Below the pieces are notes generated by a model. That model searched no databases, was not told the origin of the DNA, and saw only the letters and a list, made by a program, of their open reading frames with translations. The translations under genes and the position numbers were made by a program. Below are positions 1-64,000 of a stretch of DNA of 64,000 bases, one piece after another (position 1 is the first letter of the stretch; the number at the start of each line of letters is the position of its first letter). This DNA comes from Eledone cirrhosa (Eukaryota), in the NCBI GenBank assembly GCA_964016885.1, contig OZ024753.1:1364001-1428000 (forward strand), in the 5' to 3' direction.

Positions 1-351
1 ACTCGGAATTTCAGCGAAAGAAAGGCACGACATAGGACCACACATACTTTATGTGTGGTCCTATATCTTGACATTTAGACATCTGAGGTGCACAGTTATA
101 TAAATATAAATGTACTTTAGTTGTACTAGAAGTGACGTCCGAACGAGTATCCTCCACCACCAACTAACTTTCCCTCTGCATCTGTGTCTCGGCCAACGTG
201 ATGGAGAATGCATTTCCCCGGAGGACAGCGAGGGAGACGTGCTGAAACAGCCACTCCACCTGGCGGGGTTCGCAACCTGCGGGCGGCCAAAGATAACGAT
301 ATATCTATAATCTTACATTTTATTGTATTATTCCAGAACTTTCGTGTAGAG

Positions 352-662
352 CAGTGCTACTCAAAGTGGTGGTCCGTGGACCGGTGCCGGTACGCGAGCC
401 ATCAGCTACCGGTACGCGGGGCCAGTGTCCAGTTCATGCTAAGGAATCATTTGAGGAATTTTTTTTATTACTTTTTTATATGTTTTGATATTGTATTATT
501 TGTTTACAAAATAAATAGAAGATAAAAAAATGGTCAACTATTATTATATTCATTATATATATCGTTTCCGGTATAAATTATTACTACGAAATATTAGCGG
601 TACGTAGCACATTGAAAAAAACAAAATGCCGGTCCGCCACATCAGATAGTTTGAGAAGCACT
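352..662. mobile_element. hAT/Charlie-type MITE
   Basis: Ends CAGTGCTACTCAAA ... TTTGAGAAGCACT, with subterminal CCGGTACGC/CCGGTCCGC motifs. No clean TSD. Confidence 0.65.
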
Positions 663-1060
663 TCTTTACTATTATCACAATGTACTTTCAATGTCTTTCA
701 CTGCTTATCATAGTATTGAGAAGCCGAATTTTACATGAAACTCGATGTATCACTATGTGTTCTTCGCTACCCCCTCTCTGTTACTATATTACTTAGGTTG
801 TTTTATTCGGATCTCAATTTAATCGTTCTTATCAATCCTGTAAGTAGTTATCCACAGCACGGTCGCCGCCGCCATTGTTGTTGTTTTATACCAGATCAAC
901 GCTGATAAGGAAAGGCCGATAATCAAAAGCGTTCCAGCCGATACTACTCTGAAGTCTTTGTAGACCCAGGTCAACCGTTATCTAAAGTGGCCATTGAAAT
1001 ATATATAGTGTTTTTGCAACAATGAAACTTGAAAGAAACAGTCCGGCCTCCTGTTATTTT

Positions 1061-1222
1061 AATAATTGTTTCTACTTTAGGCACAAGGCCAGCAATTACC
1101 CAGTGCATTACTGGTACTTTATTTTATCGACCTCGTAAGGATGAAAGGCGAGTCAACCTTGGCGGGATTTGAACTCAGATCGTAAAGGGACGTAACTATG
1201 CATGGCGTCCGACCCTCTACCG

Positions 1223-1225
<3 letters not shown>
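1061..1225 (-). mobile_element. tRNA-derived SINE family A
   Basis: B-box GAGTTCAAATCC on the minus strand, plus the family core CCTTTCATCCTTACG(G/A)GGTCGATAAAATAAAGTACCAG and tail GCTGGCCTTGTGCC.AAAGTAGAAACAATTAT. Confidence 0.85.
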
Positions 1226-1263
<38 letters not shown>

Positions 1264-1414
1264 ATACTTTGGGAGGGTCATGTTGCCAATAAGAAACACA
1301 CGCACCAGTTGCTTTCACTTCAATTTAATTTAATATATATTTATAAATTTACAAATTTATAAATTTCTGGTTGGTTGGTTGGTTCCACAACCAGATAGTT
1401 GTTTATATATATAT

Positions 1415-1459
1415 AGTCATAGTTCTTTCGTCACACACTCTGTGACCTCTTCAGTGACT
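1415..1459 (-). ncRNA. Minimal type-I hammerhead ribozyme (mirror copy in the palindrome arm)
   Basis: Reverse complement of 1564-1608. Confidence 0.72.
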
Positions 1460-1563
1460 GGGGATTTCTTTCTTCGTTTCTGTGCCTTTCCTTTCTTCTA
1501 TCCTACGCCATTTTGCGTAGGATAGAAGAAAGGAAAGGCACAGAAACGAAGAAAGAAATCCCC

Positions 1564-1608
1564 AGTCACTGAAGAGGTCACAGAGTGTGTGACGAAAGAA
1601 CTATGACT
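1564..1608 (+). ncRNA. Minimal type-I hammerhead ribozyme
   Basis: AGUCA-CUGAAGA-G-GUCACA(GAGUG)UGUGAC-GAAAG(AA)CUA^UGACU: stem I AGUCA/UGACU, core boxes CUGANGA and GAAA, 6-bp stem II, very short stem III, CUA cleavage triplet. Confidence 0.75.
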
Positions 1609-1821
1609 ATATATATATAAACAACTATCTGGTTGTGGAACCAACCAACCAACCAGAAATTTATAAATTTGTAAATTTATAAATATATATTAAATTAAAT
1701 TGAAGTGAAAGCAACTGGTGCGTGTGTTTCTTATTGGCAACATGACCCTCCCAAAGTATAACAATATCGGTTTCAACACACGATTTCAGATAAAGAATCT
1801 TGCTAAACAAATTCAGAAACG

Positions 1822-1865
<44 letters not shown>

Positions 1866-2178
1866 CGAATTAGCTGGTCCGGCTCTCTGAGTACTAATAC
1901 TGCCGAGGTCAACTTTGCTATTCATCCTTTCCAGGTCGATAAAAAAAAGTACCAGTTTAGTACTGGGGTCGATTCTTCTTCTCTCTCACTCTTCCTCTGG
2001 AAGAAATCTGCTGTACTCAGGCCTGGGGAGGGACGGGTGCCGCCAGGTTAAAAATGACTACGACTCTATTAGGAGTTGCAGGACCATACATACATACATA
2101 CATACATACATACATACATACATACATACATACATACATACATACATACATACATACATACATACATACACACACACA

Positions 2179-2222
<44 letters not shown>

Positions 2223-2231
2223 CACATACAT

Positions 2232-2265
<34 letters not shown>

Positions 2266-2293
2266 GCACACATACATACATACATATATAGAC

Positions 2294-2498
2294 AGTCGAT
2301 CGACTTTCATCAAATCGGACCGACGAAGCAATGTTTCCATTGGTCTTTCCAATTGCTAATACTATCTATCATTCGCAAATCCAGGTAAAAAGAGCAACGT
2401 GAAATAAAGTGTCTTGCTCAAGGACATAACGCATCGCCCGGTCCGGGAATCGAAATCACTACCTCACGATTGCGCATCCTACTCAGCCATGCGCCTTA
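2294..2498 (-). mobile_element. tRNA-derived SINE family B
   Basis: Minus-strand head AAGGCGCATGGCTGAG...TTCGATTCCCGG, then GTCCTTGAGCAAGACACTTTATTTCACG. Other copies at about 6705-6860(+), 20463-20667(-), 51192-51337(-), 57996-58200(-) and 63770-63855(-). Confidence 0.8.
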
Positions 2499-2504
2499 TA
2501 TATA

Positions 2505-3323
2505 TACGAGGTGTGTCAGAAAAGTTCCAGGACTGATGTCAAAAGATTTATTTCAAACCCAAACTTCACACTAAGAGTTTTCTCCTTCAAAGGAATCCCC
2601 CTGGAGTCTAATGGACTTTTCCATCCTTTTCTGTCACGCTTGCATGCACTCCTGGAAGGATTCTTCCAGGATCCTCCGCAGATCCGTCGTCACAGCCTTT
2701 TTGATGTCGTCCACGTCTTCAAAACGGGTCCCCTCCGGGTTGTACTCGAAGATCCATGACTCATCACCGGTGGTGACTGTCCCTAGAAAGTCTGGTTCGG
2801 TTTCAAGACGCTCGAGGATGTCCTGGCACACTTGCATGCGTCGACCCTTCTGGTCATCGTTCAGCAGTTTTGGCACCATCTTCGCGCAGACTTTCCGCAT
2901 GTCCAAATCTTCAGTGAGAATCTTCCAGACGATTCATGCCCAGCTCATTTGACATCAGTCGAACAGTCAGCCGACCTCAGTCATGGTTGTTGAGGGCCTT
3001 CCACTCATGGGGTCATCTTCCACGTCCTCGCGTGACATCGTCTCATCTCCATACAATTGCTGCAGCAATCCCAGTGCTTCTGACGGAGTTTTCCCCAACC
3101 GTACCAGAAACTTCAAGTTTGTTCGTTGCTCTGTGTTCATTGCTTGACGACAGAGGACATGTATATTAAATTATGAAGAAAAAAGTTTGATCGCTGCAGA
3201 GAGCAAAGATTACAGTTACATACTCCAGGGGGATTACTTTGAAGGAGAAAACTCTTAGTGTGAAGTTTTGCTTTGAAATAAATCTTTTGTAACATCAGTC
3301 CTGGAACTTTTCTGACACACCTC

Positions 3324-3326
<3 letters not shown>
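2505..3326 (-). mobile_element. Internally deleted mariner (DD34D-type) transposon remnant
   Basis: TIRs (T/C)ACGAGGTGTGTCAGAAAAGTTCCAGGACTGATGT with TA flanks. Minus-strand transposase pieces: MNTEQRTNLKFLVRLGKTPSEAL, GRPST, MRKVCAKMVPKLL, TGDESWIFEYNPE, RFEDVDDIK. Confidence 0.9.
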
Positions 3327-3367
<41 letters not shown>

Positions 3368-3523
3368 TGAAGTAAAAGTTAAGTGGAAATATCCAAGAGT
3401 TAGAGCACTCAGTCCATAAGACGAGTATAGTATAAATAATTACAACAGTGACACTAATAGCCCCAGGCTGAAAAAATTGGGGTCCAGTACCCAACGAAAC
3501 TTGAGTACCTGTTTATGTCACTT

Positions 3524-3646
<123 letters not shown>

Positions 3647-3980
3647 TGCACACGTACTCACTCGGACACGCACACAATCTAAAGATGTGATGAAAATCTT
3701 CTCTGCCAAGCCTTAAGCTGGTGACCTCAGAATATTACGTGTCAGAGACAGACGCTCGTTAATGCTGTTTCTAATTCTTTTTTTCACTCTTCTTATATAA
3801 TCGCGCGTCTATGAATCTCATGCATCTTGTTCTTTGTTTTCTTATTTCCTAATCTTCTGCTAGTCACTTCTCTTTCTGTGTCATGTTAAAATTAATTACA
3901 ACAACGTTGGTTTGCTTTACATCGTTCATCACAATACCAGATTACAGCCAAGGGGAATAGGGAAACAACCAACAGCAATA

Positions 3981-4598
3981 TGGTGGTGGTGGTGGTGCTA
4001 GTGGTGGTGGTGATCGTGGTGGTGGTGGTGGTGGTGGTGCTGGTAGTGGTGATGGTGGTGCTAGTGGTGGTGGTGCTGGTAGTGGTGATGGTGGTGCTAG
4101 TGCTGGTGGTGGTGGTGGTGGTGGTGCTAGTAGTGGTGGTGCTGGTAGTGGTGATGGTGGTGCTAGTGGTGGTGGTGCTGGTAGTGGTGATGGTGGTGCT
4201 AGTGCTGGTGGTGGTTGTGGTGCTAGTGGTGGTGGTGCTGGTAGTGGTGATGGTGGTGCTAGTGGTGGTGGTGCTGGTAGTGGTGATGGTGGTGCTAGTG
4301 CTGGTGGTGGTGGTGGTGGTTGTGGTGCTAGTGGTGCTAGTGGTGGTGGTGGTGCTAGTGGTGGTGGTGCTGGTAGTGGTGATGGTGGTGCTAGTGCTGA
4401 TGGTGCTAGTGGTGGGGGAGGGGTGTGTGCTAGTGGTGGTGATGGTGATGCTAGTGGTGGAGGTGCTAGTAGTGGTGGTGGTGATGGGGGTGCTGGTGAT
4501 GGTGAAGGGGGTGCTAGTGGTGGTGGTGATGGTGTTAGTGGTGATGATGGTGGTGGTAATGATGATGGCGATGATGATGATAGTGATGATGATAATGA
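3981..4598. repeat. (GGT)n-based compound microsatellite
   Basis: GGT/GCT/AGT/GAT triplets. Confidence 0.95.
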
Positions 4599-4737
4599 TA
4601 TCTTTTGTTTACAAGGGCGATGCTTATGGTGACAGGTTACAAAAATGGAGATTTTACATTTGAAAAAAACAAAGGGGGGTGGATTGGTAAAGTCGTTAGG
4701 ACATGGAGTAGAATGCCTTGTAGTATTTGCTCTGGCT

Positions 4738-4954
4738 ATGGTGGTGGATTGACAGAATCGGTAGAGAATCGGACAACGTGCTTTACGGCATATAGTTACG
4801 GCCCTTTACGTTCTGAGTTCAAATCCCACCGAGGTTAGCTTTGCCTTTCATCCTTACGGGGTAGATAAAATAAAGTACCAGTAATGCACTGAAGTCGATT
4901 TATTCGACTTTCCCCTCCTCCATAATTGCTGGCCTTGTGCCTAAATGAGAAACC
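4738..4954 (+). mobile_element. SINE family A, full length, nested in an older copy (about 4677-5060)
   Basis: A-box/B-box head; 16-bp TSD AGTATTTGCTCTGGCT at 4722-4737 and 4955-4970. Confidence 0.85.
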
Positions 4955-5171
4955 AGTATTTGCTCTGGCTCACTGAGCTTTCAGTTCAAATCCTGTCAAG
5001 ATCAACTTTGCCTTTTATCCTTTCGCGGTCGATAAAAAAAATACCACTTCAGTACTGGGACCAGCTCTTTCTCATTTCCTTTCTTTAGCCCCTTTTCGTG
5101 AAGGAGAATCAGCTGCGTTCAGACCTGGAGAGGGATAGGCTCCGAAACTCCATCAGGAGTTACGGAACCAT

Positions 5172-5211
<40 letters not shown>

Positions 5212-5214
<3 letters not shown>

Positions 5215-6085
5215 CATTTCCACATCAACAGTGACATAGACTGTGACACATACTTGAAACTTAAGCAGGGAAGCAGAGGCCTAACATCTGCCTAGACAAC
5301 ATTTGACTGTCGCATCATATCCCTCCAGCAACACCTACGAACTTCCAAGCGTAGGAGCTCCTCTATTGAGCAACTCGGTCTGCGTGGGACAGATAAGATC
5401 ATGAGAGTTGGGAAGGAACTCTTTGAAATATACTCCCCGCATGATAATCCAAAACTCATACCACAGTGAAATCATGAATGAAAAACCAAGCTTATCAGCA
5501 AAATGTAATCCATAGATATGTTGCCAAGAGGCTCCAGAGTGAGAGTAATATAAATAAGTAAAGTAGTCTATCTTGGACCAACAATCGCTATGTTGGCTCT
5601 CAGTTTCGCAATCCAAGAACAGGAAATCAATACGAAATACCTGATTCACAAAAGAGATAGGGATGCAGGTAAAACACTAGATGTAACAACAAATGCAGAC
5701 TCTGCAGAATTGACATCGAAGATGTCACCCATGTCATGAGCAGCTGTCTAAAAATGTCATCACGGTAGTATCTACCTCTGAGGAATCATGTAGTGGCCAA
5801 AACTCTATATAAGGCAATCCGTAGAAAAGATAGACCCGACAATAAACATATTAAAAGTTACAGCAATGTGGAAGACATATACATTACATAATATGAAAGA
5901 GTACTGGTGGAATGTTCCAGTCAAATGCAAGCATAACAGACCAGATATAATGCTATGGGACAGGGAAAGAAGGCATGCACGGTAGTGGAAGTTAGCTGCC
6001 CAGCAGATGCCGATATAATATTAAAGATTAGCGAAAAGGAGAATATTTATGCAGAGCTAATGAGGAATCTGCAGATTACTCCCAG
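5212..6085 (+). mobile_element. R4/Dong-clade (RLE) non-LTR retrotransposon 3' fragment, degenerate
   Basis: FHINSDID..YLKLKQGSRGL (RT thumb), KCRLC..IEDVTHVMSSC (CCHC knuckle), KHNRPDIMLWDR and VEVSCPAD...KISEKENIY (PD-D/ExK nuclease), with stops and frameshifts. Abuts (CA)n. Confidence 0.8.
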
Positions 6086-7046
6086 AGAAAAAGAGAGGAC
6101 CTATGGATGAATAGATTGCAGCCTCTATCTTGAATCTCAACCCTAACTTAAATATCTGTTTTATATAGTTTTGTACAAAATATAATACATAGTTTATTGA
6201 GATCAATAAATAAATTACTGCACATCTTTGCTACGTAGTAGCATATCGGAAATATCCAAAGCGGTGGAGAGGGTAGTATGGTGTTATCACCCGTAACATG
6301 AACTAATCTTGGTGATTGAGTACTGCGTTGTAGAAAATACAGGATGTAAATTTTCTTCAGCGTAAGAACTGTCAAAAACTAGGTTTTTCAACTTGCCGAA
6401 TTGTAAGCATACAATGAGGAAAGTATTTAAAGAAACACGGATTAAAATTAATAAATAGGGGGGAGATAAAAAGAAAGATAGAAGAGGGTGGGGATTAAAT
6501 AGTGAAAACTAAGAAGGGAAAGGGGGGTTGGGCGGTACATCTCAGCTGCACCCTGCGGACAAAAGTATTGTCGCGGTGACATTCGTTACTTCACTTAAAA
6601 CATTTTTTTAAATATATGCGAGAATGGGGCGCATATTATAGAGCTAAACTAGGGCACTAAACACTCAGGTGCTGACCCTGACTACTAATGTTGCCTAACC
6701 ATGAGACGCGTGACTTAGTGGTTAGAGAGTTGTGTTCTTGAGCGAGACACTTTATTTTACGTTGCTCCTTCTGCCAGGAGTTGCGACCGATAGATAGTAT
6801 CAGTAATGATAAGACCAATGAAAACAAAAGTTTCCTTGGTCTGATTTGACGAGGTCCACCCCACTCGGCAAGCGAATGATGTTTGGGATCTTGTCGATCG
6901 ATTAGAGAGCGATGAAACTCTACGGTATTTAAAAACATCTGTGAAAAACTACAGTATTTATCCACAACATTCCCCTGGGGTATTCCCCTCAGCTATGTTG
7001 TCTTCCACGAAGAGTTTGTCACTCAACCGTAGAACCTGTAAACATA

Positions 7047-7371
7047 CAGGGTGGTCCGAAAGTTTTGTCACCCCTTGTCACATATTTCATTATTTTTTTT
7101 TAATAATATAATATATAATATCATTAATTCTAATATATAATAATAATAATAAATAATAATAATGATAATAATAATATAATTTTCTATTTCAGATGGCTGA
7201 CATGAGCTCCTACAGTTTGGAAGTGTATGGACACATGATCGTGTGCATTCTGGCAAGAGCATGTGCGAGATGATTTCACTGCAAGATTCAGCAAACCAGC
7301 TCCGCCGAAGGGAACATAAACTGTTTCTCATTACTTTTTGGTAGGGGTGACAAGACTTTCGGACCACCCTG
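7047..7371. mobile_element. Tc1-type non-autonomous element
   Basis: TIRs CAGGGTGGTCCGAAAGT(T/C)TTGTCACCCCT with a TA TSD on both sides. Confidence 0.85.
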
Positions 7372-8269
7372 TACATCTCGTGTACAACTCTTATTATAAT
7401 TGCAATTTTGCCAAAATAAAAATTGAAACATTTTCAATATGGCGCTTTGTTGTGTTTACAACAAAGAAGTGGAGTTTCCTTAATTATTTTTCTATTTCTC
7501 GACGTCGTCGTCATCGTTGTTTAATTCCAGACCAGTTCTGACCGGGAAGATTTAATCATGACCATTCTCTTCATTGTGTTTGTTTTTCAGCAATGCTGTA
7601 TCTAGGAGCTATATTATTCAATGTATTATTACCCCTTTTTAAAACTAGATTAAGGTAAATGTGTTTGCTATTTCCAGCTGGTCGAGAGATTACGTGGTAG
7701 GTTACTTGTTGGTCCGCCATTTGCATTATTAAACAGGGATAATTTTAAGATTGCGATTAGCCAAGTTTCAGTTCGACATTTGAAACCCATGTCACTGTAA
7801 ACATTCTCACTGGCATTTATTCGTATCCTATGAATCCCAGGATTTTAGCAGATCCCATAATACGCCAGAATAATTAACAATTTGAATATTTAAGGAAAGG
7901 GCAATTTGAAAATGATGTTAATGAGAACAAACTTCAGGTTTTACCTTATTCCTTTTACACCAAGGCCACTTTGGTACCCATTACTGTCAGAAATTCCTGT
8001 CTTACCTCCTCCACATGTTATTGTGCATCTGGCACCACCTATACGCCAATTTTGTTGACCTGGGTGGGATTTGAACTTAGAGCGTAGAGAAGAATACTGC
8101 AAAACATTCCTACGGCGACATTCTAACGAGTTTACCATTTCGCCGGGAGGTGGCGGTAGTAATGGTAAAATGGAAGACGAACAGCAGTGCAACAGTGGTG
8201 GGAGTGTACGCGTCATCGTCGTCGGCGGCGACGGGCGGCGGCGGCGTACGTGTCATTGTTGGTGGTGGC

Positions 8270-8637
8270 GCCAGTGTACGTGTTGTAGTTGGTGGTGGTG
8301 GCGGTGGTGGTGTACGTGTTATTGTTGGTGGCGGTGGCGCAGTGTACGTGTTGTAGTTGGTGGCGGTGTACGTGTACGTGTTGGCGGTGGTGGTGGCGGT
8401 GTACGTGTTGGTGGTGGTGGTGTACGTGTTGGTGGTGGTGGAGTACGTGTTGGTGGTGGTGGTGTACGTGTTGGTGGTGGTGGTGTACGTGTTGGCGGTG
8501 GTGGTGGCGGTGTACGTGTTGGTGGTGGTGGTGTACGTGTTGGTGGTGGTGGAGTACGTGTTGGTGGTGGTGGTGTACGTGTTGGTGGTGGTGGTGTACG
8601 TGTTGGTGGTGGTGGTGTACGTGTTGGTGGTGGTGGT
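8270..8637. repeat. 21-bp minisatellite GTACGTGTTGGTGGTGGTGGT
   Basis: Direct tandem repeats. Confidence 0.9.
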
Positions 8638-8940
8638 AAAAGAAGATTAAAAATCATATTGGTGGTAAAATGTAAGACTAAGAATGGTGGTGAAAAGTGA
8701 CCTATTTTTGGCTTGGTGTGTATGGGGGGGGGGGGGGCGATCGGCGTGTTTCATCCATTAAAAGATCACTCTAGCGTTTTATCTATTCCCTGATCCAACA
8801 ACAGGGCTCCTTTGTCTGGAAACGGTACGTAACTCACCGAAGACCTCCCCCCACACACACAACTCGACATCATCTCCTCTTTAACTCACCCCACCATACC
8901 ACACATATCCCTACAACATAACCTGTACATACCACACTCC

Positions 8941-9957
8941 ACCACACAATATAACCCTCAACACACAATATAAGCCCTACATAGCCCTCAACACACAATA
9001 TAAGCCCTACATAGCCCTTAACACACAATATAAGCCCTACATAGCCCTCAATACACAATATAAGCCCTACATAGCCCTCAATACACAATATAAGCCCTAC
9101 ATAGCCCTCAACACACAATATAAGCCCTACATAGCCCTTAACACACAATATAAGCCCTACATAGCCCTCAATACACAATATAAGCCCTACATAGCCCTCA
9201 ACACACAATATAAGCCCTACATAGCCCTCAATACACAATATAAGCCCTACATAGCCCTCAACACACAATATAAGCCCTACATAGCCCTTAACACACAATA
9301 TAAGCCCTACATAGCCCTCAATACACAATATAAGCCCTACATAGCCCTCAATACACAATATAAGCCCTACATAGCCCTCAATACACAATATAAGCCCTAC
9401 ATAGCCCTCAATACACAATATAAGCCCTACATAGCCCCTAACACACAATATAAGCCCTACATAGCCCCTAACACACAATATAAGCCCTACATAGCCCCCA
9501 ACACACAATATAAGCCCTACATTGCCCTTAACACACAATATAAGCCCTACATAGCCCTCAACACACAATATAAGCCCTACATTGCCCTTAACACACAATA
9601 TAAGCCCTACATAGCCCTCAACACACAATATAAGCCCTACATAGCCCTCAACACACAATATAAGCCCTACATAGCCCTCAACACACAATATAAGCCCTAC
9701 ATTGCCCTCAACACACAATATAAGCCCTACATAGCCCTCAACACACAATATAAGCCCTACATAGCCCTCAACAGACAATATAAGCCGTACATAGCCCTCA
9801 ACAGACAATATAAGCCGTACATAGCCCTCAACACACAATATAAGCCCTACATAGCCCTCAACACACAATATAAGCCCTACATAGCCCTCAACACACAATA
9901 TAAGCCCTACATAGCCCTCAACACACAATATAATCCCTACATAGCCCTCAATACACT
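8941..9957. repeat. 30-bp minisatellite ACACACAATATAAGCCCTACATAGCCCTCA, about 33-34 copies
   Basis: Highly homogeneous tandem array. Confidence 0.97.
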
Positions 9958-10989
9958 CCAATATAAAACGCTACATACCTCACCTATATATAATCTATTT
10001 CCCTGGGGACACAAGTTTGTCGGGATTTTTTTAAATCATTTATTTATTTATATTATTTTATTGACTAAAAAATGTTTGTTTTTCTCTTAAGGGGGGGGGG
10101 TATGTTACCAACTGTGATTTTGGCAGTTTGGTGTATGGTTTAAGTGTGTTTGTTGCGCCATATTCTACCTCAATTATACACACACACAGATACACACACA
10201 TCCATACACTCACACACATTTACTCACACAGACACACACATCCATACACACACACACATATCATTACACATTTACATTTACACACATACGCACGCACACA
10301 CACACACACACACATCCATATATGCACACATACACACACACACACACACACACTCTTACATCTCCACACGAAGTCTTTCATTTCGTCTCCTGATGAAACC
10401 ATACTATAGCTTTCTTTCTCCATCCCTCTCACCCCTCCACCTCTATCTATCTATGTCTCTCCCTACCTCTATCTATCTACCTATCTATCTAGTCTCTCCC
10501 TCCCTACCTCTCTCTACCTACCCATCTATCTATGTCTCTCCCCACTTCTCTATCTATTTGTCTCTCCCCACCTCTCTCTCTATCTATCTAGTCTCTCCCC
10601 ACCTCTCTCTTTCTATCTCCCCACCTCTATCTCCCTACCTCTATCTCCGTGTAATACACTACACAGACCACCAGTGGTGTCCCACTACCCTAACTAAATA
10701 TCACTGAACCATGTCCAGTGTACTCAAGTATCTCCTCTGTCGTCTCTGTCAGCATTTATCAAACGTTTCGTTTGAAACTCTGAAAATATGATCTATTACT
10801 TACATCACCGTCTTACTGGCAGGGGGGGGGGGGGGGCAGGGGTGATGTGATGGAATGAGAGAGAGGCTAAAAGATATAGATATGCACATACCTATATATA
10901 TATACACACACCTATATATATATATACACACCTATATATATATACACATGCCTATATATATATATATATATATGGCAAATAAAAGAAAC

Positions 10990-11022
<33 letters not shown>

Positions 11023-11113
11023 TATATATATCGATGGGGGGAGACGAGAGACAGAAAGATATATATGAAGGATAGATTATATATATAGAGAGAGAGGGGA
11101 GGGAGCAAGTGAG

Positions 11114-11156
<43 letters not shown>

Positions 11157-11454
11157 AGAAATGTTTTCAAAAAAATACAAAATAACTTGAAGAATGAAAA
11201 TATCTTAATATATTTTAAACACGTGTCTTTGTAAGAATAGTATTGAATAACAACATGTAAAGTTTGTATTATTACTACTGCTGCTGATACTACTGCTGCT
11301 GCTGCTACTACTACTGCTGCTGCTGCTACTACTACTATTGCTGTTGCTACTACTACTACTACTACCACGACCACTACCGCAGAATGTGTCGCAGCTAAAA
11401 TATCGATCATTTGTATATTGTCCCTGGCAGAGAATTGTATCCCTTAGCGAAGAA

Positions 11455-11602
11455 TAAATCGACCCCAGTGCATTACTGGTACTTTATTTTATCGACCCCG
11501 TTAGGGTGAAAGGCAAAGCTAACCTCGGCGGGATTTGAACTCAGAACGTAAAGGGCCATAACACTATGTCGCAAAGCATATTGTCCGACGCTCTACTGAT
11601 AC
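11455..11602 (-). mobile_element. SINE family A
   Basis: Same core and B-box. Confidence 0.8.
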
Positions 11603-12611
11603 TGGGAGCCGACTAATGAACTTTGATATCTATTATGTAAAATATGTTAAATAAATAACAAAATTTGAGAAATGACTCTTTAAGCGAAAAATGACTTACA
11701 TTTCTTTCAAATCGCCCATTATCATCTTAAACTAGGGAAAGACACAGTGGCTGATGTATTCCTATGTACAGAGGCATAACTAGGGAAAATAGCGCCTATG
11801 GCAAGCAGTGAAAATGCGCCCCTGCCCAGCACTGTATTTTAACCTATGGACCTAATAATATATATATAAATAGTTTAATGATCCAGCCGCCATAGTGCTT
11901 CCCATCCATGATAATCAGAGACAGATCATACGAGAGCTTATCTAACTGTAATAGTCCAAGAAGCATCCACCTTCAAGTGGCACCCACTGCACGTGCCATG
12001 CTTGCCCTACCCTAGTTACGCCTCAGCCTATATACACTATGTCTGGGGAGTGTGGGGGCGGGGGTCGAATAAAATGCGTTGTTGTATTTTTCCGGTTCTC
12101 TGCGCTTTGAGTTTAAATTCCATCGAAGTCAACTTTGCTTTCATCCTTTCGAACTCGATAAATAAAATACTGACGTTGATTCTTCTCTCTCTTCTCTTCC
12201 ACTCTTCCATAATTGGCTATAATCGATAAGATGTCTTGTAGAAGAAGAAAATCACCCAAAAGGAAGACAATTGGAACCCACGATTGTGTTCTCAAGAAAA
12301 TTCCATGACAAAAACTATGGGTCCCGAGGATTGTTCGTCCATCTAATGCAGAGGTTCTCAAAATTTTTGGCCTCCGCCCCGCCTCATGGTCAAGTAATAC
12401 CCTCAGCGACCCCAGCCTATACACCAATTGTAAATAAAATATAATAAATAAAATCGTTAATTTTTATATAATGAATAATATAATATATACTATGTATAAA
12501 TAAATATATATTTTTTATTTTACTATATATGTATCATTTGATATTTAATATACTATTATATCATATATATACAATACTATAATAATATTATAGATAATAA
12601 ATTTAAAACAA

Positions 12612-12856
12612 GTACAACTGTGGCTAAAATGACTCTTGCATGTTGTAATTCTTTTAGTTTCAACACAGTCTCAGATCAAGTCACTTGTCAGACATGTACA
12701 ACTGTGGCTAATATGCCTCTTGCGTGTTTTAGTTTCAACACAGCCTCAGATCAAGTCACTTGCCAGACATATACAACTGTGGCTAATATGCCTCTTCTAC
12801 ATTGTAATTGCTTTACTTCAGTACACAGTCTCAGATCAAGTCACTTACCATACAAT
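12612..12856. repeat. Three tandem copies of a ~76-84-bp unit
   Basis: TACAACTGTGGCTAA...CAGATCAAGTCACTT three times. Confidence 0.85.
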
Positions 12857-13187
12857 TACAACTCCGAAATTTCAAGCTTAACTCTTTAGCATTTACATTG
12901 CTCTATATTTACTACTGAATTTTCACGGTCAAGGCTTTATCTCACATAATTATCCCACATAATATCGAATATACGAGATTTTGATATTATTTATTTTGAG
13001 AACAATACCTTAACCTAGTTCCGGCCAGTGTGAACAGAAAGAGGTGAGAGAATTCTGGCTGGATTCGGCCGGTTTAAATGTTAAAGGGTTAATCGATGAC
13101 ACGTCTTTGTACAAAATATATTTTCGGTCATGTTCCCGTTGAAAGAATCTAGATTAACTGGTCTACTTACTGTAGGTTTCTTTAAAG

Positions 13188-13521
13188 CATTGGTTCCCAA
13201 CCAGGGGGCCATGGACCACCAGTGGGCCATAGCAAGTTATTGGGGGAGCCACGGGAAGGAACTAAAAATCGCAAAATTTCATACATAAAAAAGAAGAGTA
13301 GTTTCCTAACATAATTTTTTCTTTTTCTTGCTTCAAATTTTTATATTCAACTTTTTATCAACTTTCTACCTTTTCTAATAATGATTTTACTTCACAAATA
13401 AAAAGACATGCCAAAATTATTTCTACATAAAAAAATATCAAAAATTTTAAATTTTTGGGGAGCCATACTGTTTTGCTATATCATTAAGGTGGAATTTATT
13501 ATAAAAGGTTGGGAACCGCTG
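13188..13521. mobile_element. hAT MITE
   Basis: TIRs CATTGGTTCCCAACC / GGTTGGGAACCGCTG; perfect 8-bp TSD CTTTAAAG. Confidence 0.88.
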
Positions 13522-14027
13522 CTTTAAAGGGTTAATACTAAAAGAAGCTCCTTCTACCTCCCCTTCGCTGAATCTTTTGTGGGTTCATATCATCTGGAAA
13601 TATTTCTATCTAGGGATTAGAGGAGAGTTGAATTTCAGCCAACTGACATGGTGTGTGTGTGTGGGGGGGGGGGGTCAACAAAGGATTCGGAGAAACTTAT
13701 AGAAAAACTGTTTAGCCTTCTATGGAGAAAACAGAAGCTGATATTCGTGACAAATGATGGAAACCATGCATGCTCCTGCCCTCCCCCTCCCTTTCTATTT
13801 CTCCAACACACACAAACATATGTACACACATTCACTCATACACAAACATATGTACACACATTGACAGTGAAAGCACTTATGATAACTTTGAGACGAAACC
13901 TTTTTGATAAGAAGAACTGTTTGAGAATATTATCCATGATTATAGCAAGCGGCTTTCTTTATAAACACACACACAGACTCATATATATATATACACACAC
14001 ATACATAAAAGATACACATACATACAC

Positions 14028-14066
<39 letters not shown>

Positions 14067-14070
<4 letters not shown>

Positions 14071-14373
14071 TAATGAAATGACAGGAGGCTGGATTTGTGT
14101 AAATCCTTGAAAGGTTTATTATACTATGATCATTTCATGATCATACGGAACCCGGTCATTGAAATGATCATAGTATAATAAACCTTTCAAGGATTTACAC
14201 AAATCCAACCTCCTGTCATTTCATTATAATATTTAACTCCGTAATAGCACCACCAACTACAAACACAAAGACGGTTGAACTGCTTTACGTTGAGTACTCT
14301 CTATATTATTGCATTACGATTGACCATACGGAATAGACCAGCTCTATACAGTGGTAAACCTCAAACCTGAATA
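14067..14373 (+). mobile_element. Foldback Penelope-like fragment in (TA)n
   Basis: 71-bp arms 14067-14137 and 14160-14230 (one mismatch seen) with a 22-nt spacer. The right arm begins with a hammerhead 3' half (GAAAUGAUCAUA). A unique tail runs to 14373, with TA on both sides. Confidence 0.55.
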
Positions 14374-14452
14374 AATATATATATATATATATATATATAT
14401 CAAAATGGCTGATTTCCGTTCGTTCCTCTTTTCACTCTCTATCTTTCAAGAG

Positions 14453-14650
14453 ATTGGCAGTATCGGTAGAGCACCGGACATCCTGCTTTGCATCATAGAG
14501 TTACGGCCCTTTACATTCTAAGGTTAGCCTTGCCTTTCATCCTTGCGGGCTCGATAAAATAAAGCACCAGTAATTCACTGGGGTCGATTTAATCGACTCC
14601 TCCCCTCCCTTCAAATTGCTGGCCTTGTGCCTAAAATAGAAACAATTATT
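14453..14650 (+). mobile_element. SINE family A
   Basis: TGGCAGTATCGGTAGAG head, core and tail. Confidence 0.8.
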
Positions 14651-15347
14651 TTACGTCCCTGTTACGTTCTCAGTTCAAATCCTGGGATCACTTTAGCATT
14701 CTTATCGTAAGGGTCTTTCAAATAAATACCTCTTATACAATAGAGACCACAAAAACACTCTTTGATTTTAAATGAATATTCATACAATATTGGTGGCTAT
14801 CAAGAGTGTTTTTGTGGTCCCCCTGTCTATCAAGGTTGATCTCATGTTCAGAATTGTGTGGTCGTTCTTCAATATGAGAAATTAATTATAGCCATTTTGT
14901 TTTTGTTTTTTAGTATGACCCGGCACCACAACATAGTTTCAGTTACCCAAACATTCTATCACAGCATGGAACTTATGAGACTTCTATTTCTCATTTTAAT
15001 TTCCATGTAAAAACAAATTGGGATTTAGTTTTCTTGTTTATATTTCATCAAATTACAAACCATGTAGAGAGTTGGCAGAATCGCTACAACGTCAGAAAAG
15101 TAGACATATTTGCGGTATTCGTTCCGACTCTCAACGATCTGACGTCAAATCATCAACGACCAACATCACCTCAGGCTTTCAGTAAAGTACCAGTTAAATA
15201 CTGGGTCGATTCTTACTTCCTCTCTCCTTCCCCAGCTCCACACACATTCTCTCTCTCTCTCTCTCTCTCTCTCGATATATATACACCTCTTTCTCTCTCT
15301 ATATATATATATATACATACATCTCTCTCTCTATATATATACATACA

Positions 15348-15378
<31 letters not shown>

Positions 15379-15405
15379 CTTTCTCTCTCTCTCTCTTTCT
15401 TTCTC

Positions 15406-15486
<81 letters not shown>

Positions 15487-15497
15487 CTACCTCTCTT

Positions 15498-15533
<36 letters not shown>

Positions 15534-15824
15534 CTTCTACCTCTCTTTCTCTCTCTCTCTGGTGATGGGGGTTGATGGTGGTGGTGGTGAGGGGTTGACG
15601 GTGGGTGAGGGTGGAGTGAATTGGGTGACGGGTAGGTGGGGGTGGGGGGTGGGGGGGGGGGGGGGGGGGTGAGAGATGCCACCGCCATTCTTTGCCTCAT
15701 TCTACTAGAATTATCGCAGCTGCCCAGCCATTGTTTTGACTGTCTACGAGAAATACTTGAAAACTGGTGGACAGCGCCTCGTCTGTGTCCCGTCACATTG
15801 CTCCTCATTCTTCAAATGACATAA

Positions 15825-16241
15825 CCATCATCATCACCATCATCATCATCACCAATAGCAGCAGCCTCGTCATCATTGCCATTATCATTATTATCCTCAT
15901 TCATCATCATCATCATCACCACCACATTCATCATCCTCATCGTCACACCATCATCATCATCGTCATCAGCACTACTACAATAATCATCATCATCATCATC
16001 AGCACCACATTCATCAAAATCATCATCATCATCACATCATCATCATCACCATCATCACCACCACATTCATCATCACCATCATCACCATCATTATCATCAT
16101 CACCACCACATTCATCATCACCACACCAACATCGTCATACCATCATCGTCACATCACCATCATCGTCACATCATCATCATCAACATCGTCATACCATCAT
16201 CGTCACATCATCATCATCACCATCCACATCACCATCATCAC
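15825..16241. repeat. (CAT/CAC)n low-complexity tract
   Basis: Degenerate CAT repeats. Confidence 0.9.
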
Positions 16242-17134
16242 TACTTTATTATTTCCCTCCTTCTAGGTGTCCTGCAAAGATGTCTGCATGACTGAACTAC
16301 TAACTGAACAACAATAAAACTATGTGTGGTATTTCATGTTTTTATAACCCTGTAGACAACATGCAAGATGTATAGGTATGTATGCATGTAGACACACACA
16401 TATATATACATTTACATACATACATGGTGGCTGCCAACTCGTTTTCGAGTACGGCCACTACTTTATATCCATGTAGGAGAACCCCTACCGATGCGCTGAA
16501 CGAGTGTGACTTTTTAGTCCAGCCAGCGACTTGAAAACTCTGGTACAAACACTACACTTGTGACAATTATTGACACATAGTGCTGGGCCCATGGTACCAT
16601 GTGACGACAAGTGCAGAGAGATCTCCAGATATAAAGCAATGCCTGTGCCGTGAAGCTTTTATACATACATACATAACACAACTAGTTAGGAAATTACAAG
16701 TACAATCCATTAATGGAACAGTAAAAATATGTCAAACATTCCAAAAATGTTGCATCTATAACTGCATATACACATGTACAGATGCAAAGCATATACACAT
16801 GCACACATACAACTCAAAACATCCACATCGACACCTACAATAACATTCATATCTACACATGCACACATACATATCTACCTAGTTGATGTTGTGTAAATTC
16901 CAATGAAAGAGTCTTGTGTCTATGTTAGAAACCGACTCTCTCTTTATTGGGAAAAAATTTGTGAAATTATAAAACCAGAAGAACATACATACATACATAC
17001 ACACACACATATGTGTGTTTATATATATATATTTTTTCATATTACCCACTCTGCTACCTCAAGTATCGAGTACTCTGGTGAGTAATGGTCTAACTGGTTT
17101 TTACTGCTTCCAATCTGATATATATATATATATA

Positions 17135-17251
17135 TTGTTTCCGACAAAGACGGTCTGATCGAACTTATATATGAAGTCTGATAGTATACAGTTATTATAA
17201 CTGCTATAGATCAGTCAATATGATCAACCCTCCGAAACGATCGTAAAACAA
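17135..17251 (+). ncRNA. Degenerate hammerhead with long stem II
   Basis: UUGUUU-CCGACAA...GAAACGAUCGUA^AAACAA. Perfect 6-bp stem I and palindromic stem III ACGATCGT, but two substitutions in the CUGANGA box. Confidence 0.45.
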
Positions 17252-17316
17252 TGATATGAATAGGTAAAATAACTTGACTTTGTTGTTATTATTTTCATTA
17301 TTAAATTAATACCTAA

Positions 17317-17354
<38 letters not shown>

Positions 17355-18087
17355 GCAAAATAAAGATCCGAAGGCATGGTATAAATTTCCAATCATTTTA
17401 ATCATGACACATGTTTCAATAAGAGATAGATCGATCGTGTGGCTATGATCGATTATCACTGACCTCGTCATGTGAAAATGAATTGTCTTCCAATCCTTGA
17501 TATGAGGGAGAAAATTTAACGATGTTCACTCACTAAAGTTTTGTCCCCCATATGAAGATTAAGCAGCCAAAAGACGCCGACTGCTATCGTCCTCAGTTAG
17601 GGTCATAAAACTATCAAGTCTCTATCTCTCAATAGCTGTAAAAGACTCTGGATGGGTCTAATCTCAACATCAAATCAGTCGGTCACAGTTAGTGTGAGTG
17701 AGTACACACACACTCACACACACCGACGCGAGGTCAAAGAAAAAAATATATATACCAACACAGTATTCACCGAAAGTTAGTTTACAAAACAACAAATGTT
17801 ATATTGGTCAAATCTCAATTTGACGATGTAAATTGGAAACATTGGGACAACCGCAACCCTATACACACGCAAGTAAATTCAGTTCAATGTTCTGCTATAC
17901 GTGTATCGATTGAATTGTAACATCTGTATCTTCTGGAATTGGAGATATACAAAAGCGTGGAGAACTTAATATTGCTAACAAAAATTTATTAGACCGTATG
18001 ACACAACCAATAATACACCTTACTATATAACAACTATATATATATATAAATATATATATATATGTGTGTATATACATATATATATAT

Positions 18088-18308
18088 ATGTAAAAGGTAA
18101 ACAGAAATAACAACACAATCGGTACAGTATATGGAAGGTATATATTAGGTTAACGCTTGATATAGCAGGAAGACGGTCTTAACGTTTCGGACGCTAGTCC
18201 TTCACCAGAAGAAAGAATGAGAAATAAAATAGATTAAGGGAACGGGAGGGATGGAATTGGAAAAAATGTCTTGAGATAAAAATAACAGGTCCATTCATGT
18301 TGACATCT
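18088..18308 (-). mobile_element. Penelope-like end fragment with minimal hammerhead (18177-18212), copy 1
   Basis: Minus strand UCUU-CUGGUGA-A-GGAC(UAGC)GUCC-GAAACGUU^AAGA. About 220 bp homologous to 56664-56882; the 3' end runs into a TA tract. Confidence 0.65.
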
Positions 18309-19381
18309 ATATATAACAAAATTTGTTTTCGTTTTTAACATGGTGGATACCTAAACGTATTCGTAAGTGAATAATATTATGATATCATATTATTAATATT
18401 TGGTTTGTTTGCAAGCAAACAGCCTCATAAACACCATGTGTTAGATGACTAATGTCATCCTTTTTTCCAGCTGTAGCTGAGAGAAAACAATCGACAAGTA
18501 TTAGTATTGATGCTCTGAAATAGCGATGTATACATGAATGTATGTATAGTATATTTGGAAATATACTGTCTGGTGTGTTATGCAACAATTACAACCTCAT
18601 CAGACAGCTATTGCGTGAACAGAAAATTACATGAATAAAACTTACATGAATGAAGATTCCATGAACAAAAATAGAAGGAATAAAAATTACTTATACAGTC
18701 TCCATTAAGTGATATTCCAGGGGCGGTTTATTGTTGTTTCCTCAAAACCTTGCTGACAGCCCTTACAGCATTATCACAAAGAGGATACACACCACCTAAA
18801 CATTGGTTGAAGATAGTTCCAACCTTACATCTTCATTGCCTTCTTGAAAACCCCAGAGGCGCCAAGGTCTGAGATAGTGACTCTGGTATCAAGTCTGTAG
18901 TCTGTGTAACCCTAACCCTAACTGACCAGTGTCGATGGATAATAGAAAATAGTAACCTAAGTAAACATGAGAGAACAACTGATCTCCTACTGTCATCGCC
19001 CCCCCCCCCACACACACACACACACCCAGCTCTCCCCCCGGCTCCCATCTCTCCGTATGGTGAGCAAATGGGGTCCCACGTGCTGGCCTCCTCACAGCCC
19101 CGGCGGACAGAATGGAGAAGGCGTTTCCCCGGAGGATGGTAAGGGAGATGCGAAAATCCCAGAGGCGCCAAGGTCTGAGATAGTCCAGTGACTCTGTTAT
19201 CAAGGTCAGTTGTAAATTCATTAACAGCAGGGGTTATATGGTGGTCAGCTTCTGATATCCCCAAAACAAGAGTATTAAAAGGTCATGCGGTGGTGGGGTG
19301 GATGAAGTTACCAATATCAACAGCCAAAGTAGCAACACTAACATCACATTTAAATAGGAGTAGGAACCGGTATCAATGGCT

Positions 19382-19410
19382 GTAGCAGCAGCAGCAGTAG
19401 TAGTAGTAGC

Positions 19411-19462
<52 letters not shown>

Positions 19463-19551
19463 CAGTGGTAGCAGTAGTAGTAGTAGTAGTAGTAATAGTA
19501 GTAGCAGCAGCAGCAGTAGTAGTAGTAGTAGTGGTAGTAGTAGTAGTAGTG

Positions 19552-19588
<37 letters not shown>

Positions 19589-19613
19589 CGGTAGCAGCAG
19601 CAGCAGTAGTAGT
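19382..19613. repeat. (AGT/AGC)n microsatellite
   Basis: Triplet run. Confidence 0.95.
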
Positions 19614-19620
19614 CTAATAT

Positions 19621-19807
19621 ATAATTGCTTCTACTTTTGGCACAAGGCCAGCAATTATCTCAGTACATTACTGGTACTTTATTTTATCGACTCCGTAAGG
19701 ATGAAAGGCAAAGTTAACCTCGGCAGGATTTGAACTCAGACCATAAAGGGCCGTAATTCTTTGCTGCAAAGAATACGCCAGACCCTCTACCGATACTGCC
19801 AATCCAC
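19621..19807 (-). mobile_element. SINE family A
   Basis: Full head-core-tail on the minus strand. Confidence 0.82.
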
Positions 19808-19858
19808 ATATAAGGTGATATAAAGAGCTTCCAGCCCTCTACATGTTTGTATCTAGAG

Positions 19859-20004
19859 CGGGCATCGGCAACATTTTTCGAGCAGTGGGCCGCTTAGGAT
19901 GTTGCTCATCATAAGGCGGGCCACACTGCTAAAAAATTCAAGGTAATTTTAAAATTAGACGCGTCATTCAGAAAGCCAAACGGGCCGCAGTTTGCCCATG
20001 ACTG
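19859..20004. mobile_element. hAT MITE
   Basis: Imperfect TIRs, GGGCC(G/A)C subterminal motifs, perfect 8-bp TSD ATCTAGAG. Confidence 0.82.
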
Positions 20005-20210
20005 ATCTAGAGTCTACTACCTCGAATCTCCGAATCATTTATATTGAGATCTTCTATTACAATGTTGTTGTGTGCTGTCGCCAGATTTTCATTTTCTAGC
20101 TCCAATGTAGAAGATTTTTCTCATTTGGGTGTTTCTGGTATTCAGTGAAGACATCTTGAACTTTCTATCTAGAAAGTTTGACTCTGGGATCTTTATTATT
20201 TCATATATAT

Positions 20211-20331
20211 GATCTGAGTTCAAATCCCGCCGAGGTTAACTTTGCCTTTCATCCTTACGGGGTCGATAAAATAAAGTACCAGTAATACACTGGGTAATTG
20301 CTGGCCTTGTGCCAAAAGTAGAAACAATTAT
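20211..20331 (+). mobile_element. SINE family A, 5'-truncated
   Basis: B-box to tail, flanked by the duplication ATTATTTCATAT.TATG. Confidence 0.82.
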
Positions 20332-22318
20332 TTCATATGTATGGGAGGGGGTATTGATATAGTATATAAACTGTGAGAAAGCAGAAAAATCGTTTCGTTT
20401 ACGAACGAAGTCTGTTGTAATATTTGTTCTGTACCGAGTTTCACAGACTCTATTTTTTTAAACGATCGACTTTCGTCAAATCGGACCGAGGAAACAATGT
20501 TTCCGTTGGTCTTTCCAACTGCTAATACTATCTATCGGTCGCAACTCCAGGTAGAAGGAGCAACGTGAAATAAAGTGTCTTGCTCAAGGACATAGCGCAT
20601 CACCTGGTCCGGGAATCAAACTCCCAACCTCACGATTGCGAATCCAATTCTCTAACCACTCAGCCACACTATCTATAACCAGGCTTAAAATGTCCAAGAA
20701 ACGCCGTATTTCAATACGGCGCCCCTACGACTCTATCAGGAGTTATGGGACCATGAATAGAATGGAAACGATGAAACCTATTGTCAAGAAAACAACGGTC
20801 GTATTTTAAGTTTTAAACTTGTATCTGTTAATTTATTGCCAAGAAATTCTTACTATGAAACATGGAGACTTGCCAGCCTCTAAAAACCTAAACGGGGAGT
20901 ACCATGAAAAAAAGTGCCCCAAAACGTGGAGATTTACATAATGAAAGCTATACCCATTTTCACAAGAGAAGACATATCCCACCCACGGGGAGAGTTGACA
21001 TGTCTGGTATTTCACGCTGATTATTCCATAACTAAAAAATATGGTTTATTATTGAAAGTTATTTATAATACTAAATTCATTGAGACTGTTTTACATGAAA
21101 AGTAGATGAAAAATATATAAAAGAAAAACAAATGACAACCAAAAGCCAATACTATAATCATCATCACATTTTAAAAGAAACATTTCACGCCAAACTGATT
21201 CATTCTGATATGTTTTCCTAGTAGATTTATGATGAATTAGTTAGAAAAGTCATATTGTTTACGACGTGTCAGCGAATCTAGCTAAGTTTCATCCCCAGAA
21301 GACTAAATTGAAAATGAATACTTTATACGACATGTCTTACTTAATAGTGTATAGAAAGTGTTAGTTTATGCTTGAGCTGTTCGTTGATATTAATTATAGC
21401 TTTATTTCATATTAAGGTTATTACCACGACTGAAGCTTACCGTAAAGATTGACAGCAAGGATTAAATACATTGAGTTAATAAAATGCAGATCTTTAATTT
21501 CATCCATTTCAACACCAGACGAGGATAAAATCTCGCGATTTTTCGTCTAAATAATTTCTAGAAAACAAAAATTGTAATCACAAACCAAACATTCGCGACA
21601 GCAATATAAAACTCCAGACGTCGAGGCAGGTTAACTCAATAATCAGTATCTGGGGACTATCTCAAGGAGTTGGTGTAACGATAGAATAAAACTTTGATTT
21701 CAGACAAATGTCATTCTGCCTGAATTTGGTCACAAATAACTGAGATCGATTCTTCCTTTATATCTCTTTCTCGCTTCCTGTGGTCAAACCGGGGGAGGCG
21801 GTGGGACTCGCCAGGTAGAAAGTTACAACGGCGTCCCTACAGTTCTATCAGGAGTTGCGGGTCCAGATATATACAAAACAATTACAGTATACATAACAAA
21901 TAAGAGGATATGTTAAACTATTAAAAAATACCTAAATAAAGAATCATCTTAAATCTTATTATGGGGGATGCCAGACCAGCCAACCTCTAAAGACTCAAAC
22001 GGGGAGTATCATGAAAAAGGTGCCCCCAAAACGGGAAGAAAAGAGGCAAAATGAGGAGATTTTACATAATAAAAGCTATACCCATTTTCATAAGAGAAGT
22101 GGGTGCGAGATCTCCCCGTCGGACGGGGAGAGTTGACAGATCTGGGATATCATGGATCTGTGATAAAGTCACTCCGTCAAAGTACTTCATTACTCTTCGC
22201 AATCTTATATTAACCTTCAGTTTTAATGTTTAGGAACTTACAACAAAGTTGACCTAAAAATACGTATAATTGCTACAACTAAAATGAATAATTTGTGACC
22301 AAAGCAGTATTAAGCAAA

Positions 22319-25262
22319 AACATAGACAGTACCAACTTAGTACCTACCTAGACAGTACCAACATAGACAGTACCAACTTAGACAGTACCAACATAGACAG
22401 TACTAACTTAGTACCTACCTAGACAGTACTAACTTAGTACCTACCTAGACAGTACCAACATAGACAGTACCAACATAGACAGTACCAACATAGACAGTAC
22501 CAACTTAGACAGTACCAACTTAGTACCTACCTAGACAGTACCAACATAGACAGTACCAACTTAGACAGTACCAACTTAGACAGTACCAACTTAGTACCTA
22601 CCTAGACAGTACCAACATAGACAGTACCAACATAGACAGTACCAACTTAGACAGTACCAACATAGACAGTACCAACTTAGTACCTACCTAGACAGTACCA
22701 ACATAGACAGTACCAACATAGACAGTACCAACTTAGACAGTACCAACATAGACAGTACCAACTTAGTACCTACCTAGACAGTACCTACATAGACAGTACC
22801 AACTTAGACAGTACCAACTTAGTACCTACATAGACAGTACCAACATAGACAGTACCAACTTAGACAGTACCAACTTAGACAGTACCAACATAGACAGTAC
22901 CAACATAGACAGTACCAACATAGTACCAACTTAGACAGTACCAACATAGACAGTACCAACTTAGACAGTACCAACTTAGACAGTACCAACTTAGACAGTA
23001 CCAACTTAGACAGTACCAACATAGACAGTACCAACATAGACAGTACCAACTTAGACAGTACCAACTTAGACAGTACCAACTTAGACAGTACCAACATAGA
23101 CAGTACCAACATAGACAGTACCAACATAGACAGTACCAACATAGACAGTACCAACATAGACAGTACCAACTTAGACAGTACCAACATAGACAGTACCAAC
23201 ATAGACAGTACCTACATAGACAGTACCAACATAGACAGTACCAACTTAGACAGTACCAACTTAGACAGTACCAACTTAGACAGTACCAACTTAGACAGTA
23301 CCAACATAGTACCAACTTAGACAGTACCAACTTAGACAGTACCTACCTAGACAGTACCTACCTAGACAGTACCTACATAGACAGTACCAACATAGTACCA
23401 ACTTAGACAGTACCAACTTAGACAGTACCTACCTAGACAGTACCTACATAGACAGTACCAACATAGTACCAACTTAGACAGTACCAACATAGACAGTACC
23501 AACTTAGACAGTACCAACATAGACAGTACCAACTTAGACAGTACCAACTTAGACAGTACCAACTTAGACAGTACCAACTTAGACAGTACCAACTTAGACA
23601 GTACCAACTTAGACAGTACCAACATAGTACCAACTTAGACAGTACCTACCTAGACAGTACCTACATAGACAGTACCAACATAGACAGTACCAACTTAGAC
23701 AGTACCAACTTAGACAGTACCAACTTAGACAGTACCAACTTAGACAGTACCAACATAGTACCAACTTAGACAGTACCAACTTAGACAGTACCTACCTAGA
23801 CAGTACCTACATAGACAGTACCAACTTAGACAGTACCAACTTAGACAGTACCAACTTAGACAGTACCAACATAGACAGTACCTACCTAGACAGTACCAAC
23901 ATAGTACCAACTTAGACAGTACCAACTTAGACAGTACCAACATAGACAGTACCAACATAGACAGTACCTACCTAGACAGTACCAACATAGTACCAACATA
24001 GACAGTACCTACATAGACAGTACCAACTTAGACAGTACCAACATAGACAGTACCAACATAGACAGTACCAACATAGACAGTACCAACATAGACAGTACCA
24101 ACATAGACAGTACCAACATAGACAGTACCAACATAGACAGTACCAACATAGACAGTACCAACATAGACAGTACCTACCTAGACAGTACCAACTTAGTACC
24201 AACATAGACAGTACCAACATAGACAGTACCAACATAGACAGTACCAACATAGACAGTACCAACATAGACAGTACCAACTTAGTACCAACTTAGACAGTAC
24301 CAACATAGACAGTACCAACATAGACAGTACCTACATAGACAGTACCAACTTAGTACCAACATAGACAGTACCAACATAGACAGTACCAACATAGACAGTA
24401 CCTACATAGACAGTACCAACTTAGTACCAACTTAGACAGTACCAACATAGACAGTACCAACATAGACAGTACCAACCTAGACAGTACCTACCTAGACAGT
24501 ACCAACTTAGTACCAACATAGACAGTACCAACATAGACAGTACCAACATAGACAGTACCAACATAGACAGTACCAACATAGACAGTACCAACTTAGACAG
24601 TACCAACTTAGACAGTACCAACATAGACAGTACCTACCTAGACAGTACCAACTTAGTACCAACATAGACAGTACCAACATAGACAGTACCAACATAGACA
24701 GTACCAACATAGTACCAACTTAGACAGTACCAACTTAGACAGTACCTACCTAGACAGTACCTACCTAGACAGTACCTACCTAGACAGTACCAACATAGAC
24801 AGTACCAACATAGACAGTACCAACATAGACAGTACCAACATAGACAGTACCTACATAGACAGTACCAACATAGACAGTACCAACATAGACAGTACCTACC
24901 TAGACAGTACCAACTTAGACAGTACCAACATAGACAGTACCTACATAGACAGTACCAACATAGACAGTACCAACATAGACAGTACCAACATAGACAGTAC
25001 CAACTTAGACAGTACCAACTTAGACAGTACCTACATAGACAGTACTAACTTAGTACCTACATAGACAGTACTAACTTAGTACCTACATAGACAGTACTAA
25101 CTTAGTACCTACCTAGACAGTACCTACATAGACAATACCAACTTAGTACCAACTTAGACAGTACCAACTTAGACAGTACCAACTTAGACAGTACCAACTT
25201 AGACAGTACCAACTTAGACAGTACCAACTTAGACAGTACCAACTTAGACAGTACCAACATAG
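22319..25262. repeat. ~2.9-kb 15-bp satellite AGACAGTACCAAC(A/T)T with 10-bp deletion variants
   Basis: About 200 tandem units. Confidence 0.97.
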
Positions 25263-25424
25263 CCAGTTGTATTTCAATAATCCGGCACTTATCTATTGTT
25301 GTGTTTAGTTCGCAATAAGACTGGCCTAATTTCCTAAACTTTGGTATTTGTCAAAATATCCAGAAATATCTGGAATCAATAGAAAACATGTAAATGTCAA
25401 ACATCGTTTAGAGTGCTAGACAAA

Positions 25425-25426
<2 letters not shown>

Positions 25427-25460
<34 letters not shown>

Positions 25461-26481
25461 CACACACACACACATATATATGTATACACATATGTCTATA
25501 TATATATCGTATATATATATATATATATAAGTATATATATATAAGTATATATATATATGTATATGCATGTATGTATATGTATATATATATATATGTATAT
25601 GTATATATATGTACATATGTATGTGTATATATGTATGTGTATATGTATATGTATGTGTATATATATATACACATATATATACATATACACATATATATAC
25701 ATATGTATATGTATATGTGTGTATATATATACATATACATACATATATATATATACATATGCATATGTATATATATATGTATATATATACATATATATAT
25801 GTGTATATATATATATATACATATACATACATATATATATATACATATGCATATGTATATATATACATATATATACATATACATACATATATATATGTGT
25901 ATATATATATATATACATATACATACATATATATATATACATATGCATATGTACATATATACATATATATACATATACATACATATACATATGTATATAT
26001 ATATGTATATATATATACATACACATACATATACATACATATACATATCCTGATGATTTCTAATGAATGAAACAGTTCTAGTCCTGTAGAATCTCATCTA
26101 TATTAAAACTATATATACATATGTATATATATATGTATATATATATATACATATACATGCATATACATACATATATACATATACATACATATACATATAC
26201 ATGCATATATATACATATACATACATATATACATATACATATACATACATATACATATATATACATATATACATAAATATATATATATATATTATATATA
26301 TATGATATATATATATATGTATGTATACGTATATATATACATATATATACATATATATATATATACATGTGTATATATATACATATATATATATACACAT
26401 GTATATGTATATATATATACATATATCTACATATACATATATACACATATATATGTATATGCATATATGTATATATATGTT

Positions 26482-26517
<36 letters not shown>

Positions 26518-26624
26518 TATCTATATATATATATGTTTATGTATATATATATATATATGTTTATGTTTATCTATATATATATATGTTTATGTATATATAT
26601 ATATATGTTTATGTGTATATATAT

Positions 26625-26658
<34 letters not shown>

Positions 26659-26802
26659 GTTTATGTATATATATATGTGTATATTTATATGTATATGTGT
26701 TTATGTATATATATATATATGTTATGTTTATGTATATATATATATATATATACATATGTTATGTTTATGTTTATATATATATATATATATATACATACAC
26801 AC

Positions 26803-26855
<53 letters not shown>

Positions 26856-26866
26856 TGTGTGTGTGT
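25427..26866. repeat. TA/CA/TG compound microsatellite
   Basis: Low complexity, interrupted by a unique island at 26047-26110. Confidence 0.95.
26047..26110 (+). ncRNA. Hammerhead-like island inside a 1.4-kb TA-rich microsatellite
   Basis: CUGAUGA-UUUC(UAAU)GAAU-GAAACAG(UUCUAGUC)CUGUA^GAAU. Core boxes and 4-bp stem III are present; stems I and II are weak. Confidence 0.45.
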
Positions 26867-26876
26867 AAAGTTACGT

Positions 26877-27078
26877 AATAATTGTTTCTACTTTTGGCAC
26901 AAGGCCAGCAACCTGAAAGAAAAGGGGGAAAGTAGATTAAGTCATTACTCATACTTTATTCTATCGACCTCGTAAGAATAAATGGCAAAACTAACCTCAG
27001 TTGAATTTGAATTCAGAACATAAAGGGCCATAACTATATGCCGCAAAGCATTCCGACTCTCTACAGATACTGCCAATC
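26877..27078 (-). mobile_element. SINE family A (diverged)
   Basis: Head, core and tail are recognisable. Confidence 0.75.
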
Positions 27079-29174
27079 TATTACCCTGCAGTTACTTGAT
27101 AATGATATAACACATCACTAGTTAGGGTTACCGGCTGGTTTCATACTTGAATCAGATACTCATGGAGATAATAAACACCTCATATATGAATCTGTTACAT
27201 CAGACTTTAATATGCTGATTGAAGTTACTAGAAATTACTAGAATTGTTTGATTAGGTTTCCTCGAGGGCATTTTGGCTTCGTACACAACAGACTTGATGC
27301 TAGATATCTAGTCGAACAGACATTCTTCATTTTTCTGTATGAATATCAGTGATGACGAAGCTATGATACGAGTGCCAGCACTGGTATAACATAACATGGC
27401 ATACGCTGTATACTGAAAAAGTAATTAAAGATAAGCGTTTTCAATTTCATTTTTATTATTCTAGTTTTGAAGTATATTTTCAAACTTCAATCCCCTACTT
27501 TTTATAAATACACTAGAACAGCTACTTATCTATTTACCTAATACCAAAATATATGTACTCATGTCAGTGGCACTCCAATAGCAAGATGAATGGGTGACTG
27601 GTCTTGTAACCCTTGAGGGAGTCATAGGGGCGCCGTGTGACATACAGCGTTTTTAGGGCATTTTTAAACCTGACGGAACCCTTTCCAGTCTAAGTTTGAT
27701 TATAGCAAATTTCTTCCAGAGATGGATACAAAGTGAGAGAATGGAAGGGAGAAAAAGATATAGAGGAAGAATCGACCCCGGTACTAGTCTGGTACTTTAT
27801 TATCGACCTTGAATGGATGAAAGGCAAAGTTGACCTGAGCGAGATTTGAACTCGGGGAGCCGAAACGAATCATTCTATCCAACGTTCTAACGACTGACAA
27901 TTCATCGTCTCCAATAACAGGATTATTTTTTTTAAATTAAAATTTCAACACAGAGTTAAAAATTGTTCACCATAATTAGATTTAGATAACTGCAAATGGT
28001 AACATATATCTTAGAGGTGTTGATAGAAGAGAACATAATTTAGTGACATATCATTATGAGTAGGGTTAAAGAGGATAATAATAATAATAATAATATATAT
28101 ATATATAGCCCACTTAGAAGAAAGCTTAGGAGCCACAGGATATCACATAAATAATGTATATCATATTTATCATACCGTACATCAAATAAATAATCCTTGT
28201 GACGATGTATACTTCTCTCTTCCAGTTTTCACATAATTGGCTGAGGCAAATACGATGGAATTTTAACAATGTATCTATTGTTGTCTTTTTTTCTTTACCA
28301 TGTCTTTCACAGTTTCCTAGTTTTTTTCTTTTCTTTTCTTTTCCAAATCCCCAGTTAAGCAATGGATTCGACAAAACTACTAATGGGACTGCTGCTTTAC
28401 AGCTTTACTTTCAACTTTGTTTCATTATTCCTGGGTCGTAAAAGGCATCAGAAAAATATGTAACACTATTTGTTCCGACTCTTTACGCTCTGATTTCAAA
28501 TCCCACTGAGGTCAACTTTGCCTGAGGTCAACTTTAGATAAAATAAAGTAGCAGTTAAGTGCTAAAAGACATTATTATTTAAGAATCGTTAACATTAACT
28601 CTCTAAGATGGTGTGTTATGAAAAGCCGTGATAGTTGTTCCTGCTCTCTGTGATCGGAAGTCAACTTTGCCTTTCATTTTTTCGGGGTTATAATATTCTT
28701 TGTATTTTAAGGCTCTTACTTAGCCCCTAGTAGGGGTCAATCAGTCAGACTTATGATAAAAGATGTTTCAGCCGTAACCATCTCGTCTTTACCCTAGGGG
28801 CTTTGCATTCAAAACTACATTATCCAATGTGATTTTCTTTCCTAAGCCTATGTGGTCGCTGCATGGCCGAATGGTTAAGGAGTTCACTTTGCAATCATTA
28901 GGTCCCGGGTTTGATCTTACTACTTGGTATCTTGAACAAGTGTCATTTACCACAGCCATCTCATTTCCTCTCACAGTTTTAACTCATGAGAAAGGAATAT
29001 TTCACGTACCTATCTCAACTTTTTCCTTCTAAAACTGCGAGTTGTGAATACACAAATAATCACGGAGTTAAGAATTGCTGGTGAACAGACTCTGCCATGT
29101 TTGTGAAATGGACCTCAGTCGGTTTAGAAGATGAGTTGTTCGATAAACAGAATAGCCTGCTCGTAAAAATAATA

Positions 29175-29578
29175 GTTTCTAATTTTGTCACAAGGCCAGC
29201 ATTTATCCCACTGGTACTTTATTTTATCGACCCCGTAAGGATGAAAGGCAAAGTTAACCTCGGCGGGATTTGAACTCAGAATGGCAAGGGCCGTACTCAA
29301 TGCTGCAAAGCATGGCATCCGACTCTCTACCATACTGCAAATCCACCGCCTGCTCGTAAAAATAATGGTTTCTTATATAGACACAAGACAAGCAATTTAG
29401 GGGGAGGGGAAACTCGATTAAATCGACTCCAGTGCGTAACTGGTACTTTATTTTATCGACCCTGTAAGGGTGGAAGGCAAAGTTAACCACGGCGGGATTT
29501 GTTCTCAGACCGTAAAGGGTCGTAACTCTGTGCTGCAAAGCATGACATCCGACTCTCTACTGATACAGCCAATCCACC
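29175..29578 (-). mobile_element. Two tandem SINE family A copies
   Basis: Copies 29175-29347 and 29367-29578, delimited by three copies of GCCTGCTCGTAAAAATAAT. Confidence 0.85.
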
Positions 29579-31268
29579 GCCTGCTCGTAAAAATAATAAG
29601 ACATATACACATGTATATATACACATGTATATATATACACACATCCAGTGAACACACGTACATTTCGGGAAGATAAATGATGATGAAGATGACAAAGTTG
29701 TCTTTTAGTGAGATATTTCAATTTCTCCCAATAAACAAACACTTATTTTCGTTGAAATCAACCAACAGTAATTTGATCGTTCATTGGAATATAAGAAAAA
29801 CATGGAGGGCGGCAGAAGACGATGGTTTCGTGTTGTGGCTTTCATGTAATACATCCCTTTGTTTGTTCTATCACCGCCCTCTTTAAAGATCTTTTTTTTT
29901 CTTTCTGGTTTTGTTTCCTTCTATTTTTTACCTTTCTACAATACAGCATCTTACACGCCAAACATTTTCGTAGGTTTCTCTTTTCTATTTCCACCGATGA
30001 AAGCTGATATTATGTATTTTACACATGATAAACTCAGCGGTAAATGTTTGATTTCCAAGTTTGTGTAGGAGTCATGGATCTACAGTATAAGGTAACACAG
30101 TTTCTGACAATCAAACACACAAACACAAGCATACACATACACACGTACAGATATACACACACAGACACACACACAGACATACATACACCGATTCTTCTCT
30201 CCCCCCCTCTCTATCTATCCATCCATCCATATCTATCTATCCATCCATCTATCTATCTCTATCCGTCTATCTCTATCTATCTATCCATTCATCTATTTAT
30301 CTATCTATTGTATTTTCCCCCTTCCTTTGTGCCCCTGTGGCTAATAAAGAAACATATCTATCTGCCGATGTCTTCCTCAAATCGTATTAGTTTTGTCACT
30401 CACACTGTTATTTCCGTAAGCTCCTATTTTCATTCCATCGTGTTGTTTCACTAAAGTGGACTGGATGACCCAGTAGATAATATCCTACGTATCTAACTGT
30501 CATGTTTCTATGTTCGTATCTCACTAGAAGCCTTATGTGTGTATTATCTCTGACAACAGACGTATACCATCTGTGTACGCTACTTGTCTACTCTTGTTGA
30601 CCAAAATATATAAACATTCATTCATTTAAAATACCCAAACACATTTATCTCATGAAAAAAATAGTTATAAGCCGATACAGAAACTCATAAAAAGTCGTTC
30701 GACTTACCAAAAAATGCGGTCAAATCTCCCTTAAAAATACACGCAATTGGCTTAGAAGAAGAATGGATCTCCGTCAGTTTCGAAGATAAGTGTTCTAGTT
30801 GGTGAATCAACGGAATTTCCTGCTTGTGAAATTAACGTGCAAGTGAGTGACACTACAGGTCTCAACGGAGACCGGTACGAAGAGGAAACGGGTCTGTCGG
30901 GCATTATTCCATAGGAGATTCCCTGTGACACAGTATACTCGATCTGTCGAGCTTCTAAACAATTTCTGTCCTACTCAGTTTCACGTGACATGTGTCGGCC
31001 CAAGTCTGTGGTGAATGACAATTCCCCCAAGATGCCACGCAATGGAATTGATCCCGGAACCTAATAATTGAGAAGCGAACTCCTTAACCATTCGGCCACA
31101 ATACGACACTACTTCGGCACCCCACCCATGTCTATGTAATAGTACTGAGTAAAAAGAAAGGAAATCAAAAGGAAAACAAATGAGATCTGATGAGAATTGC
31201 GGCATTTCTTATAGAGAATAAGGTTTGGCTGATTTAGTTAGTCTAATGACGTTTTGGCCACCTATGTG

Positions 31269-31306
<38 letters not shown>

Positions 31307-31624
31307 AAACCCAAATTGTGAGGATCGTATAAGTTGATAGAACTTTTTCCCCACTCGGCATATTCAGAAATCGAGATTCTATTATTATTTGTACACCTCA
31401 TGTATAGAACCCCACTCAGCCATTCTTGCCTCTATTGTCAACACATAACCAGTGGATGATTTCTCCCCTCTTTCTTCTATCGATTTTCCCCTCCCCTTCT
31501 AGTTAAGTCAACTTGCTAAATGAATGTTTCTCTAAGATGAACTAATTATAATAGATCTAAACATGTCGTTGCTTTCACCAGTTTGACTTATAGCAGGGTT
31601 CAATCACATTACATTCTGTAGGAT

Positions 31625-31830
31625 TGATCCCGCCGAGGTTAACTTTGCCATTCACCCTTACGGGGTCGATAAACTAAAGTACCACTGGGGTCGATAAAAT
31701 AAAGTACCAGTTGGGTCGATAAAATAAAGTACTACTGGGGGGTCAATAAAATAAAGTACCACTGGGGTCGATTTAATCGACTTCCCCTCCCCCTAAATTG
31801 GTAGCCTTGTGCTTAAATTTGAGACCATTA
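31625..31830 (+). mobile_element. SINE family A with an internal 4x tandem expansion
   Basis: A GGGTCGATAAAATAAAGTACCA-like unit is repeated four times. Confidence 0.75.
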
Positions 31831-32528
31831 TGTAGGGTTGATCCAAAAGAGTTGGATCAGCTCAAGCTATAGTAATCTTCTTACAAGGTTAGCTAAACGC
31901 ATAGTATGTTACATAAACATATAATTAGACGGCCATACGTACATCTTTACAGGGGAACATTTAAATCCTTGAGGTGAGATGTTTCTAGTTAATATATGGA
32001 AAATGTCCCTTGTCATACGTTTTCTTATTCTTTATTTTTCTTTCACTTACTGTATTACTTAATTTTGTTTTACATTCTAAAATGTTGGTATCATAAGCAG
32101 AATCAGCTTTGTACAAACAAAGATCAGGACGATAAAACAGGCGTGGATTGGAAACAGATACCATCTCCTCAATCTTAGCCGTCATTGGTACCGAGAGGAA
32201 GAGGAATCAAAACAAAACAAAAAATAAAATCAAAAGAAGTGTCATTTCTTTTATAAAAGCAAAACAAAAACTTGCTACAAGAAGAAGTGAAGGGAGAAGA
32301 AGAGAGGGGACGATGGATAAAACACAAAGATAATAAAGATGATGATAATGAGAAAGATAGAGTTGAAGATATATCGCTCACAAAATAGCAAACACTTCCT
32401 TTTCTATAAATAAATCTGACACGGAATGTTGCTGGTAAAAATAAATCCCAGAGCGAATTGAACTTCTATCAGTTTGTCGGAAACAATATGACATACATCA
32501 ATCAATGTTGACACCGAAATAAACTAAC

Positions 32529-33012
32529 CTCTTCACATTGACGATAGAGACTAACGGTGGACGGAGTAAGGTCGGTTGGTTAAGGTCACTTCACATTGAC
32601 CATAGAGACTAGCGGTGGTCGTAGTATGGTCAGTTGGTTAAGAAGGTCACTTCACATTGACCATAGAGACTAGCGGTGGTCGTAGTATGGTCAGTTGGTT
32701 AAGAAGGTCACTTCACATTGACCATAGAAACTAGCGGTGGTCGTAGTATGGTCAGTTGGTTAAGAAGGTCACTTCACATTGACCATAGAAACTAGCGGTG
32801 GTCGTAGTATGGTCAGTTGGTTAAGAAGGCCACTTCACATTGACCATAGAAACTAGCGGTGGTCGTAGTATGGTCAGTTGGTTAAGAAGGCCACTTCACA
32901 TTGACCATAGAAACGATGGACGTAGTGTGGTCAGTTGGTTAAGAAGGCCACTTCACATTGACCATAGAAACGATGGACGTAGTGTGGTCAATTGGTTAAG
33001 AAGGTCACTTCA
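32529..33012. repeat. 59-61-bp minisatellite, about 8 copies, containing a tRNA-like A-box
   Basis: Unit CTTCACATTGACCATAGA(G/A)ACTAGCGGTGGTCGTAGTATGGTCAGTTGGTTAAGAAGG(T/C)CA. Confidence 0.92.
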
Positions 33013-33334
33013 AAATCATTAGGTTCGGAGTTCGATCCAACTGTACAACTGTTATTTACCATAGAGGACAGTAACATGACAATCAAAGAATGAGAGCCCC
33101 AACACGAAACCTTCGTCCTCAGCCACCCTCCATGTTTTTCTTATATTCCAATGAACGATCAAATTACTGTTGGTTGATTTCAACGAAAATAAGTGTTAGT
33201 TTATTGGGAGAAATTGAAATATCTCACTAAAAAACAACTTTGTAATCATCATCATCATTTATCTTCTCTGAACGCATGTGTGTACAATGGATGTGTGTGT
33301 ATATATACATGTATATGTGTTCAGTGGATGTGTG

Positions 33335-33507
33335 AAAGGGCTACGAGAGTGGGGGGCAGGAGGTCCAGCCGGTACTTTGTTCCGGGACCCAAGAGCTAAG
33401 AAGGCCCCACAGCAACCATGCAACATCCATTTTAAGAAAAATCTCTGCCTGCTTCGGGCGCCAAAGGGGTCTTATACTGCCTTGTAAAATTTCTCTTGGA
33501 GGCCTTG
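33335..33507. mobile_element. GC-rich MITE-like insert in a minisatellite
   Basis: Imperfect TIRs AGGGCTACGAGAG / CTCTTGGAGGCCTT, flanked by GATGTGTG / GATGCGTG. Confidence 0.4.
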
Positions 33508-34332
33508 GATGCGTGTATATATACACATGTATGTATTTAGTGGATGTGTGTATATATTTATATATATACATGTATGTTTTCAGTGGATGTATATATATAT
33601 ACATGCATGTATTTAGTGGACGTGTATATATATATACATGTATGTATTTAGTGGATGTGTATATATATATACATGTATGTATTTAGTGGACGTGTATATA
33701 TATATATATATACATGTATGTATTTAGTGGATGTGTGTATATATATATATACATGTATGTATTTAGTGCATGTGTGTATATATATATATATACACGTATG
33801 TATTCAGTGGACTTGTGCACATATACACGTATCTGCGTGTATATACATTATGTATGCGTGTGTGTATATCCGAATGTATGTGTTATGTGAAAGCAACATG
33901 GCGGAATGGTTAAGAAGTTCGTTTCGCAATTGTTAGGTTTCATGATTGATCCCATCTTGAACCTGTGTCATTTACCCTAGCCTCGGGTCAACCCTTGTCT
34001 TGTGTAGACAGAAACTGTTTGGAAATCTGTCAGACGGACTGTACCTAATCCATAAGACCAGCCCTGTCAAATACTGAGTCACACTGAGTCTCACACAGAA
34101 TTATGTTGAGGGTACACGTGTTTGTGGAACAGCCAGCCACTTGCACGTTAGTTTCATGAGCTGGGTGCTCCGTCTATCGAACAACTGGAGCACTCATCAT
34201 AGAGAAAAAAAGGATGCCCCTTCCAGAAGCTAAGGCAAAGAAGCATATAAACGAAGGGCAAGGTGAAACGAAAATAATAATTCCCCACCATTAATTCTAC
34301 CACGAGATTAATCGAAGTTTCACTTTACATAA

Positions 34333-34552
34333 TGATTTCTACTCTGGGCACAAGGCCAGTAATTTGGAGGGTGGGGAAAGTCGATTAAATCGACCCCAGT
34401 ACGTTACTGGTTCTTTATTTTTATCGACCCCGTAAGGATGAAAGGCAAACTTAACCTCGGCGGGATTTGAACGCAGACCGTAAAGAGCCGTAACTCTATG
34501 CTGCAAAGCATTTTGTCCGACTCTCTAACGATACTGCCAGTCTACCGCCCTC
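34333..34552 (-). mobile_element. SINE family A
   Basis: Full copy; flanking duplication AGTTT.ACTTTACATAATGA. Confidence 0.82.
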
Positions 34553-35008
34553 AGTTTTACTTTACATAATGAAACTTTGCCTTTCATTCCGTCGGGGTCA
34601 ATAAAATGAATTACTGGCTTTGAACCTCAACTAGAAATGAGGGTGGGGAATTGGCAGTATTAGTAGAACACCAGACGATAGAGTACCACTAAAGTACTGG
34701 GATCTGTTCAATCGATTTCCCCCCCCCCCCCCCCCCAAAAAAAAATTGTATCTGTGATAGAAACAATTGTAACCAACCTCCCACATTTTATTACCATTTC
34801 TACTCATTTCCATAATCTGACATATCTTATATATGTCTATTTTTTAATATAATAATTGATAGTGATTGCAGCACGCTGTGATTTGTATACAGCAGAAAAT
34901 AGGCTAATTTCCTCTCTCAACAGGAAACATTTCTTTAGGTATTCATTCTGACTTTCACCCATACACATACTGAGGGATACACACACAGAGACACACACAC
35001 ATATTGAT

Positions 35009-35042
<34 letters not shown>

Positions 35043-35056
35043 AGAGATACAGAGAT

Positions 35057-35111
<55 letters not shown>

Positions 35112-36130
35112 TACAGAGATACACATACACACACACACACAGACACACATGCTGAGAGACACAGAGATACACACACACACACACATGGAATCTCACAACC
35201 ACATCCACCTGCACACAGACACACATATACAGACACACACACGCACATATATATACACACACACACACACGGGTTCTCATAAACACGCCCACAGCTATCT
35301 TGGAATAATTCATATATCCCAAGAAATTAAAAAGAATATATGGTGAAGTCTGCTCCTTTCAATCGCCTTCCTTCACATTCCTACTTAAAGATGGACCAAT
35401 TACATATATTTATGTATGTATGGTCCCTTAACTCCTGATAGAGTCGTAGGGACGCCGTATTGACATACGGTGTTTCTTGGACACTTTTTAAGCCTGGCAG
35501 AGCCCACCCCTCCCCAGGCCCGAGTACAGCAGGTTTCTCCCAGGGAAAGTGAGAAAGTGAGAAAAAGAAAATGAGAAAGAGATATAGAGGAAGAATCGAC
35601 CCCAGTACTTTACTGGTACTTTTTTTATCGACCTCAAAAGGATGAACTCAAAGAGCAGTGAGGAATGACATGTAATAAAGCCTATATAAATAGCAGGGGA
35701 ACTCCCAGCAAACAACGGCATCCTAACAGGGGCTAGCAATGGATCGAAATCGACTGAATGAAATGGAAAGTATATAACAGCAGATCACATCTTTATAGAA
35801 TTATATATAATTGTTTCTACTTTTGGCACAAGGCCAGCAATTATCTCAGCGCATTACTGGTACTTTATTTCATCGACCCCGTAAGGATGAAAGGCAAAGT
35901 TAACCTCGGCGGGATTTCATTAATATTTGACGAAAAAAAAAAAGTGCATCTCCATTCTGGAAATTTTAAGCGTTTGTCTTTCAGTTTATCGTGGACGACG
36001 GAAATGTTATTTTAAATACAAACGAAATTAACTTTTACACTCGCGAGATGGAATGGCTACAGATGGAATGGCTCTTCCAGCGTATCTCCCTTACAATCCT
36101 CCGGGGAAACACCTTCTCCATTCTGTCCGT

Positions 36131-36598
36131 ATACTAAGATGTGTGTGTGATACTAAGATGTGTGTGTGATACTAAGATGTGTGTGTGATACTAAGATGTG
36201 TGTGTGATACTAAGATGTGTGTGTGATACTAAGATGTGTGTGTGATACTAAGATGTGTGTGTGATACTAAGATGTGTGTGTGATATCTAAGATGCGTGTG
36301 TGATATATAAGCTGTGTGTGTGTGTGATAACTATGATGCGCATGTGATATACCTAAGATGTGTGTGTGTGATAACTAAGATACGTGTGTAATATCTAAGA
36401 TGTGTATGTGGGATAACTAAGATGCGTATGTGTATGTGAATACGTGTGTGATATCTAAGATATATATGTGATATGTATGATATACCTAAGATGTGTGTGT
36501 GTGTGTGATATCTAAGATGTATGTATGATATACCTAAGATGTGTGTGTGTATGTATATATGTGTGTGTGTGTGTAAGATGTGTGTGTGTGTGTGTAAG
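36131..36598. repeat. 19-bp minisatellite ATACTAAGATGTGTGTGTG, decaying 3'
   Basis: Eight near-perfect units followed by degenerate ones. Confidence 0.9.
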
Positions 36599-36663
36599 AC
36601 AGCCGAATCAACACTGACAATGTTTAATTCGATACTAACGAACTGAAAAGGAATTCAATAAAA

Positions 36664-37290
<627 letters not shown>

Positions 37291-37874
37291 GATGTTGGCA
37301 CTCACACAGATAGATGTTGAATAGGTGAGAAGGATGGTTGTGGCTGCTGCTGGTAGTGATGGTAGCAGGTTGTATTTGGGAAGATATAGAGGGCTAGAGG
37401 GAGGTTTATCATTGTGAATAGCAGTGGGTGCTTTAGAGATGGTTGTTGTTGTTGGTAGTGATGGTGTTGTTGGTGGTGGTGGTGTCTGTAGTGCTGCCCT
37501 CTTCTTCTCAGTGATAGTAGCTGGCGTGCGGCATGAAACGCAGACGAACACACATTCAATATTCAGCTAAGAGAATATGTCGAACCACATTAAGTTGAAA
37601 ACGGATTTGTGTGAGGGAAATCTACTGTTGTATCTGCTATTTAAGAAAAATTACAGTCGAAGAAGACGAATACGTAAGTAAATTTACAAGGCAGAAAAAA
37701 AAAAAAAAAGACTACCAAAAAAAATATATAAGCCGAAACTCAACACTGTTTATTTATGTCTGAGAAAACGAAGAGAAAGATGTGGAGAATGAAAGAAGAA
37801 ATTTTAAAATGTATCACTTGACATAATTTTCTAAATCTTAATCAGACCAGATAACTGTCCCTTTTGTGTCTCGG

Positions 37875-37948
<74 letters not shown>

Positions 37949-38015
37949 ATATTTTCATCGGATGTAATAAAAGTGTCCCATTTGAATCGGACTAATACAC
38001 ACACACACATCTCCA

Positions 38016-38077
<62 letters not shown>

Positions 38078-38819
38078 TATATTTGTCCAAAGTCTCTTTG
38101 AATCGGTTCTTAAAAGTCGCAAAATTATGTTTACCGTAATTCAAATTTAAACAATTCGTCTTGGATTTTATCGTATTTGAAACCGTTCATAGGATGGATT
38201 ATACATAAAGAAACGTAATTGTTGTATTTATATATATTCTCTCTCTAAATATATATCAATATATATAGATATATGACGATGATGATGATGATGCTATTGC
38301 TATTGATAATAAGGAGGAATTAACAACCACTACGGATTATCATAAATATATACAGCAAGGTACGGATGTTTGTTTCGCTGGACCGTAACACAAATGAACT
38401 ATGAAGATCACTTGAACTTTCTGTTTCAGGATGAAATTATTACATTTTTTAATGGATCACTTATCTTTTTCCGCTACTGAATGCAGATTTTTGCCTCCGT
38501 TTTTAAATTCTTTGGAAAGCATTTTGCACGACATTTTTGCTGGAAAATAACGTGACTCGTAAGCATTCGTAACATCAGTATGAATTCTAACATTGCAACA
38601 AAATGTGTATGAAGATGATATATAAAAGATGAACATGTTATTTGTGGTGTCACCACTGTAAATAAATACTAGGAATGAATCAAATACGAGTTTATTCTTA
38701 ATCTGCAACTAAAAGAAATAAAATAACTGATAAATATTTGGAAATTAACGAAACGTTCCCACAGGAAAATCTGCTTCAATGCAACGATAATAAACTATAA
38801 ATTGGTTTTCTCAATAATA

Positions 38820-39008
38820 CAGGTAAAATTCTGTTACAACGAATACCATTATAAGAATTTTTCAGTATAACGAAATCTTTTTCAATCCCCGAGGTAATAA
38901 CAAACAAATGTTCGATTTGTTTCGGTCGATCTCGTTATAAAGAATTTTTTATTACAAGGATTTTTTTTTTATATACCCCGTGAATTTCGTTATAACGGAA
39001 TTTCACTG
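38820..39008. mobile_element. pogo/Tigger-type MITE about 215 bp upstream of the PLCXD-like ATG
   Basis: CAGGTAAAATTCTGTTACAACGAA ... TTCGTTATAACGGAATTTCACTG, TA TSD, internal TATAA(C/A)GAA repeats. Confidence 0.75.
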
Positions 39009-39072
39009 TAATACAAATGTATCCAATATTTATTTCGGCTGAATTTCTTTTTAATTAGTAAAACTACGTGAT

Positions 39073-39106
<34 letters not shown>

Positions 39107-39223
39107 ATATATATATATACATATACACATATATATATATATATACACGTGTGTATCATTGTTGAGGTTCGTTAAATATCATGATTTCAACTCACTCATG
39201 TATGTCTCTGGTTAACTAGACTA

Positions 39224-40975
39224 ATGAGCAGAAAGTGGTGGTTCTCCGTCACAATTATGACTTTCATATTATTCAATAGTTATATATGTGTGACACCATC
39301 TCCTATCCCAGCAGTTAACAAGTTCGATCTTCTGTCACACAATAGACATTCACAGTTTCAGGATTCTTCCCAATACCAATACCAACAACAACGAAGACGT
39401 TTACAAAGACAGTTGGCTCAGCAGCCAGCGGGTCACTGTTTAGAAATATGGGATGACAATACAGTACCTTGTGAAAGGGATTTAAATAACATTTGTGTCA
39501 ACGAAAACTGGTCACTTCTGGATTTAACCAAACGAAGAGACCACTTATCCTTTATAAATTCGATTGATTCCAGCATTGTTAAAAATGGTAACCTCAAAGC
39601 AAGTATTCAAGAATATGTCAGGCTTGGTATACCGAGGCCTCAACGTAAACTGACCAATCATCATCATCACCGTTCAGTATATTCTTGGAGCCAATGGAGA
39701 AATACATGTTTTCAAAGGTGGATGACTTTATTGAGGCGTCGTTTGAGCACAGCCCGACTCGGTGACTTGGTTATTCCGGGGACTCATAACAGCGCATCTT
39801 TTTCTGTATCACCAAATGGCACTTTGGTAGAAAAGCTTTGGATTTCGCGTGTCGCTTTGAGCCTTGGTTTCAGGGACTATTTCAGCTCATGGGCTCGAAA
39901 CCATGATGGCGGATTAGGTGCCCAGCTAAATGCTGGCTACCGATGTCTTGATTTACGTATTGCTTTGCTACCAAATGGAGGATTTTACTGGTGGCATGGA
40001 ATATCTGGAGAAACCATTGAATCCGGTTTAAAAGAAATTGCTAGTTTTGCGACGGAGAATCCGGGAGAGATCATTATACTTTTAATTTCTCATTTAAATG
40101 TTCCCGGTGACGGAATTCAAGAGAAATTACCAATGCCAGGTGAGTCAAAGATCAAACTTGGTAAATATTTGGTATCTATTTTAGGACCAAATCTTGTCTC
40201 AACACGGAACATTTCTTTAAACCCTACCTTATTAAGTGTCATCGCCACAGGACGTAATGTTATTGTTCTGATTCGGGAAGATAAAGATTTAGTGAATGCC
40301 TTCCCGGATTATTTCTGGAGCGATGTCAACAACGAAACGGTAGTGGAAATATTTGAACGAAGAACGAATCCTCGGAGTATGTTTACACATCGTTCTGACA
40401 TCATGCAGAAATATAAAAGAAATTTTCCTAACAGAATGGCCATCACTCCGGCTTTTGTGACACACAATGTTCCAAATATTTTGGGAGGAATACTAAGAAG
40501 TAAACGGGTAGCTTGGGTTCTTTCTTTGCTGTTAACAATTACGTTCTATCGCTTAATTCAGTCTTCAGAAAAAAGGTACTTTACGACATTTTTCTGTACC
40601 GGATTAAAAAGACGTAACCATGCTAAAGTCACAATGATATATCTATTAATTATAATGATATCTGTGTATTTAGGACATCTACAGCATAGGACTATACTAA
40701 AACTGTTTGGATTCGAGGGCAAGGCCACGAATCTAATAGAAATGGCAAGAATAGCTAACCTTTGCGGAGATGATCCATCGAAATCTAACGGAGAGGTAAT
40801 GTACAAAGGTATTAACTCAATGATCCGGCATTGGTCGGATAGAGGACAAGAATACAGACTGAATATCGTTCTGGTTGATGATTTTTCCTCCAGTCAAGCG
40901 GTAAGGACAGCTATACAAGAAAATATTCGCAGAACAGATGTTGACAGATATAACAGGAAAACTAAATTTAGTTGA
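39224..40975 (+). CDS. PLCXD: Intronless PI-PLC X-domain-containing protein (PLCXD-like), 583 aa, with predicted signal peptide and two internal hydrophobic helices
   Basis: Only long non-repetitive ORF. It carries PLCXD/bacterial PI-PLC motifs in order: WM...LGDLVIPGTHNS (His188), AQLNAGYRCLDLR, WWHG (His258), ENPGEIIILLISH, GRNVIV, and C-terminal NIVLVDDF...AIQEN. The N-terminus is hydrophobic (WWFSVTIMTFILFNSYICV). The symbol is family-level only; orthology is not established. Confidence 0.9.
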   Translation: MSRKWWFSVTIMTFILFNSYICVTPSPIPAVNKFDLLSHNRHSQFQDSSQYQYQQQRRRLQRQLAQQPAGHCLEIWDDNTVPCERDLNNICVNENWSLLDLTKRRDHLSFINSIDSSIVKNGNLKASIQEYVRLGIPRPQRKLTNHHHHRSVYSWSQWRNTCFQRWMTLLRRRLSTARLGDLVIPGTHNSASFSVSPNGTLVEKLWISRVALSLGFRDYFSSWARNHDGGLGAQLNAGYRCLDLRIALLPNGGFYWWHGISGETIESGLKEIASFATENPGEIIILLISHLNVPGDGIQEKLPMPGESKIKLGKYLVSILGPNLVSTRNISLNPTLLSVIATGRNVIVLIREDKDLVNAFPDYFWSDVNNETVVEIFERRTNPRSMFTHRSDIMQKYKRNFPNRMAITPAFVTHNVPNILGGILRSKRVAWVLSLLLTITFYRLIQSSEKRYFTTFFCTGLKRRNHAKVTMIYLLIIMISVYLGHLQHRTILKLFGFEGKATNLIEMARIANLCGDDPSKSNGEVMYKGINSMIRHWSDRGQEYRLNIVLVDDFSSSQAVRTAIQENIRRTDVDRYNRKTKFS

Positions 40976-41159
40976 CCAGAGATAAGACACAAAGTACATT
41001 ATATATACAAACATATATATATACAAACATATATACATACATGCATACATACTCACATGAATATAAATATGTTGATATATGCATAAATATACACATTACA
41101 TGTATATATGTATACACACAGACATGCTAGCGTGGAAAATGAACGTTAAACGATGATGA

Positions 41160-41300
41160 TTATATACATATATACACACATATATATATACATATATATG
41201 TATATATATATATGTATATATACATACATATATATGTATATATACATATATATATATATGTATATATACATATATATATATGTATATATACATATATACA

Positions 41301-41346
<46 letters not shown>

Positions 41347-41458
41347 TATATATGTATATATACATATATATATATATGTATATATACATATATATATATA
41401 TGTATATATACATTTATATATATGTATATATACATATATATATGTATATATACATATA

Positions 41459-41499
<41 letters not shown>

Positions 41500-41947
41500 A
41501 TACATATATATATACATATATATATACATATATATATACATATATATATACATATATATATACATATATATATATACATGTATATATATATATGTATACA
41601 CATAGATATATGTGTATATATATATATGTATATATACAGATATATACATATATATATATATGTATATATACACACACACAGTATAACCCATGCAAGCATG
41701 GGTTATGGAAGTAAAACAGTGATGATGATATAGTCACTCAACATATACATTATATACATTATATATATATATATATAATATATATATATATACACACACG
41801 TGCATATATGACATATACATGTAAATAAATAGTAAAAACAAACCAATTGAAAAAGAACACCACCCACCCACACACCTACCATTCCAAATAGAAAAAGAAT
41901 AGTTGTTTATTTTTATATTAAAAAGAAAAACAGAAATATATATATAC

Positions 41948-41993
<46 letters not shown>

Positions 41994-42238
41994 GAATGCT
42001 ATGTTTTATTTGTTCTTATTGCCAACTCAGCATCAATAACTTAAATATTGTAATTTCTCCATGTCAGTCATAATTCTTTCTTTTTATTCACAAATGTCGC
42101 GTCTAAAATGCTTGTTGTGATATATATATATATGTATATATACATATATATATATCACAGATATATATATATATATACATACATATATATATATCACAGA
42201 TATATATATATATATACATACATATATATATATCACAG

Positions 42239-42276
<38 letters not shown>

Positions 42277-42314
42277 CACAGATATATATATATATATATA
42301 CATATATCACAGAT

Positions 42315-42346
<32 letters not shown>

Positions 42347-42349
42347 CAC

Positions 42350-42403
<54 letters not shown>

Positions 42404-42412
42404 CACAGATAT

Positions 42413-42444
<32 letters not shown>

Positions 42445-42452
42445 CACAGATA

Positions 42453-42511
<59 letters not shown>

Positions 42512-42514
42512 CAC

Positions 42515-42552
<38 letters not shown>

Positions 42553-42615
42553 GTATATAACAGATATATATATAGATATATCACAGATATATATATATAT
42601 AATATATATATATAA
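41160..42615. repeat. TA-rich microsatellite blocks, including an ATCACAG-punctuated array (about 42120-42615)
   Basis: Low complexity with short unique interruptions. Confidence 0.88.
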
Positions 42616-42694
42616 TGTGATAAAAGTTATACACAAGGAGCACCAAAAAATGTACACATTTATTAGAATTTTGTTGAAATATATATATATATAT

Positions 42695-42840
42695 ATGTTC
42701 ATTTTATTAAGGCTAAATAGTGAGTCTTGTTAATAAACAGGCAAAGCTCCAGAGTAACAAGACTTACTATTTAGCCTTCATAAAATGAATATTAAAACTC
42801 TACTTCGGTATTGAGTAGACTTTTCTTTCAGCCGTCAACC
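42695..42840 (+). mobile_element. Foldback Penelope-like fragment (paralog of 45051-45189)
   Basis: Arms TTCATTTTATTAAGGCTAAATAGTGAGTCTTGTTA / TAACAAGACTTACTATTTAGCCTTCATAAAATGAA, with the same tail AAAACTCTACTTCGGTATT. Confidence 0.55.
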
Positions 42841-42855
42841 ACACACACCACAGAC

Positions 42856-42903
<48 letters not shown>

Positions 42904-43254
42904 GTGACGAAACATGGAAACACGAAAGGGGGAGGGCTTACCACTTTGATAGAGTAAACCCCAATATATATATATATATATATCCACATATATATATAAT
43001 TCAAGTGACAGCTGGCTGATACAAATCATGTTATCAATGTCTACGCATGTTTCAGTTTTACTGTAAACAGGTAGTCCAGTCAATGAAGTAAAGGTATTCA
43101 CAGACGCATATGCAAAGCAATTGATTATTTGTGTAAAATAAAACATGAGTTTTTTCAAGCATCTTGCTATTAGTTATAAATGTAAGGTGCAGTTATAGTA
43201 TAGTTAATAAATTAATATATCTTGCATCCTCCCAATATCATCATCATCATCATC

Positions 43255-43440
43255 ACCGTTTTACGTCCGTTCTTCCATGCTAGCATGGGTTAGACGGGTT
43301 GTCCTGTTGTGGGCAGTGTCTGGTCGGCTGACCATGCCTTGCTCATACAGGAACTGATTCTGGCTTGATTTCTACAGCTGGATGCCCTTCCTAACACCAA
43401 CCTCATTTACAGTGAGTGCTGGGTGCTTTTTTCCGTGGCG
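43255..43440. repeat. Dispersed repeat with a GGATGCCCTTCCTAAC core next to (CAT)n
   Basis: Inverted copies at about 62360-62570 and 48815-48955; end fragments at about 41123 and 41685. Confidence 0.6.
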
Positions 43441-43527
43441 CCTACACGACCACTTTGCAGTGGGAGGGTGTGGGGGCATATTGTCTATATATATATAGTT
43501 ATGTAATAAACAACATAAGATAATTAT

Positions 43528-43588
43528 TTCATTTACCACTGGTTTCTTGAAGACAGATTTTATGTCTGTCTTCATTCATCAGAAAGAA
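43528..43588 (-). ncRNA. Type-I hammerhead ribozyme motif in a foldback insert
   Basis: Minus strand reads UUCUUU-CUGAUGA-A-UGAAGACAGA(loop)UCUGUCUUCA-A-GAAACC(AGU)GGUA^AAUGAA. Intact core boxes, 10-bp stem II, GUA triplet, stem I 5/6 paired. Confidence 0.68.
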
Positions 43589-44829
43589 TAATATGTAAAT
43601 GAAATAATTATCTCATGTTGTTTATTACATAACTAGAAAGCTCTGTAGCCTACATAGGGCCCTCTCTTTTCTTTACCTTTCCTACGGAAATACTTCATTT
43701 ATATATATATATGTGTCCAACGATACAGGCTCATACTAAGTTTGTCCAGATGTGAAATGTAACCCCTTACTCCATTAAGTGATTTAGAAATCAGTGATAA
43801 ATATATATGATCTGTAAATATGGGTTACAACATGTACATGTAGAAGTAACACAACATGTACATGTAGAAGTAACACAACATGTACATGTAGAAGTAACAC
43901 AACAGCATAAAAGTAGTAGAAATTGAAGCGGAAATGTTACGTCTCTGTCAAACAGCCACCTTCTCCACCCACATACTTCTCTGGCATATACAAATATATT
44001 TGTTGGAGTGGCGATGGAGCGACACATTCTCCAGCGGCAACATGGTGCAGTCTGCAACTAACCCAGGCTCTGCTGCACTTCGGACCGAGGAGGGTAGGGT
44101 AAACTCTTTAAATATCTGTCGTTCTCCGGCAGGTTTGCGGTCCAGGCCCTGGCAGTGGAGACTTCTTGTGTCCTTGGCCCTAGGGCCACCTCCCTGCTCA
44201 CCACCATCAGCACAGAGTTAGCTACCCACAGGTGTGAGCCTTCAGCGCATCTTCCTCACCATCCTTCGGGGAAACGCCTTTTCTATTCTGTCCGCCGGGG
44301 ACCGCGGGGCGGCCAGCGCATGGGGCCCCCATTTGCTCTAAATAGTGAGAGATGGGGAGAGCAGGAGAGACGGTGACAGTGAGAGTTTAGTTCCTTTGTG
44401 CTCGGACCTGATGTTTATATAGGTTTCATGGACACACACTCCCACTGAGACTGATACATATAAAACCGTTACAACCTACACTGTCATACTAAGTTTGATC
44501 TAAAATACAAATCCTTAGTTTTACCCTCACTACCATTCTACTCCTGCGTTCTGGCTTATTTTATTTGCTTTTTAGTTTCCTTAATGCTATAGAATTTATG
44601 AATCCTGGTAAATTCCTCAGAGATCTTCATATCCCTCCACTCCTTGTTTTTCTATTTTCAATTCCATGAACATCCATTGTACTGAGAAAGATGTATAAAA
44701 CCTTTAGCTACACTTTAAGTTATTAAGTTATACACAAGGTGTACCCAAAAAAATGTACACATATTTATTAGAATTTTGTTGAAATATATATATATATTTC
44801 AACAAATATATATATATATATATATATAG

Positions 44830-44998
44830 GCTCAAGCCGTTTCGACGGCTATTTCTGGACTAGTCCAGAAATAGCCGTCGAAACGGCTTGAGCTCTGCCG
44901 TCGGGGCCAAACATTTTCCTATGACCCACTCTACAACCCTAAGTATTGAGTACTCTGATGCGTTATGGTCCATCTGGTTCCTTACCACACCTCCTTCG
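44830..44998 (+). mobile_element. Foldback Penelope-like fragment with a perfect 64-bp palindrome, in (TA)n
   Basis: 44830-44893 is a loopless palindrome centred on GACT|AGTC and contains CGAAAC. Its tail resembles 17032-17117. Confidence 0.55.
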
Positions 44999-45021
44999 TT
45001 ATATATATACATATATATATT

Positions 45022-45050
<29 letters not shown>

Positions 45051-45054
<4 letters not shown>

Positions 45055-45189
45055 TCATTTTATTAAGGTTAAATAGTGAGTCAGGGTTTTTTGGGAGTTT
45101 CGCCTGTTTATAAACAGGCAAAACTCCAGAGTAACAAGACTCACTATTTAGCCTTAATAGAATGAATATTAAAACTCTACTTCGGTATT
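45051..45189 (+). mobile_element. Foldback Penelope-like fragment (paralog of 42695-42812)
   Basis: Imperfect palindrome centred at 45110/45111 (GCCTGTTTA|TAAACAGGC), followed by a hammerhead 3' half (G/A)AAACTC-CA-GAGTA. Confidence 0.55.
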
Positions 45190-45882
45190 TATGTTCATAC
45201 ATCTTAAATTACATGGTCCACCCATGGCAATCTCCCCAGACTGTACATGGTGGTGCAGAATGCATGGAGGAGCATTTATGAATCCTGGGGAATTCCTGAG
45301 AGATCTTCACGTCTCTTCACTCCTTGTTTTTCTATCTGGTTCTCAATTTCATGTACATCCCTTGTACTGAGAGGGATGTATATATATAAAACCTTTAGCT
45401 ACACTTTAAGTTACTAATGCTGTAAAGTATTTCTAAACCCACTGAAATGTCAAGATGGACACCTTGTCAATTGTCCCCCAGCCACTCTCAACTACTGGCT
45501 GCATCAGTTACGGGAATTTGATCCCTGAAAGTTCCACCGCCCCTGCACATATATACAGTGGCCCCCAACACTTTATCTGTACAGGCAATATTTATTAGAA
45601 TGTTGTTGAAGTATGTATACATTTTTCGGGACACACATATATTCACCTATATATATATATCCGCACACATATAAATCGCCACATACACTCACACATATAT
45701 ACTCACACTCACACACACACACACACACACATATTCACACACACACACACACATTTACACACACACACACATATATATATATACAGGAATGAAAAATGGC
45801 GTACTGTGTTGTTGCAAATGTGATATACAAATTAAAATGAAGAATTAGAAATAGAAGCCAGTACTATCCATCATCAGTGGTC

Positions 45883-45931
<49 letters not shown>

Positions 45932-46142
45932 CAGACCCGCATACCAACAGCAGATAACTTCACATTTCACTTCTGCCACCATAATTATTTCTCTTTACTT
46001 CCAATGTTTAAACACAGTAATTGTGTCTGTTGTGTACAGTGTCAACAGTACATCAACTATATTGAAATAATACAAGCTTAAAAGGTTATTTTAAAGTGTT
46101 TGCGCGCCCGAGTCTCCATGTATGCATAGATACATATGCATG

Positions 46143-46194
<52 letters not shown>

Positions 46195-46195
<1 letters not shown>

Positions 46196-46500
46196 GTAGG
46201 CTTGAATTTCGAATTGAAGATAGCGAGTTTGGCTTTTACACATGCCACCCTTCTTCTGATAACCGAGTGCTGAAGCTGGCACATTACTGCACCAGCTCCA
46301 ACAATTCTTGCATTAAATTCAAACTTCTGCTTTCCATCATTTGTGAAAACGGCTCCGAGATACTTGAACTTCTTCACCTACTTCAATGTAACTCTACATA
46401 CATATAGTGTTCTCTACACAGGCTTCCTTTAGGAGGACGAATGTCTCAGTCTTTGCAGCACAGATTTTCATTCCTGCCATACAGCACTCGGTACTAAAGC
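46195..46500 (-). mobile_element. RTE-like LINE RT fragment
   Basis: VKKFKYLGAVFTNDG...EFNARI...KAKLAIFNSKFKPTLIY. Confidence 0.75.
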
Positions 46501-47410
46501 TATACATATCGGAGATCACCTTAAGATAGTTATCTTTTCTCTTTGCAGACACGAAGTGGCCTCTCTGCATTACATTTAATTTGTATCAAATGTCCTCAGG
46601 CACAATTCTTCCAATAATGTACCTTGAAACCTTGAACTCTTTACCAATGGGTAGAACTGGTGGTTCTGGTAGGCAAATCTTGATGTAACAAATCCATCAA
46701 AGCACTCAACATTATGCAAGTCATCCATCTTAGATGTGGTATCCAGTGGGTGCTGCAGGAATGGAGTAAAGTATTTATTAAACAAACAACAGAAGGCCAG
46801 ACTGGAAGATATGCTGTAAATCTTAATCTCATGAAATAACTATAGATATTTCAACAGCGCAGCTCCATCATCCAATTATGATGCAAGAGAGGACGATCTC
46901 ATCAGGTAACTTTAAATTACATAACAGGGTTACGTTGAACCCAAACTATATATATATATGTGTGTTTCTACTTTAGGCATAAGGCCAGTCAATTGAAGGG
47001 AGAGGAATGTCGATTAAATCGACCCCAGTACATTACTGTTACTTTATTTTATCGACCCCGTAAGGATGAAAGGCAAAGCTAAACTCGGCGGGATTTCACC
47101 TCAGAACGTAATGCTTGAAAATAGACTAGATTGTCGTGGTTGGAATGCCTTCCATCATTTGATTCTAGGTCTTCTGAACCAGAACAGATCTGGTGCTAAA
47201 CAACATCATCATCATCACCACCATTATCGCCATAGTTGGTAACATTTTACTCATTGATTCCATGGTTATTTCTCGCACACATAAAGAGCTGCAAATGTCA
47301 TATTAATTCATATCAGTTTTATAACGGGAAGTGAGAACACATTTTGCAGAATATGAATGATCTCTCTCTCTCTTATATATATATATATATATAGAGAGAG
47401 AGGGGTATAG

Positions 47411-47463
<53 letters not shown>

Positions 47464-47558
47464 TTATATATATATATACATACATATATACTTTTTTTTG
47501 TTTTTCTATCTCAGTCTCTTTCCCATCACTGACAATTATATTCACGTTATGTTTACCT

Positions 47559-47594
<36 letters not shown>

Positions 47595-47909
47595 GTACGC
47601 ACTGCTATTTAACTTCGCTTCCAACGGTGGCAAGCTATTATCTTTGGTACTGTGCTGTGGCGATTATTCTAAAGATTGTTATGTTTTTCAACAACAATAA
47701 CATTTTGATGCCGGTCGCAAAAAATATATTAGAACAACGAACTTCGCCGTATCGCAATCTTTCTAGAAACCACACCCACGGACCACCTACAAACCAAAAA
47801 CACCTCAATGAAAGACCACTTCAGCCCTGCCAACCTCTAAAAATACAAATGGAGAGTACCATGGAAAAAGTGTCTCAAAACGGGGAGAAATGGGGAGATT
47901 TTACATAAT

Positions 47910-48021
47910 TGTTTCTACTTTAGGCACAAGGCCAGCAATTACCCCCAGTGCATTACTGGTCTTTATTTTATCGACCCCGTAAGGATGAAAGGTAAAGTCA
48001 ACCTCGGCGGGATTTCAACTC
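47910..48021 (-). mobile_element. SINE family A, 5'-truncated, inserted in a MITE
   Basis: 22-bp TSD AAATGGGGAGATTTTACATAAT. Confidence 0.85.
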
Positions 48022-49351
48022 AAATGGGGAGATTTTACATAATGAAAGCTATACAAATTTTCACAAGAGAAGACATCTGTCACCCACTCCAAAGAGGGTG
48101 GGAGATCTCCCCGACGGACGGGGAGAATTGACAGGCCTGGCACTTGGTGGCGGAAGTTTAACGAACAGTTTGTTTTCACAGATACCTCGCACCCAAGTAT
48201 ATACTATTAACAACAATTATGTGACAATTATGAGAACCCACGTAATATATATATAGGTATATTTATTCAATTTAGGCAGCGAATTGACAGAGTCGTTAGA
48301 ATGTCGGATAGAATGTTTACAGTATTCGTTCCGGCTCTTTGCGCTCTCAGTTCAAAACCCGCCAAGGTCAACTTTGTCTTTTATCCTTTCGAGATCAATA
48401 AAAAATATACCAGTCCAATACTGGAGTCGATTTTCCCTCTATATGTCTATCTCATTCCTCTCTATTATTATCTTTCTCAGGAGAGGAGCTCCACCAGTTT
48501 TAAAATATCCAAGAAACGTTATATATCACTATGGCGTCCCTATCATTCCTCTAGAAGTTATGGGTCCATATATATATATTATCCTATATACGTCCTTGTT
48601 CTTATATGGTAAGGTGTGGTTTGAAGGAAATTTAGCTGCATTGATTGAGCACATGGTGGCGCCCTCTTTGGTTCACTCCTTGGTGTTGTTGCTGTTTAGT
48701 CTCAAGTCAGTTCTGACCAAGCAGATCTTATAATCAAATATGTTACAGCTGTGAGCATCTCATATTTAATCAGACATAAGTTCATCTAGGGTCACATTAT
48801 CAAATGCATCCGAGTACACGCTGTAAAGTGGTTAGTATTAGGGAAGGACATTCAACCAAAAACGAAGCGTACAGGCAAAACGTTATCTCAATACGTGACA
48901 GCCCCATCTAACCCATGCAATCATAGAAAATAGACATTAAACGGTGAAGATGATGATTATAATGCTGGCCTTATTAAGATGTACTGTACAGGAGATTTGG
49001 TTGCTGCGTCTAACAGTGCAAAGCTGTCCTCTAAGGGTTCATATGCATTTGTCTATATTAATTGCATCACGTGGGTTCAATTTCGGTCGTGTATTTATTC
49101 ATTTTAAAAAGTGTAAAACAGAAATTGAAGGTTTTAGAAAAACAAATCCAATTAAATGTCACGTGTGTCCTAGTTTCAGTCCTACGAGACGCCAGTTTTC
49201 TTAAAGGGGTTATCGTCTATAAGTCTAGTTAGAAATGGTTGCTGTCAGACATTCTCTTATCTAATGGCACCAGCCATTTTAACCATCCCTGTTTTTTGTT
49301 ACAGCTTTCGACGAAATTATATATATATATATATATATATACCCATACACA

Positions 49352-49422
<71 letters not shown>

Positions 49423-49573
49423 GAGCGTATATATATATGTGAGCGTATATACATATACACACACCTAACTATATTTCTTGAAAGATTTTTATATATTTCA
49501 TATTCTAATTCATTTGTCTATATTTTTTTTGCTTTTCTTGATGAGACTTTCCAAGTATTTACCCATGTTTTAT

Positions 49574-49651
49574 ATTGCCTCGTTTGACGAACGAATGAAG
49601 ACGTTTCTTTCGTATTCGCCTCATTCGGGAAACCTCTGGTAATGAGGTAAT
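49574..49651 (+). ncRNA. Degenerate type-I hammerhead ribozyme (C3>U)
   Basis: AUUGCCUCGU-UUGACGA-A-CGAAUGA...UCAUUCG-G-GAAACC(UCU)GGUA^AUGAGGUAAU. 10-bp stem I (two G-U pairs), 7-bp stem II, ACC/GGU stem III. Confidence 0.62.
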
Positions 49652-49785
49652 TATATTGTATTGATTTTTATACATTAAATTTTGCTCTGGTACTTATATA
49701 TAGCACTCTTCACTTCTATGACCTTTTCTGTTTTCAACGGAAATTTCAATACCTATATATATATATATACCCATACACACACAAA

Positions 49786-49841
<56 letters not shown>

Positions 49842-49893
49842 TTTTCGCAAGTGTGGTTGTATGTTCCAGTTTAGCTGTTGGCTAAATTAATAA

Positions 49894-50275
49894 ATAATTG
49901 TTTCTACTTTTGGCACAAGGCCAGCAATTATCCCAGTGTATTACTGGTACTTTATTTTATCGACCCCGTAAGGATGAAAGGCAAAGTTAACCTCAGCGGG
50001 ATTTGAACTCAGATCGTAAAGGGACGTAACTACGCTGGAAAGCATGTCTGACCCTCCACCAATACTGCCAATTCACCGCAGTTGAATGGCTAAATTAATA
50101 AATAATGGTTTCTAGTTTAGGCACAAGGCCAACAATTTTGGTAGAGGGGAAAATCTATTAAATCGACCCCAGTACGTTACTGTTACTTTATTTTATCGAC
50201 CCCGTAAGGATGAAAGGCAAAGCTAAACTCGGTGGGATTTGAACTCAGAACGTCAAGGGCCATAGCTCTATACCG
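49894..50275 (-). mobile_element. Two tandem SINE family A copies
   Basis: Each copy is preceded by TGGCTAAATTAATAAATAAT. Confidence 0.82.
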
Positions 50276-50619
50276 AGAAAGAGATGTAGAGGAAGTATGT
50301 ACCCCAATACTTGACTGGTACTTTTTTTAACAATTCTGCCAATTCGCCACCTAAATATCTCTTTATTTATAGACAAATTCACAGTACTTCAGGATTTATT
50401 ATTGAGAAGATTTTCAAATACTAGCTTCAGCATGAATCTGTGTTGATATACGAACTTTTCAGGTGGTTCTCTTAATGGTCTATATGAATTAACATTTTAA
50501 TTTGGGATGACATCCAGGTGACATCTTTTAGCTCTGCAATGGACTAGTGACCTGTCCAGGCGGGTGTCATGTGCTCTCAGTCACTTCATTTACTATGCTC
50601 TGCTTAATTGTCATTGTTA

Positions 50620-50781
50620 CCGGACGCCATGCTTTGGCGCATAGAGTTATGGCCCTTTCCATTCTGAGTTCAAATCCCGCCGAGGTTAACTTTGCCTTTC
50701 ATCCTTACGGGGTCGATAAAATAAAGTACCAGTAATGCACTGGGTAATTGCTGACCTTGTGCTAAAAGTAGAAACAATTAT
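50620..50781 (+). mobile_element. SINE family A
   Basis: B-box, core and tail. Confidence 0.82.
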
Positions 50782-51002
50782 TTAATCTATTTTTTTAACG
50801 TAGTTTTCAGGGAGATTCGGTATGTGACAGTGTTTGACAATGCTGACCGTTTTAACTACAGCCACAACTCATATTTTTCAGCTGAGTGGATTGGATCAAC
50901 ATGAAATAAAGTGTCTTGTTCAAGGACACAACCCGACGTCAGAAATCGAACGCGCGACCTTTTGATCGCGAAGCGAACGCCCCAATCATTAAGCCAACCG
51001 TC

Positions 51003-51084
<82 letters not shown>

Positions 51085-51125
51085 TAGAGAGATACTGGGT
51101 GCAGTGCAGTGCATGTGTGTGAATA

Positions 51126-51179
<54 letters not shown>

Positions 51180-52009
51180 AAAAAAATGTTTGTCGATCGA
51201 CTTTCGTCAAATCGGACCGAGGAAACAATGTTTCCGTTGGTCTTTCCAATTGTTAATATTATCTATCGGTCGCAACTCCAGGTAGAAGGAGCAACGTGAA
51301 ATAAAGTGTCTTGCTCAAGGACATAACACATCGCCGGGTATGTATATATACGCATATAATACACACACATACATACAGACATATATGTGTGTATGTGTAT
51401 ATACGTATATACATAGATGTGTGTGTGTGTGTAATATATGAGACAAATAGCCACGCCCACCCCACCCACACACACACATCATGATGATAAAGAGAACAAA
51501 GCCCCATCGTGTCGTTAGTTGTGTTTCTTAATAACTGACATTAATTGCTACATTGTGTTGTGTTGTGTAGTTTCTTGTTTATTGGCTGCTCTTTAATGTC
51601 TTTTTACTTTCTTTATTCTTTATATATCTGTTTGCGTGTGGAAAGCTTACCTTAAAAAATGCAGTAAAACAACAACTACAACAACAAGGGGGAGAAAGGG
51701 GAGGCGGTTTGTAAGAAGAAAATAAAAACAAGTATTTGTGTGAAGATATTTCAGCCCCATCCCCCATCTACTGCACAAGAACTAAAGTCAATATCTAAAG
51801 ATACAGAAATCTATTTTGGGTCCCTTTCAACTGATAAGTGTGGTAGTTGATAAGTGTGGTATGACTGAAAGACAAGACAACTCCTTGTCGAGAGAAAATA
51901 GAAACAGATTCGTTGCTTAAGACAGAATATTGGAATTCTGTTCATCTTTGTCTCTCGTATCACATTTAATTTTTTGTCTTTTGTTGTCTATTTGTTTCTC
52001 ATTGAGTTA

Positions 52010-52315
52010 TCAGACCTGCAACCCCCCTACGGGGAGTACTATGAAAAAAAGTACCCATTTTCACAAGAGAAGACATCTCTCAACTATCCCAAAGGCTTTT
52101 ACAAATCTCCCCGTCGGAGATTGTTATCAGACCTGCCAACCTCTAAAAACCCAAACGGGTAGTACCATGAAAAAAAAGTGCCCCAAAACGGGGAGAAATG
52201 AGGCAAAATGAGATTTTACATGAAAGCTGTACCCATTTTCACAAGAGAAGACATCTCTCACCTACCCCAAAGTGGGTAGGAGATATCCCCGTGGGACGTG
52301 GAGAGTTGACAGGTA
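52010..52315. mobile_element. MITE family with CAGACCTGCCAAC / GTTGACAGGTCTG-type ends (partial plus full tandem pair)
   Basis: The same 140-190-bp unit recurs at about 20866-21006, 21972-22144, 47822-48139 and 59038-59285. Confidence 0.7.
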
Positions 52316-52539
52316 TAGTGTTATTGTTTTGTTTTTATAACCCTATATTTCTTTCCTTCCTGATATCGGGAGTAAACTGGGTGGGATGTTGTCTTTTGGA
52401 GGTTTTATAGTTTTATAATTACACGTATGATGTAAATCAAGTATGGTGCTCTACGAAACCTTCGTGTAGATTTATATAATTTTAAGTTATAATCATAAAA
52501 TTATTTTTAGCATAGGCACAACAAACCTGATCACAACAG

Positions 52540-52960
52540 CATCCTCTGATGAACATGAGGTGCACCTGAGAGAAATAACTAACCTCTCAGAGGCTGGGGT
52601 CAAAGAGCAATTAAAGAGTTCAAATGTGGCAAGGCCCGAAATTTTAAAAGCCTTAAATAGAGAAGGCATCTCTGGCCGACTCGTGAGAGCCAGGTGACCT
52701 GGGTCTGCAAATGTACCTAAGCAATGGCAATCAGAAGTGAAAATCCCAATTTTCGAAAAGAGGGATAAGAGAGATTGCTATAATTATAGAGAAATCTTCT
52801 TGCTAAGCCTCCCCAGTAAAGTCTATGCTAAGTGTCTGACAAGATGTAGGGATATGGTTGAGTCTAGCCAGCTGACGAACAGTATGGTTTTCACCCTGGA
52901 TGCAGCACAGCCAAACCTAACTAATTATGTTATTAGGAAGGCACTGGGATATATAAACAT
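52540..52960 (+). mobile_element. RTE-like LINE RT N-terminal fragment
   Basis: PEILKALNREG; IPIFEKRDKRDCYNYREIFLLSLPSKVYAKCL. Confidence 0.75.
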
Positions 52961-53100
52961 TGAAAAGCCACCAGATGGACATGAAGTGCTCATTGAATTC
53001 CTCACAGAAACTGAAACCCATTTTTAAGGCCATTAGAAGATCTCTTGACAAATGCACCAAACGAAATGAAATCACCTGCCGTTAATATAATTCCATTATC

Positions 53101-53313
53101 GGATTGGCAGTATCGGAAGAGAGTCGGACGCCATGCTTTGCAGCATAGAGTTACGGCCTTTTATGATCTGAGTTCAAATCCCGCCGAGGTTAACTTTGCC
53201 TTTCATCCTTACGGGGTCGATAAAATAAAGTACCAGTCACGCACTAGGGTCGATTTAATCGACTTTCCCCTCCCCCACAATTGCTGGCCTTGTGCCTATA
53301 CCAGAAATCATTA
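53101..53313 (+). mobile_element. SINE family A, full length
   Basis: GGATTGGCAGTATCGG head through GAAATCATTATT tail. Confidence 0.85.
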
Positions 53314-53319
53314 TTATAT

Positions 53320-53930
53320 TTATACGGAAAAAATCTGTCATAACAGATTTTAAAAATTACAAATTCATCAGCTTCATATATAACAACGAGCTTGCAAACC
53401 GTATCAATAGCGTCTTAGACTTCAATCAACGAAACCAAGGGAACAAACAGGGCTTTAGAAGTGGGTTTTCAACAACCGACCATTTACAGGCCATAAACAA
53501 AATAATTCAGAAATATTGAGAATACAGACAATCATTATGTTTAGGCTTTATCGATTATGAGAAAGCCTTCGACGTCATTGAAATACCAGCTATGCTTGAA
53601 ATTCGTATTGATCGGAGAACGCACCAAACTTAGATATAAATTAATAAGAAAATCTATAATTAGGTATAAGACTTCATACGGAAAGTGAAAGGATCAATAT
53701 TGTAAGTTGCGCAGGAAGATATCTTTAAATAATTTAACTAAAATAGAAATGGAATCAACATAAATAGTGAATTTTGATGTTATTTATGCTACGCTACGAT
53801 GACGAATTAACCATCTCAGGCGATGTCTGTGAACTGGAACAGATGTTAAATGAACCGAACAAAGAAAGCAACAAGGTAGGACTAAAAATAAATATGAAGA
53901 AAAGACAGCTTATGTTCGACTTTGAAGTCA
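53320..53930 (+). mobile_element. RTE-like LINE RT fragment
   Basis: QGFRSGFSTTDHLQAINKIIQK, LCLGFIDYEKAFD, LEQMLNEPNKESNKVGLKINMKK. Confidence 0.8.
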
Positions 53931-53944
53931 ACATAACCTGATCA

Positions 53945-54450
53945 GTTATGATTGGGGAAACTTGGATACCTTCATGAATTTATTGGAATATTCAAAAAAC
54001 TCCATCAAAATACGAAAGCAATGGGACACTTTCAGAGTCAATTTCAGTCAAAAACGGTGTCAAACAAGGCGACATACCTGCACCCACTGTTCTCCTACTT
54101 TACCATGCTACTGACATATGCCTTCCAAGACTTTGAAATCGGTGTGTACTTGCAAATTAGAACCTCTGGCAAAGTATATAATCTAAAACATTTTAACACC
54201 AAGTTCAAAACATTTGACATTCTTGTCAGGGAGTTCCTGTATATTGATGATGCAGATTTTGTGGTATACACAGTAGAGGGCATGCAGTTAATATTGAACC
54301 ACCTTCTCCAATGCATGCACTGTGTTAGGCCTAAATATTAGTATAAAAAAGACAAAGCTCATGTACACTTCACCAGTTGGGGAATGTATGTGGAGCCAGG
54401 CATTTTAGTGAGATGGACAACTTTGTGTATCTCGGAAGTACACTTAGTAT
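53945..54450 (+). mobile_element. RTE/BovB-like LINE RT fragment (separate element)
   Basis: KNGVKQG..PAP, GVYLQIRTSGKVYNLKH, VREFLYIDDA, NFVYLGSTLS. Confidence 0.78.
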
Positions 54451-54475
54451 TAGTAGATACATATTTATATATATA

Positions 54476-54524
<49 letters not shown>

Positions 54525-54614
54525 ATACATGTGTGTGTGTGTGTGTGTATACATGCAGGCAAAGACGCACCAGCGTACACTCGAACATATGTATAATATC
54601 TAAATGTATGTATG

Positions 54615-54663
<49 letters not shown>

Positions 54664-55233
54664 ATATATGTATGTATGTGAGTGCACATTTACTCCACAG
54701 ATTCATTCAAACAAGTAGCAAACAGAAGTGAAAAGAGAAGTAAAAGTAATAAAAAAAAACACGAAAATAAACAATAAAAAAATTAAATAAAGCAAAAGTA
54801 AATCAATGACAAAAATTAAATGAATAACCAAATGACTATATGTAGTCCCTCCTCCAAACAAAAGAAACCCCGCATATGGGGACACAAAAATACCCGGTTC
54901 TATTTATTTTAGGGTTCGAGCATGCTATCTCCTCAGGCAGTGTAAACATATTAAGCTTGTATTGTTCCCCAAGAGATTCAGAACAAATATTCAATAGACT
55001 GTTGGATAACAAAAACCCAGATGTTTTTGTTTTATATATAGTTTCTTCTTTATACACCCTCGCAGGATTCTGTGTCTATATAATCGAGTATCATATAACC
55101 TATATATCGTCTCTATATTTGTTTATATAGCTTTGCTTTATTTTGTATCGCAACAGCAAAAACAACAGTAACAACCGGTCAAACCCTAGTATATGTAAAT
55201 CACGGACCATATGGTTTTTATGTTGTATTTATA

Positions 55234-55313
55234 TACAAGGTGTCCCCCAAAAATGTATACATACTTCAACAATATTCTAATAAATATGTGTATACATTTT
55301 TGGGGACCCCCTA
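55234..55313. mobile_element. Tiny Tc1-type MITE (related pieces at about 42630, 44730 and 45555)
   Basis: GGTGTCCCCCAAAAATGTATACA ... TGTATACATTTTTGGGGACCCC in TA context. Confidence 0.6.
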
Positions 55314-55324
55314 TCTCTCTCTCG

Positions 55325-55377
<53 letters not shown>

Positions 55378-55450
55378 AAAATGGAACGGGAACAAAACAG
55401 AGAGGCAGTACGAACAAAGGTTTATTAGTTTCACGCTCTTGAGAGTAAAA

Positions 55451-55504
<54 letters not shown>

Positions 55505-56663
55505 TCACCTGTTCCAGCCATCCGGCTGAAGCCATGCTAGAGCACCGCCCTTATATATATATATATATATGTGTGTGTGTACCAAACCAGACAAACTGAG
55601 CTTGTGCTAGTACGTTGAACTTTCCAACTAGCTCAATGAATTCACGGGACTTGAACTTTCGAAGCGCCAATCCGTGATTCAGAGCGTCCACATTTAGTTA
55701 TTAGTGGTAAGTTCGGGATTATTTGCGGGTGTAAACAATTTAGCCCGGACCAAACGAAATTGCTGGTTTCTACTCCATGCCCTGTGCACTGCGGTTCAAT
55801 AAGTGCACCCAGTACGCAGAAACCACGCATTAAACCCAGAGTTGCACTTCCGAAGCGTCAGACCGTGATTCAGAGCGCATTAGATCCAGAGTTGTCTGGA
55901 AGGAATCGACGAGGCCTGGATCAATACAGAATTTCGTCAACGGGAGCGATCCTTCTTGTTCTATCGTAAGGGTCTACTAGTGACGCAATTGCAATTCTTG
56001 CCTGCCGCTGTCGTCACGTGGTTTCCCAAGGCGTAGGAATATGTAGGCCCAAGATATAGAACTAATCACATGATTAGGCGGTTAAATTTAAAACAGTTTG
56101 AAAGTAGCGCCAGAAAAGCTTTCCACTTCGAATATAATTTTTCCCTTATTTCCTCTGTGAATATATCACAGAGTTGCCAGTATGTTCTGAGAATGTCAGA
56201 CAGAGCTGTTTCAAGATTTATTCATCTTTCATCAATGACAACACTCAACCCTACTGGCATAGAAATAGACTATATAGGATTTTGCGTGATGATCAATTGC
56301 TGAAAATCCTCATTCGAATATAGCGGAAACTTGGCTGGTTATATTTCATTAGAAGTAGCACTAAGAGAGGGGGGGAGGGGGGTGAAATTAAATATAGGCT
56401 GCACAGACCGACTAAATATGTTCACTATACACACCCTTATATTAATATACTTTTGCTTATAACTTCGTACTTACATGCATACACACTCTTACTTACATAT
56501 ACACACACATTTCTTAGTTTCGTACGGACGTATAATAACAGACACATGCTTACGCACGTGTACACGTATAGCTCTTTTTACAAAACGTTTTTTTTTTTTC
56601 ATTTCAGGTAGACGCGCTCCATCATCCACTTTTCTAAAATGCCAGCACCAACAGTATTGCAAG

Positions 56664-56882
56664 AGGTGTCAACATGAATAAACCTGTTATTTTTATCTAA
56701 AGACATTTTTTCCAATTCCAACCCGCCCGTCCCCTCAATCTATCTTATTTCTCATTATTTCTTTTGATGAAAGACTAGCGTCCGAAACGTTAAGACCCTC
56801 TTCCTGCTATATCAAGCGTTAACCTAATATATCCCTTCCATATACTGTACCGATTGTGTTGTTATTTCTGTTTACCTTTTAC
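56664..56882 (+). mobile_element. Penelope-like end fragment with minimal hammerhead (56760-56795), copy 2
   Basis: UCUU-UUGAUGA-A-AGAC(UAGC)GUCC-GAAACGUU^AAGA. Same family as 18088-18308; ends in (CATA)/(TA)n. Confidence 0.65.
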
Positions 56883-56886
56883 ATAC

Positions 56887-56952
<66 letters not shown>

Positions 56953-57995
56953 ATGTGTGAAGGCGCATGGCTTAGTGGTTAGAGCTTTGGGCTTGCAGTT
57001 GATAGGTTGCAAGCCCAACGCTCCCGTTCACGAAACTAATTTATCACAATATTAACGTAATACTACATTAAATAGAAAAATAAGGAGACACTAATAATGC
57101 ATGCACAGTTTCAAACAAAAGCAATGCGACATATACAAACAGACGACATAGAAATTTGCCGTTCATTAGAGGAGAAAACTTTGTCCTGTGTATACATAAC
57201 ATTTTAAAGGCCATCAACGTCCTTTTAGATTGTATAATTTGCCATTTATTGTAGCAATTACGGAAAATCCTTGACACCAATACACGGAAAACATTCCCAG
57301 ATTAAAACCTCGTGCTTTTAATATCTATACAAACATTCGAGAACCATAGAGACGTACAGTCCTTATTGACAGCGTTGCCGTTGTCGTACACATGGCTACA
57401 CACATATACACACACAACAGCTATAGAGACTCGTGGAAAGAGTTCAGACCGACTGAAAGGATACAAAACGTCACCGATCGCGAGATATTGTCTTTTTTAA
57501 TTTAAGCACAAGACCAGCAAAATAGGTTTAAATCAACCTCAAAACCTAAGTGATATTTCATTTTATCAACCCAGTAACGATGAACGGCAAAGCTGGTCTT
57601 GGCAGGATTTGAAGACAGAATATCATCATCATCATCACTCGTCGACTACTGTCGAGATGATGGATCTCACTCTCATGCCCCAGAATTCCCTGTCCCCCAG
57701 GTCCTGTCTACTGATTCCCGTATACCTAGAGATAACGTCAGGGAATGACAGCTTCCTACTCCTAGTCAGGCTGGAGTCAGGGTTCCAGAGCAAGAGAGCG
57801 GATATGATTTCATTGCTGGCACGGTGACAGTGGCCAGCAAATTGACAGAATATAAAGTGCTAGAACACAATTCTGTCACTCCACTCTAATGATTTCTAAT
57901 ATTGATTTATATATATATTTTTTATGTGATTAGGTAAATTTATTCAGTATTAAATAAAGATCTGGGAAGACAGATGTAAACATTGGGCATGGACA

Positions 57996-58200
57996 GTCGA
58001 TCGACTTTCGTCAAATCGGACCGAGGAAACGATATTTCCGTTGGTCTTTCAAAGTGCTAATACTATCTATCGGTCGCAACTCCAGGTAGAAGAAGCAACG
58101 CGAAATAAAGTATCTTGCTCAAGGACATAACGCATCGCCCGGTCTGAGATTCGAACTCCCAACCTCACGATTGCGAATCCAATTCTCTAACCACTCAGCC
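57996..58200 (-). mobile_element. SINE family B
   Basis: A-box GGCTGAGTGGTTAGAG and B-box GAGTTCGAATC on the minus strand; same body as 2294-2498. Confidence 0.8.
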
Positions 58201-59516
58201 TTCACAAATTCACATTGAACATATGCAAGCAAATAAAAAACAGTACTCAATACACAAAGTAGAGTTACAGAGAATATTCAAGTGTGTTTTGTGGTTATGA
58301 AAACGGAAAAGGAAGGGAAAGGCAAGGGCTCCAGTGTCATAGAGGGAGAGGCCTAGGGCGCGGCGTATACAAAACGTGAGCGAATTTGGGGGAATAGCAA
58401 AGTTGATTACATTAGAACGGAATATTTTGCTAGTTATAGTGAGTCTGATGCTAGGATGAATGGTGGTGTTGTGGTGTTAATTCGGTTGTTGTTTGTGTAC
58501 TCGTGGATTGCTCAGTAATGTGGTCACTGTTGTGTAGAGTGTAGGCAAATTATATATTTTAGGGCATTTTCTCCGATGTGATGTCAATTCTGTCATTCCA
58601 CCGAACTTATTACTTATTGCCATTATGAAATTAGAGTTGTGCCCCTTTATAATCCGAGTTCAAATTCCGCCGAGATGAGCTTTGCCTTTCATCCTTACGG
58701 TGTCAATAAAATAAATCACTAGTAATGCACTGGGGTCGATTTAATCGACTCCCCCCCCCCCAATGCTGGCCTTGTGCCTATAGTAGAAATCATTATATTT
58801 AAGGTTCATGACAGGTATATGTTTTATTCAACCCCAGGAAGAGAAGGAGCAAAAGGTGTAGGATTCGATTCTTATCCTTTCGACGTTTAAAATTCTTAAA
58901 AGGATATTACTTATTCGCATGTAAAAAACAATAAAAATTTCATCAACTTTTGGGTTACGACAGCAAACTATAAAGAAAAGTGATACGAAGGCGGTTGGTC
59001 AATCGATGCAAACGTTGTGACAGATGGTCCCTGTATCCAGATCTGCCAACTTCTAAAAACCTAAAAGGGGAGGGGGTAACATAAAAAAAGGCCCCAAAAC
59101 GAGAAGAAATTACATAATTGTTTCTACTTTAGGCACAAGGCTAGCAATTACCCAGTGCATTACTGGTACTTCATTTTATCGACCCCGTAAGGATGAAAGG
59201 CAAAGTCAACTTACATAATGAAAGCTATACCCGTTTTCACAAGAGAAGAGATCTCCCCCTCGGTCGGGGCGAGTTGACAGATCTGCCGTCTGCCACACAC
59301 TCAACAATGCTATGCTTTGTGGATTTATAGGCACGACCAAGCTAGAGAGGTGCTCAACAACCTGAGGATCAGGGAGCCGTGACTCGGTCGAGATTAGGCC
59401 ACGGTATAGAATATTTTCATCAACTTAATATAGACCCACACATGTACACACCAAATACTTACATTTATAATTAACCTGACACTTCTTATAACCTTTTATC
59501 ATTATCTATTGCTCAT

Positions 59517-60052
59517 AATAATTGTTTCTATTTTTGGCACAAGGCCAGAAATTATCCCAGTGCATTATTGGTACTTTATTGTATCGACCTCCGTAGGATT
59601 TGAACCCAGACCGTAAAGGGACGCAACTCGTTGCTGCAAAGCATGGCATCCGACCCTTTACTGATACTACCAATCCACCATAATAATTGTTTCTACTTTT
59701 GGCACAAGGACAGCAATTACTCAGTGCATTACTGGTACTTTATTTTATCGATCCCACAAGGATAAGGATAAAAGGCAAAGTTAACCTCGGCGGAATTTGA
59801 ACTCAGAATGGAAAGGGCCGTAGCTCTATGCGTCAAAGCAAGGCGTCCGACCCTCTACCGATACTGCCAACCATAATAATTGTTTCTACTTTAGGCACAA
59901 GGCCAGCAATTACCCAGTACATTACTGGTACTTTATTTTATCGACCCCGTAAGAATGAAAAGCAAAATTAACCTCAGCGGGATTTGAACTCAGACTGTAA
60001 AGGGACGTAACTATGCGTCAAAGCAAGGTGTCCAACCCTCTACCGATACTGG
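59517..60052 (-). mobile_element. Three head-to-tail SINE family A copies
   Basis: Units are joined at CATAATAAT. Further family copies lie at about 35806-35917, 46962-47112, 58655-58796, 59119-59210 and 62043-62158. Confidence 0.82.
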
Positions 60053-60430
60053 CACTCCTCTGTGTTCGGAGCTGGTGTACATGTGTGTATTTTTACACTA
60101 TCGACCCTTCCATCTTGTCTAAATATTTAGTCAGAGATAAATAAAATAAAGAGTATGGTTTAATGGTTAAGTTGCATGTGGGTTTTTTTTTGTGTTTGAA
60201 TCTTTAGTGGAAAAAATGTAACTTGTCTATGTGTATATACAATATTTATTACTGAATTGATTCTACAGACAACCCCTCGTCTACTAACCAAAGAATTAAA
60301 CAACCAACCGACCAGCCAGCCATCCAACAAACTAACTATTTACACTGGTTTCTTCAATTTTGTTTTTTTCATCTTTGTAATTTACTGTCTTTATAACACT
60401 TTGCACTACAAATTTGTATATCCTTTAAGA

Positions 60431-60580
60431 CAGGCATGTCAAAAACAAGCGACCCGCACAAAAGTTTTCACAGCGTGAGCATGTTTTATCTTCGTAATAT
60501 AAAATTTGAAAAAATAGTTGTAATGTGTGCAATTAGTTGTCGTGTGTGGCCCTCGAGGGACCCTCAGTTTGACATGCCTG
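60431..60580. mobile_element. hAT MITE
   Basis: TIRs CAGGCATGTCAAA / TTTGACATGCCTG; perfect 8-bp TSD CTTTAAGA. Confidence 0.9.
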
Positions 60581-61256
60581 CTTTAAGAGATTCACTGTCA
60601 CGCTACAGTAGTCTTCGGCCAGAGGTCAGCGCTGCTATCGCAGACTGTTTGGCGCCCCCAGACCTTGTTAAAGACGCCAAATAAATGGTTTTGAGTGGGT
60701 GTACGACTAGCTGTGATTGATAGCGTCCCATATCAGCCCACTGCAAGAATGTGACTGTCGAGCACCAACACTTTGGTCAGTTAGGGTTGTGATTAGAGTT
60801 ATAATTCCATTCTGACACCCATAAACTTTCATTCCCACTCCGTATAATTTTATTCCCAGCCCCTCTAATTTCCAACCGCTTATAAATTCATTTTTACACA
60901 CAACATTTTCATTCCCAGCTTCTATAGATTAATTATTTCATACTTTTCTTTAAAAAAAACAAACAAAAAAAAAAAAACACAATTTTGACAGGTTTGGGGG
61001 GTCGGGTTCGTTGAAAACACGAAAACCTAAGAAAAAATTTATTGTAAATAAAAAGAAAAAACGTGGGTGGGGGGGAATAATTTCCAATTGAATGCGAGGC
61101 GAATGAGCATCTATAAATTTACCTTTACTGTTTCTAGTAGGTGAGCAACCGTGTAGAGGATCCTTGGTTAATTCGATGTGGCTGTTTGTATTTCCAGAAA
61201 TAGAATTGCTACTTCACCGCCGGTGTCATTAAACAATTCCCTACGTTGCGTGCAGC

Positions 61257-61355
61257 ATGGCTGATAATATTTATGTTCAAGCGGCCAAAATTTTCACAAA
61301 TGCCGTGGCTAAAAAAGCTCACGTCAAATCTCTTGTTTATGATTCAAAATATCCA
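61257..61355 (+). CDS. NSUN5: NSUN5/Rcm1-like 28S rRNA cytosine-C5 methyltransferase, coding exon 1
   Basis: ATG at 61257; 33 codons MADNIYVQAAKIFTNAVAKKAHVKSLVYDSKYP, then a phase-0 GTAAGT donor at 61356. Resembles the NSUN5 N-terminus as recalled (LYAAAAGVL...SIKGLVYSS). Not in the ORF track. Confidence 0.85.
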
Positions 61356-61512
61356 GTAAGTGATAATAACGTTTTGATTTATTAATTGATGTTCATCGAT
61401 TTGTTAAACTCCCTTCGAGTAAACTAATATATAGATGATTCTATAATGTGTAACCTTCCACACAAACTGTAAAGACGTAACCACTGAAATGTAAAACTTT
61501 CGTTCCGTCACT

Positions 61513-61668
61513 GGTTTCAGTCATTCGACTGCGGCCATGCTGTAGCACCACCTTAAAGCGATTTTAGTCGATCATATCGATTCCATTATTTTTTCCTATT
61601 TGTTTCGTTTTTTTTTAAAGTCTGGTACTTGATTTATAGATAGATCTCTTTTTTTTGTCAAACTATTA

Positions 61669-61711
<43 letters not shown>

Positions 61712-61830
61712 TCACAGCGTACTTCCACACAGTTTCCTACCAAGTTTCACTCACGAGGCATTGATCAACGCAGTGGGACTCAACCCAAAACCACGTGGTT
61801 GCCAAGCGAACCTTTATTCACACAACCATG
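61513..61830 (-). mobile_element. Diverged octopus-type SINE in NSUN5 intron 1
   Basis: TTCAGTCATT.GACTGCGGCCATGCTG.AGCACC...GGGACT.AACCC...ACCATG resembles a common octopus SINE as recalled. Confidence 0.55.
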
Positions 61831-63206
61831 TGAATAATACTTACACACAGATGGCATTTTATTGGAATTCTACAGTTTTCTTCTAAAATGTAATTGTGAT
61901 GCATGTCTGGTTAATACTATGTTGCTATTTCTGTCCTAAAGGTGGCGACTTGCCAATCGTTAAAGTCTTATATTTTTTCTGGCTCTGCGTTCTACGTTCA
62001 AATCCCGCCAGTCCAGCATCGACAACATTTTTTTTTTTAAATAATAATTGTTTCTACTTTTGGCACAAGGCCAGCAATTACCTAGTGTATTACTGGTACT
62101 TTATTTTATCAACCTCCATAAGGATGAAAGGCAAAGTTAACCTCGGCGGGATTGGAACTTTTATTATTTTTTTAAATAATAATAATAATAATTGATTTTC
62201 TTTTCTTTTCTTTATTTCGGCATTTGGTTGCAAATTTTGGTCTACTAACACGATTGAGAAAAACAGAATTTGCATACAAACTTAAACTTACAGTCAGTAG
62301 GCACCCCTTAACCCAATATACGCCCCACCCATCCTCTCATTTCTGTCCACTGTCGGTGACAACAAAAAGCACCCAGCCCACACTGTAAAGTAGTCATGTA
62401 GGGGACACGGTAAAAAGGCTCCCAGTCCACACTGTAAATGTGGTTGGTGTTAGGAAGGGCATCCAGCCGTAGAAAACCTACCAGAGACAGTTCCTTCTCT
62501 TGACCAATCTTGCATCAAATGGAACAAAACCATGTAACCCATGCTAGCGTGAAACGATGATGATGATGACATAATACCACCAACACAGCATAAATTGTGA
62601 ATAAATAAATATATGAACACATTCTGTTGCCTATACAGTATATACATAAGCAAAATAAGTACATACTTAAGGCATCAAGGGAAGAGAAGCACCATTTTAT
62701 ACAAATTTCATGTGCTTAGGGCCTCAAAATCTATCGCTGTCTGCTTTTTAGAAGTCCTAGCATAGGTATGAACCCCATGTGGGAGCCTTTAATTACGAAA
62801 GAAAGACCATTGAGTCTTAAGACCGTGAAAAAATGGCTTTAAAGTTCTTAAATGTTATGACAAAATTGTCCTATGAAACAATAGCATAGTTAGTATAACT
62901 GCTAGCTGTTAAGTGCACTCATCTACTTAACTGGTTGTAGGTTCAATCCCTGGATTAATGTCATGTGTAAAACAAAGTTGATCTTTGTAGGATTTGAATT
63001 CAGGGCACAAAAGGGCTGCAAAACAGCTGTAAAGTTTTGAAACAATCTGACCACTAATATACTGTAAATATTTGAATTAACAAACTACTCTTTAGATATT
63101 TTCTGCTAAATCATTACAGAATGTTAAGCATTAACTAACCTCATTAGTACATTTTCAATTTAACTAAAAGACTGTTTTTTTCTTTTCTTTTTGTTTATTT
63201 TTGCAG

Positions 63207-63395
63207 AATAAGAAGAAACTATATGCTTTAGTGTGTCAAACCTTAAAACATAGAGTCATTCTTCATGAAATAGCAACTTCATTGAATATTTTGGTAGTTG
63301 AAACTTATGCTTTACGTAAGAATATGCCACTTTTACAACTCCTGCTGTATGATAGAATTTTTGGCAAAGGCATCTGTGGTTCGAGGCGTTTTAAG
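63207..63395 (+). CDS. NSUN5: NSUN5/Rcm1-like methyltransferase, coding exon 2 (gene continues beyond the window)
   Basis: Polypyrimidine tract plus TTGCAG acceptor ending at 63206. 189-bp phase 0/0 exon NKKKLYALVCQTLKH...LLQLLLYDRIFGKGICGSRRFK, GT donor at 63396. Matches NSUN5 NVKQLYALVCETQRY...VLVYELLLGKG and is in frame with exon 1. Confidence 0.88.
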
Positions 63396-64000
63396 GTTGA
63401 GTATATTCCTCCAGGGATTTTGTATTTTTGCTGTGTTTTATATAAATTTATATTTTCGTTGTTAGACATCTCCACACCATCTCTTGTCAACAGTAACTAC
63501 AGCATTTATACAGTAATGTTATGTCAAAGGTATAGTAGGATATATATAACAACATTTCTCATCTAGTGAACATATATATCTCTACATATTGTGAATTGAC
63601 AAACTCTGAGTAACAAATATTTCTACCTCTTTGTACTATGTTAATATGTATATCTCAACTTTAATCCACCTAAGTTCTCTCCTTATTAATAAGCTTAAAG
63701 TATATATATAACAGTTGATCAACAAGATCCCAGACCTCATTCACTTAATGAGTGGGGTGGAGCTCGTTTAATCGGACCGAGGGAACAATGTTTCCATTGG
63801 TCTTTCCAATTGCTAATACTATCTATCCGTTGCAAATCCAGGCAGAAGGAGCAACAACTAAATACAACAAAGATACCACACAAAATACAATTATCCAATG
63901 AAATAAGATCAAAATAAAAAAAAAATATAATCATAAATACATTTTGTGTGTAGGAATAGAGTAGTTAAAGAAGATCGGAAATTTAACCAATTAAAATAGC

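Follow-up and report, generated by a model that had tools for sequence, protein, structure and literature searches.

Bacterial PI-PLCs of the secreted type, such as those from Listeria monocytogenes (1aod/2plc), Bacillus cereus/thuringiensis (1ptd) and Staphylococcus aureus (3v16), are portrayed in the available portions of the literature as soluble, peripheral proteins with a short β7-αG loop. In Bacillus PI-PLC, Trp242 from this rim loop and Trp47 from helix B enter the membrane, and Asp33 is listed among the catalytic residues (available part of PMC9572076). The animal proteins PLCXD1-3 and Drosophila dPLCXD also have one bacterial-like barrel each, in which two histidines are catalytic; as far as the accessible text of the sources describes them, PLCXDs are intracellular, being located at endosomes and ER-plasma membrane contacts, are without regulatory domains, and act on PI or PIP2 (bioRxiv 10.1101/2024.05.08.592949, PMC13542105, PMC6605811). 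Classical eukaryotic PLCs are built from PH, EF-hand and C2 domains together with a split X-Y barrel. With respect to enzymes acting on GPI, GDE3 is a GPI-PLC cleaving in cis that was described as the first such enzyme of mammals and possesses six transmembrane helices (available part of PMC5576486), and the Trypanosoma brucei GPI-PLC is described as placed via acylation and as kept topologically apart from the substrate (accessible parts of PMC3749955, PMC8406259).

A putative bacterial-fold phospholipase with an enlarged rim loop

The sole convincing protein gene found within the window, the whole 64-kb stretch of DNA that was analysed, is a single-exon ORF of 583 aa with zero internal stops (Table 1), surrounded by what appear, as judged by eye, to be transposon-like remnants. 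The DNA of the window is microsatellite-rich and of animal type.

The protein shares with the bacterial PI-PLCs the whole barrel (Z 24-25 over 263-276 residues) and the equivalents of His32, Arg69, His82 and Asp274; in contrast to them, however, it possesses a 135-aa pro-region, Asn in place of Asp33, and a β7-αG loop of 90 aa that contains two predicted helices. It likewise departs from the ordinary PLCXDs, which are single soluble domains of ~300-350 aa: between the columns of T413 and N503, the 39/39 ordinary relatives compared hold a loop of only 6-45 aa (median 16). Ordinary-type relatives also lack the C-terminal signature of the subfamily described below, and are separated from it by a branch with 100% SH-aLRT support. 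Judged by its sequence, the octopod protein does not have the make-up of an ordinary PLCXD. Nor were Pfam matches to the domains of classical PLCs found, and the structural score for this class is ~16, as compared to 25 for the bacterial enzymes. The resemblance to the six-transmembrane glycerophosphodiesterases GDE2/GDE3 (GDPD5/GDPD2) would be one of working rather than of family, in that these are membrane-anchored ecto enzymes; GDPDs reach a Z of at most 11.5, there is no GDPD Pfam match, and the octopod protein has two hairpin peaks and one N-terminal peak of hydrophobicity. The T. brucei enzyme, compared by its description, is a eukaryotic membrane-associated GPI-PLC. The enzyme fold is known, and what is new is the hairpin architecture, which occurs in a wider subfamily. 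In the published literature, searched with mostly open-access coverage, no description was found of this architecture, of the subfamily, or of a cephalopod PLCXD.

Table 1. Features of the 583-aa ORF, with positions in the window and residue (aa) numbers in the protein.
Feature	Position	Strand	Evidence
Candidate phospholipase of the PI-PLC X type (bacterial fold), carrying a hydrophobic hairpin as an insert	39224..40975	+	single-exon ORF; orthologues 76-84% identical
Signal-peptide-like or signal-anchor N-terminus, ~aa 1-25, in which a hydrophobic stretch follows the basic start	39224..39298	+	KD19 peak 1.53
Conserved block of the pro-region (aa 48-104) with a Gln/Arg helix, sequon N95 and the invariant cysteines C72 and C91	39365..39535	+	22/57 positions invariant (10 rows)
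Variable linker aa 105-160, with non-conserved His run and basic clusters	39536..39703	+	0/56 positions invariant (10 rows); pLDDT <50
N-terminal portion of the barrel, aa 161-412, through strand 7 (aa 405-409)	39704..40459	+	156/252 positions invariant (10 rows)
H188 (= His32) and N189 (Asn at Bacillus Asp33)	39785..39790	+	alignment; Bacillus numbering from the available part of PMC9572076
D243 and R245 (= Arg69)	39950..39958	+	alignment
H258 (= His82)	39995..39997	+	alignment
90-aa insert aa 413-502, β7-αG rim loop; amphipathic conserved flanks, variable hairpin between	40460..40729	+	flanks 11/16 and 7/11 invariant
Predicted transmembrane helix 1, aa 429-447, borderline in this protein but more pronounced in relatives	40508..40564	+	KD19 1.46
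Basic linker aa 448-468, predicted cytosolic	40565..40627	+	5 K/R, 1 D/E
Predicted transmembrane helix 2, aa 469-487	40628..40684	+	KD19 1.80
C-terminal portion of the barrel, aa 503-571, comprising helix G, strand 8 (which holds D552) and the last helix	40730..40936	+	50/73 positions of aa 499-571 invariant
D552 (= Asp274), strand 8	40877-40879	+	Bacillus/Listeria C-termini aligned via profile A6

The structure was predicted with AlphaFold2 from 30 sequences only and with no membrane, and the resulting model has a mean pLDDT of 77.8 (barrel blocks 82-98, hairpin helices ~67-90, linker 57, pro-region mostly <60). A second AlphaFold model, of P0028 from 9 sequences, reached a pLDDT of 47.5 and was set aside. 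The predicted strands span residues 184-187, 241-248, 284-294, 346-350, 364-366 and 405-409, and the barrel is closed by a last strand, 548-551, which follows the insert as the earlier note had expected. Superposition of residues 161-569 of this predicted model on residues 21-294 of Listeria PI-PLC (1aod) gives a Z of 25.1 and an rmsd of 3.0 Å over 263 residues. Overall, the best structural matches of the model are the bacterial PI-PLCs (Z 24-25), ahead of mammalian PLCs (~16) and GDPDs (≤11.5), the identity to bacterial PI-PLC in the structural alignments being only 16-19%.

In sequence searches, the Pfam PI-PLC-X family (PF00388) matched the protein with 12.2 bits (E 0.15), which is below the gathering cut-off of 23.1 bits, and the best member of the subfamily with an E of 0.00047; a profile of the 30 sequences matched bacterial PI-PLC structures at E 2e-14. 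A single-sequence search of the PDB with the 583-aa protein returned no real match, and 0/6 proteins matched in NCBIfam. The nearest feature clusters in the Atlas bear PLCXD or GPI-PLC names (0.96), the top cluster being auto-named Trypanosoma brucei GPI-PLC.

H188, R245, H258 and D552 align with His32, Arg69, His82 and Asp274, and together with D243 they are kept in 5/5 cephalopod-group rows (alignment A3). The equivalent of Asp33, however, is absent: its place is taken by N189, which is invariant in the cephalopod group, and Asn also occurs there in several ordinary-type rows. With a fold match of Z 25 and the catalytic residues intact, the prior description of a PI-PLC X enzyme with both catalytic histidines is supported. 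On the evidence of the model, the protein belongs to the bacterial-fold PI-PLC X superfamily by its fold and four catalytic residues. Catalysis would follow the His/Arg/His/Asp mechanism by which bacterial PI-PLC works without a metal, and it is from fold and residues that cleavage of PI or GPI is suggested.

With profile A6, strand 7, the following loop and helix G of the Listeria/Bacillus enzymes map to residues 405-409, 413-502 and 503-513, respectively. Strand 7 of the Bacillus enzyme lies several residues out of register in the HMMER alignment, and yet the Trp242 loop still directly precedes helix G; the loop assignment, which comes from alignments rather than model coordinates, thus relies chiefly on helix G and the alignment with the Listeria enzyme. 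Since the insert site corresponds to the Trp242-bearing β7-αG loop, the hairpin would project from the rim that touches the membrane, on the face where the active site lies. Furthermore, because the insert occupies the membrane-inserting rim loop, the sequence predicts an active site turned towards the bilayer in which the enzyme is anchored.

Signal and membrane helices were judged by heuristics of hydropathy, moment and charge. Kyte-Doolittle averaging over 19 residues yields peaks at residues 6-24 (1.53), 429-447 (1.46), 469-487 (1.80) and 332-350 (1.44), the last of which corresponds in the AlphaFold2 model to a helix and a strand of the barrel. At the hairpin, the model contains helices at residues 427-449 and 465-499. 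Helix 1 (mean hydrophobicity 0.61, moment 0.14) has a KD19 value of 1.46 here as compared to 1.42-2.54 in the orthologues, and helix 2 has a mean hydrophobicity of 0.68 and a moment of 0.05. In 17/17 hairpin proteins, the best two 17-mers have a mean hydrophobicity of 0.52-0.99, a moment of 0.04-0.24 and 0-1 charge; these windows were selected for hydrophobicity, and the informative part is therefore the low moment and the few charges. A low moment and at most a single charge in each 17-mer are what spanning helices would be expected to show. In soluble relatives, a charged amphipathic helix is often found at the hairpin site.

The positions previously assigned to H188, H258, V429, I445, V469 and G484 were all confirmed in the 583-aa ORF. 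An insert with two predicted hydrophobic helices is indeed present, although it measures 79 aa between the motifs for which ~75 aa had been given. The hairpin exceeds chance, and the architecture is real, conserved and suggestive as to mechanism.

Distribution of the hairpin in cephalopods and beyond

A word-seeded search returned 9 homologues with 59-90% identity, 5 of which come from Octopus bimaculoides, O. vulgaris, O. sinensis and Argonauta hians; orthologues of the 583-aa protein, at 76-84% identity, were identified in O. bimaculoides, O. vulgaris and A. hians. The Octopus orthologues include LOC128249188, LOC118765592 and LOC115227449. From these homologues, the window is likely octopod. 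The near-full-length homologues have in common the barrel, the two hydrophobic helices, the block of residues 48-104 and the signal-like start, apart from one without the start, which may be truncated. Both hydrophobic peaks of the hairpin recur in 8/8 near-full-length cephalopod-group proteins examined. In public annotation such proteins go under 'uncharacterized' or 'PI-PLC X domain-containing', names that miss the architecture.

A phmmer search against 1.84 billion representatives gave 782 matches, 23 of them below 1e-30, and the 30 longest and best subfamily matches were aligned. At the insert site, two hydrophobic peaks are present in 17/30 (5 from the cephalopod group and 12 others), a peakless and mostly acidic loop of 18-56 aa in 12/30, and a 60-aa Gly/Ala-rich hydrophobic insert in the one remaining protein, from Pseudoalteromonas (P0033), which also carries N-terminal crystallin-type repeats. 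The members from Owenia fusiformis (P0030) and Saccoglossus kowalevskii (P0031) are of the soluble type. Another soluble member (L067) lies in non-coding DNA, and its frame ends at a donor-like site, CAG/GTATGA, which points to an intron-bearing animal gene. From these sequences, the subfamily extends beyond the cephalopod group and is probably mostly animal. An extra C-terminal domain of ~150 aa is found in all 13 non-hairpin members and in 6 hairpin members, and has no known match (best TM in the Atlas 0.46). Of the latter six proteins, five miss at least one catalytic residue, and by sequence look like pseudoenzymes; the sixth is ambiguous by one alignment column.

Relationships were assessed with a quick tree of 52 rows, from which the insert columns were removed and for which SH-aLRT was the only support measure. 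It included 22 unnamed ordinary-type outgroup rows and no named vertebrate PLCXD; the fragments P0053 and P0059 were left out, and P0006 and P0009 were added. Support is 100 for the subfamily, 100 for the cephalopod group, 98 for the soluble members together with Pseudoalteromonas, and 93 for the cephalopods together with four other hairpin proteins that are without the extra domain. A single origin of the hairpin is not rejected on this tree (p-AU 0.41). The Pseudoalteromonas protein pairs with that of Saccoglossus at a support of only 85, and a scan of GTDB representatives with P0033 found no relative. Pattern scans of prokaryotes, an insensitive method, gave 53 and 13 loci that match in the N-terminal half only, and the C-terminal signature of the subfamily was seen in 0/89 prokaryote loci (best 6.9 bits); with scans of such low sensitivity, other bacteria besides Pseudoalteromonas may also carry the subfamily. 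The cephalopod patterns were unmatched in JGI metagenomes, and word searches with the profile reached no further than 9 already known matches and 4 matches without a useful name.

The question of whether this might be the ordinary PLCXD form of the group thus has a divided answer: the 39 ordinary-type relatives are without the insert, but the hairpin is no one-off either, being shared with 12 further proteins. Across the subfamily, the loop lengths form a series of 18-19, 42-56, 60 and 57-103 aa, which shows how an enzyme bound peripherally to membranes may turn into an integral one with its barrel intact.

Orientation, substrate and competing explanations

The signal-like N-terminus noted earlier is supported by hydropathy: in addition to the KD19 peak of this protein, the best 12-mer has a Kyte-Doolittle value of 1.75-3.37 in 9/10 cephalopod-group N-termini. 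Where seemingly complete, the N-termini are hydrophobic in hairpin and soluble members alike. Among the 17 hairpin proteins, whose related rows are not independent, K/R make up 99/395 linker residues (0.25) as compared to 42/340 in the outer flanks (0.12); three linkers with at most two K/R show no bias, and in the present protein the count is 5 in the linker and 5 in the outer flanks. By the positive-inside rule, the K/R-rich side is the cytosolic one, and the linker, being K/R-rich across the hairpin proteins, would thus be cytosolic. A signal-like N-terminus followed by two crossings would in turn make both parts of the barrel lumenal, and a lumenal or extracellular orientation is the best reading of the sequence.

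Sequons were also considered. The four that had been reported are present, at N95, N198, N329 and N370, and all are kept in 10/10 orthologue rows (core 62-68% invariant), but the 3 in the barrel compare with 2.84 expected from shuffles. Their number is at the chance level and carries little weight, and sequons were set aside as proof of a lumenal barrel. K-x-K-x-x ends are found at Octopus-type C-termini, in 6/12 rows, and are missing from Argonauta and the more distant orthologues. This dilysine-like motif is known to work on the cytosolic side only.

The pro-region had been described as Gln/His/Cys-containing with basic clusters. C72, C91 and the RRR cluster are invariant, but KRR, RK and the run of His residues are not conserved, leaving R57-R59, at the start of the pro-region, as the only invariant cluster, in a low-confidence predicted helix (pLDDT 43-58 for residues 48-104). 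No conserved R-x-K/R-R or dibasic site was found, and residues 105-160 are without a single invariant position, so that zymogen activation, which the earlier note had also suggested, finds no support. Among the proteins compared, the best match of the 48-104 block outside the cephalopod group scored 3.1 bits, and no link was seen between the pro-region and the N-terminal repeats of soluble members.

The explanation that we favour, at roughly even odds of being correct, is a PI-PLC of the secretory pathway that spans the membrane twice and acts in cis on PI or GPI anchors, a mode of action for which GDE3 is a precedent. The protein would enter the secretory pathway via its N-terminal signal, and a hairpin of two helices, an outgrowth of the β7-αG rim loop, would anchor it in the membrane. 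Residues 26-428 would be lumenal, helix 1 would lead inward, the basic linker would be cytosolic, and helix 2 would lead back, such that residues 488-583 would again be lumenal and complete the barrel. The active site would face its own bilayer, and PI or GPI anchors could be cut in cis in the lumenal or outer leaflet. Barrel, hairpin, signal-like start and orientation agree in this with the membrane-tethered lumenal or ecto PI/GPI-PLC proposed earlier, zymogen activation and gland expression excepted. Against it stand the marginal helix 1 and the weak charge bias of this particular protein, the substitution of N189 for Asp33, the chance-level sequon count, the Octopus-type K-x-K-x-x tails, and the intracellular location of the characterised animal PLCXDs, which act on PI or PIP2.

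Each alternative gives up one element of this arrangement. An outward-facing anchored enzyme, located in the Golgi, in lysosomes or at the surface, might have a different headgroup specificity and act, for instance, on lyso-PI, on an inositol sphingolipid or on a phosphonosphingolipid of molluscs. Free PI is scarce on lumenal leaflets, and the Asn at the Asp33 position, the low identity to bacterial PI-PLC and the sub-threshold Pfam score would all fit such a change; we nonetheless consider it unlikely, since PI-specific enzymes lead the fold matches by ~8 Z units and the equivalents of Arg69, His32, His82 and Asp274 are kept, and since human PLCXD1, with its bacterial-like fold, turns PI into DAG (available part of PMC13542105). 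The topology might instead be inverse, with a cytosolic barrel that is hairpin-anchored to ER or endosomal membranes and hydrolyses PI or PIP2. Known PLCXDs do work on endomembranes from the cytosolic side, and the dilysine-like tails and the weak charge bias of this protein point the same way, but the basic linker across the 17 hairpin proteins, the signal-like N-terminus in the cephalopod group and in soluble relatives, and the lack of the dilysine-like end in Argonauta and more distant orthologues leave it a rather small chance.

Similarly small is the probability that the hairpin is monotopic and belongs to a secreted digestive, mucus or salivary phospholipase that docks in trans on foreign or food membranes. 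The soluble forms in the subfamily, the Pseudoalteromonas insert at the same site, the correspondence of this site to the peripheral binding loop of the bacterial enzymes, and the marginal helix 1 are compatible with docking; conversely, both helices are nearly chargeless and of low moment, and in distant orthologues their KD19 values are 1.9-2.7. As a weaker point, PI-PLC terms are absent from the main text of cephalopod gland and venom sources (bioRxiv 10.64898/2026.04.09.716377, PMC12607849, PMC7656900), and likewise from the gland-proteome supplement of PMC7693380; this absence has little weight in that the gene is often annotated as uncharacterized. Gland expression is unsupported, and a venom role was set aside. 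Finally, an artefact, either an intron left unspliced and read as the hairpin or a locus that is a processed pseudogene, is suggested by an intronless ORF amid transposon remnants, by the 6/12 GT-AG pairs around the hairpin that preserve the frame, and by a second copy, ~88-91% alike, in run X8. This is very improbable. In every orthologue, even at 59% identity, the hairpin keeps an open frame and its hydrophobicity; it is contained in their RefSeq and GenBank gene models, and is also present in the 12 more distant proteins. Moreover, four of eight runs were compared at 80% likeness (X1 and X4, guessed to be RNA, from a relative ~90% alike; X8, of unassigned kind), and in three of them the hairpin lies unbroken by any joint within one contig (X1 39610-40966, X4 40082-40800, X8 40216-40932, the last with zero differences), run X5 giving four short unrelated pieces only. 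Splicing-out of the hydrophobic insert, which would have undone the earlier proposal, is not borne out by these runs.

Returning to the double-spanning PI-PLC, a broader and more doubtful proposal, offered tentatively, is that it represents an undescribed second lineage of bacterial-fold PI-PLCs in marine bilaterians, in which the peripheral membrane-binding loop became a true transmembrane hairpin, comprising a cis-acting GPI sheddase, soluble secreted sisters, catalytically dead sisters, and a copy passed to Pseudoalteromonas, and serving in cephalopods as a regulator of GPI-anchored surface proteins. The sheddase would in that case be independent of GDE2/3, and the dead membrane sisters would keep the novel C-terminal domain. 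Few animal enzymes are known to shed GPI-anchored proteins from intact membranes. If the orientation and substrate proposed here are correct, an outward-facing, tethered PI-PLC of the bacterial fold would constitute a second, convergent solution beside GDE3.

The C-terminal domain and N-terminal repeats of the relatives

The C-terminal domain of about 150 residues listed in the table, whose cysteines are conserved, had no match in Pfam and no usable match in Atlas, and it is absent from the cephalopod protein. In the alignment, catalytic residues are missing from five of the six hairpin proteins that retain this extra domain (P0038, P0048, P0049, P0051 and P0075, together with P0029), which makes it likely that hairpin proteins combining the domain with lost catalytic residues are membrane-anchored pseudoenzymes.

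Among the soluble members, P0030, P0034, P0035, P0041, P0043 and P0052 bear Trp/Tyr/Gly-rich repeats in their N-terminal regions. Inspected by eye, these repeats resemble carbohydrate-binding modules; a Pfam search at E 0.1 returned no match for them.

The sole bacterial protein among the named subfamily members is P0033 from Pseudoalteromonas (905 residues, cluster of 8), which joins crystallin-type repeats to the subfamily barrel and to the C-terminal domain described above. Its barrel insert is hydrophobic and rich in Gly and Ala, and in the tree it lies within the soluble members. Gene transfer between animals and bacteria may possibly have taken place.

The protein's C-terminus and repeats in the window

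The K-x-K-x-x tail of the protein encoded in the window, which resembles an ER-retrieval motif, is common to the Octopus entries and absent from Argonauta and more distant orthologues. Elsewhere in the window, an identical reading occurs at 1334-1522 (+) and 1501-1689 (-); its recurrence on the opposite strand indicates that 1334-1689 is a long inverted repeat with arms of about 170 bases.

Features located in the window and in the soluble relative P0030 (Owenia fusiformis)
Feature	Location	Strand	Remarks
Mariner-like transposase remnant, broken	window 2637-3170	-	by eye, from translation
LINE reverse transcriptase-like fragment	window 46081-46377	-	by eye
LINE reverse transcriptase-like fragment	window 52470-54338	+	by eye
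K-x-K-x-x C-terminal end of the encoded protein	window 40961-40972
C-terminal domain, ~150 aa	P0030 aa 520-668		counterparts present in 19 of the 30 proteins aligned

Gene copies and introns

Sequencing run X8 contains the exact sequence of the gene together with an additional copy, approximately 88-91% alike, that matches window 39392-39732 and 40772-40981 (records 16 and 21). As two named entries also exist apiece for O. bimaculoides, O. vulgaris and O. sinensis, a gene duplication in octopods is suggested.

Introns appear to be present in the genes of relatives, given a donor-like site at position 4880 of L067, where a soluble member is encoded (L067:3803-4890), and the N-termini of P0040 and P0198, which resemble acceptor read-through upstream of the W223 position. 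The cephalopod ORF, in contrast, is intronless, a difference hinting that its gene may have undergone intron loss or retroposition.
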